From positions 5,046,310-5,110,309 of the forward strand of contig CAVNZM010000008.1 of the NCBI GenBank assembly GCA_963693365.1: DNA of 64,000 nucleotides, read 5' to 3'. The notes beneath the pieces were generated by a model. The model saw nothing but the letters and a program-made list of their open reading frames with translations. It was not told the DNA's origin and did no database searches. A program made the position numbers and the translations under genes. This DNA is from Amoebidium appalachense. Lineage: Eukaryota; Protista; Ichthyosporea. Below are positions 1-64,000 of the stretch, piece by piece (positions within the stretch are counted from its first letter, which is position 1; every line of letters starts with the position of its first letter).

Positions 1-315
1 TTGTGCCCCATGCCCCGAATACTACCGAACTCCAACCCTTCACTTTCATCATTCCTAATCTAACCCCTTGCTTATATATTGATCTTATGCCACACTGTCA
101 ACACCTATCACATCTACCCCAAACTGTTCCCCACGTCCTTTTCCCCCAAACACACCTGATTCTCTTCGGCTGTACCCGTTAGGATGCCATGACTCAGCCC
201 CCCCCCCCCCCCCCTATTTCTAACTATTACACCACAAGAGCAGAAGGAGAAAAAGTCCGCACATCTGCGCACCTTCCCTTACAGCACCAACTCCCCAGCA
301 CTGGTGCTTACTCCC

Positions 316-348
<33 letters not shown>

Positions 349-792
349 ACCCCAAAAGCTCACCCGTACAGCCGTGAAAGAGAGCATCACAATCAACACA
401 AAATCCCGTGCCCCCCCCCCCCCCCCCCCTTTTTTTGTTGACATGCTAGTGAGCTAGTGTGTATGCGGCCAATGTAGCCGTACACGAGATGCACCCACTT
501 CCTGGTGTTCCTCTATACCCGCCCGGTGCATCCCGGTGCCTGTGTGCAGCCAACGGGGTGTGGTGCAGCCAAAGTAGTGCACATATGTGGTGGCTTGAAA
601 GAGCACGGTGATGCTTGTGCATGTGAGCAGCTGCATGCATACGTCGGCGGGCACGCGCACGTGTACTCGTAGGAGTGTGTGTCCCGATGTGTGCTTGAAA
701 GTGTCCACAAGCTTGCATGTGCCCGTGTGTACAGTGACAGGCCGTGTGCACATGTCTCGTGTGTGTGCACGTGTCTGCTGAGCTGCACTTGC

Positions 793-2199
793 CTCTCCTT
801 GACGCAGTGACCGCAGCGGGAGCCGCCATAGGCGCGAGTGATGTTCTTGCGCGTCTTTGAGATGGTGGCCAGCTGCTTGGGGCGCAGGGCCGGCACACCC
901 TGCAGGTGGCTGCCGCAGTCGCCGCACTTGGGCCGGGACCCAGCCTTCTTCACGTACAGGTACGTGAGCTTGCCACCCGGGGTCTTGACGCTGCAGCCCC
1001 AACGTTAGAAAACGCCCATGCGCACCCCAACACACCGAGCTGCAAGGAATGTATGGGTTCTTGCAAAGGCAGTGGCACAAGGCAGGCAAGAGGCTAATGC
1101 AGGTCAGAATGAACTTGTGCAGAAGACAAAACGAAGGGCATAGGGCGTTACATCAGAAGAGTAAGGCACAGATGAGGTGAAAGGCAGAGAAGGGTGAGGT
1201 GGAAGATGGTGATTGGGAACCTTGGCATGGATGGTATCCGTGTAGACACGTGTGCCACAACTTGCGACAACAAACATAGCTATAGTTGTTTGTGAAGAGC
1301 ACACGAATCGACAGGCAGCAAACCATAGAATGCAGAAACTTATTGCAGGAAGACTGTGTGCTTACACCATAGGCACAGGTGTTTTGTCTTCCACAGAAAC
1401 GACATTCAAAGACTCTTCACACACATCCATGTGGTACTGCGTGTGCACTCCATGTACTCAAAAAAGCTAACTTGTGCTGCCCAGCCTTGGAGGTCTCTTT
1501 TAAACCAGGTGCAACGTAGAGTTGCATGCGAAAGAAAACTTGGTCTTCCTCCATGAATGTGTCCCCGAGTTCGACGGGCAACAAGGTTGTCTCCCAACAT
1601 AAAACCCGGTTGACTAATAAAGTGAACTTGCTGGAATGACTCAAAACTAGCACTACCAAACAACCGTCCCACCTGCTAGAGTGGATCATAGATTCTTCCT
1701 CTTGTCTTCCACAAGTCCGTTGTGTGCTTTGACTTGGACTCACCACTGTTAATCGATTTCCGTCAAAACTATCCGTACTGGAAGCTATCCTCAGCGTTGA
1801 TTCCTTTGCCACACCCAGTAACTCCGTCCGTGGCTGCCCGTCAGTCCAGCCTCCAAATCACTCCTAGTGGCAAAAAGCCATTGATTGAGTTGAATTGATC
1901 GAATCCCTTCTCGTGGCAATAGCCCCTTTTCCCAGTGCTAGAAGCTTGGACATGGTTGTCGTCAAAAAAACAGGATACAGGCAACAGTGACCCTCGCACT
2001 TTCCCGTCCTTGGAACAAGTGTGCTGGATAGATAGACGGGCTCCGTGTTCCTCCTGCTGAGAGTGTGGGCTTGCTTGCCGCAAAGCCTCCACACCTGGAA
2101 TAAAAAAATAAGAATAACGGGAGGGGGGACCTACATCCGGCGGGTGTTGGACGTCGTGTTGTAGGACAGACGCCTACGGTATGTCACACGCTGCACCAT
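793..2199 (-). CDS. RPL34: 60S ribosomal protein L34 (eL34), coding exons 1-2; final exon not found in window (probably left of position 1)
   Basis: Exon 2199-2135 (MVQRVTYRRRLSYNTTSNTRR, donor GTAGGT) joins in frame to exon 990-793 (IVKTPGGKLTYLYVKKAGSRPKCGDCGSHLQGVPALRP...RAYGGSRCGHCVKER), with typical eL34 motifs and four Zn-binding Cys. Acceptor CAG at 993-991 has an upstream CTAAC branch site. A further acceptor at 2211-2209 implies a 5'UTR intron. The expected C-terminal IxRAFLxEEQ exon is not visible in 1-790. Confidence 0.95.
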
Positions 2200-3304
2200 C
2201 TTTGCTGCCTGCAGGAATAGACCAGACCCTATAAGGCACACTCCCAACTGCTTTGCCCCTTGTTGGTAAATATGACCAGAAAGCCAAATCAAGCCCACAA
2301 AACAACTCGTGGAGCCACTAGAAACCAAATATAATCCCAACGCTGCAAATAAATAAATCGCCCAGAATTTCCTTGCTAGACACGCAACCTCCCTAAACGA
2401 TTGATCAAACACGTCAAACATGAGTGATTTTGGCATGGAATCGGCATTACTTAGAATGCCCCCCAAAACCGACAAGTGCTGATGTCGCCTGGCCAAGTCC
2501 GCCCCGCCCCTACTCTATACGCGAGCTGCGAAGTCGGATGTTCCTGGATGTGTACTTTCAGCCGACTCTGTAAGTCGCTATCGACCGATTCCCTGCGGAT
2601 ACTAGCCGATGGCTCCGTTTGCTAAATCTACCTTACATCGTTTTACCCTGAATGAATCAGTGTGTATCGACCAGCAATGTCCGTCAGGACGATAAACTCA
2701 GCAATCAGTGCGCCATCCTTGGCTATCGGCCCCTGTATGTCCGGCCTACATCTTCTCTTCCCCTATGTTGGACCGAGAACTACGTTTTTATCGCCCTACA
2801 CATAAAACGAAAATTCGTGGATCGGACCTTTTCAGACACGGGCTGAGAAGAGAGTCTCTGAATGCCCGTCTGCGGCTGAAACAGCCTCCGCGGAGACACC
2901 ACCCCCCCTCTCTGGAATGTACTCAATCCATGTGGATGTAGCTAAATATCGAGTGTACGCCAATCACAAAGCATATTCGCACATACCTAGATATTCCAGG
3001 AATGTTTCATCCTTCTTTTGATTGGTTTAAAGCAGATGACGATTTTCCGTTATAACCGTGAATGATAAATCTATCCTGTCAGGCCTTATTTGTTGGCTGC
3101 TTCTGTTATGTAGTCATACAGCGGAGTATACGTATAAATTTTGTACGGTCTTCAAGTCATGGTATGCACTTACGTTTCTATAACTCGTATTTTCTTTTCA
3201 TTTTGCCTCACGGTTACGCAGCGGATGAATAAATCCAGTAAAAACATCACATAACTTACAGGCTAATTTGTGATAGATTTACAAGCCTCTCCTTTCGCCT
3301 GCAG

Positions 3305-4960
<1,656 letters not shown>

Positions 4961-5419
4961 GCCGAATAAACAAGAAATCACAACAAACGACAAATTCTAA
5001 GACTCTCCAAAAACCAAAAGCAGGCATGCGCAAGCATGCACTCCCGATGGTGCGTACGTGCTACTGAAATTTTTTCTGAGGAGTCACAACTCTGCCCACT
5101 AGACAACCTTTCTCGGCCGCTTAGAGCACAAACATAATATGCACACATCTGTCTCCGATTACGGACATCAAATACCGGGCTCGGATGCATATGCATGACT
5201 TTGAAAACTTTTGAGCCATTAAACCGCAACCTGTTGCGTGCATACCTTCCCCCCCCCCCCCCCCCCCCCCCCCCAAAGCCCCACCACCACCACGAAAACC
5301 ATCACCACCACCACCACCACCACCACCACCAACCACACACCCACCCACACCCCACCCACCACGGTCACCACCGTGCAGCAGAGGGCAACACTGAATGCTG
5401 CAGTACTGTGCATATCAAA

Positions 5420-5492
<73 letters not shown>

Positions 5493-6111
5493 GTTTTGGG
5501 TGGCAGGTAAGGGGGGCTTGTTGAAATACAGGGAGATATTTTGGGGTGATGGGGGGTTGTTGAAATACAGGGAGAAATACTAACACCTATGCACACACTC
5601 TAACGGTAGCACAAGGAAGAAAGACGTTTCCCTGCTAATTCAATGGCTGTTCTATGCAGCACCGCCCATATTATTAATGATGATCCGGGGTCACAAAGGT
5701 TACGGGAATTTACCTGGGCCCTAAGGGTGTGTGATGGTGCTGTGGGGTAGAGGGCGAAAATCTGCAACATTTTATGACACATCGTGCAATGCATTCATGT
5801 ACGTAGTGGCCAATGCGGCTCCTGTGTATCTTTATATGTGGTGTGGGTTGCACTCGCCTTAGATTTGTAGTGTGTGTCCCTACTTACATTTTTTTTTTTG
5901 CAGGAATGACATACAGCCCACAATGTCATATTCAAGGAGTCCGGCACACCTATTCATTTTGTAAGTGTCAATATTATGATTTTCTGATTATATTTATTAA
6001 AACCCCAACATTATTACCATTACCAAGGCAGAATTTGTTCTGGAACGTTCGGGCATCCGTGCCTCCTCCCTCTCCCCCCCCCCCCCCTCCTCCCTCCTCC
6101 CCCTCCCCCCC

Positions 6112-6142
<31 letters not shown>

Positions 6143-6525
6143 AGTTGTCTTCCTTCCCTAGGCCTTCTATTTCCTTCTCGGCTGCCTAAAAAACTCTTAC
6201 AGACCAGTAAATCACTCAGAGTTTCAACATTGGTTGCTCATCGGTACACCAATCAGAGGTGTAAACCCTCCTCCCCTCCCCCCCTCCTCCCTCCTCCCCC
6301 CCCCCCCCTCTCCCCCCCCCCCCCCCCCCCCCCCCCCAACACACATACACCATAAAAATAAAAAAAAAATGGCTGGGACTCATGATTTCTATAGCTTGGC
6401 CTTACAAATCATCATTCACACCAAGAAGTTCCCGTAAGTGTACACCCGAGCACATTTTTGTCGACAATTCGTAGGCACTCTAGAGGAGTTGCATGATACT
6501 GGCACCACCAAGCACACACACACCG

Positions 6526-6656
<131 letters not shown>

Positions 6657-7262
6657 GTGACACACCCACCACAGCCGCGCGTGCGCGCGCACACACACAC
6701 ACCCAGACACCCGTGGGCACATAATGAGCACAATGTCATGTTTGAGTTCATTGAAAAGTAGCCTAGTGACGTTGACGGGAACATTTTTCGCTTGTATAAG
6801 AGTGGGCATGATGGGAGACTGGGTGGGAGAGGTGCCGCCACCGGAAAGAGTGTCTCTAATGATGACTTGCAATGGGCCTGCAGAAGAACTCTTTGCTTCT
6901 CAACATGGTAACTGCTGATAGACCCCCTCTCTCCCATCCTCCCCTCTCCCTCCCCCCCCCCCCCCCCACACACACACACACCCCACCCCCCCCCCCCCCC
7001 CCTTCACTGCATCACCACCTCCCTCCGACTCTTCTTTCCAAATCAAGTACACATTAGGAACCTAAATTAGATAAGAATGGCGGGGGGGAGGGGGGGGGGG
7101 AGAAGGGGGAGGGGAGAGAGGGGCGAATGCATGGGAAGGATTGAAACGTGAGAGCATAAATGTGAGTTTAAATGCCATTGAGGAAAATTTGAAGGTGGGA
7201 AGGGTAGGGGTTGGGGGGGTGGGGGGGTGGGCGGGGGACCGGGGAAGAGGCGAGGGAAGAGG

Positions 7263-7298
<36 letters not shown>

Positions 7299-7446
7299 GG
7301 GGGGCAAAGGGCCGAGACGGATGAAGGGAAGGGGTGAGGTTGGTTGATTTGGTGCAGGTGTGCACGTGTGGGCCCTTGGTCCGTGCAGGGTCTAGAGAGA
7401 GCGCACACCCGCGTGCGTGCACAAGCACACACACACACACACACAC

Positions 7447-7519
<73 letters not shown>

Positions 7520-7530
7520 ACACACTCACA

Positions 7531-7571
<41 letters not shown>

Positions 7572-7579
7572 CACACAGT

Positions 7580-7649
<70 letters not shown>

Positions 7650-7787
7650 ATGCACACACACAACACTCACACACACGCACACACGCGTGCGCACACACAC
7701 GCGCATGCAGGCACGCGCGTCACGCTGCCCCTGCACCCACCCACACACACACACACAGGTGCATGCGCGTGCACCCACACACCCGCG

Positions 7788-7842
<55 letters not shown>

Positions 7843-8119
7843 GTATACACACATGCAGCACCCCTTCGGCATGCATTACTCACATAAACACACACCCCCC
7901 CCCCCACCCACCCACCCCTCTCCCCCCCCCCTCCCCCCCCCCTTCCCCCTGCAAACGTATCCACCACACAACCCACCCCACCTCACTCCAAGCTCCGGGC
8001 CCGAAGGGGTTTAGTATTTAGACAAAACACTTCACAGCCTAGAAGTACCAATGATATGAAAACGTATTGGTTATAGTGGTTACCAAGGCAGAGGAAATCT
8101 TTTTATGGGCTATGATTAG

Positions 8120-8419
8120 AGGGGTTTCTTTTAGGCTGTTTGATTGGCCACATTCCTGCCTCCTGCACATCCGGCTTCCGGGCCAAGCTATATAAATCAA
8201 AATTTTGAACTGCAATCTTCTTCCTTACGCTTGGTTATTCTTCTTCCCTTTTTCAAAGTTTCTCTTTCTCTTTTTTTTTGGTTGCATTATGGGAGATCTG
8301 TGCCTTGCTGCCGGCAAAAAATGTCAGTTACCGGGACCGGCGCTGACGCACAACCGGCCAATCACATAGCTAGAAGCCCCTCTGAACCGACCCAAACCGG
8401 AAAGCTAAAAGAAACCCCC
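8120..8419. mobile_element. ~300-bp MITE, possibly Kolobok-like
   Basis: Inverted ends AGGGGTTTCTTTTAG (8120-8134) and CTAAAAGAAACCCCC (8405-8419), flanked by TTAG and TTAA. RR...YY termini with a TTAA target are typical of Kolobok. The same TIR core recurs at 54152-54281. Confidence 0.6.
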
Positions 8420-8810
8420 TTAAAAAGTGGGTCCATCCGCGCAGAGGGGGGGGGGGGGGGGGGGGGGGGGGGGAGGGGGGCTCAATTTCTGGGTGCATAG
8501 CCACTTGAAAAAACTTCTGGTCGGCCATGATTTCTCTTAAGTTTAAAACAACAAACGGAGCGTTTGATTGGCTTCGTATTCATGGCGAAAGCATCCATCC
8601 GGTTTGTTTGGGTGTTCCACAAGCCACCGTGACGGAGGGAGTCTTAAAGTGTGGGGGTGTGGATGCAACTACTAGAGGTACAGAGGTGCATGGTGTGTGT
8701 TTTATTTTGGGTGTATGTGTGTGGGTGGGTGGGTGGGTGTGTTTGTGTCTGTGGGAGTGTCGGATCTAGTTGATGTGTATGTGTCTGTGTGTGTGTGTAT
8801 GTATGTGTGT

Positions 8811-8870
<60 letters not shown>

Positions 8871-8873
<3 letters not shown>

Positions 8874-8976
8874 TGCTAGATGTGTGTGTGGTGCTAGATG
8901 TGTGTGTGTTTGTATGTGTGGTGGTGGTGGGGAGGGGGGGATTTGTGTATGGGTGGATTTGGGTGAATGAGTGTGG

Positions 8977-9062
<86 letters not shown>

Positions 9063-9146
9063 TGCTAGATGTGTGTGTGTTTGTATGTGTGGTGGTGGTG
9101 GTGGGGGGGGGATTTGGGTATGGGTGGATTTGGGTGAATGAGTGTG

Positions 9147-9238
<92 letters not shown>

Positions 9239-9323
9239 TGCTAGATGTGTGTGTGTTTGCATGTGTGGTGGTGGTGGGGGGGGGGGGATTTGGGTATGGG
9301 TGGATTTGGGTGAATGAGTGTGG

Positions 9324-9325
<2 letters not shown>
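8871..9325. repeat. Tandem repeat, ~3 copies of a ~180-bp unit with an embedded variable (GT)n
   Basis: Unit core GGTGCTAGATGTGTGTGTGTTTG...GGGATTTG(T/G)GTATGGGTGGATTTGGGTGAATGAGTGTGGA recurs near 8891, 9061 and 9237. Confidence 0.85.
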
Positions 9326-9383
<58 letters not shown>

Positions 9384-9403
9384 GCGTGTGCGTGTGCGTG
9401 TGC

Positions 9404-9455
<52 letters not shown>

Positions 9456-9920
9456 TGCGCAATTCAACCCCGCCTTCGGAAGCTGTTAACAAAGCAAAGC
9501 TTTTTGATATACACAAATACCTTGCTCTAAGTTGAAAAAACAAAACCGCAGCTTCTGCCCAAAAAAAAACAAAGAAACCAAACCTACAAAACAACAACAT
9601 CAACTGTGACCCAAAACAATGCAAGCATACACCCTGGCAAGTTGTGTGCGATTGTAGGTGCAAAAGGACATATTTTCAAGATTCAACATTCTCCACTCAT
9701 TGACAGTATGTTCCTCTCTAATCGTCACGAAAAACATACCCATTATGTAGCCCTAGCTCGGAGCCACTACATTGAGCATTTAAGCTATTTGAGATTTGGA
9801 AGCTGGAGGTCCATATAAGGCCTCTAGCCGCCATCGTGTGTAGCGTCGCAGCTCTATCGGCATTTCAACTGGGCAACAACGGATTGCACAACCTTCCTGC
9901 CTATAGCCTAAATGTAATTT

Positions 9921-9952
<32 letters not shown>

Positions 9953-9962
9953 CCCCCCCCTC

Positions 9963-9997
<35 letters not shown>

Positions 9998-10031
9998 CAA
10001 CACCTGTCGGCCTCGCCCATAATGTTGCTCG

Positions 10032-10090
<59 letters not shown>

Positions 10091-10525
10091 GGGATGGTGA
10101 ACCACGTGAGCCCATCTACCCAATACATGTCTTTCGGAACCCATATTACAGTGTCCCCTCTGCGCATATTCATACACCTCGGATCAGGTCCCAAGGTTTA
10201 TGAATACGGAAACCCGACAGTTTTGTTTGTGGATTACCATATATGGTGTCGTGTGTAGATCTATCTTATTGCCAATACCTTGGGATATATAGCTGGTGTT
10301 CTTATGCTATCGTGCAGGGCAAGCATTGCATCCGATTGCGCGAATGTATCTATTAGGTGGTCAGATCAATGCGTAAGGGGAAACAGCGCAACCCCCCCCC
10401 CCTCCCCCTCCCCCCCCCCCCCCAAAAAAAAAAAAAAAAAAAAAGAAAGAAAAAAGAAGAAGAAGAAGAAGAAATCCTCTCCCCCCCCCCCCCCCCCCCT
10501 CCCCCTCCCCCCCCCCCCCCCTCCC

Positions 10526-10557
<32 letters not shown>

Positions 10558-11469
10558 AAAAAAAAAAAAGAAAAGAAAAAATACACGCAGACTGGTACAT
10601 CCACCTCACACCTTGCACCAGGGGAAATCTGATGATGTGCTCTCCCCCCTCCCCCCCCAACCCCACCCCACCACCACCACCACCACCAATACAAGGGAAT
10701 GCCTCATTGCTCTCATCTCCCCCTAGGCCTCCCGTCCCCTCCTCCCCCCCTCGCTCTTCCCCAACCCCCCCTCCCCCCCCCCCCCCCCCCCCCCGCTACC
10801 CCCCTCTGGATCCAAAACTGTAGTGGGGTGTGCCGCAATGACCCCCCCCCCCCCCCCCCTCCGCCCTTCTCCAATCTTATCCCCTTCCCCCGGGCCTAGT
10901 TATACGCCAGTTGTATTATTTAACCGTAATACACCCCTCCCTCACCACAGGGTTAGTGTACACGTGACATGTTTCGATGATCGGATTGATGCATATGATG
11001 CATTCCATTGCCAATTGGCAATATATATAGACCCAGTGGCTCGCCCACCCCTGAGATCCCCCCCCCCCCCCCCCCCCCTCCCGGCATGTATATATGCCAT
11101 AGGCAGGGCCTACTACTATCTATCGAACATGAGAAGTATTCAAGCTGGTTTGGTAGGTTCAACATGATAACAATGAATCTAAGTTCGAAATTCGATCCCT
11201 ACCCACACGAAAACAGCCTGCCAAGGAAGTTGCACACTCATACACACCAACGAGCACTAAATGTGCACTTACACACACACCAGCCACCACAACACCACCA
11301 CACGAAATGTGATATAACGATTCGTTGTGGTGGTGGGATCCCTTCTCTCCCTACCTGCTGCCGCCAAATTTAAAGGAGGGCCCGCGGGGAAGGGAGGAAG
11401 GGAGGGGGGGGGGGGGTTTGGCTCCCTTCCTTACTGAGTACTCCAGATCTCCGGGAAACAGGGCCTTCC

Positions 11470-11505
<36 letters not shown>

Positions 11506-11672
11506 TTTGTACTCATCTACACACTTTGGATCCAATAATTTGGACTCTTTCCTTTATTGTGCAAAATGGTTCTTAAAAGGCTTTCCACCTAAATTTGATC
11601 GAGGATGCATGTACGACACATGTGAGCCAAGTGTGTCTGCGTGTCTGTGTGTGTACGTGTGTGTGTGTGTAT

Positions 11673-11780
<108 letters not shown>

Positions 11781-12557
11781 AACGGTGTGTGTGCCCGTGC
11801 GTGCGCGCCTGGGTGCCTGTGTGCCCGAGACCAGGGCTCCCCGGGGGCAGGAGGTTGGGAGGCGCAAACATGGGAATTACATTCTGATGCCTCATGGCAA
11901 GGAAAAGGGGTGGGGGGTGGGGGGGGGATATGTGTGCCACGGTTTGTGTGTCTGGAGGGGAGGGGATGGAGGGAGATAACTTGCTGGGGGGAAAGGGAAG
12001 GAGGGGGGGGGGGGGGGGGGGGGGGAGGGGGATCGGGGTGAAGGGAGAAAGCCTCGGAGAGAGAAAGAGAAAGAGCGGCCTTGAGTCAAATCACTCTTTA
12101 ACATTAATGGGCGGCTCACTGACAAATTATAACATTGGTTGCAGCTACACAACATAATTAATCCCCTCTACTCCCTAGCCCCCTTTGCTCTCATTGGTTG
12201 TAATCCCATATGCACATCCATATATGGACATATCCGATAGTCATATTCCGTGATCATGGACACTTGCATCCTGCAGCTGCAGAGATTCTTCCCCCCTCCC
12301 CCCCCCTCCCTCCCTCCCCCCCCCCCCCCCCCCCCCGCCCCTCCCCTCCCCACCCTCCCTAAGGGCTCTTCTCTCCTCCTCCCCTCCCCCATGGGTGTTG
12401 AATCAAGGAACAGCCACTGCCCTTCCTGGAAGATTGCACCATAAGGTAGCTCTGCAGCGGCAAATCACGAACAAAGGCCTGTGGAACTTGTGGGATTTGG
12501 TGGAATTTTCTACCCCCCACCCCCACCCCCCACCCTCGCGCCCCCCCTCCCGTCGCC

Positions 12558-12589
<32 letters not shown>

Positions 12590-13155
12590 TTTTTTTTTTA
12601 TTTATTTTCCTGCAACGGGAGGGGGGCGCGAGGGGTGGGGGGTGGGGGTGGGGGGAGGGGGAGGGGGGAGGGGGGAGGGAGATAGTAGCACTTATGACGG
12701 GACATAGGAGATTGGCCGGTTTATCAACCTACATCACACCACTTCGCCTACTAATTAGCCACTGGCCTAACTAGCGACTATTAGTGCCAATTCGCCGCCG
12801 AAGACACATGTGTACACAGTCACATGCAGTCATGGTTACAGCTGCTGCACGTAAACCTTTGGCACCGCTTCGAAAAGAGATTCCCTTCTGTTATGCCATA
12901 GTGTCACAAGCCTGAGGGGGTCATATCATCGTGATTATTATCCCCCTCTAGCCCTCCCTCTCTCCCTCCCTCCCTTCCCCCTCCCCCCCTCTCTCTCTCC
13001 CCCTCTCTCCCCCCCCCCCCCCCTCCCCCCCTCTCTCTCTCCCGTTCCCCCCTCCCTCCTCCCCCCCCCCCCCCTCCTTTCCCCCCTCTACATTCACCTT
13101 AATACCCTCCCCCTCCTCCCCCCCTTTCTCCCTCTCTCCTTTCACCTTTAAACAG

Positions 13156-13205
<50 letters not shown>

Positions 13206-13439
13206 ATAAAGAAAAGTACGAAAAGAAAAGAAAAACCACCCTAAATATGTACTCGTGTGTACCACACCGATTTGGTTGCTTGGATGCGGTTGCGATATGG
13301 CTAATCAATGATCTGATCGGCGACCAATCAACCGTTACGTCATAGATCCAGTGGCTCACCAGATTACGTAATATGTGAATTTGCTCCAATCGCTCAAACC
13401 ACGAAACAACTCCCGTGTGTCCGCTTTCGCTTGGTCCCC

Positions 13440-13715
13440 CACGCGCAGACTTGGGTACTTTTCACTAGTAAACCCCTCCTGAAAATTGACAGAAGTGGTT
13501 TTCCCGTTAGGATAAAGGTTTACACAGAGCCGTTTGTTCGCCTCCGAGTATTACCTATGCCTCCCTAATACACTATGATAGCCAATACATAGACATGCCC
13601 TTAGAATCATAGGCGAACAAAACGGCTCTGTGTAAACGTTTGAATTGGTGAAAAAAACGTTTGTGCCAATTTTCAAGGGGGGTTTATTGGTGAAAAGTAC
13701 CGAAGTCTGCGTGTG
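13440..13715. mobile_element. Fold-back (long imperfect inverted repeat) MITE-like element
   Basis: Arm 13440-13543 (CACGCGCAGACTTGGGTACTTTTCAC...GTTTACACAGAGCCGTTTGTTCGCCT) is the approximate reverse complement of 13611-13715 (AGGCGAACAAAACGGCTCTGTGTAAAC...GTGAAAAGTACCGAAGTCTGCGTGTG). Weaker symmetry continues outward. Confidence 0.75.
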
Positions 13716-13992
13716 AAGGATCATGCCGGCGGCTCAAAAACGGTTACTCAGGGTGAGTTCGTGTTTTGCCCAATTGGGTCATGTGCTGATGATTCACATC
13801 TGGCGCCCTAATCTAACTTTCGGATTTATGGACATATAATTAGTAGAAGGAGGTAACCATGCAACTTTAAAAAAAAATTTTTTTAACACTATGCGTAAAT
13901 AAGGGATAGCCAGTAGCCAAATGTCGACTTGGCGGTACCTGCGGAGTTTCCTTTCCTTTTCTTCCTTTCTTTTTCTTCTATACTTCTATTCT

Positions 13993-14036
<44 letters not shown>

Positions 14037-16633
14037 CTTTCCTTTTTTTCCCCACAGGACGCCAAGACTGAGGGCAGGCCAAGTGTCATATTACTACAGA
14101 AATCCTCTAATTTTCATTGGTTCTGTGATTTAACCAATCAGACAGAGGCTCCGAAAAAGCCATGGAATACCATGGATGCGTAAACGCCAGCAAGAAACCA
14201 ATCAATGAAAGGCACGTTTTTTCAACCAATGAAAACTAGCGGCCAAGTTAAATTCCAATCACACTCTAACATTGCAATGATTGCAGAGTAGGGGTAAACA
14301 AACGTAAACAGACTCACGCGAGTTGGAAGTTATCGATATCAGTTCTTCTTCTGAGTTCTTCGATCCCGGATCCCGCGCTGCTCTTGTCAAACTGTATGCA
14401 CTGGGGCATAAGCTCCGCATGCAGATAGCGGCGCGGGTGTGGATCAGAGATAACACCAGAAATAGGGGTGCTCTTTGATGGAAAGAACTGTTGTTTGAGG
14501 GGTGTCGTTCCGTATTTGGGCTTCATAGCTTACTATATATTAGAGATAGCTTATGCTTTTTTTTGACAACAAAATAAACCGGATATATGTTCATGATCAT
14601 GCAATCGATGACACCAAAGCATGCACGCTGCGCGCATACACTGTCATTCATATATATGCTAATGTTCAGCCCCTGAAATGCCCAAACCTTTAAATTGAAA
14701 AACACAAAAATTTTCATTTGGGGGGGGTAAGTACACAAGCAAGTACTCCCTTCACTCGGCATGAAGTTGGCAAAGGAATCAAAACGCTGCCGCGTATATC
14801 AATCCCTTTCATACGGGCCGGTTCAGTAGTCACGGGTATACTACCGTGCCGAGACCCAAACCGTTTTAGCGACCGATTAGGTAGCTTTTTGGCCCGAAAG
14901 TCACTTTCCAAATTGGGAGCAATAACGATTTTCATTGGACAAAAGCTTCAGATCATACTATATAAGGCAGCTGCGCATGGATCTAAAGGTCACTTTTTGG
15001 GGCTAACAAGGGTTCAGCGTGTAGAACGGCGGGCCGGGCCGGGTCCGGGCCCGCGCCGCCAACGAGCGAGTTTCCAATATGGAGCCTGGTGAAAGCATTT
15101 GCGGGGGGGCCCTGTTGTTGCGCTCCATTTCCCACCACTTACCCGCCTAGAGCTAGATGTTGGCACGTTTTTTTTTTTTTTGGGCAGGGCGCGGGCATTA
15201 GTTTTGGACACTAGCGCATTTCCGGGCCACCCAAGACCCCAAGCACGATGTTTTGGCAGCTGCACTAGGTTAAGGTTGTGTAACGTGGTACCACTATTGG
15301 AACAACTTATACCATGGATGATTTGGTGGTGTATACGTCTCTGAAATCGTTTTTGGAAGCACGCTACGAATCAGTAGTTTGCAATCATGTTTCCGACCTG
15401 CCAGACGACAACCTGCCGGAATTGACGCTTAACGACGTATTCCGGCAAACGAGAAAACTGTACAAAGCGAATATCAAAAGGGAAGAAGTGCGCACGGCTT
15501 TACTAGAGCACATGAGTGTAGATGCCAACAAAGGCGATGCCAAATGTTGTTAAAAAGAAAACGTGGAACGAAATTTATGATCGACTGAACGAAACTCGGT
15601 GAGCTGATCAGAAAGCACGGCGCCGGCGCGCATTGAATGTACAGGTATATGGCGACATGACTTTGCATCGCTCGCGGCTTCGCGCTAATGCGTATCTTGC
15701 TAGCCTGACATTTGGCGAATCAACGGATCTTATCTTATTACATCGAAGCTGAATCTCGATTTGCTGAAAGCCAATGGAACAACGGTGCGTGTGCCTGCAT
15801 TTGTTTACAGCTCGGAGAACCAATCCGAGGGCTCCGTGGAATATTGGTCGAAGCCACGTGCCCCCGATGCGTGGGAGCAGTGACGTATACGCCAAGATAT
15901 GACACTAGGGGGCCCGGCTGAGCGAAAGTCCCATGGGGTACGGTAGCCAGCCGAGGAAGCCTTGTAGGTGACCCTAGGCTAGATAGCCAGGCACTTCCGA
16001 GTTTCTAGACTTCCAGACGAATCTACTCCATCTGCCTACTTTTCTTTTCATTTGACTCGGGTTTATTGATCCGTTGATAAAGGCAACGTGCAGCCACAGG
16101 CTACATAACCACCAATAGAACTGAAAAAGCTACGAAATAAAAATAAAGCGACAAGTGACAAAGGACACCAGCACGCAAAACCTTAAGTGTACGTGTATGC
16201 GTGAAACTAGTTTGCTCCAACTAGTCATATAATGCATCGATGTTGACCAGACCACACTCCGCAAGAAGACATCATTACTGCTATACTTTTCTTTGTGTTT
16301 TATAATGGATTTTATTTCGATCGCAGCATCAGATAGGGCTAAGCCTCGGAATGGATATATATGGTACAGTTGCCATACAATAGACGCAACGAGATAGATG
16401 CTGAGATAGTAGCTTCACCGGATATCCAACTCATCAATATACTAAAACCGAGAATTCTACCTTAAGCTGCTAAAAGCTGCACGTATGAGCTCAACTACGG
16501 GGGTCGAGCCATGCAAGAATAAATTGCATAGAAAATGTCATACATTTTGCTATTCAACAAATAGATAGAGTCTATCATGATTCATTTTATTATGATTTCA
16601 TCAGATTCTTTTATTTTTTTGTTTCAAGTCCCA

Positions 16634-16667
<34 letters not shown>

Positions 16668-18314
16668 CTCCTTTCCCCGACACCCGCCTCCCGGAAGTTG
16701 ACCAAAAATAAAAATAAAAACAAAAAATGGCCAAAAAAAAAATCATAATAAAGAATCATCTATAAAAAATGCCAAGGCAGCCGTAGGGTCGATAGCTCAA
16801 GCATGTGCACCGTGATACATGATATAGGTTGGCAGGCAGGAGTGGGCCGGGATTTAACCCTCCAGCATGATCAAGAAGCAGCAAAGCCCCTCCCCCCCCC
16901 CCCCCCCGGGAAACCCTTCACGGTGCCACCGCTGCGGGGTGAATTTCATCCATCTTCCTGCGCCAACTGAAGTACCGGTCTCCCCGTGCCAACGACAGCC
17001 GCTGCCTTGGTGGACCCAAGATTGTGTTGATCAACTTCTTTACCTGGTGTGCAAGTGAGTAGCCAGGTGCCTCTCCCATGATTCCATCAGAAATGGTGGA
17101 TGGAGCCAGTGATGGTGTACCATGCGCAGGCACGCATATGATGCGTTGTCGTCAGGAGTTTAGAATTCGAATGTCAAAGTGAATACACAGCCGCAGACTA
17201 TCATGTGTGAGCTCAGCCTTGCACTGCAAGTGAGGTTTATTTGAAAGTCAGGGAGGGAATGAGCGATAATGCCTGTGACAACGTAATGCAACCTGATGGG
17301 GCAAACCTTTCACTAACCAGGATATTTATTAGAAGAGAGCAATACTGCCGTGTCGAATGGACATAGATGGAATACAGGGCTCAGACTAGGGCTAATTAAG
17401 TTGTCAACACCTGTACATTCACTACATGTTACATACCTCAGTCTCCGAAAGTCGGCTGTATATATGCTTACGCATGGCTCCGCGTCGCAATGCTCGTCAT
17501 CTAACAGGCAGGTTCTAAGTATATATACCGTATGAAGGAAGACTATGCAGCCAAGCACTAGGTTAGCAGCCCATCAGAGAGCTGGGCTGCAACTCATGCG
17601 CAACAGGTAACAAACGTGTGACACGTACTCGTTTGAACCATCACTTAGTCGAGGCACGGTGGTCAATGGAGTAACACTCCTGCTTTATTGTTAGTAAGCT
17701 ATGGCGCTTGGAGGCCACTAAGAAAAATAATATGGCATATATTGAGTGATGTACAAACTATTTAGTGTTAGTTGTCCCTGACGATGGGTTAACAGAACAT
17801 GGAGAAACTATAGATAAAGAGCTGGGCGTGGCTGAAGCGGCTGGCAAGAGCTAACACAAGAGAACGGTTATCGAAGAATCAATTACGACACGAAGTTTTT
17901 CTGCGTACATTCATTGGGTGACCATGGTTGCACTACAGCAAGTAGGTGGTGTCAGGGGCTTGAAACAGGACGAGGAGAGGGTGGCAGATAGCCTGAGCGT
18001 AAGCAACAGAGAGAGCCATGAGAAAGAGATCTAGAGAGCAAACCAAGGAGAAACAAACAGAGACCCGGGGGGGAGGGGGGGGGGGGAGATAGCGAATAAA
18101 GTGAGAGGGGAAGGGGGGGGGGGGGAGAAGAGAGAGAGAGGGGGGGGGGGACGGAGGGAGAGAGCGAGAGGAAGGGAAGGAGGGGAAGAGAGAGAGTGAG
18201 AGAGAGAGGGAGAGACAGACAGAGAGAGAGAGAGAGGGGGGGGGGAGAGAGAGGGAGGGAAGGAGGGGGGAGAGAGAGAGAGACAGAGAGAGGGGGGGGG
18301 GTAGAGAGAGAGGG

Positions 18315-18387
<73 letters not shown>

Positions 18388-18972
18388 GGGAGAGAGAGAG
18401 ACAGGGGGAGAGGGAGAGAGAGAGAGAGAAGAAAGGAGAGACAGAGAGGGGGAGGGGAGGAGCTGGACAAAGTGACAGAGAGATAGAGAGACAGATTGAG
18501 ACAGAGAGCGAAAGAAAGCCCGCGTATGCAAGTCTTTTTCGTGCGTACGTGCGTGCGCGTCGTGCGCATGCGTGGGTGTATCCGCGGGAGTGGAAGGGAG
18601 AGGGAGGGGGAGAGAGGGAGGGAGAAAAAAAAAGAGATAAAGAGAACCAGAGAATAATGCCAGCTCTAAAAAGTAGCTTAGAGAGAGAGAGGCGCCTGTT
18701 CATAAAGTGAAACTTAAGGTTTGCATCGATCGTACGGCGTCCAAAACGAAAAAAAAACAAAAAAACACAGCTGCCAGGTTACTATTGTAAACGTGAGCTG
18801 GCGTACGACGCCAGAAGAAATACCTCGATAGCGGCCCGGAATCCGCCAAAACCCCGGCCCTCCTCATGAAACGGCTCAGTGGTAAAGTGAGGGGGGGCCG
18901 GGTTGGAAATTTTGATTTTGTAAGTCTACAGGAAAAAATAACTTATGGTGGATTCATGTTGCAACCGAACAT

Positions 18973-19040
18973 AATGTAGTGAGCCGCTTCACGTGGGGGC
19001 TAGAATTTAGATAATGGGAATCTAGATAATAAGCGTTAAA
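18973..19040 (+). repeat. 68-bp direct repeat, copy 1 (contains the left TIR sequence of the 23767-24360 element)
   Basis: AATGTAGTGAGCCGCTTCACGTGGGGGCTAGAATTTAGATAATGGGAATCTAGATAATAAGCGTTAAA, identical to 23763-23830. Confidence 0.97.
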
Positions 19041-19883
19041 TATGATTGGTGGCTTTTCCACTGTTCTAAAAATGTGAGTGAGCCGCGCACCAGCTTTGTA
19101 GAGCTGGCTGTGGGCGTCGTTCGTTCAGTTCTTGTTTTTAGAGCTAGTGTGTAGGCGAAAAGAAAAAAGGGGAGGGAGCAACGTGATAAGGTACTACTAG
19201 TAATAATTAGGCTGTTTGGGTGTTTTCTTGGTTTGGTGGCACCTTGTGTAAAGGGGCAGAAGCTGAGACCTCAGTCTGATTAGTTGGTGCCTTACGGTTT
19301 GCTCTTGCTTTCTCTTTGGTTTTCGTTTTAGCGTTTGTGTGAGTGTCTGGCATCAGAGGTAAAAGGGATTTGTAGAGTTAGTTGGTTGAACTAAGTTTGG
19401 TGGTGCTACTGTAAAAGAGCACAAACTAGTTGCCTTAGCTAGCTGTCCTTTTTTCTGTTGACTTCTGCAATTGTCACACGAATTCTGGCAACTCAACGTT
19501 AACCAGCTCGTTCTCCTCATTTTCAAGGTTCCTTTTTTCGCTCTAGATATTAATACGACCTTTACATTTGTCTTTTCCCTTCAGTATGTTGTTTAGCTCG
19601 CTAGCGCTGAGGAGTCTTGTAGAGTGAAAAACTACGTAAATTTTGTCTGTCTCTCTGCCTATACAGTCACAGTGAACTTTCTGAACTCCAAGCATTACAA
19701 ATACGTGCTCTGCTTTCCTTGACATGGGCAAGTGAGCCTCTCTTCTTCCCGAGCAGAACTCTCTTATATACGACATTGTGAGTCAATGCACGGTCTCTAC
19801 TAGGTAGTCGAGCTCGGTGTAAACACACGGCCTCCCCCTGTGGGGAGGTGCGGGGGGTGTCACGGTGGCGCGCGTGTGTGTGG

Positions 19884-22412
19884 ATGGACCGTTCGATGGC
19901 AACAAGGATGCCTAGGCCCAGCTTCCACAGATTCGTACCCCCCTGCGCCTCCCGCAGCTGCCCAGCTGAGGCAGGGGGAGGCCACGGTCCACAGCCTTCG
20001 TTCCCGAACACAGCTGCCACGGAACCAGCTGAGTTTGGTTCTTTCCCTCGGAAGTGGTACACCGGTGAGCCCGTAGCCCCCCATGTTAGTACCCCTGGTG
20101 AGGGCGTCACGGGCGCGGCTGAGCCAGGCTTGTTTCCCCATGTGTCTAATGATTTACTTCCACTTCCCCTTTTTGTAGTCCCGCTGTTGCTTGATGGTGT
20201 TAGGTTGTCCTCTCCAAGAAGACGTGGGAGGTTCAACAAGAGATTTGCTGTGTTAAAGTTGGTTAATAGAACCATAGCTGCAATCAACACGTTGTATAAT
20301 GGGCCACCTGGCTCGGTAGAATCTCCTAGGAACGATGTTTGGCACAACATGCACGACACCTCTTCCCAGAATCACACACACTTTTCAACATTTTCCCCTC
20401 CTACCAGCACACACTTTTTTCCCACGCCTTTTCCTAAATCCACGCACTTTTCTCATGCACCCTCACCGGCACAGACACAATCCATTCAGCGAATTTTCGT
20501 TTTTTGCGCGGATATGCGCCGCAGGATCAGCAATGTCCCCTTAGCGGCTGTGTCTGAATCTTTCCCATATTTCAATCACTCAAAAGCTTTCACCCCCATA
20601 GTTGCTGAGCGTATTGCCCTTCCTCCTGAGGGGTTTGGGGCAACAGTTCCGCTCCTAGAGGTCCTTCCACCTGACCTCAAGGAGATGATGGAGAAGCCAA
20701 ACGTGTTGGTGGTGGCGTCAAATCGCACGGGTGACGCGGTCGGACAGCCGAACGGTCACGGAGTTTGCGGGCTTGGGGGCGTGTTGGCAACTGAGAGCAC
20801 CACTGAGGGTGCTGAAGGAGCCCACCCTTTGCCCGGGCGTCCTGTCCATGCATTTGCGTCGCCTGCGGAGTGGCCTATATTGGCTAAGCGTATGTATGTT
20901 TGTGGTATGGTTGCTTTTTCAGAAATTTCGGAGCCCCCAAAGATTATCAATGGTTTATTTGCGGTGGAGAAAGATGAGAAGGAAGACCGTCTTATCATGG
21001 ATGCTCGCCCCATGAATGCAGTCATGATAGACCCGCCCAATCCGAATTTTCCCAGTCCGGCAGATTTGTGTAGTATCATTGTTCCGAAGGACGCAGCGGT
21101 GGTGGTGGCCAAGTACGATTTTTCGAATTTCTACCACCGTTTTCGGGTGCCAGACTGGCTGTCTTGGTACCAAGGGCTTCCGCCGGTTTCGTCTTCAGCA
21201 GTGGGACTGCCGGGTGTCGATAGGTTGTTGTATCCGCGGGTGTTGTCTATGCCGATGGGCTGGAAATGGGCACCGTTTGTCGCCCAACGTTCTCACCAGC
21301 ACATCACGCACCCGCCTTTACGTATCGAACGATGCATCCAATCGAATTATTCACCGGCACATTCCATTACCGACCAATCGGATACGGCACATTTGATCTA
21401 CGTGGATGATTGGGTGGGGGTTGGGTTGGAGGAATCTACTGTAAATTCCGAGATGACGGCAGCCGGGCGCGCTGGAGAGACACACGGATTCGAAATAAAA
21501 CCGTCCAAAACGGTCACGGCGTCACGAGACCACCCGGAGACCGTAGCACTTGGGTTGGCTATAGGACGGGACGGTGTTATTCGACCGGATGCATCACGGT
21601 TGGCGCGGCTACTAGCCGACACAAAGGCGGTTCTGTTCATGCGGGAGGTGGCTCCACGGGCGTTATCTCGTTTGCTTGGGGGCTGGGCGTGGTTGTTGCT
21701 TTTGAATAGAGCTTTATTTTCTGTGTTAGAGGCGAGTTATCAGTTTGCGTTGTCAGCCGGCCAATGTCCACTAACGGCATGCCCAATCCCCTCTGCAGTC
21801 AAGGGGGAGTTGGCCCTGTTGGTGGATTTGGCACCTCTCATTGTGTGTGATTTGACGGCTGCTCCCGCCTCTCTTCTGTTGGCATCAGATGCGTCCACCA
21901 AGGGAGCAGGTGTTTCTATTGCGTCCGTTACGGCTGAGCAATCGTTGACGGCATTAGCACAGTCGGTGTCCAGACCCGGTTATTCCTTCTTGGGGCCTGT
22001 GGACGACACCGGTGAGCTCGTGATTAACGCCCTTTCAGCCGATGAATGTAACGACAGCACGAACCACCCCACGACCGACGACTCTTTTCTGAAAGTAGTT
22101 GACGGTCTGCAGTGGCACCATCCGATATCTACTCCGTGGCGGCACGAAGATCACATCACCATCCTCGAGGGGCACGCGCTGCTATTATCACTACGACGTT
22201 TCACGCGAGCACCACAAAATCACAGCACCAGAGTAGCTCATCTCATCGACAACACATCTTTATTGTTTGCGGTGGCCAAGGGTAGATCGAGTTCACGACG
22301 GCTAAACCATCTGTGCCGGCGGGTGGCAGCACTTGTGTGTGCAGCCGCACTTCGACCGGCGTGGGTGTGGGTCCCTTCTGCCCACAATCCAGCAGACACT
22401 GCCGTCACGTGA
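19884..22412 (+). CDS. Reverse transcriptase-RNase H polyprotein of DIRS/Ngaro/PAT type
   Basis: RT motifs LFAVEK, RLIMDAR, YDFSNFYH, MPMGWKWAPFVAQ and YVDD. RNase H motifs ASDAS, HITILEGHA, LIDN, KGRSSS and WVPSAHNPAD. First ATG is at 19884 (the track starts at GTG 19848). Confidence 0.95.
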   Translation: MDRSMATRMPRPSFHRFVPPCASRSCPAEAGGGHGPQPSFPNTAATEPAEFGSFPRKWYTGEPVAPHVSTPGEGVTGAAEPGLFPHVSNDLLPLPLFVVPLLLDGVRLSSPRRRGRFNKRFAVLKLVNRTIAAINTLYNGPPGSVESPRNDVWHNMHDTSSQNHTHFSTFSPPTSTHFFPTPFPKSTHFSHAPSPAQTQSIQRIFVFCADMRRRISNVPLAAVSESFPYFNHSKAFTPIVAERIALPPEGFGATVPLLEVLPPDLKEMMEKPNVLVVASNRTGDAVGQPNGHGVCGLGGVLATESTTEGAEGAHPLPGRPVHAFASPAEWPILAKRMYVCGMVAFSEISEPPKIINGLFAVEKDEKEDRLIMDARPMNAVMIDPPNPNFPSPADLCSIIVPKDAAVVVAKYDFSNFYHRFRVPDWLSWYQGLPPVSSSAVGLPGVDRLLYPRVLSMPMGWKWAPFVAQRSHQHITHPPLRIERCIQSNYSPAHSITDQSDTAHLIYVDDWVGVGLEESTVNSEMTAAGRAGETHGFEIKPSKTVTASRDHPETVALGLAIGRDGVIRPDASRLARLLADTKAVLFMREVAPRALSRLLGGWAWLLLLNRALFSVLEASYQFALSAGQCPLTACPIPSAVKGELALLVDLAPLIVCDLTAAPASLLLASDASTKGAGVSIASVTAEQSLTALAQSVSRPGYSFLGPVDDTGELVINALSADECNDSTNHPTTDDSFLKVVDGLQWHHPISTPWRHEDHITILEGHALLLSLRRFTRAPQNHSTRVAHLIDNTSLLFAVAKGRSSSRRLNHLCRRVAALVCAAALRPAWVWVPSAHNPADTAVT

Positions 22413-22440
22413 CGTCGTCCCCTCTGCAAAAATCACGCAT

Positions 22441-23379
22441 ATGCTCAATCTCAATGTCACGGCTCCCACAGTGGCGAAATACGACAACGCCTTGAACAAA
22501 TTCGTAGCGTGGTGTGTGGAAGATGGGGTGAGCACCTTCCAGTCGGTAGAGCAGGTGGATAACATGCTTGCGAGCTATGCAGCTGACATGTACGAAGAGT
22601 TGGGGGAGACCCGCAGCGGGCTCGCCCACTGCAAGACGGTGCTGTCAGCCATCCACCATTTCTATCCCCAGTGCAAGGACTCCTTGGTCCTGTCGGCCAG
22701 GGTCCTAAGGGGGTGGGACCATGCTAACCCGACCAATCACCACAGACCACTCCCCTACGACTACATGATTTTGGCAGTGTCGGCTCTGTGGGAATACAAG
22801 ATGCCGCACGTAGCACTCTATCTGTGTATGTCATTCGCAACCTACACCCGGCCGGGGGAGCTCTCGCGGCGCACGGTGGCAGACTTCATTCCTCCGAATG
22901 ATCCACGGTTGATTGAAATCAATGCTCCAGCGGGCAGTGCAGTGTTGCTTCTTCCACGGTCCAAAACGGGCAATCATCAGATGGTGGTGATCCGTGATCC
23001 AGTGTGCTTGCATTTGCTGCAGAAGCTCATGGCAGTGGGTGCATTTCCCCATGGCTCCCGCCCATCCGACCCTCTGTTTCATCCTGGGTACACACCATCG
23101 CTGGTAGCAACTCTTATGCAACAGAGTCTGACGGCTGTGGGCCTGGATAGCGACTTCTCATTGTACAGCACACGGCACGGGGCAGCCTCCACAGCAGCAC
23201 TCAGAGGGGAGGACTATGAGCAAATTCGTATCAATGGTCGGTGGCGTAATTTCACGACGCCTTTCAACCACTACATTGACACGAACAAGGCCATGCTCCT
23301 GGCAATTTCAATGCCCGCTCATCTGTCAGCCCAGGCAAAATCCTTGGCCCGTAGGCCACACATGATTACGCACGATTAG
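22441..23379 (+). CDS. Tyrosine recombinase (phage-integrase family) of the retroelement
   Basis: N-terminal TxxxY...FVAWC helical domain. Catalytic set: R (YTRPGE), K (SKTG), YxxR in place of HxxR (YSTRHG), W (GRW), Y (HYI). Frame is open from at least 22333; first ATG at 22441. May be fused to RT-RH (see findings). Confidence 0.93.
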   Translation: MLNLNVTAPTVAKYDNALNKFVAWCVEDGVSTFQSVEQVDNMLASYAADMYEELGETRSGLAHCKTVLSAIHHFYPQCKDSLVLSARVLRGWDHANPTNHHRPLPYDYMILAVSALWEYKMPHVALYLCMSFATYTRPGELSRRTVADFIPPNDPRLIEINAPAGSAVLLLPRSKTGNHQMVVIRDPVCLHLLQKLMAVGAFPHGSRPSDPLFHPGYTPSLVATLMQQSLTAVGLDSDFSLYSTRHGAASTAALRGEDYEQIRINGRWRNFTTPFNHYIDTNKAMLLAISMPAHLSAQAKSLARRPHMITHD

Positions 23380-23762
23380 CAGCTACAGGCTTCTACTACA
23401 CACACCCAACACACATTATTTAAAAGACACAATCACAAAATAAAAACAAGTAGGGTAGGTTTGGATAGATGAAGGGGTTCTTTCGGCCATTGTGTGCTGG
23501 AAGTGCTGTTCCTTCAATAGCCTATCATACACACACAAACACACACACATACACACACACACAAGTGTGCACACACACACAGTGTTCTGGGGTTTAGGGG
23601 GTTTATCCGGGGGTTTTGGGGGTTTTCTGATCAGATACTGATATTATTTATTAGGGCTAAAATCAATAATAAAATTCCTCACTGACTTGCATTTCTGCTT
23701 CTCTTTGTCTCGGTCACCTCGGGGAGCCACGACGGGAGTGAGGGGAAGTCTTGCCTCCGGCA

Positions 23763-23830
23763 AATGTAGTGAGCCGCTTCACGTGGGGGCTAGAATTTAG
23801 ATAATGGGAATCTAGATAATAAGCGTTAAA
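23763..23830 (+). repeat. 68-bp direct repeat, copy 2
   Basis: Identical to 18973-19040. Confidence 0.97.
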
Positions 23831-24360
23831 AATGTCCACTCCGATCGATCGCTTTAAATTTAATGCATTCTATCAGGGTCTAGAATCTGGATGCCCATCT
23901 TCCAGATGTCGCAATCTGGAAGAGGGGGGAGGGGGGGTCTTCCAGATGTCTGGAGCCAATCTAGAAATTGAACAGATTTCCGATTGGTCGGCTGCATTTT
24001 GTCTAGACCAATCAATGACCTTATTGAAGATCATTGGTCCAAAAGGGGTTTTTTGCATACCTGTGCTATGCTGTAGTTTCTGTCTCCTGTTTTGTTATGA
24101 AGTTTTCAGCGATACGTATATATAAACCTTGCAAAAAATATTAATATGCATATTTATAAGCTTATAAAATATTTATCACAGTCTCAGTGTTAAGTTTTTA
24201 CATTTATTTATTAAACAAAACAAGAATCAATGTAGAGTTTCTAAATTATCTAAATCATACCTGTGCGAACCGGAACAATTTAGAACGTTCTAAAGACAAT
24301 TTAGAACTTCCAGATTTGCCGCATTTCTAAATTCTAGCTCCCACGTGAAGCGGCTCACTG
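23767..24360. mobile_element. 594-bp non-coding TIR element (MITE with hAT- or Tc1-like ends), or right terminal module of the YR element
   Basis: 35-bp inverted repeats 23767-23801 and 24326-24360 (33/35 match; TAGTGAGCCGCTTCACGTGG... / ...CCACGTGAAGCGGCTCACTG). Short subterminal motifs TTCCAGAT, ATCTGGA and CAATTTAGAAC recur inside. No 8-bp TSD; only TG flanks both sides. Confidence 0.75.
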
Positions 24361-27186
24361 TGTCGAGTGGAACACCACATGTAGGAGTTTAGCACCATCC
24401 AGTAGTATTGTGAGGTTATAACAGGGTTTTAAACAAGGAGGTGATTTCATTGGCTCTGATCAGATCCAGTCCTGACGTAAGTAACTAAGTAAATACGGAA
24501 ACGGATTCCGATTGGTTCCCTAATGTCGACACCGAGATCTTGGATTTCCGTTCATGTACATTTTTATGCGTGCCCGAGTGGAGCACATGGAAAAGGTCTT
24601 CCAAAATGTTCTACTCCATCAGAAACCTCTAAGTACATTTGAAGTAATATCTTATTTAAATTGCCTACTTTTTCTTAGATGAAGGTGATAAATATGAGCT
24701 TCTGTCGACATCACATCCTGCCGACCGCTGGTCCAGGTGAAAGCCATCATTCACAAACCGGCAACGGTAAACGAATGATATGCAACCAATAGCTCTAAAG
24801 ATCGAGGTGTTCGGTTAAATGGGTGAGATTTTGACAGCATTGCTTTTCATGTTTTTGCTAATAAATTAGATTGAAAGCGCTATTTTTTTTATTAGCTGAA
24901 GATTTACATTATACTCTTACTCCGACAAAAAGAAAGTACCCGTTTATCTCTATTGGGAGCTGAGATATTGCATAGATCGGGTACGATAACGGTTAATGGA
25001 TATGGTACCCTATTTATCATTTACCCAAAAAGAAACCAAAATCGTGCAAGTAATCTTAAAACAATTTAAGATTTCAAATAAATTTACTTTTGGTTTGTTT
25101 GTAGCTAAGGAGAAAAATTGATGATCGATTAATTTTCTCTAACCTTTTGGCGTTGTCTTACAGGCTTGGAAAGGAGTATGAGGAGAAAATATTCGGATTT
25201 TGGGAGCCAATCAAGAAGGCTGTTTTGACTTTAAATGATTCCTATCCTCGAAGATATAATGACCACTTTTCCCATGCAAACACGTGCTGGTCTCGTCATC
25301 CTCTGGTGGCTTTTTCTTGATTGGTTCTCGCGGAAGGATGCAGACGATGCGGGTGACTCGGGTCATTCCCCTCAATCACCATAAATCGGAAGCGCTTGAT
25401 AGATAGTAACGATGAAAGTATAGTTTTAAAATATATGGCTAAAAACGTTTTTTATGCTTAAAAATCCAAAAGCATTGAAGCTACTTTTTACATATAACAA
25501 TCGGGTGTTCAAGTCATACTCGTATTTCTAATCACGATTAAGATTTCAAATCTCTCCGTCGATTGGCTATCAATCATGCCCAAAGCTCGTGATCGATATT
25601 AGCAAATTCCAATCTTGGAGGCATTAGTTTTCTACATCAAATCTTGCTTTAAGAAAGGTCAAAATCCAAAAAAATAGTTAATAATAAAACTAGACTTGTT
25701 TTTTTCCTCTTCTTGCATTACATAAAAGCGTGCCTCAGAGTGTCTCAGGCCTGATAAATATGTGCACATCCGAGCACTCAGTGAGTAGCTGGCCAATGAA
25801 TCCCGTGTAAGGCGCCAATCAGGAAAAAGATGGATAAGAAAATGTCTCTGATTGGCTGTTGTGCCTATCACATGCACTGGCAGCGCCCCTTACGCTGAGC
25901 CAGTATCTTTTTTCCACCCGTGCTCTTGCCTTGTTTGTCAGTTTCAGCAAGCTGACGTTCGAACTCAGCGGCCGCGCCTTTTTTTTTTTGCCCCTCAAAG
26001 ATATTTTTTGTTTACAACGAACCCTCCTCCCGGCTTTTGGCGCGCTTTACGTCCACACACGCATTAGCTATTCATCTATTAGTTGTATATTGTGGCCGTA
26101 AACAAACTGTACAGCAGAGGTTCTGAGACTTGAAACAGACGACTCTTCTCGCACGCACCCTGCTTTTTTTATTCGCCATTTCTCACCAAAGCTCTTGAGC
26201 GAATTTATTTTGCCCCGCTGTACCTGCCGCTTTTTGACGAATTTAGGGTTGACCATATGAATAGAAATTCAGCTTTTCATGTAGTGTAATTGTAAATAAG
26301 CACCTGAAGCATAGCATAGAAAGAAATACTAGTTCTGCGCCCTCGAAACCAGGCGGTAGTCGACAAAGAAAAGGTGCCACCAAATTCGTTACGACATCGT
26401 TTTTCTCTATTCGTTTGAGCGCAATTCTGCAGTACCTGAGCCTACACGAAAAATGTAAGTGCTTGCACCAAGTTTTCTGCGTGTTTTGCGCTAGTGAACA
26501 GCCGTTCTCCCAATTTCATTTTTCCTGTGTTTTAAAACGAATGAATCTTTTTTCGTTGAATGTGTGCGTGGATTGCGTTATTTCCCCACTATTTTCGCTT
26601 GGACACTCGGCTGTGCGCAAGATGCACATTTTCCTTACTTTTTCGTGCTTCCATTTTCGCTTTCCTCTTTACTTGAGTACCCATGTCATTCCTCTTTCAT
26701 ATTCGATGCTGCTTCGTCGGGTATGGCAGCCTTGATAGGTGTATTTAGCTTCTTTTATGGGCGAATTTTGCTGGAAACCATTGTGTTTGGCACAGCTCGC
26801 TCTATTGATGTGATTGTATGGACGGTTATGCTTGTTGCCACTGCAGATGTTAAAGTATAACATTATAAAAGCACACAAGATGGTAGCTGGATTTGATGAC
26901 TTACCTCCCTTGTGTGCATAATCGTGCAAAAAGACACATGGATTTGTGCATGATTCTCGTGGTCGTCCACACCAGGTTACCTGTTTACGCAGACGATGGA
27001 GCATCAAGCTTGGCATGTGCATTTTTTGTCAGTTCTCTAATGTGACCAGCACGCAGGGTACACTTTGCTGCTTTTACAGTTTCCTTACGTACATACAATG
27101 TTGCATATTTTCAAGTACCTGCCACTCTTCTGTATTTTCCTCTGTGGATTTTGTGGCAACAATTGCAGGTCTACACACACCATGGT

Positions 27187-27217
<31 letters not shown>

Positions 27218-27453
27218 TGGTTGCCCTTTCTGTGGTTTTCGTGTTGGGAGCGGTCGGAGAGATCACAAGGCAGAGAGGATGGGGTTTGGGAAGTTTTACC
27301 TTAAGTTGTAACCAGCCACCCTTAGCTGTACCCCCAGATAGCCGAATAGCCCAAAAATTTTTTTTTCTTTCTTAACAGCGTTTTCAGTTACGAGCAATTT
27401 ACAACTCTCGTTTATATTGTTCTCACCAGATGAAATTTTCCTGCAAGCTCCCC

Positions 27454-27484
<31 letters not shown>

Positions 27485-27695
27485 AAAAACAAACAAACAA
27501 AAGAGCCCCCTCCTGCCTTTCTTTGTGTGTTGTGCTACCAAGTGGCTGGTTGATGGCTTTTTTTTCCTTTTTTTTTCTTTTCTTTCTTTCTTTTTTTTTT
27601 TTTTTGCTGGAACTGACGTGTTTTTTATCGTGCAGAAACCACCTACCGTGCGCGGTGCGGTTTTTGGAGTATCGAAAATTGCGGCACAAGTGCGC

Positions 27696-29010
27696 ATGGC
27701 TGGCAACTCGTCAACCGCTCATTGGGCACTGCCCTGGAGCAGTTTTAACCCGCTGATGATGGTGAGTGTTTGTGTGTATTACCCATTGTTGTGCTACGCT
27801 GTGTAAACCGTGCACTCAACCCAGTATACGTACACATGCATGGTTTTTGGATTATTTTTGGCAAAAAGAATAAAAATAAAATAAAAATAAAGAAGAAGGG
27901 AAAAAAAAGAAAAAGAAGGAGATGAAGAAAAGGAACACTTTTCATTCAGATTCTCCCAGCGTCACCATGCCCCTCTCCCCCCCCCCCCCCCTCCCCCCCC
28001 CTCCCCCCCCCCCCCCCCCCCCCCCCCACACACCCTCCCGTTCAAGTGAAACAGTATCTGAGTTGGGTTTCGTTAACGAGGGGAATAGGTCGAAACTCGG
28101 GTACTGTGGATGACGTGGGCCCCCCCTGAGGATGGGCTCTGCTTATTATGTATACTCTTGATGTATGGCTTGCATTCTGCATCGTGTTATCCGTTTGTTC
28201 TTGTGTACTTCGTACTTTTTGACGCATTCAAAACCCCCACCACCCTCCCCCCACCCTCCCTCCGTCTCCAGTTTTATCCTCATTCTCTCAGCCCAAAGGC
28301 CCACTTCCTATATTACTGCGACCCTTTGCATCCTCCTTTTTTTTTCAGCGCCATGCTAAGACATAGTCGCCCGCCCTCAGGTATCGGACAGGGAAACACA
28401 GAGCAGCAACATGGCAGGGGTGAGCATGTCCTCCCGTAGCCAACGAGGAGGGGACGGGGGCCTTGGCGGGGGCATGCCCATGAGCCCCATGCACATGGCT
28501 CTACTGCTGCAACAGAACAACCTCCTCCCTCTTTCTTCCTCCCAGCTACTTCCCGCCTCGGGTACAGCCCGCTACGATTCCTACGGCCTGGGCGGCCTTC
28601 CGCAGGCACACAGCTGGGGTCTTCCACCCACTGCCCCTCAGACGCACAACAACAACAACTACTACGACATGCCGCCCGAACAGAGTCACGGGGCCAGCCC
28701 GGGCACGGACAAGCGCAGTGTTTCTTCGATGGCGCAGGACTGCACGCCCGCGGACGCCGGGTATGGGCTGGGCCACGATATGGGCCATGACGCCTACCCG
28801 CTGAATGTTAAGAGGAGACGCAGTAGCCCAAATATGTCTGATGATAGCAGGGCGCTTCTGTATATGTCCCAGGACCCGAGGTCTAGCCAGCATCACAGCC
28901 CGGAGCTTGCTCAGCCGCACAACAGCAACAACCCGTCACCTACGTTCATCCCCGGCACCTTCGGCGATGTGCCTGTGGTCGACGATGGCATTCGCTCGAC
29001 AAGGTTAGTG

Positions 29011-29058
<48 letters not shown>

Positions 29059-29305
29059 GTGTGTGCACGTATAGAAGTGCACGCCGTGGCGGTGGTTGTG
29101 TTTCTGACGGATTGTGTTGGGCTGTGCAGGGACAAGGTGAGGAGGTATCTCGACCAGACCCGCAACCAGCACCCGGGCCCGGGCATGGCCATCTACTACC
29201 CCAAGATAGTCCAGAAGTCCTACGGCAGCGAGAAGAGGTATGTTTCTATCGGCCGTTTTGTGGTGATTGTGTTATGATGTTGTGGTGTGCGGGGTTGCTG
29301 ATGGT

Positions 29306-29343
<38 letters not shown>

Positions 29344-30463
29344 TGCGCGGGTTGCTGATGGTGTGTCTGTGTGTGTTTGCAGGTTCTTTTGCCCTCCTCC
29401 GTGTGTGCAGCTGCTTGGTCCCCGTTGGACCGAACACCGACACAGAGACGACATCACCATGAACATTGAAAAGGTACGACGGGTGGGTTGTGGCTGGAGG
29501 TGCATGTGTTTCTGGTGTTTTGCCTCAAAAAAAGGAAATGTAGTGTTGTTTTTTTCTTCTGTAGCAAGTGCCTTTTGTGCCCCAACTTCTTTTTTTTTTC
29601 CCCGGTTGGATTTGTATTTTTTTGGGGATAGGCCGCGGTACGTGTATAATATTGTTTCCTTTTTTTAGCAGGTGCCTTTGTGCTCCGACATTCTGCCTTT
29701 TGGGTTAGTTTTGTAGTTTTGTGGGGGGTTGGCAACGGAACTTCTTGTTTCTTCTTTCCTTTACTGACATGTTCTTCGGGACAGACACAAACAACCGTGC
29801 GGATGATGTTTGAGCCGGGCAGTGCCCCGCCCTGCAGCCTGGCCCGCACCCTCTACATTGCTGACTCGGACAAGCTCAAGGCCTTCTCCCTCGAGGTCAC
29901 GGTAAGAGCATATGCGGTCTATTCTCTTATTTTTTTTACTTGGCACCTGCTTGTTGGCAAATGTGTTTTTTTGTTCTGTTCGAAAGTCTCGTGTTGGGTA
30001 AACGAAGGCGGATGGATGCATGTCCTTCTTTTACTTTCTTTCTTTTTCTTTCTTTCTTTCTTTCTTTTCTCTTTTATCTTTTTTTTTTTTTGAGGGGGGG
30101 GGGGGGGAGGGGGGAGAGAGAGAGAGAGACGGGGAGAGGGGAGGGGGGGGGGGGGGTTGAGAGGGGAGACTGGGTTATTTTTATAGATTGGATTGGATGG
30201 ACCTGCACGATGTATCTTTGGGACTCAATGAGGCTGTGTGCACACACACATGGTCTCTGCTGCGCACACGGGTACTGACTGGAATCCTGCAGGTGCGGGA
30301 TGAAGGGAGGCGGGAGATGGGGACGTTCAAGACGGGGCAGATCAAGGTCATCTCAAAGCCCAGCCAGAAGCGCCAGACAAAGGCAAACATCGAGAGTAAG
30401 TTTGCCCCCCTTTCCTTTTTTTCTTTCTGTCTTTCTTTCTTTCTTTCTTTCTTCTTCTCGTCC

Positions 30464-30494
<31 letters not shown>

Positions 30495-31709
30495 CTCTTC
30501 TGGTGATGGTGGGTATGTAAGTCATCGGGGATGCTGACTGTTTTTTTTTTGTTTTGTTTTTTTGTTGTTTTTTTCAGTGTGCATTGAGAGTGGGAGTGAG
30601 GTGTGCCTGTTCAGCCGTCTGCGGGCGCAGGCGGCGCATACGCGATACCTGCAGGCCGACCAGCAGAACCTGTTCATTAGCCCCAACCAGTGGTCCTCCC
30701 TGGAGATCACAGCCGCATCAGGTATGTTTCCCCCTGTGCCCATACTCTTTCTCTTATCCCTTGATGATTATCCATTGGCAAACATAGATAGAGTGGGTGA
30801 GAAGGGAGTGAGTGAAAGGGAAGGAGAGGGATAGAAAGAGATGAAAGGAAAGGGGAAAACCACAAGTGATATTTAAGACGTTGCGTCCGCGTGTATCGTG
30901 CACTTCCTCTTCTCTCACAATGATCATCCAAAAGCAGCCATAGTTTCGAGAGTAAGAGGGATGAAAGGAAAGGAAATATCTACATCTTTACATGTCAACA
31001 CACTGTTGTGTACGCTCGTCCTCTTCTCCCTCTAAAGATTATATATCCTAGAGGCAAACACTGACATGTGTATACCCCCTTGCAGTGCACGGTGCACAGC
31101 AGCAGGCCAACCTCGGGCAGGGCCTGCCACCGGCCTCACAGCTTATCGAGTACGGCATGGACATCACCCTGCAGAATGCAGACTACCCCCTGGCCGGCCC
31201 GCGGGTCTTCACCATCTACCCGGCCCGGGGCAAGAACCCCGGCAACATCAACCCCCAGGCCCCCCGTGAACCTGTGGCGTCCTTCCACAAGGTAAGACCA
31301 CTCCCTTTTACTGCATTGTGGATGCATGGTTGCGGGTGAGTTTGGGGCATTTCTGACTTTTGGGGGGGGCTAGGATGGCGGTGGTGGGTGTATTGGCATA
31401 GAGGGGTTTTGAGGGTGGTGGTAGGTGTTTTGACACGGGGGGGGTTTCATAAGATGGTTGTGGTGGGTGTATTGGCATTGGGGGGGGGGGGGGGGGGGGA
31501 TTACGGTGGTTGTTGTAGGTGTGTTGGGTGGCTGACATTGGTGGGTTTCTAGGTGTGCCTGTTCCTCAAGGGCACTACGGACCAGTATCTGGGCATCGTG
31601 GACGATGACGTCAACACGGTCAGTGTCCAGCGCCTGCCCGATGGCTCGGCCTCGGTCCCCGACTGTGCCGTGTGGACCATCATTGCCTCAGGTACGAATA
31701 TTATCTATA

Positions 31710-31807
<98 letters not shown>

Positions 31808-31811
31808 CACA

Positions 31812-31901
<90 letters not shown>

Positions 31902-32299
31902 TCTTTGGAAATAGACTCTTCATACGTTGCTCTGCCCTTATGTTATCCTTTTGTATCCGTAAAATTGTACTCTAGTCAACTATGATGTATAGAGTTTCTA
32001 GCATCCCCCCCTCCCCCCCCCCTCCCCAGTTTCTTGTATTAAACGCATGTCAGCCAGCAACAACAGAGTTGAGCACACATGCATGTTCCCCAGTCATACC
32101 GTAAGTGCGTGGGGAAACAAGTAAAAACATCTGAGCGCCTCTACTCAAACTGGTGGACCGCCGTATGTTGCTGGGCCACATTCTCACTGTTTTTGTGCAG
32201 AGCGCATGGACTTCCCCTTTTACGAGTCTCACGGTCCCGCAATGGAGCCCGTCGCCCCGTGCCCGCAGGTGCTCTCAGTTACCCTTCAGGTATACTATT

Positions 32300-32345
<46 letters not shown>

Positions 32346-32999
32346 TCCCTCCCCAACACACACACACTCACACCCGCCCCCCCCCACACACACACACACA
32401 TACGCACGCCACCACCACCACCATCACCAACACTCACACACACACACACACCCCAAAAAAAAAATGGAAGAAGAAAGAAAGAAAGAAAAAGAAACAGGCA
32501 CTTGCACACGACCATATGTACACTCGTAGTGTTAAGACACTATACATACACATCCACCCCCCCTATCCACACGAATCTCCATTCCTCCCTCCCCCCAGAC
32601 ATCTTTACTTCCATGCAACCGGGCATGGTTGCTCTGTGTCGTGCATCTGTAAGCACATACGCGTTTTTCGCTGCACTGCATTAGTTTGCACACACATCTT
32701 CACCGTTCTGCTCACCTTGCTTGCATAAGCAACCCTGCTCGTCTTTGATCAAGACGGGTTGACCCACCCAAGTTCAGTTGATGCTGCTGTCTGATTGGGA
32801 GCGTCGTATATACGCGGGCTAAGGGGTCGAAACTCAGACGCAATTGATGACTTGGGTCCTCCCTGAGGATGGGCTCTGCTTATGACGCATACTGTGCGCA
32901 TGGCTGATGTTGCATACTTGAATGTTTGCCTTTGCATGTGTCCTGCACCATGCTTCTCATCGTGTATGCGTACTTCGTACTGTGTTCCGCATTCAAACA

Positions 33000-33030
<31 letters not shown>

Positions 33031-33799
33031 CCTCCGCAGCCGCCCCCGTGAAACATGCACAAATGCCTTATGTTTTTTTTTGTGTGTGGCTACATATATG
33101 CTGACTTGGTGCCACATATACAGGGTGATGATCTTGAGCTGCGAGGGGCCGATTTCAGCAGCCAGCACAGCATCTGGTTTGACGATATCCCTGCAGACAC
33201 CGTGTGCAGGTACTGTAGTTTTCACTGTGTGCACCGTGCTCGTTTCACTTCCTCGTCCCCCTCTGACCTCTCTTTTCATGCAGTTGTTCTTCATAGCGCG
33301 TTCTGCATTACATAAACCGTACGGTGTGACCCTCCCATCGTGAAGTTAGTTGTACTTGTGTCGTGTTCAATGTTCCATGTTTCGCAATTAAATCCCTCTC
33401 AAGACATTCTCATAGTGTGGGTGTCCTTCGTACCGTTTTCAGGCAGTACATTGAACCCTCTCCGATCCTCTCTCTCATACTGTGGTTGTACTTTGCACAG
33501 CGTTTCGCGTTTAGACCCGTGTCGAAACCTTCTCATACTGTGGTCAATACTTTACATGTGTCATAATTTGCATATTGAACACTCTAACCCACCTCCTCCT
33601 TCTTTGCAGGTCTTCCACCTCTATGACCTGCCGAATTCCTTCAACATATTCACGTTGTGGGGCGGCGGTTATCCACACAAGAATGCACCGCACGGCCCTG
33701 GCCAAGCAGCACTTGGGCCAGTTCTGCCGCATATTGCTCGTTAGACATTCTGACGGTGTTGTATATCCCACCCTGCACTATCTCACCATACCCCAGTAG
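27696..33799 (+). CDS. CSL: CSL family transcription factor (Su(H)/RBP-J/LAG-1 homologue), 12 coding exons
   Basis: Exons 27696-27761 (tentative), 28381-29003, 29130-29237, 29383-29473, 29785-29901, 30293-30395, 30578-30721, 31086-31291, 31553-31691, 32201-32289, 33124-33209, 33610-33799; all GT-AG and phase-compatible. Motifs QKSYGSEKRFFCPPPC, ARTLYIADSDK, IKVISKPSQKRQ, CIESGSEVCLFSRLRAQAAHTRYL, WTII, LELRGADF..IWF and LVRHSDGVVYPT cover the NTD, beta-trefoil and CTD domains. Alternative start ATG at 28411. Confidence 0.93.
28040..28238 (+). mobile_element. Structured intronic repeat family, subfamily A, 5'-truncated copy
   Basis: Near-identical to the reverse complement of 53091-53278 and 54838-55030. 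Ends GCATTCAAAA-CCCCC. Lies in the tentative first coding intron of CSL. Confidence 0.9.
32597..32998 (+). mobile_element. Structured intronic repeat family, subfamily B, ~400-bp copy
   Basis: Matches the 453-bp unit at 43109-44110 with a few substitutions. Ends GCATTCAAAC and runs into a long C-tract. Lies in CSL intron 32290-33123. Confidence 0.9.
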
Positions 33800-35865
33800 A
33801 TATACTCAGTATATATACCTTTCGGTTCCCCCTTGCGAAAATTTTAAATGGATGCATGTGATTCTCACGTATGACCTGATCTGATATACCCCTCCATTTT
33901 AAATACTTGCGAGCGACTGTTAAAAGGAAATTGAAATTTTGATGATCGATATCGTGTTTAAAGCTATGTTTGAGCAGGAAGACTCGTCTTGTCGGCTAAA
34001 GCCAGAAAAAACCACGTTTGTGTACATATCGCGGGCAGTGTAGGTGCTAGCGTCTATTTGTGAAGTAGCTATGATTTCTCGCTTGCCCTTTACCCGCTCT
34101 CTCAGGGCCTCCTTGTATGCGCATTGCTCTGATAATAGCTCTATGACCCTACTATATATAGCGTGTTCCCTCGTGTTGTAAACTTGTCTTGTTTTGTGTA
34201 CATATCAGCCTGTGCGCACGCTACTGTGTAGCCCCGCAGGACGTCTCTCGTGTAGTGATCAATAGATATTCTTAAGATTATATATATGAATATATGTAGG
34301 CTAATCCCAATAATTGATTTGCAAAACTTGGCCAACGTTACACCCAACGCTGGATCCCGAAGTTGAAGCTTAGAAGTGGCCTTGGCACGCACTGGCATAA
34401 ATCTGCCCATGCATGTTACGTGCATACATGTACAGACTGACATGTCTAGTGTGCCAGCGGTGGTGGTGGTGGTGGTGGTGGGTTGAGGTTTTTGTAAACG
34501 TGTGTGTAGCAGTGGTAGTTGTAGTGGTAGGGGTAGTAGCATCCACAAAATCTGCTTTCGCCTGCATGTGCACTGACTGCGTGCTGGCACCACGGGTGTG
34601 GGGCGGGGGGGTTGCAGCGCTTGCAGAGTGACACCAGAGCCTGTATATACGATGTACGTGCACGAGCTCATGATATCATGGCCGGCCACCTCGCCGCGGG
34701 CTCGTAGCTATATCAATTGGGATGCGCATTGCGCAGGCTGGTGGACGACCTCGAGTCATGCATACTATGCGGCAACCATGGCAATTGCCCGACATTCACT
34801 GACTACCCACGAGTACAAATGTCACCCGGGCTGCCGGGCCCAGGTTCCCCCTGCTTCCCTGCAAGTTCAAGTATGTGTGGTATATTATTAACCGGATATC
34901 TAGTATGGATGTACACGGGTTGAGATATACGCGCGTGTGTACATGTATATATATAGACCACTGTGTTTGATCTATGGTAGGCCAGTATGCATCTCCCCCC
35001 CCCCAGTCTTGTGCACATGAGCATGGAGTTAGACATATGTGCACGTGCAGCTTGCATGATTATTAATGGGATATGATATGATAGTCGCATGGGACCGACA
35101 CGTAGTAGAGGAACCATGAGCGTTTATATATGTATCGTAGTTTTATCATGGGAAAATATGCAAGTAGCCGTAAGGTATGGCTATGGAATGCATCGCTAGT
35201 CAAGTTCTGTCACCCGATTGGCTCACTTAGTTTATTGGAATGGAACCGATGCCATGGGACAGAACCGTGGACCGTATGTGATTGGCTCTCGTAGCCAAAG
35301 GACATACCGATGCACATGTCTGAGCCGCTGTGCGAGCTCCGATATAAGGGCATGTCCGGGGGCTTCAGAGCTTACTCAGTGTGCTCGTCATGTAGGTGTA
35401 AGTAGGACTAGCACGTCACTTAGCAAAGCGTGGTCTAGTCAACCCCGTTCATTCAAAAATATATTGTTTTGTCACGGACAAACGTTCAATTATACAACAG
35501 TATGTAGTACGACTCGCCGACATACTTTTGCCTGGATTACTTTGTTGGACAAGGCAGTGAAGGCTGGCAGTACTGGGCACGGCCAACCTTTAATGTTCAA
35601 GACCAGAAGATGGCCGTGGGCACGCTGCATGCAGGGCTAGCCAAACTTGATTTTACTTACTGGACAATGATTGGTCACGCACTGAGCCTAGCAGTGTGAC
35701 TGGCTACAAGTCACGCTGTGCGATGGTGTAGGCTAAAGATGATGTACTCTATTTTAGAAAAGTAAACAGTTACGCGTTATACATGTGTGGCGCCGCATGC
35801 ACTATATGTAGACTCGTGTTCTTTTATTTCTACACCTACAAAAACGCTGCAAACAGGCACATTAC

Positions 35866-35914
<49 letters not shown>

Positions 35915-36209
35915 GTATATATCAAAAGAACTCATTAAGTCCACTATGTACGTGTCTGTCTTCCCGTGCCTCTGAGTCCCCGGAGGCTTTTCCTGGATCA
36001 AGGGCTGACGTCATTTTCAAAGACTATTATGTTGGACTTGCTGCACCGTCACACGCGTCGTGTTTTCAAGTTCTTGGACACAATTGCAAGCTCTGTCCAG
36101 CAGGAAACCGCCCTAGCCTTCCTGTTCCTACCTCTTGTGGTGTGAACTACACACAAAGCAAGACCAACACTACGCCATCCTTCTGTCTCCTTGTTTCGCT
36201 TCTGCAAAC

Positions 36210-36444
36210 ATGGAGCAAGATTCCGTGCTGGCAGCTCTGCAGGAGACCATCACGCTGCCGGACCACCTGGACAAGTGGACGGACCCCTACTTTGGCCCTG
36301 TCACGGTCACCCACATACACGTGCCTGACGTAACCTACCGCCGCCCCCATCTCTCTCTTTCTCCCTTTCTTTCTCTCCTGTCCCCCCCCCCCCCCCCCCC
36401 CCCCCCCCCTTCTCTCTCTCTCTCTCTCTCACTCTCTCTCTCTC

Positions 36445-36522
<78 letters not shown>

Positions 36523-37262
36523 TTCTCTCTCTCTCCCCCCCCACCCTCCGCCCCCCCACTCTCCCTTTCGCTCTCACTCACTTTCTTTCTCTCGCTCTCT
36601 CTCGCTCTCTCTCTCTATTTCTTTTTCTCTCTATCCCCCCCCCCGCCCCCTTCTCTCTCTTTATCTCTCTGACATCCTTCTCCGTCTCTCTGTGTGGGCG
36701 TGCCTGTCTCGCTCTCTGAGTCTCTGTCCCCCCTCCCCCCCTCCCCCTCGCCCCCTTCCCGTCTTAATCCCCCCCCCCCCCCCCCCCCCCCCCTCAAAAA
36801 AAAAAAAAAAAAAAAGAGGTACAACCCATCTCTCTGTCTACCCTGCCCCCATCCCCCTCCAGTCATCTCTTTGCTCTTCTCTCAACAGAGCTTCAGCATC
36901 GCCACAATCCTGCACTGTGGGTGTTCGGTGGCTGAACTTTAGGTAGTGCCCCTTGTTCTGCTTCCTTGCTTGTTTGCACACGACTCTCAGGAATGCATTA
37001 CAGAAACCACATATTGACTTGACCCCTCCCCCCCTCCCCCGATCTCCCGCCCATCCAACTGCCCGATTCCTCCTTCTCTTCCCCTTTCTCTCTCCTCCCC
37101 GTCAATATCACCTCGAACTTTTATTCAACGAAAACAGGAAGAGGACTTCTTTGCCGTTGTGGTGTTGAGCCGGCCGGCAGAGGGCACTTTCTTTCTGTGT
37201 AAGGGAGGGGCCCTGACAACGATACAGCAGGTGTGTGTGTGTGGGTGGGTGGGTGGGTGTGC

Positions 37263-37355
<93 letters not shown>

Positions 37356-39601
37356 GGTGTGTGTCTGTGTGTGTGTGTGTGTGTCTGCATGTGTGTCACG
37401 GTGTTTCTGCATGTGTGTGTGCGCGCATGGACACGTGCCACACATGTTTGAGGGGAAGTGTTTGAGTGAGACCGGGAGCTGTGAGGAAGGGGGTGATCAT
37501 GCCGATGATTTGTTGGGTTGACTCGTATGTCGTTGAGTGACACGCGCACGCGCGCACGCGCGCGCGCACACACACACACACGGACAAACAACTGCCCTGT
37601 GAATAATATGTCTCCTGCACTGGTTATGATGTGAAGTGGGTTGTGTGTGTGGTTGTGATCCAGGTGCATTCTAGATTTTCAGTTTCATTGTGTGTGGCTA
37701 CGAAGACATCCTCCCCCCCCCCCCCCCTCGCGGCCCACACCCTTTGAGAATGGGTTTATCCTAAGGTTGCATACGGTTTGTTGTTCATGTAGCATCTCAA
37801 CATCCACCGTATTATAATCGTGAAGTTGCACTTTGTAGCCTATTCCGCATTCCTGACCAACCCTCCCCCCCCCCCCCCCCCCCGCCCTCTCCCTTCTCAG
37901 GATGGAGAGCATCAATTCACTCCCAACGACATTGATGGTCTGTGGGGATGTGGCCGTGATCTTGTTGTTGCTACGGACCAAACATTCTTTCACGCTACCT
38001 TCTCCCCCACGAGCCCCCCCACCCTTTCATGGACCCCACTCACCACCGTTCCCCCCAACCTACTCGAGGGGGGTCTTACAGCGACCTTCATCGAAGGGAA
38101 GGGGCTGTGCGTGGCCGCCCTGGTCTCTGAGCCGAAGGAGAGAGACCTCATGGCTCCCAAGATTATACCTCTGACCCCCCCTCCCTGTTATCTCATGCGT
38201 TACACCCCTGAGAGTGGGTGGGTGCGAATTTGCAGTGTTCCGCCGGCCAGCGCGTGTCTAAATATATCGGCCAATGGGGTTTATGCAGTTTGGAAAGTCA
38301 TGAAGAGGTTTGGGGCGCCGGAGGAAGGGGAGAGGGGCGACTTTTGGGGTGCGGAGATGAGGGAGGGTGTGGAGAGCAGGCGGCTTACGTGGGTATGTGG
38401 GTGTGTGTGTGGGGGGGGGGGGGGGGGGGAGGGGTAGGGGGGAGGTTGTTGATGGGTGGGTGGGTAGGTGGGTGGGTGGGCGGGTGGGTGTAAACGGGGG
38501 TGGGAGGGGGGGGGGAGGGGGGGGGGGGGAATGATGTAGGCGGGTATGTGGGTGGGGTTTTTTTTGGGGGGGGGGGGGTGGGTGGGTGGGAGGGGGGTGG
38601 GTGGTGGATGGGTGGGTGGGTTTGTGGGTGGGGTTGGGGGGAGGCGGAGGGGGGAAAGGGAGAGGGGGGCGGGAGGGGTTGGTAGGTTGATGGGTGGGTG
38701 GGTTTGTGGTTGGGTGGATGGGAGGGTTTGGGTGGGGTTGAGGGGAGGGGGAAGGGGGTGGGTGGGGTGGGTGGGTGGGTCGGTGTTTGTGAAAAGAGGG
38801 GGGAGGGGGAGGGGGCAGGGAAGGGGTTGGTGGTTGGGTATGTGGGTGTGGGGAGGGGGGCAAAGGGAGGGGGATGAGGGGGGGGGGGGGGGGGGGGGGG
38901 AAGGAGTTGAAGTGCAAAAAGGGTGGGAAAGGCAACGGAAAGGGATGTATCTAACCAGTAAAGAGGAAGGCAGGGTTTGCGTGGGGTGTGGTCTAACAAA
39001 CTCATCAACTCCCCCTCCCCCCCCCCCCGCCTGCCACCCGCCTGCCCGCCCGCCCGAGGAGGGGCCCTGCTTATTAATATGCATGCTCTTTGTGTGGCTT
39101 GCTCTCCGCATCACGTAAGTCCGTTATGAATGTGTGCTTCAGCTTCTATAACACATTCTGATTCCTTCCCCCCCCCCCCCCCCTTCCCCTCTCTCCTCCC
39201 CCCGCCCCCCTCCTTCCCCACCCCCCCCCCCCCCCCCCCCTTTCCCCCCTCCCAGCTGACTGGGCGTGTAAGTGATGCACGTGTGAGCAGTGCTGGGCAC
39301 GTGGTGTACCATGGCAACCACAGCCAAGATCGACCAATCACAACACACCAGGACCTGTGGCTGCTCCAATGGAATGCAGACAAGGCCGAGCAGCCAATCA
39401 GGATCACCGGTGTGTTCTCAGACTAGCCCCCTCCCCCGCCCCCCTCCCCCCTCCCCCCCCCTCCTCCCCCCTCCCCCCACACACACACACAAACATGGAT
39501 GACACCTAGATATCCCCCCCCCCCCCCCCAAAAAAAAAAAAAAAAAAAAAAGTGCCCATGCCCACGGTGTATTTGCAACACTTATAACTCATTTCTACCC
39601 C

Positions 39602-39632
<31 letters not shown>

Positions 39633-40521
39633 ACATACACACACACACCGATCCTATTACATATATCCATTCCTCCCCATCCTCCCCCCATCCTCCCCAC
39701 CCCCCCACCCTCCCGCACGTCTCTGTCTGATTTTTGTGTGTTACAGAGTATCGAAATCAGCATCCATGGCATAGCTTCTATATACCCCCCTCTCCCCCTC
39801 CCCTCCCCCCTCCCCCCCCCCCCCCCCCCCCCCCCCATCCCCACCCCCACCAGATTTCCCACACACCTTCTAACCTCCCCCCCCCCCCCCCCCCCCCCCC
39901 CCCTCACACACACACACCCCCCACCCCAGCCCCCATCGTCATCCCTGTCTCTGTTGTGCAGCCGATGTTATCAAGGAGGCGTATTTTAAATGACCAATAT
40001 TTGGGTGCTTTTCATTGGTTAGACACACACTTGGAATGTGCTGTAAACCAAAGGTGTAACGGGGCCTCCATAGATGTTGCGGGAATTATCTAGGGAGAAT
40101 AATTGATGGGTTCTGATTGGTGGGGACAGGAGGCAACACGTATATTGAGTCGTGGGGGTGGAAGGAGGACGGAGTGAGTCTTTGGGTCAGCATGCTACAG
40201 GTGGGTGGGTGTGGGTAGGGGATGGGGTGTGGGTGGGTGGGTGGGTTGTAGATGTGTGGGTGGGGAGAGAATGAACGAGTGGGCGGGGGAGGGATGGGGA
40301 GGTAGGTGGATGGGTGGGTTTTTTTTTGTGGGGGGGTAGGGAGGGGGGAGGGGGAGGTGGGGGGTTTTGGGGGGGGGGGGGGGGGAGGGGGGAGGGTTGG
40401 TGGGGTTGGGGGTGGGGACTGGTGGGAGGGTGGGGGGGGGGGGGGGGGTTTGAATGGACGAGGGTAGGTGAGTGTGGGTGGGTGGGTGGATGCGGGTGTG
40501 TGGGTGTTTTCATGTGTGTGT

Positions 40522-40557
<36 letters not shown>

Positions 40558-40853
40558 GGAGGTTGGGGGTGGGGGGGTTAAATGTGAGTGTATATGTGTT
40601 TTGATGTGTGTGGGTGTGTATGTGTACGTGTGTTCAGGGGAAGAAGAGGGGGATGGATGATGTTCCGTCAAACAAGACCATTGGTAGCTGTGTGGGGCCA
40701 ATTATATGTGTGTTGTGTGTGGGTGCAGGCTGGTGTATGTCTTCATCGGTGGCTGAATTATGCATCGGGCTGCATGCACGTTGGGGGAACGGGTAGTCTG
40801 CATGTGGTATGGCCACCTTCAGCATATGCACAGACTTACAGACCCATATACAC

Positions 40854-40909
<56 letters not shown>

Positions 40910-42314
40910 CGACACACACACACACACCCCTCACTCCTCCCCTCCCCTCCCCACCCCTCGGCCACCCTCGGTCCCTCCCCTCACCTCCTCGCCCCCACAT
41001 TTCCCTCCCCCCCCCCTCCTCCCCCCCCCCCCCCCCCTTCCCCACACACACACGTACAGGGAGTGCACCGTGCCAGTTGCACTGTGACCCTGAATGGTGG
41101 CTGGAAATCAAAAACCCCCCTAACCCCCGCAATTTCGGGTGTGGTCTCATGGAATGCACATGGGGAGGGTCTGTGGCCCACCGAGGATCCAACCAGCTAC
41201 CAGCGACTGCACTGCACCGCATCCAGCCAGCCAATCAGATTGCCCCATCCACAAGAGTGCGACGATCTGGTGGTATGTCAACCCATCCCCCCCCCCCCCT
41301 CCCCCCACCCCCACCCCCCTTCCATCCCCCCTCCAATCCCCCTCCCCCCCCCCTCCCCCCGCGCAACAAAAAAGCCCCCCCCCCCCCCCCCCCCCAAAAG
41401 AAAGAAACTTACCCCCCCCCCCCCCCCCCCCCCCTCAACCGGTGAAAAACCCCCTCATCCAAGGCAACTCCCTCACATGTTGCATACGCAAACCCTCAAA
41501 TGTGTCATTATTGCGCGGAGACAAATTCGAGGGTTTCACTTCGCTGAGCCACCAGCACCGGCCAGCTCATTGACCGGGACTGGGCTGAAACTGAACATGC
41601 TGCGATTTGGGCAGCTTAGTTGGGCACTGGTGACGTCACTATCATAATAGGAGTGACGTCATGGGATAGGGCACCCTCGTGCAAATACAACACCAAGGCT
41701 ATCGATACTGGGCCCCTTTTGATTGGTTCTGATTTGTTTCTTATTGGATGGTGGGATCATTCTAGTTTTTTTTTCCATGCACGTGGTGGGTGTGTAAGTA
41801 CTTATAGAGCACACACGTGCTCATGTTGGACAGCAAAAAGGGCTCTACAATCCTCATCCTACTTGCCCGTGTGTGTGTGTGTTGGCTCTCTAGACGTCCG
41901 GTGCCTCAGTGTTGTTTAAACTCACATCATGCACACGAAATTATAACTCCCCCCTCCCCCCCCCCCTCCCCCCTCCCTCACACACACACACACACACATT
42001 TGTACACACACCCCTGTTCTCCTCCTCTTTCTTCGTGTTTCCCAGCGAGCCACAAACTTAACCATCGATATCTCATATCCTTCCTTTGCCTTTATCACCC
42101 CCCCCCCCCCCCCCCCCCCCCCCCCCGCCTGCCCCCTCCGACCCATTAGGTGGACGTCCTCACATGGTCTGCGCCTGACGGGCAGCCAATCACTGGTGTT
42201 CTTGCCCGGCACGTGGGTGCACCAGCCAGTGCCCAGCTTATAGTGCACATCCACGGGGGACCGGCCACGGCACAGAGGGGGGATAGGGCCATAGCTGCTG
42301 CTTGCACGAGGTGA

Positions 42315-42355
<41 letters not shown>

Positions 42356-42961
42356 GACATGCACACAGGCATATGCACACAGGCAGAGGCGCATTGAGAA
42401 CAGGCACGGGCACATGCACGGACACAATTACGAACGGTTGTAATAATCGTGCACAAACACACCTATCATCTGCACACACACGGCCAAACACATTCCGCCT
42501 TCTCACTCCTCTACCACCTCCTTCCCCCCCCCCCTCTCCCGCGTTCCTCTCCCTTTTTGATTGCCCTCCCCTTCCACATTTCTCCACACATGCGCGCACA
42601 CGTACACACACACACACACACACACACACCACACACACACACACACGTGCACGTGCACGTACACACACACACACGTGCACGTGCACGTACACACACACAC
42701 ACACACGCACACGTGCACGTGCACGTACACGTACACACACACAGGTACCCCTACCGGCAGCTGCTTGCTGCAGGCTATGTTGTGCTGCAGCCCATGTACC
42801 GTGGCACCCTCGGATATGGTGACGCATTTGCACAGGCAAATATCACCCGCCAGGTGTGTGTGTGTAGGGGGGGGGGGGGGGGGGAGGGAGGGGGGGCGCG
42901 TGTGAATGTGTGGGTGGGTGGATGTGTGTGTGTGTGTGTCTGTGTCTGTGTGTGTGTCTGT

Positions 42962-43001
<40 letters not shown>

Positions 43002-44703
43002 ATGTGCTTTTGTGTCCATGTTTGTGTATGGTTTGTGTGTGCGCGCGCGGGTGTGTGCAGGCACTTATTTATATTCCCCGTGTGTGGTTACCTCATACAG
43101 TATATTTACTGCATACTTGAATGTTTGCCTTTGCATGTGTCCTGCACCATGCTTCTCATCGTGTATGCGTACTTCGTACTGTGTTCCGCATTCAAAACCC
43201 CCCCTGTCTTCTTTCAGAGGTGTCCTTTCAGGACAGACCACTGTGTGGAGACATCTTTACTTCCATGCAACCGGGCATGGTTGCTCTGTGTCGTGCATCT
43301 GTAAGCACATACGCGTTTGTCGCTGCACTGCATTAGTTTGCACATACATCTTCACCGTTTTGCTCACCTTGCTTGCATAAGCAACCCTGCTCGTCTTTGA
43401 TCAAGACGGGTTGACCCACCCAAGTTCAGTTGATGCTGCTGTCTGAGTTGGAGCGTCGTATATACGCGGGCTAAGGGGTCGAAACTCAGACGCAATTGAT
43501 GACTTGGGCCCTCCCTGAGGATGGGCTCTGCTTATGACGCATACTGTGCGCATGGCTGATGCTGCATACTTGAATGTTTGCCTTTGCATGTGTCCTGCAC
43601 CATGCTTCTCATCGTGTATGCGTACTTCGTACTGTGTTCCGCATTCAAAACCCCCCCTGTCTTCTTTCAGAGGTGTCCTTTCAGGACAGACCACTGTGTG
43701 GAGACATCTTTACTTCCATGCAACCGGGCATGGTTGCTCTGTGTCGTGCATCTGTAAGCACATACGCGTTTGTCGCTGCACTGCATTAGTTTGCACATAC
43801 ATCTTCACCGTTTTGCTCACCTTGCTTGCATAAGCAACCCTGCTCGTCTTTGATCAAGACGGGTTGACCCACCCAAGTTCAGTTGATGCTGCTGTCTGAG
43901 TTGGAGCGTCGTATATACGCGGGCTAAGGGGTCGAAACTCAGACGCAATTGATGACTTGGGCCCTCCCTGAGGATGGGCTCTGCTTATGACGCATACTGT
44001 GCGCATGGCTGATGCTGCATACTTGAATGTTTGCCTTTGCATGTGTCCTGCACCATGCTTCTCATCGTGTATGCGTACTTCGTACTGTGTTCCGCATTCA
44101 AAACCCCCCCATGTGTACGTCGTCCCATATATTGAACCCTCCAGCTCTCTCTCTCTCTCCCCCCCCCCCCCCCCCTCTTCCCCCCTCCCCCCCACGTTCA
44201 TACGTCTCACCGTATCATGACCCCCCATGCATCTCTCATACCCTATCTTGAACCCCCCCCTCCCCCCCCCCCCCCTCCCCCGATACATACCTCATACCTT
44301 ATTGTGACCCCCCTTTCATAACTCACGTACCGTATCACGACCCCCCATGCATCCCTCTGATCGCATCTGAACCTTCTCTGCCATAACTTATACCGATCTT
44401 GCCCCCCCTCCCCCCCCCCCCCCCCTCCCCTCCGTGTTCCGCATTCAAACCCCCCCCCCCCCCCTCCCCTTGGTGAATGGGTCGAAACTGGGTACTGTGG
44501 ATGACTTGGGCCCCATTTGAGGATGCATTATTATGCACACTCTTGGTATGGTTTGCATTCTGCTTTATGTTATCCGTTATGATTGTGTATTTCGTCATCT
44601 AGAACATATTCTAAACCTTCTCTCTCCTTTCCCCCTTGCATTCTGCATCGTGTTATCCGTTTGTTCTTGTGTACTTCGTACTTTTTGACGCATTCAAACC
44701 CCC

Positions 44704-44734
<31 letters not shown>

Positions 44735-45354
44735 ACAGGGTCTTCACCACGGTGATCTAGGAGACATACTCTCAGGCATCGAACACGTGCGCAGTCTTAA
44801 CCGGTGTAAATTGGGGCCGGTGGGGATTTTTGGCGGAAGCTATGGAGGTTACATGACACTTAGGTGCATGGCCGTTGCGGGGGATGTGTTTGGGTGCGGT
44901 GTGGGTCAGTACGGGTTCATACACAATAGGTGGATGAGTTATGAGGGGGGGGATTTTACATTCGAGGATGAATATTTGGCTCAGGGAAGGAGGAAATTCT
45001 GGCCGCTGACTAATGAGGTAAAACCCCCATGAATACCCCCCCCCCCTCCCCCTTCCTCTCTCCCCCTCTTCCTCTCCCTCACAGTCTGATCCCCCCCCCC
45101 CCCTCCCCCCGGCGGCCGCCGCCCTAGCCCCTTCCTCATCGTCCCCCTCGCTCTCTCTCATGTTCTGAGCCGTTTCTCGTCCCCTCCCCTTCCCCCACCC
45201 CTGCCTTGTTTGGAAATTCAAACCAACACTGGAGTGATAATGTACAAGAGGTTGAGAAAAAGGGATGCGAGGATGAAGGGTGTACATCGTGTCTCCCTCA
45301 CGTGTTATGCTCTATCTTCTGCAACCCTCCCTCCCCCCCCCTTTACCCCCCCCT

Positions 45355-45404
<50 letters not shown>

Positions 45405-46001
45405 CACACACACACACATCCCCCTGCCGCAGCAACCATGCGCTAAACATAGGTATGCACACATGGACAGGCCCACACACAGATGCTTAAACACACACAG
45501 AGAGAGGAAGGGAGGCACACCCACACACCCAAGTACAACCACACACGCTTACACACACATACGCACACACAGACACTCGACTGACCCACCCAACTACAAC
45601 ACACACACACACCATATACAACCCCACCCACCCACTCAACCTATTGAGATGCACACACATCTCTTCCCCTCCCCCCCCCCCCCCCCCCCCCGGGCACACA
45701 CACACACACACACACACACATGCATACACAAACACACACACTCGCTCGAGGCTCACTCGCTCACTCATGCACTAAAACACACTGACACACTGAAGCACAA
45801 CCACAACCCCCCCCCCCCCCCCCCCCCCCCCGGCCCCCCCTCCTTCCCCCACCCCCTCTCTCTGCCCCACCCATCCACACACCCCCCCCCCACACACACA
45901 CACACACACACTGACCCACCTCCTCCCCCTCCCCCCACCCACCCCACCCATCCCCCTCCCCTCCCCCTCCCCCTCCCCCCACCCCCTCCTTCCCCCCCCC
46001 C

Positions 46002-46032
<31 letters not shown>

Positions 46033-46299
46033 ACACAGGACACAGCCAGTGACGTGTTCGAACACCTTCACGCCATCAAGGGCCCAGTGCTCTTGATGCA
46101 CGGCCAAGATGACGACATCTGCCCTCCCAGCCAATCATTGGTAGCGTATCACGTGATCAGGGATAGCGGCGTTCCCACGGGCCTGATTTTGTACCCTGGG
46201 GAGGGCCATGGGTTCGATCGACCAATGAACAGGCAGGATCGCGATCGGAGAATACTGGTGTGGTTTAGGGAGTACATGCCCACGGATATGCCTAATTAG
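36210..46299 (+). CDS. S9 family serine peptidase (acylaminoacyl/dipeptidyl aminopeptidase-like; probable beta-propeller plus alpha/beta hydrolase)
   Basis: Exons 36210-36329, ~36863-36916 (uncertain), 37138-37230, 37901-38392, 39256-39409, 40130-40200, 41060-41272, 42150-42310, 42745-42853, 44739-45017, 46039-46299. Motifs [25 protein letters not shown], nucleophile [17 protein letters not shown] (Asp) and YPGEGHGF (His). Confidence 0.92.
43109..44110 (+). mobile_element. Head-to-tail array (2.2 units of 453 bp) of the structured repeat, subfamily B
   Basis: Sequence at 43109 recurs at 43562 and 44015 (offset 453), apparently identical. The array starts mid-unit and ends at CATTCAAAA-C7. 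Lies in peptidase intron 42854-44738. Confidence 0.95.
44434..44700 (+). mobile_element. Cluster of short or diverged 3' fragments of the same repeat family
   Basis: 44434-44450 (GTGTTCCGCATTCAAAC then C-tract), 44472-44617 (diverged, GGGTCGAAACTGGGTACTGTGGATGACTTGGG...) and 44635-44700 (subfamily A 3' end then C-tract). Confidence 0.85.
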
Positions 46300-46989
46300 G
46301 TTATTAGGTGTGCATGCTGGTTGGCCGATGGGGGGTGTTGAGAGTGCTCATATGCGAGTGCATGAGGTTCCTGATATGGTTATTGTGCGTGGGCCATAAT
46401 TGGGGTAGATTTGTACGACGTCTGGTTTGTTTTGCAGGCTGGATGATAGTTGTACAGTTTGCTGATTGGGTAATGGGTTGGTTGCTGACTAGGGATGCTT
46501 TCGTAATTACCTGTCATATATGGTAACTGCGACGTGTGCTGATTAGTGATTGGACTCATGTCATGATGTCCACATTGCCTTGTTTGATTTAATGAATCAG
46601 CACGATAGAGTGAGGTTTTCTTTTAAGTGTGTTCCTTATCTGGTGATAGATCTGGGTAAAACGGCAGAAGTGAACACCTACCCTCCCCGTTATGATGGGG
46701 TGTGACCTAATGTGGCAAGTAGTTGTGCGGGTGATTTTTAACCCTGGCTATTGCTGACCGGCATATTGTCGTTAGGGCCAATAAGAGTGCAGCAATAAAA
46801 TTTAAAGGCAGTATCTGAATTGTAACCAGTATTGGACTCAGAGGTTGTAGTCTAATGTGTGTGTGCACCACATGCATATGCCACACCGTGCACAAGGGCA
46901 CCAGTGTGCGGCGTGTGTTCACGGCATTGTGTGGGGCAGGACTTGACTAATATTAGTATATGTACGTGTACACTTGTATGCACTGGCAC

Positions 46990-47024
<35 letters not shown>

Positions 47025-48799
47025 TGGTTGGGGGGGGGGGGAGGGGAGGGGGGAGGGGGGGGGTCCCGCAGCGTGCGTGCACGAGCATGTTTCGAAAGCC
47101 TTTTGTGCGCCTGCGTTGTTTCGCAGAGCTAGATGAGTGTGTGAGCCTGTGCTTTGCTTTTATTTAGACTGTCAGTGACGGCAGGCACTGAGCAATTGCA
47201 AGAGCAGGCAAATGCGGTGGCCCTTGAAGGGGCGGGGAAGAGGGGGGGGGGGGGGGGGGGGGGGGGGGAAGAGAGCAGGGGGGGCGAGGGAGAAGCGGGG
47301 GCGCGGGGTGCACGAGGGGGGGGGGGGTGCACGTGGGGGGGGGGGGGGGGGGGTTGAATGTACCTTGAGGGCAACACATCAAACCTTGGGTCGAACGGCC
47401 CGGGCCCGGAAGTACAAACTTACCCTAACCCCCCCCCCCAAAAAAAAAGAAAGAAAGAAAAACACTCGCATGGGTGCGTGCGTTCACACACGTGCACGCA
47501 CACACATAAACCGTAACATGAATCTCAAGCATCTTCCCCCGGCCTCCCCTCCCGCCCCCAATTAATGAACCTCAACTGTCGATCACAAATTCCAATGCCC
47601 CTAAGAAATTTTAAATTAATCGATTACTAGGGCATCTGCCAATCATGACGGCCGGCCGCGTCCTTCTGTCCTTTTGTGTTTGCCCAATCACTGTCATGCA
47701 TATGTGCTGCATCACAAGGGTGCACTTAGTGTTGCAAGCCATGGTCCGTGGCCCCTTAATCCCCCCCTCCCCCCTCCCCCTCCCCCTCCTTTTACGTACA
47801 ACCAACATTAGACCAGGGCGAGTAGAATTATCGTACGGGACGGTCCTATGCGCGAAAGCATCCACCGAACCACCCACACACCCCGAGCGCAGCCACGTAC
47901 ACCGCGCACACACATCTGCACACTCTTCCCCCCCCTCCCTCCCCCCCCCCCCCCCCCCCCCCCCCCTTCCCCCACTTCCCGGGCCACCTTCACCCCCCCC
48001 CCCCCCCCCAAAAAAAAAAAAAAGAAAGAAAGAAAGACAACACGTGCACGTGCACATATCAACACGGTGGCTCTGCTTGGTGCATAAGTTGCAGCATCCT
48101 GCAGGGTCACCGGTGACTTATAAAAAAGAAGCCCCTGGAAACACTAGCGGGATATTTGAGGCTTACGTATTGCACTTAGTGCTCGATCCGTTTCTTGCTT
48201 GCACATCGACAGAGGCAAATGTCCTACGTATGACCTGACCTCCTGTAAATTTTTTTAAGGAAGAAATGCATCGGATATATGACCACATATGGCATTGCTC
48301 GTCACCCATTACCATATTTGGCCATTACTATTTTTGGCAATGCTCTCCCATAGGGGGGCACCTACCTGCCAGCCACATGACCATATGCCTTAATCCGGGA
48401 TACAAAATTGCAAGGGAAATTATCTCACTAGAAATAAGACGCAAGTGCTTTAATTGGTGTTTGTGGAGGGACCCAATCCCAATATTTCAAGTCTTTATTG
48501 CATACAGCGTCGTACCAGTGGCACGTGGACACGAGTCCTCCAATCAGATGTAGCCATCACATCGCCAGCGGCCAGTACGTATATTACAGAAGCATGCACT
48601 TTGCAGCCTTGGGCCAACCCTGGAACTAGATTGGGTCAAAACGTATATTTGCGCAAGCAGGGCATGCTTTGCTTTCCGTGACCATGGCAAGGAAGGCAGT
48701 TTATACTGGAAGGCTTCTAGAAGGTGAAACAAACTTAATCCCTTTTCATATTACTTCATTGAGTTGGGAGTGCCCCTCCCCCCCCAACCCCCACTCCCT

Positions 48800-48836
<37 letters not shown>

Positions 48837-49307
48837 AACTCCTCCTCCCCTCAACCAACCAAACCAAACCAAAAAAAAAAAAAAAAAAAAGAAAAAACCC
48901 AAGTACATACAATGCCATAATAGTAATACTAATACTGATGCTAATCATTTGTCATTCAAAACTATTATGTTGCACAGGTCCATGAACAAAGGAAAGGAAG
49001 AGAGAGTGTTACATGCCACCGCCTTGTTTCTCTCTCTCCCTCCCCTTCCCCCCCCCCCCCCCCCCCCCCCCCCCTCCCCCCCCCCCCTCCAAATTAGAGC
49101 AGTCACGGACACAACACGGGCGCAACGAAATACAGTCACAGAAGCTCAGCAAAATTCCATTGGGCAGCTGCAACTTCAAAAGTCTCCAATTTTCAGCCAA
49201 TGGGATGTCTGCATAGATATGGCCTTCTTCTCTCAAGATCTTTGAACATCAGCCTACACCTTCATCAGGCTGATTTAAGGCCCCCAATTCACCATAAAAA
49301 CACTATA

Positions 49308-50939
49308 TTAGGAAATCACAAACGGCACGTGCGCGTGTGGTGCCTCGCCCCCATTGTAGCTATTTATAGTCTGCGACCTCCTCCACCCACACCCCTCCTC
49401 CCTGTCACGTGACCCACCCCCACCCCCCCTTAAGGTTCCCAGCGCCTGCAGCGCACGTGCCGTCCTCTGGTCCAATGGCGCCTGCCCCATCAAATTTCCC
49501 AAATCTTTTGCTGTCGCATACTCCCTTAACGCAAAATAGTGTGTGGCGTATTCCCGCGGGCTGGCACCAAGATCATAGTCTAGCAACTGAAGGACGGTCT
49601 TTTCTACGGCGTTAAGGTGCATGACGTCGACCTTAAACACGTCCTGTAGATCCACCAACCAGACGGCGGCGTCGTCCTGCGCCTTTGCGGCCAATAGGAC
49701 ACAGCCAATCAAAAGCCACTTCCACGTGTGCGCACGTGCCATAACTCTCGCCCTGAGGCTTATCCGGTCCAGGTATACAAGAGATATCAGGGCCACACCT
49801 CCCTCAAAGTCGAGCTCCTTAAACAGCGACGTTAGGAAGTGGTGCACCTCTCCTTCCCGGATAATATTGGCAACACGATGAGCGCCATCTGAGGTAATTT
49901 CGTCGTTGGGAGGGGTTTTTTTCACATACTCGAGGGGGTGTTCGGTCTCCCACAGAGTGGATGGTGGGTCGGAGCATTGGGTGATGTCGTTTACGGTTCG
50001 GGTTAAAGCACGTGCCATGCACCGGAGAATCACCTCCCGCCTGGGCACGCCTATGGTGGTGTCTGCATGTACCGATGAGCAACTGTTTGCGCGCACCAGC
50101 CGACCCTTTTTAACCCCGCTAAGGTGCTGATACGACGAAGGTTTACCCGCCGTTACAGGTGAGTAAAAGGGTGCCTGCGGCCCAAGGTTCGTATAACGAT
50201 CACTGATGTGTGCCACAGAGGAAGATCTCCGTGTAAGTCTGCGGCCGTGCGTGTGCGTGCGTATATGCTCGTGGTGTGTGTGTTTGTGCTCATGGTGTGC
50301 GTGATCGGTGCTTCCATGTTCTGTTGGTACTTTTGTGGCGGATTTTTTGCCCTCCTCCCCCTTCTCTTCTTTGCCACCACCACTACTACTGGGAGCAAGA
50401 CCCAGTGCCCTATTCACCCACAAAGGCAATGCGTCCTGTGTTTTAACGTCCGTTTGGCTTGAAGTTCGTTTTCTTGTTAGAGTAGCAGACGAAAAGGACC
50501 TACACATACGGGCACCAATACTCTCGCCGGGGGTAGATGCATCCGCAGCTGTACCACCTGAACTACTCGGGCGCTTTTTCGTCAATGTGCTGGACACATG
50601 CTTCAACCCTTTTAGCAGTGTATTGCCGCTGGTCGCGTGCTCTGATGCTAGTGATGGGGTGGGTAAAGGGTTGCTGTGTGTTTCAGACTGAGCTTCCTCG
50701 GAGAGATCCTTACAAGTGGTGCTATGATCACTAAACAGTTGGATCACTTGGGGTATGCTGGGCGCGGATCTACCCTTCGCTACGGGTTTTGGGGTTCCCT
50801 GACTTAGTTTTTTTGCGTCTGTGCGTTTTTGTTTCGTGTCATGGTCTGTGTCATGTTCATTCTCGTGTACTGGTTCAAGCGAGTCCGAGCTGATACCAGG
50901 TGACCCGGGCTCCCGGCGGGGAAAAAGTGTGAACTTCAT
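49308..50939 (-). CDS. Cyclin Y-like protein, single-exon ORF (543 aa)
   Basis: Cyclin box ALISLVYLDR...WKWLLIGCVLLAAKAQDDAAVW...LNAVEKTVLQLLDY...YATHYFALR, an upstream NSCSS motif and C-terminal PFVIS all resemble the CCNY family. Long low-complexity N-terminus. Confidence 0.88.
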   Translation of the reverse strand: MKFTLFPRREPGSPGISSDSLEPVHENEHDTDHDTKQKRTDAKKLSQGTPKPVAKGRSAPSIPQVIQLFSDHSTTCKDLSEEAQSETHSNPLPTPSLASEHATSGNTLLKGLKHVSSTLTKKRPSSSGGTAADASTPGESIGARMCRSFSSATLTRKRTSSQTDVKTQDALPLWVNRALGLAPSSSGGGKEEKGEEGKKSATKVPTEHGSTDHAHHEHKHTHHEHIRTHTHGRRLTRRSSSVAHISDRYTNLGPQAPFYSPVTAGKPSSYQHLSGVKKGRLVRANSCSSVHADTTIGVPRREVILRCMARALTRTVNDITQCSDPPSTLWETEHPLEYVKKTPPNDEITSDGAHRVANIIREGEVHHFLTSLFKELDFEGGVALISLVYLDRISLRARVMARAHTWKWLLIGCVLLAAKAQDDAAVWLVDLQDVFKVDVMHLNAVEKTVLQLLDYDLGASPREYATHYFALREYATAKDLGNLMGQAPLDQRTARALQALGTLRGGGGGSRDREEGCGWRRSQTINSYNGGEAPHAHVPFVIS

Positions 50940-52430
50940 CGTGCGCGCGTGTGTAGGTAGGTGTAAGGAGAACAGTAGTTATGATATTCCTTGTGTATGT
51001 TGTGTGGAGGGGTTCTTTAGTTCTGATAATCGCGTTGTGCTATGTAACTGCCATCCAAACATGTGTTATTATCTAGACCGATGTTGCTCGGAGACTGCAG
51101 ACAGCGATGTTAGGAATTTCTTTCAGAGAAGATAAAGACCAAACCCTTCTTTCCCCGCACTGATCTCCCGGTTAGATTTTGTACACACCATACTGTGCTG
51201 TTAGACTGCCTCCTACATCTTGCACTGATGTTCTGTTTTCACCTTCACCAACAGAGTGCCTACAACTCGGCCTTGAACTGGTAGAGCTGCAGCCTGCAGG
51301 TGAACCTTCAAGTGAGATCTGCATACCTTCGCAACTATTGGTAGATCACGCACCGCTCTAATGGCTGTTAATTGGCTCAGACAGGGCTAGCCAATGAGAT
51401 CTCCAAATACATTAAATAGGCATTCCATTATAGATCCAGGAGAGGTCGAGGCTCCAGCCCTGGCCCGGCCGCGGGGGCGCAACGAGCCAACTTGCGGCGT
51501 TGTGCGTACGTGTGTGCAGTGTGCACGTGGTGGCCATCACGACTGCACGCTGAGGCGTCTGTGTACAAACGAACTTATAGTAGGTACGTGCGTGCGTGCA
51601 TGCATGCGTGCGTGCGTGCGTGCGAGCGTGTGTGCGTGTGTGCGTGCCTGCGTATGTGCGCACGTGCACGTGTGTGCACGTGACGTTGCAATTGTGACGT
51701 GTGGAATTGAAGCTTCCGTCTCCAAGCATGTGGTTGTGCACGCGGGTGCGTATGTACTACTGCTTGTGTAGTGAGTTTTTCAATGCCACTGTGCTTCCAT
51801 TCGTCCGTATCAATGGATAATGACGTGCACCCTGAGCGTACCGTACTTACGTCGAGTGAGGCTGGGCCCCAGACAGTGTCCACAGCAACAAATAGTGTGT
51901 AAACCCCTTATGGATGAGCTCTGCACATATCCACGCCACTACCTCCGTGTGCCTCATCATCATCGTGTGCATGTGCACGTGGTGTGCAGGTGTACACGTC
52001 ACACACTGCGTACATGTGCGCGGGCTTTCTTTGCGTCATCAAAGTTTGATCAATACATACGCTTGACAACGCGCGGGTGTGTCATCTTCATGTGACACAG
52101 GTTTTATTATGGAGTACCAGATATATATGTTTGTGGGAATGTGGTTGTAAACAGACATGCATGGCTGGGTCACTGGTACGTGCACATACGTACGTACAGC
52201 ACGTATTACTCAACAAATGCTGGTGAACATACATACCCGAGTCTAATCGAATCGGCTGGACTTCTCAACAACAATTAGCACGTGTGTAGCTACACGTGTG
52301 CTAGATAACTTTGCAGAAGAAGCTAATTAGATATGAAAGAGACCAAACAAAGGTGAGATGTCTAAGAGGTGTGCATGTGTACTACATGTATGTTTTGGTG
52401 TTGTAACGTTTTTTTTTTTGTTTTTTTTTT

Positions 52431-52476
<46 letters not shown>

Positions 52477-52884
52477 ATTTTACATGCGAAGTGGAATATA
52501 TTTATTGGCTGGGGCCAGCCCACATCATGACAAATATAATCATGATTCTTCTAGCAGACACCAATAATGGCAGTTCCCTCCGGGACCCGCGGCATTGCTT
52601 CTCTGCACCAACGGCACACAATCAAATCAAACACCAACACCCCTCTCTACCCTCCCCACACCACATTTACCCTCTTTGCAATAACTGTTGCAGCCTATCT
52701 AGCAAACTTCGAAAACAGCAGTTCACAAAAGTGATAGGAGTGTATCAGGCACATGAGCATCTCCTCAAGTTGACACGTGCACAAAAGAAAAAAATATAGG
52801 GAATCCCGGTTCGAGCACTACTTTCCATATTTGGAAGCACACATCCCGGTGGCTCCATGTGTGTGCGACGTCAAAACCGTGGCT

Positions 52885-52904
52885 CTAGTCGGAAGAGAAC
52901 ATGC

Positions 52905-52954
<50 letters not shown>

Positions 52955-55900
52955 GATGGGGGGGGGGGGGGGGGGAAGGCGGGGTGTCAGTAATGGGGCC
53001 CTGGGGTAGTGTGTATGTTTGCGTTTCCCCTATGCTCAATTTTGCGCATGAGAAAATGCCCGGGGTTGGGGGGGGGGGGGGGGGGGGGGGTTTGAATGCG
53101 TCAAAAAGTACGAAGTACACAAGAACAAACGGATAACACGATGCAGAATGCAAGCCATACATAAAGAGTATGCATAATAAGCAGAGCCCATCCTCAGGGG
53201 GGGCCCACGTCATCCACAGTACCCGAGTTTCGACCTATTCCCCTCGTTAACGAAACCCAACTCAGATACTGTTTCACTGGGGAGGGGTTCTATTGGGTGA
53301 CTGATTCCTGCAATATGGTGCCATAGAATGTAGGATCATGGCCCCATGGCTTCAGACCGAGCTGCAATCAAAATGCCTGCCTCGCCCCTCTCATTCCCTC
53401 CCCCCTCCCCCCTCCCCCCCCCCCCCTTCCCCCCCTTCCCCCCCTTCCCCCCCTTCCCCCTCCCTCCCGCCCCCTCCCCCAGCGCTCGTGTGTGCAGATG
53501 TGTGCATGTGCCTACCGGAGTTGAGTTCGATCTCATCAGCCAACTAACCACAAGCTTAGGGGCCCACGCACACCCGCAGTCACGCATGCACGCACCCACA
53601 CACGCATCAATGCATGCCCGTACGCAGGAACACAGGCATGCGCACAAGCATCAAAACGCACCATGCACAGGCAGATGCACATGCACACATACTCTCACTC
53701 ACTCACTCACTCCCACCCACACGCCCGCCCGTACGCATGCACGGGCACGCACACACGCACGCACACACGCACAGGCAGACACATGCATGCCCTTAGCGCA
53801 CGGCACATACCTTTGCTCTGGTCAGGATCGAATCTTTGGATGGGTCGTAGGGTTTCTCTTTGGATGGGATTTCAAGAACAGCAGGCACCGGGGTTACATA
53901 TTTGTCCAGCACATAGCGGATCTCATTGGCTATCTGGGGGTGGAATGAAGTGATTAAAAATCGAGGAGCACCACAGCACAACATTAAAGATAGCACCTAC
54001 ATGCTGGTTGGCCAGCGCCACGTTAAAGAATGCACCTACATGCTGGTTGGTAAGAATGACATTATCGAGACACCCTCATGTTGGTTGGTCAGTACCACAT
54101 TATAGAAAGCACCTACATGCTGCTTGATCATGATCAGCAACCCCATGAAAAAGGGGTTTCTTTTAACCCGATTTATGGCCCTTTCGGGGTAGGGAAAAAT
54201 GCTGTTTATTGCGCATTTCGCCATTCATAAAGCGCAAATCTCTTTGGGGTCTTACCCAGCCCGGAATCCCAAAGAAACCCTCATTAAACCAACCACCGCT
54301 TCTCCCATTTAAGCGACTGGGCGCCGAGACACATTCATGACGCCGCTTTGCTACCAATTGTTACACAGCCGATTAGCTCGAAATAGGCGAGAAAAAGAAT
54401 GTCGGCATCGGCAATGTGACCTAACATGATTATGTCTTCTGATTGGTGAGAGACATCTGAGAAATGTGGCTCTCGGCTGCTCATCGCCCAGACGCTAAAA
54501 TGGGAGAAGCGGTAGTTGGTTTAAAGAACACCCCATTAACGACACACTCACATGCTGGTTGATCAGCACTGCATTAAAGACACACATACATACTGGTTGA
54601 TCAGCACCCCATTTAACACACTCTTGCATGCTGGTTGGTTAGCACCCCATTAAAGACACACTTACATGCTGGTTGATCAGCACCACAGCAATATCTGTCC
54701 GTGCAGTGAACTTCTTGAATGCCTCCTCGATATCCATGGCACTGGTGTCTGCACCCCCACAGTCAGCCACATCACACGTGAAAGAAAAGATGCGCCTAGG
54801 GGGGGAAGTAAGAAAATAAGGGGGGGGGGGGGGGGGGTTTGAATGCGTCAAAAAGTACGAAGTACACAAGAACAAACGGATAACACGATGCAGAATGCAA
54901 GCCATACATAAAGAGTATGCATAATAAGCAGAGCCCATCCTCAGGGGGGGCCCACGTCATCCACAGTACCCGAGTTTCGACCTATTCCCCTCGTTAACGA
55001 AACCCAACTCAGATACTGTTTCACTTGAACATGAGTAGGTCACCCGTCTTGATCAGAGACGAGCAGGGTTGCTTATGCAGGCAAGGGCAGTGGGAAAGGC
55101 CGGGGGTTAAAGTTGCAGCAGTAAGCAGAAGCAAGAAAGGGGGATGGGGGAGGGGGAAGGGGGGACAGTGGGGGCAGTAGGGGAAGGCGAGGGGGTGGGG
55201 TTGGGGGGTTGGGGGGGGTGAGGGGTAGTAAAACTACAAGGCAAGGTAGGAGATGGAGAGGGTAAGATAGGCTGCATACATGCCAAAACGGGAACTCGGC
55301 CTGATTTAAAAAAAAATAAAGCAATACACAGGGATGCATACACAAGCACTTGTCGGAGGCATGTATACACATACACGTACACACGTGCACGCACCCCGGC
55401 AGGCACGCAGACACATGCACCCACAAAGATCCACCCTTCCGTTTACCCCACACCTCATCCACCTTCCAATGCACACATGCAGACATAAACGAGGGTGGCA
55501 TGCATGCCAACATATGGTGCAACCACACACAGTGACAGACACCCACCCACCAACCCACCCACCCACCCACCCACTCACCCACCCACACCCACACCCGCAC
55601 CCGCACCCGCACCCACACCCACCTCACACCCACAATCACACACACACACACATACACACGCACACGCACACGCACTCACAACACACGGACATACCCACAC
55701 ACACACACCCACGAAAACACACACAAGCACACCCACCCACCCACCCACCCACCCACACCTAACCACCCACACACCCACACCACTGCCGTGTATATCCAGG
55801 CAAACATACCCTTCTTGACAATCATATAGTTCTGTCTCTTTTTCTGGTCCACGTCACCAACACCAGCCAGCAGAAACCCGGTAACGGTGTCCTGTATGCC

Positions 55901-56015
55901 ACCCGTGTCAGTGGCCAAACCAAAAACGTAAAAAATAAAAAGGAACCCCGCCACCATCTTTCATTTCCAAAAACACCTCCCTGCATCCCTCCCTCCATCT
56001 CTCTCTCTCTCTCCC

Positions 56016-56052
<37 letters not shown>

Positions 56053-56249
56053 CCAGGTCACACTTACAGACCCACACCCTTCCTATACCGTGCCACCGTG
56101 CAATAAAGTAACCTCTCAAACCCAAAACCACCTTCCCCCCTTCCCCTTCCTCCCTCCTCCTCACATTTCCTTTCCCCTCATCACCCTCTCCCAGTGGCCG
56201 GGAACCTCACAACCCACTCCAACACAGTAAAAAACATTCTGCACGGCAA

Positions 56250-56280
<31 letters not shown>

Positions 56281-56400
56281 GCCCACCCCTCAAACCCCCC
56301 CCCCCCCCCCCCCCCCTGTTGCTTTCCCTTCCACTTTTCGGTGAACATAGGTCCCACCCTAAACTTTCCCTTTGACCATCAGACACACGTAACCTCTCCT

Positions 56401-56432
<32 letters not shown>

Positions 56433-56436
56433 TCTC

Positions 56437-56474
<38 letters not shown>

Positions 56475-57084
56475 CCCACACAAACACACACACCAATACC
56501 ATTCCAAGGTAGACAACAACAGATCCCCCCAAAACACACCCTCCCCCCCCTTTACATGTGTGCTCCAGTGTGTACCTTTTTGTTCAGCAAAGTGGAAAGA
56601 TGGATAGGCTGGGACCAATACATACGGGGTAGAGAGGGGAGAAATACTAACAGGGTCAAGGTAATAGAGTTAACGAAAGGTTCATGATGAAAGGGTTGAA
56701 TGGAGTTAATGTAAGGTTAATGATGATAGGGTTAGTGTAGATAGGGCTAAAGCTGATGGGTTAATGGCAATAGGGCTAATTCTGATAGGGTCATTACTGA
56801 TGGTATTAATATTGGGATTAATGCTAATAGGGTTTGATGCTTATAGGGTTGATGCTCACAGGGTTTAACACTAAATGCCAATTGATGAAAGGGTTAATGC
56901 TCACAGGTTTTTTGCTAACAGGCTATTGGTGATAGGCTAAACACTAGTAGGGTAGGGTTAATGTTGATAGAATTAGTTTTAATAGGATTAGTTTTGAAAG
57001 GGTCAATGTTATGGTTAAAGGTGACAGGGTTTATACCTCATCGCCAATAATGGCAATTAGGCCATCCTTCGCTTGCCCCGACAT
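52885..57084 (-). CDS. ATP6V1F: V-type proton ATPase subunit F, 5 coding exons
   Basis: Exons 57084-57037 (MSGQAKDGLIAIIGDE), 55891-55810 (DTVTGFLLAGVG...), 54748-54666 (..IEEAFKKFTARTDIAVVLINQH), 53933-53811 (IANEIR...PAVLEIPSKEKPYDPSKDSILTRAK), 52905-52885 (GMFSSD*). All GT-AG and in phase. Probable 5'UTR intron 58960-57090. Confidence 0.96.
53091..53278 (-). mobile_element. Structured intronic repeat family, subfamily A copy
   Basis: Reverse complement of the 28040 copy. Its 3' end abuts a C-tract on the minus strand. Lies in the last ATP6V1F intron, sense to the gene. Confidence 0.9.
54152..54281. mobile_element. ~130-bp element sharing its TIR core with the 8120-8419 MITE
   Basis: AGGGGTTTCTTTT ... 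AAAGAAACCCT. Confidence 0.45.
54288..54520. mobile_element. 233-bp MITE with ~36-bp TIRs and TTAA (or TA) target duplication
   Basis: TTAA|ACCAACCACCGCTTCTCCCATTTAAGCGACTGGGCG ... CGCCCAGACGCTAAAATGGGAGAAGCGGTAGTTGGT|TTAA. Removing it restores a CATTAAAGA like that of the surrounding minisatellite unit. Confidence 0.85.
54838..55086 (-). mobile_element. Structured intronic repeat family, subfamily A, longest copy
   Basis: Extends 5' to CCTTGCCTGCATAAGCAACCCTGCTCGTCTCTGATCAAGACGGG, clearly homologous to subfamily B. Lies in ATP6V1F intron 55809-54749. Confidence 0.9.
56645..57031. repeat. Degenerate ~15-20-bp minisatellite (consensus AGGGTTAATGCTRAT) at the 5' end of ATP6V1F coding intron 1
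   Basis: Many diverged (T/A/C)AGGGTTAATG-type units visible in tandem. Confidence 0.7.
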
Positions 57085-57160
57085 CGTCCCTGCAGTTTCA
57101 CAGCATTAGCCTTGAGCCACCTCCCCCCCCCCCCCTCTCCCCTCCCCCATCACATCCTCC

Positions 57161-57199
<39 letters not shown>

Positions 57200-58297
57200 C
57201 CTCCAAAACCCCGCTCCTACACAGAAAGACATGTACACCCAGACACCCAGACAGACAAGGCACACTCAGATATGCACCCACCCACCCACCGACCCACCCA
57301 CCCCAGGCATACGTGTACGTGTGCGCGCACGTACACAGCAACCATGGCACACATGCCTACACACACACACACAAACCCACGAACACACACACATACACAC
57401 GCGTGTGCACGTCTCACACACGCGCGCGCGCACCCACCCACCCACCCACCCACCCACCCACCCACCCACCCACCCACCCACCCACCCAGAGAGAGACAGC
57501 CCCACAAACATACACACACAACCACACACACAGAGACACTCACAACCACACACGCACACACACACACACACGCACATTCACGCACACACACACATAATGG
57601 CTGCTTCCTACACAACCCCTGGGTACCATACTCCTCCTGGCCCTTCCCCCCCTTCCCCACTCCCCCCCTCCCCCCCTCCGCCTCCGTCTCCCCCCCCCCC
57701 CCCCCTACACACACACACACCATCTTGCCTTTCCATACGCACACCACCCAACCCAAAAACACAAGCATTCCTCCCCAACCACACCGGTCCCTTGGTTGGA
57801 ATAACATAAGAGAGAGAACACACCAGAGGCAACTTGTCGACAGAGAAGGGGCAGCTAAAAGGATATCCCCACTTTGCTAGAGCTGATTCTTGCGCTGATT
57901 CCTGAATCCTCCCCCCCTCCCCTCCGCCTCCCCACGCCCCCCAACACACACACATACACACTTTCCTTCTTCCTTTCTTTCCTTCCTTCTTCTTCTTCTT
58001 CTTCTCCTCCTCGTCCTTCTTCTTTTTTGCGGGAAGCGGGGGGGCAGGGAGGGGAGCGGGGGGGGGGGGGGGGGGGGGGGCAGGGAGGGGAGGGGAGGGC
58101 TCCCTTTATTCCGTACACAACATTTCCATACCGAATCTCACCCAGGGAGAAAAATGTGAAAACGGTGAAACTGAGACCTTTCGAGTGTAAGTGTGTGCTA
58201 TTTTTGGCGTGCTAAATTTTCCCCTATTGCAAAAAAATTGTGTATGTGCTTTTGTGCGTGTGCGTGCGTACCTGGATGGGGGTGTGTGCCTTGGTGG

Positions 58298-58388
<91 letters not shown>

Positions 58389-58549
58389 CGCATGTGTGCG
58401 TGTGGTGTGGTGAAGGTTGGCGTCGGGGGGGGGGGGGGGGGGGGGGGGAGGAGGGGAAGCTGTGTGTGTGTGAGGGGGGTGTCCGGGGTAGATTTTGTAT
58501 GTGTGTATGTGGAAGGCCCTGTGCGAAAATACGTACTGAACGCCTGGTG

Positions 58550-58599
<50 letters not shown>

Positions 58600-58960
58600 C
58601 GTGCGTGCGCGCGCGCGTGCGTGTGTGTGTGTGCGTGTGTGGCTGTCTGTCTGTCTGTGTGTGTGTGTGTGCATGCGCATTGTGTGCGTGTGTAGGTGTG
58701 CCTGTGCCTGTGCTTGTTTGTCTATCCGTTTCAAGTGAGCGTCTGTGAGTGGGTGTGTGGGAGTGCATGCTTGTGCGCGCCTTTGTGTGTACTTCCGTGT
58801 GCGTGTGCATGATTCTGTTTGAAGATGCTGCATGTGCATGCGTTTGCGCATGGGTGCGATCATAGCGTGTCACTACAGACCTAGCAAGTCTCGAGATCCA
58901 CGCCAATCGTGCGCATCCTCTTTATAAGCTTCTAATAACCGAAAAACGAGAGTCTCATAC

Positions 58961-59556
58961 CTGTCTTCTGTTGCCCTTGGCTATTATCGGTTGTGGCTTT
59001 CCTGTATCACTAGTTCACACTATTCTAGAGTGAATGTCGGTGCCTCAGAGAATCTAGAACATGTATTAGCATTAGATGGTTAGCAGAATAATTAAGCCTA
59101 AGGGAAAAATAAGCAAACTGGTTTCTCTAACGAGCGTCCTGCTTGTATACACTTTGTTAGCCCTGGAGATGACTGCTTTTAACACACCCTAAGTCCACTA
59201 CAAGGAACATTAAAAAAAATAAAAAAGAACGAAAACTTTTGAAGCTGCGTTTACACTAAAAATGAAGGCCTTCTTGCACCAAAAAGATGATCGAGTACAC
59301 TACCATATATGGTAAAAAGCTGTTCGACCAATCTTTTTTGATTTCAGATCTGCGATTTGGTTGGCTCCTGTAAATCTCCGATCTGGCGCGCGCCGAAGTT
59401 GCTTGCATCATGAGGGAGGGAGCCGGGGAGGAAGAGAGGGAGAGGGGACCTCTACTCATCTTCATGCAGTTAGGAATTAGTGAAAGTTTAAGCAATCTCT
59501 TCGTTACTGCACAAGCACAACACATCTGCACGCACACCCTTCTAAACACTGCAATC
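58961..59556. promoter_or_regulatory. Probable compact bidirectional promoter between ATP6V1F (-) and the SAND-like gene (+)
   Basis: Minus-strand donor CAG|GTATGA at 58960 marks a likely ATP6V1F 5'UTR exon. A divergent ORF starts ~600 bp away, and the interval is free of microsatellites. Confidence 0.4.
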
Positions 59557-60810
59557 ATGGTGAAGCCACCACCTTCTAGCCCCTTTCCCACCCTGGGGGT
59601 AGACCACCTCCCTTCACATGGCTTATGGCGGGTGACAATACACGACACAGACGCTTGGCTTCAACTCATCGCTTGTGATGTTTCTCAAGATGGCACACGT
59701 GAATACACGGCGCAAGTTTTCCATGAGAACTCCTGGATTACCCCTAATGCATACTGTGTTAGTGCTGGAAACTTTAGCAACAAGTGGCGCTCTTTGATAC
59801 GCATGATCGGATTTGGCGTTGATGGTAGAGGAAGGCTAGTCACACATCACCCCGCGTACAAGAGCGGTGAAAGCGTTAGCGAGGGGGTGTCGTTACAGCA
59901 CGTGTGTGCTGCGTTCAACCCACCCATCATTCTCTCGCGAAAGCCGCCAAGACCTCTGGTGGACGCAACGGGGGCGCTAGTAGACGGGCCGTTTGTGGGG
60001 AAAGCAAGGGGAAGCTTGAGTGGGCAAGTGGGTGATAAAACGCCACAAAGAGATGGCAAAGAAAACATAAGTGTTAACACAGACGAGAAAGAAAGATATC
60101 GGCGGGGTGGGACAGCCATCCGGCGTTTGGTGAAGGCATATAAAGGCCCGGTTCCCCAAGTGTCGCCTCTACCCCCATCAAGAGCGCCTGTGAACGACCA
60201 AGAAACAAAATCGGAGGTTGATTCGACAAATGGCGACCTGGATAGCAAGGAATCGGATAGCAGGGAGAAGCCGGAGGAAGTGGGAGCGGAGAATGAGGAC
60301 GGGGAGGGGAAAGTGAAGAAGAGGGGTAGGAATGCTGACATCGAATTAGACACAGGAAAACCTGGCGAAAAGAGTACAAGAAAACGGCAGCGCGAGGAGC
60401 GGGAACAGCAGACACACACCCAGAACGGGAAAACTCGGTTGACGTTTGACGATAGTTTGTCGGCTCGCTTGGAGAGTTTCATCGCTGCAGAGGTTTCAAG
60501 GGAGGCAGGAAAGCTGAAAACTGAGAACGCACGTCTGAAACAGGAAATAGCGAGGTGGGAAAAGAGGGAGGCGGAGTTGAAAAGGAGAGAACAGGCGGTG
60601 AAGGAGAAAGAAGGTGCACGGGGGGAAGGGGAGGGGGGGCAGAGTGGAGGAGACGGTGAGAATCTACGAAAGAAGTTGCAGCCGCTGTTGCTTGCACCGG
60701 GTGGGTTGAAGGCACTGGGAGAGAAGCAGCTGGAAATTGCACGACTGCTCGAGTCCCACCTGAAAGAGGTGTTTCCTGAATATGCGGACGGGGAGGGGCT
60801 ACCCCTGTAA
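59557..60810 (+). CDS. Intronless protein with SAND-like N-terminal domain, charged linker and C-terminal coiled coil
   Basis: 417-aa non-repetitive ORF from ATG 59557 (an upstream in-frame ATG at 59410 is possible). WRVTIHDTDAWL...VFHENSWITPNAYCVSAGNFSNKWRSLIR resembles the SAND pattern WxTPxxF...AG...KxWKxSIR. KKRGR and RKRQR are NLS-like. LKTENARLKQEIARWEKREAELKRRE is a likely coiled coil. Confidence 0.7.
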   Translation: MVKPPPSSPFPTLGVDHLPSHGLWRVTIHDTDAWLQLIACDVSQDGTREYTAQVFHENSWITPNAYCVSAGNFSNKWRSLIRMIGFGVDGRGRLVTHHPAYKSGESVSEGVSLQHVCAAFNPPIILSRKPPRPLVDATGALVDGPFVGKARGSLSGQVGDKTPQRDGKENISVNTDEKERYRRGGTAIRRLVKAYKGPVPQVSPLPPSRAPVNDQETKSEVDSTNGDLDSKESDSREKPEEVGAENEDGEGKVKKRGRNADIELDTGKPGEKSTRKRQREEREQQTHTQNGKTRLTFDDSLSARLESFIAAEVSREAGKLKTENARLKQEIARWEKREAELKRREQAVKEKEGARGEGEGGQSGGDGENLRKKLQPLLLAPGGLKALGEKQLEIARLLESHLKEVFPEYADGEGLPL

Positions 60811-61805
60811 CTCCATAATAAGAGTAATGTTTTAAATTTGTGAATATGGGGGGGGGGGGGGGGGGGGGGGGGCTCTATCCCACTAACATGATAATAATAG
60901 TATTGTTGTAAGTTTGCGAATATACAGACGGGGAAGAACTAGTTCAGTGACATGTTGCTTGTTAACACACGTGTGCCGTATTGTGTAACTGTCTTTCTCT
61001 ATCTGCCTGTTTGATTTCCCTCCCTTCTTTCGACATAAGCTGTTTCCATTGCTTCAACCCTGCTTCTTCACCCTCTTTATGGCTACTGTCTAGTGCCTGT
61101 GGGGGCCAGAGCACGTTGTAGAATGCACACCACCTCCTTCTGCTTAAAGACACATTGTGTGCTATCGGTTTTCGCAGTAGTGCTGCACAGCAACGGGGTG
61201 GGTGGTATGTTCATTTTATGTTTCTTTTCCTGGTATTTTCTGTTTCTTTTGGCACACATACACACTTACTCTCTCTCTACCTCTCCCTCTCTCCCTCCCC
61301 CCCCCCCCCCCCCCCTCCCCTCCCTCCCCTCCCCCGGGGATATTTGTACTTCGTAGCCTCTAACCCTTTCTATTCCCTCCCCCATCCCTCCCCCCCCTCC
61401 CCCCCCCCCCCCCCCTCCCTCCCTCCCTTTCTCCCTCCCTCCCTCCCTCCCTTACCTTTGGGGAATGTAGATATCTTCGGAATCTGCTGGTGTTAAAGCT
61501 TGTAGCTGATTGCAAGTGATGTGTATATAGCTAGCTAGATTGATCTTGGTACGTGTGTTGCTATTCCGTCAACGCTCACGGTACGTTTAACTGTGTATCT
61601 GAAGCCATACCATCACCCCACTAATCATCATGTTTGAATGCTGTTAATTGTGGTAGTGTTGTAGACGTGTGGCCCCCCCTGTGGGTTGGGTTTTTAAATG
61701 AAAATATTAAATGCGGCAGTTGCTGCCTGCAGGATGACACACTTACCTAGATCTCTTTAGAAGTGCGTAGACAACACGACACGGTGAGCTGTACACAGAT
61801 GCTGC

Positions 61806-61837
<32 letters not shown>

Positions 61838-61864
61838 CACACACATACACACAGCGTTTTGCCC

Positions 61865-61898
<34 letters not shown>

Positions 61899-62029
61899 TT
61901 CCTCCAACGCATCGAATTCGGAATGGCCCATATCAACATCACACACCGGCACCTAATTAATCGATTTCCAGCCACCTTCAGTCTACACCCAGTCTCAGAT
62001 ATATATATGTATATATATGTATGTGTGTG

Positions 62030-62064
<35 letters not shown>

Positions 62065-62075
62065 GTATGTATATG

Positions 62076-62134
<59 letters not shown>

Positions 62135-62698
62135 CGTTCCCACCACTCCGAGATTCATGATCACGTGCACAGCAACGTGCGGAACACACCCGCTAGTAGT
62201 TGCCGATCGATGCATATGATTGGTCATTGCCTTATGTCCACTAGGTCCTATGTGTAATGCATGACCGGCTCGTACTCCCTCCCCCCCCCCCCTCCCCCCT
62301 CCCCCCCTTCCTCCCCCCCCTTACAGGGGGGCCCACCACATATATGCACCAACCCCTCTTCTCCACCTTCAAGGATTTTTCACACTTATTCCACTGGCCA
62401 TGCATCTTTAGTTTTAAAATTTCCAATGTACGTTCAGAAATGGCCGGCCGGCTTTTTAAAGATACGACCGGATCCCTCTCGAGGTAGTGACACTACAGAA
62501 GATGCAGGCTGCAAAGAAAGAGTTCAGACCCCCCCCCCCCCCCCCCCCCCCCCACCACCCACCCAACCCACCCAAATAAACACACCCAATATTTTTTCTT
62601 ACTGTAGACACAAATATGCCCAGGCATTCACACGACCATACAGTGTGTTTCCTGCTTACGGCACTTTCCGGAGTCGGAGTCGGAGTCGGAGGAGGGGA

Positions 62699-62732
<34 letters not shown>

Positions 62733-63033
62733 GGGGGGGGGGGGGGGGACTAACGGTATACAGTGCAAATCGCCAGAGAGGCCAAAACCGATTGTGAGGT
62801 ATCAAAGCCTCTACAAGTATCTGTGGGAAGAGGGGTAATGGGGGAGGGGAGGAGAGAGTGAGAGAGTGAACGAGATACAAACAGAGAGAAATACGTAGAG
62901 GGAGAGGAAGAGAGAGAGTGAGAGCCTCGGAGAGAGAGAGAGAGAGAGAGAGAGCAAGAGAGAGTGAGTGAGTGAGTGAGAGTCGGAGACAGAGAGCCTG
63001 AAAGAGAGTGAGAGAGAGGGGCAAGGGGGGGCA

Positions 63034-63064
<31 letters not shown>

Positions 63065-63144
63065 GGGGTAAGGGAGGCATATACATGTGCATGTTAATGA
63101 CAGGGACAGGAGAGTGTGGAGGGGGGGGGAGGGGGGAGGGGAGG

Positions 63145-63495
63145 GGGGGATGTGTGCATGAGTTGGTGGGGAAGGGGGGAAGGGGGGTAGGGGAGGGGGC
63201 ACGGTGCATGAGTGGGGCAACGGGGGAGGGGGAGGGGGGTGGGGTCGAAGGTGTGCAGATCGAGTGGGAGGGAAGAGGGGAATGTGTGCATGAGTGAGGG
63301 GGGGCAGGGGGAAAGGCGGGTGTGCACGAGTTGGGGAGGGGGAGGAAAGCGGGGGGGGTGCACGAGTTGGGGAGGGGAGGGGGGGGATGTGTGCATGAGT
63401 GGGGGGGGAGGGGAGGGGGGGGGGGGGGGGGGGGGGGGAGGTGTATGCATGAGTTGGGGGAGGGAAGGGGAGGGGGGATGTGTGTGCATGAGTGC
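63145..63495. repeat. G-rich minisatellite, unit ~GnATGTGTGCA(T/C)GAGT(T)GGG
   Basis: About 8-10 copies of TGCA(T/C)GAGT separated by G-runs. Confidence 0.75.
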
Positions 63496-64000
63496 CAGTG
63501 GTGGGGGGGGGGGGGGGGGGGGGGGGGGAGGGGACTGAGGTCGGGATATGTGTATCGATATCTAGGGTATGTTACATGCATGTAAATGAGAGATGTGATT
63601 CATGCACCTAAACTTAGCGAAGAAAAAAATCTTAAACATCGCTGTTGAGGGCATCCAATTGCACAAACCAAAAGATTTGGCAGTGCCCATTGTGGCGCGC
63701 CCGCGCGCACGTGCACATTTTTTTTATTTTTTTTATCCCGTTTCACTCCCGGCGAGGCACTGCCTCAGGGGAGCTTACCGTCTTCCGCCTAGACACCAAG
63801 GCCTCCTTATAGATAAGGAGGATAAGGAGGCCTTGCTAGACACAGATCGTACACATGATAGCACACTCTAAGTCAGGATTCTAAATGACCCCAACTGCCA
63901 CTATTTTTAGTTACGCCTTATCCCACGGTTCTAGCCGGAGCAACGCTAACGCTAGTGGGGAAGTGAGCACAGCTCACTTTAACAACACCAGCACGGACAC

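Follow-up and report, generated by a model that had tools for sequence, protein, structure and literature searches.

The hammerhead ribozymes have been ordered into a scheme of six permutations by Eckert et al (2023; PMC10085705), and the scheme assumes that the step between A9 and G10.1 of the core tolerates at most one or two inserted nucleotides. The type-SGC ribozymes tested there, whose helix connections are those of the motif described below, cleave, and some of them carry one U at the A9/G10.1 step; type SGC was found only in metatranscriptomes and type CSG in two metagenomic sequences. For the Penelope-like retroelements, the paper of Craig et al (2021; PMC8557442) reports no canonical hammerhead in Naiads or in most Chlamys elements, only “core” and “half-core” strings being noted, and gives (C)n as the Chlamys target and MRC1 as an example of the non-autonomous head-to-tail forms that exist. 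The release of monomers by cleavage has been proposed for Penelope-like elements and retrozymes. The motif analysed here lies in a repeated element within a 64-kb stretch of DNA (the whole stretch is called the window), and an earlier note had presented it as a candidate novel structured RNA, either a new self-cleaving motif or a structure recruiting reverse transcriptase (RT). We found that the motif, as read from its sequence, is probably a type-SGC-like hammerhead with a new wiring, in which the core strand is opened between A9 and G10.1.

The element and its copies in the window

The window is eukaryotic, has introns rich in microsatellites and contains exons of CSL, S9 peptidase and V-ATPase F genes; the element copies in these three identified genes are intronic and lie on the sense strand. 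The presence of CSL points to an opisthokont, and part of a cyclin ORF, used in a homolog search for the lineage of the host, gave no match. The coordinates of the copies, which belong mainly to subfamilies A and B, and of the motif parts are given in Table 1. The tandem array has an exact period of 453 nt and consists of one partial unit and two monomers, a C7 run closing each. A C-rich run follows 10 of the 11 regular-expression matches to the element 3' end in the window, and the 5' ends are variable. One more element-type 3' end with a C-run after it was noticed at 40456 on the minus strand. Short head-to-tail monomers, a constant 3' end, variable 5' truncation and a microsatellite target, the features looked for in a Penelope-type element, were all found, and by analogy the host element is likely to resemble a non-autonomous Penelope-type element of the Naiad/Chlamys kind. 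None of the window copies was truncated at the predicted cut site. The cleavage triplet and the base of helix III are damaged in the 5'-truncated B copy of the CSL intron, which is likely to be inactive. Between 44425 and 44698 fragments of different subfamilies adjoin one another, and similar joints are visible in contigs of public sequencing runs; their adjacency suggests that the C tail of an older copy serves as the insertion site of a new one. The multi-exon CSL/Su(H) gene (27400-33300, plus strand; LAG1-DNAbind and TIG_SUH matches) has two element copies on its sense strand. In addition, several degenerate exon-end/splice-donor repeats follow the V-ATPase F exon within its intron (54500-54660 and 53940-54110, minus strand).

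Table 1. Element copies in the window and parts of the candidate split-core hammerhead motif (parts from helix IV downward refer to the first B copy).
Feature	Position	Strand	Detail
Tandem array	43109..44110	+	Partial unit 43109-43204, monomers 43205-43657 and 43658-44110; constant 3' end
Host of the array: intron of S9 peptidase gene		+	Flanking exon matches Pfam Peptidase_S9
Candidate motif, subfamily B, copy 1	43377..43535	+	From descriptor and sequence
Candidate motif, subfamily B, copy 2	43830..43988	+	Identical to copy 1; predicted cut 43902/43903
Candidate motif, subfamily A	54924..55076	-	G10.1 = 55041, U17 = 55006, core strand 54944-54938
Subfamily A element	about 55138-54838	-	Inside intron of minus-strand V-ATPase F gene
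B copy, 5'-truncated	32597..33006	+	Motif 32725-32883; CSL gene intron
A copy, 5'-truncated	28035..28233	+	Without helix IV 5' strand, hairpin V and helix II 5' strand
A copy, 5'-truncated	53091..53278	-	Without helix IV 5' strand, hairpin V and helix II 5' strand
Three nested 3' fragments	44425..44698	+	B-type, third diverged subfamily, A-type; C-runs partly between them
Decayed 3' fragment, further subfamily	39050..39162	+	
Helix IV 5' strand	43377..43388	+	Outer 7 bp 43377-43383; inner CCC 43385-43387; U43388 opposite U43522
Hairpin V	43389..43411	+	Immediately 5' of G10.1; spare U: one in B, zero in A
Helix II 5' strand	43413..43417	+	G10.1 = 43413; pairs with 43476-43480
Helix VI 5' strand	43419..43426	+	Joins distal ends of helices II and I; counterpart of SGC “interaction” helix
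Block S	43440..43453	+	Helix III 5' strand; GUU 43447-43449 (U16.1 = 43448, U17 = 43449); helix I 5' strand 43450-43453
Linker between helices I and II	43454..43475	+	22 nt, palindromic hairpin inside; 18 nt in A; 0-7 nt in most homologs
Block G	43476..43492	+	Helix II 3' strand (C11.1 = 43480); G12-A13-A14-A15.1 43481-43484; helix III 3' strand
Helix VI 3' strand	43501-43508	+	
Helix I 3' strand	43511-43514	+	
CUGAGGA, C3-A9	43515-43521	+	
Helix IV 3' strand	43522..43535	+	Begins directly after A9

The abundance of the element was estimated from contigs of public sequencing runs. Contigs on the B unit numbered 14,734, 9,990 and 5,417 in three DNA runs (X1, X4 and X8, respectively), and those on copy A 10,849 in run X4; the family is very abundant, contig counts not being copy numbers, and the window itself may come from run X1. 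In four runs no variant reaching 3% of contig depth was found inside the three core motifs of B, and the sole such variant in A was a deletion at the C-run edge of the core strand. The 453-nt back-joint, examined for signs of a circular monomer RNA, was present in DNA runs as well as in a presumed RNA run. A C-G form of the U-A helix II pair of copy A, suggested by a contig consensus, was set aside, the partner change being unlisted at 3% and the variants unlinked. Contig loose ends show subfamily A extending further 5' of 55138 (minus strand) in other copies, a starting point from which the autonomous element may be reached.

No autonomous partner, which would be an RT plus GIY-YIG element sharing the 3' end, was found in the 64-kb window. 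Its only RT ORF (19848-22412) was rejected in this role, as no motif copy lies nearby and a recombinase-like ORF follows it. The ORF pair (19848-23379, plus strand) consists of an 854-aa ORF with a weak RVT_1 match, overlapped by a 348-aa ORF without Pfam match which we take, by its motifs, to be a tyrosine recombinase. Repeated terminal stretches near 18980 and 23770 bound the pair, which is probably a DIRS/Ngaro-type retrotransposon.

Architecture of the motif

All the stems listed in the earlier note are present in B, namely the closing stem (43377-43383/43529-43535), the first hairpin (43390-43396/43404-43410), the outer stem (43419-43426/43501-43508), the inner stem (43440-43448/43484-43492), the apical palindrome (43457-43466), the pseudoknot (43413-43417/43476-43480) and the terminal hairpin (43508-43526). 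Copy A was also found where the note had placed it, its extent being 55076-54924 and not 55078-54920. The note had pointed to hammerhead core parts, and CUGAGGA, GAAA and GUU are indeed all there; GGAG/CUCC, offered as a possible stem I, is helix I (43450-43453/43511-43514). Its statement that a canonical stem II cannot be drawn did not hold. Helix II is the very pseudoknot that the note had described, in which G43413 stands opposite C43480 as the G10.1-C11.1 pair adjoining GAAA. Because helix II can be drawn, the motif does not represent a new catalytic class; the remark that it matches no known ribozyme agrees with the Rfam searches given below, and the novelty lies in the wiring of a hammerhead.

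From 5' to 3' the strands are arranged as helix IV (5'), hairpin V, helix II (5'), helix VI (5'), helix III (5'), GUU, helix I (5'), linker, helix II (3'), GAAA, helix III (3'), helix VI (3'), helix I (3'), CUGAGGA and helix IV (3'). The hammerhead core (CUGAGGA, GAAA and GUU) is complete and follows the non-circular order S-G-C. The strand C3 U4 G5 A6 N7 G8 A9 immediately follows helix I, G12 A13 A14 A15.1 lies between helices II and III, A15.1 pairs with U16.1, the NUH triplet is GUU, and helices I, II (with G10.1-C11.1) and III surround the core. The block order S, G, C and the helix VI linking the distal ends of helices I and II are those of type SGC; block C is split, however, and the linker measures 22 nt in B and 18 nt in A against about 3 nt in type SGC. 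The 5' strand of helix II, with G10.1, lies 108 nt upstream of A9 in B, and the A9/G10.1 step is filled by helices IV and V with no linker between them. The placement common to the six permutations, in which the helix II 5' strand begins 0-2 nt after A9, exists in the window copies only as a weaker, wobble-rich option. Helices I, II and III measure 4, 5 and 9 bp in B and 3, 6 and 13 bp in A, and helix VI has 8 bp in both. The two extra helices together with helix II and the A9.G12 pair are predicted to form a four-way junction that reseals the core.

Distant homologs and statistical support

The Rfam comparison proposed in the earlier note returned no match at gathering score in the window and none at E values up to 10 in 43100-44150, which covers the array. 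Metagenome contigs were scanned for the three core motifs, the core and 4 bp of helix III being fixed in advance by the search pattern, and 50 loci were obtained. Two of them, L015 (score 38) and L027 (score 44), have all six helices in different sequences and show no BLAST similarity to the window. The joints between helix IV, hairpin V and G10.1 are of zero length in both, and the score of each was reached by none of 5000 shuffles with fixed motifs. Pairs 3-6 of helix II and pairs 2-5 of helix I differ among B, A, L015 and L027 with pairing kept. The other 48 loci, including L013 (score 30), were set aside as chance matches. By the same descriptor, none of the at least 470 pattern-matched loci listed from viral contigs scored above 30, nor did any of the 36 pattern loci of prokaryote genomes. 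In Rfam, L015 and L027 gave five weak matches with no ribozyme among them. Neither contig has a long ORF, and a large inverted repeat (L015:1-200 and 590-810) flanks the region beside the motif in L015.

These homologs bear on a plain type-SGC arrangement, in which a 2-nt insert would follow A9, a wobble-rich helix II would form between 43524-43529 and 43475-43480, and the upstream pairing with helix IV would be an off-state or a relic. Six consecutive pairs in B and four in A are possible after such an insert, and inserts of 1-2 nt are allowed at this place by the scheme of Eckert (PMC10085705). The downstream helix II is, however, weaker than the upstream one by 2.9 kcal/mol in B (-5.6 versus -8.5) and 4.7 kcal/mol in A (-2.6 versus -7.3), and the G-to-A change of A at position 11.5 is compensated upstream and breaks the downstream pair. 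The option does not exist in the distant homologs, where a helix II directly after CUGANGA is impossible (2 bp in L015, 0 bp in L027) and the energies are -1.2 versus -9.8 kcal/mol for L015 and -1.3 versus -9.1 kcal/mol for L027. We consider the plain arrangement improbable and retain the split core.

The conservation of a multi-stem fold claimed in the earlier note was upheld for the six helices, which recur in L015 and L027, and not for the apical palindrome and the terminal hairpin, which are absent from the distant homologs. The palindrome, taken there for a conserved stem, fits better as a lineage-specific insertion into the linker between helices I and II, and the terminal hairpin around CUGA, also listed there as a stem, as a competing inactive fold. 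The motif could also be read as a permuted HDV-like ribozyme, in which P1.1 would be the GG that follows helix III, P4 the palindrome, J4/2 the GCUAAG stretch and P2 the pseudoknot. The linker of B resembles the J4/2-P2 sequence of HDV, and the terminal hairpin resembles P3/L3. The would-be catalytic C is nevertheless missing from A and from the third subfamily, the linker is only 0-7 nt long in most homologs, the order of the strands is wrong for it, and no Rfam match was obtained at E up to 10. The HDV-like reading was rejected as scarcely credible, since it has neither the conserved J4/2 catalytic C nor the nested double-pseudoknot order and is contradicted by the homologs.

A six-helix descriptor of the split-core motif was composed after L015 and L027 had been seen, and therefore the chance rates that follow are optimistic. 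It scored 35 at 43449, 43902 and 55006, the single other match in the window scoring 26, and 200 dinucleotide shuffles of the window gave nine matches on both strands, the best scoring 29. When the core motifs were fixed and the remainder was shuffled, a score of 35 was reached in 1 of 5000 cases for B and in none of 5000 for A. The compensatory changes between A and B that the earlier note had stressed do occur, but they are thin. Of the 42 pairs compared across the three window copies, 3 have both partners changed, 16 of 500 shuffles equal that, the closing stem and the first hairpin are invariant, and the A-versus-B covariation is not significant by itself. MAFFT misaligned helix I in this three-copy comparison, and the A-U/G-C swap there was found separately. 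Because so few pairs change and shuffles can match them, the window alone is suggestive and not decisive. The folding z-scores (-2.4 sense and -3.2 antisense for B; -1.3 on both strands for A) left the strand undecided; the host-sense strand is the folding one by its core letters and the U-A/U-G changes, as the note had held.

Predicted cleavage and comparison with known systems

The nested minimum-energy fold predicted for B hides CUGAGGA within the terminal hairpin. Release of the core takes 10.5 kcal/mol in B and 6.0 kcal/mol in A, and helices I and II of B regain about 10.8 kcal/mol as free duplexes, with pseudoknot penalties ignored. The burial of CUGAGGA may be an off-switch or may silence the element family. 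Further weak points of the window family are the U.U first pair of helix IV and a helix I of only 4 bp (B) or 3 bp (A). GUU is a slower cleavage triplet than GUC or GUA. It is conceivable, although unlikely, that the split-core wiring is ancestral and real and that the RNA no longer cuts here, or cuts very slowly, being kept as a folded signal that recruits RT or protects the RNA end. The hairpin that competes for the core strand (-9.4 kcal/mol in B and -6.8 kcal/mol in A), the U.U at the junction, the short helix I and a C3-to-U change in the third-subfamily fragment fit such a loss, and copies on the sense strand of introns would favour low activity. Against it, all the core positions are intact in subfamilies with diverged stems, the contig pile-up on B has no common core variant, and Naiad-2_Movir, read by eye in the viewed part of its source, has the same U.U first pair.

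The sequence evidence makes it fairly probable that the motif is an active self-cleaving split-core hammerhead serving a likely non-autonomous Penelope-type (Naiad/Chlamys-like) retroelement. In such a ribozyme helix IV would stack on helix V and helix II on the A9.G12 pair, so that G10.1 would come to its normal place though it lies 108 nt upstream, and the active site of the solved hammerheads would be retained. By analogy to known hammerheads, G12 would act as the base and the 2'-OH of G8 as the acid, and cuts would be expected after U43449 and U43902, freeing 453-nt monomers from a tandem transcript. The monomers might be circularised or used as multimers, and the reverse transcriptase of an autonomous element would copy them, with priming at a nicked G-run annealed to the C7 of the RNA. 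Copying of this kind would account for 3' ends that are constant and lie at C-runs, for 5' truncation at varying points and for the C7 where monomers meet. A copy whose truncation falls within the motif has no helix II and should do no harm to the host pre-mRNA; those at 28035 and 53278, being without helix II, should be inert.

The Naiad and Chlamys consensi of the Craig 2021 supplement were read by eye and not computed, from displayed matches only. Four CUGANGA variants were viewed at 49 of 62, 21 of 25, 21 of 23 and 34 of 43 places; a match split by a line break would not be seen. Nine of 54 Naiad consensi (File S5) were seen to end in the split-core wiring with G10.1-C11.1, namely 3_Chem, Amil, Aacu, Anas, 2_Movir, Plae, 4_Dst, Obim and Ovul, which make six independent families, and weaker forms were seen in Bfor, where helix I has 2 bp, and in Esco, where helix II is degenerate. 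The U.U first pair of helix IV in Naiad-2_Movir is that of the window motif. Intact type-CSG hammerheads appeared at the 3' ends of the nematode and spider Naiads Parc, 1_Nbra, 2_Nbra, 3_Nbra, Hcon and Smim, and an SGC-like one with an uncertain helix II in Lpol; by the same reading, the helix connections of these forms are those of the split-core motif, opened elsewhere. In the places viewed, the split-core motif was seen neither in Naiad-4_Chem nor in the Chlamys consensi. The ostracod Naiads 1_Dst to 3_Dst, and probably some spider Naiads, have a conserved CCCCUGA(C/A)GA at their 3' ends, not parsed as a hammerhead. As far as these sources describe them, both Naiad and Chlamys share with the window element the 5' truncation, head-to-tail copies and microsatellite target, and non-autonomous derivatives are known there; Naiad 3' UTRs carry the same split-core motif by eye. 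The window element differs from either in pairing a Chlamys-like (C)n target with a Naiad-type motif.

The split-core form was not described in the literature covered, which was mostly open-access and included a small part of the Eckert 2023 supplement, nor in passages of Forgia 2023, Perreault 2011 and PMC13725137. We lean towards regarding it as a seventh natural hammerhead topology, an active ribozyme whose catalytic strand is interrupted at A9/G10.1 and closed again by a perfect four-way helical junction. Along with intact CSG forms it would serve as the standard ribozyme throughout the Naiad clade, from ctenophores to octopus, which would mean that Naiads never lost the hammerhead. In the present host it would be carried by an element that targets C-runs and by which the sense strand of many introns receives cleavage sites. 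Such a motif would break the stated assumption of the six-permutation scheme that CUGANGA and helix II are inseparable. It offers a possible answer to the apparent lack of ribozymes in Naiads, in that earlier searches would have used the wrong strand order, and the non-circularly permuted hammerheads, met before in anonymous environmental RNA, would gain a place in named animal retrotransposons. The CSG examples seen by eye in Naiads are many more than the two published. Furthermore, a core with a built-in four-way junction would be a new attachment point for ribozyme switches.

In the discontinuous CLEC2 hammerhead the insertion occupies a helix loop and is not known to interrupt the A9-G10.1 step. 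This ribozyme (PMC6765202) resembles the split-core motif in having its parts far apart, with a long insertion between two halves. The pseudoknot-containing hammerhead of Zhan et al (2024; PMC11300833) similarly combines the core with an added helix and a pseudoknot, but its A9, G10.1, C11.1 and G12 are on one strand and its extra helix lies outside the core strand. The non-LTR retrozymes (bioRxiv 10.64898/2026.07.22.740005; PMC6765202) likewise consist of short non-coding monomers in tandem, each with a single hammerhead, and are tied to Penelope-like elements, whereas their hammerheads are of type I, circularly permuted and built on a three-way junction. The closest likeness is to the SGC ribozymes (HRIMA-1 and its variants; PMC10085705), which share the block order S-G-C, the full core and the pseudoknotted helices I and II and were found in metatranscriptomes, unlike the window motif, which lies in a genomic repeat. 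In SGC and CSG, as in the split-core motif, the helix I 5' strand is linked to the helix II 3' strand and an extra helix joins the other ends; their helix II 5' strand, however, comes 0-2 nt after CUGANGA, whereas that of the split-core motif lies 95-115 nt upstream with helices IV and V in the step (PMC10085705).
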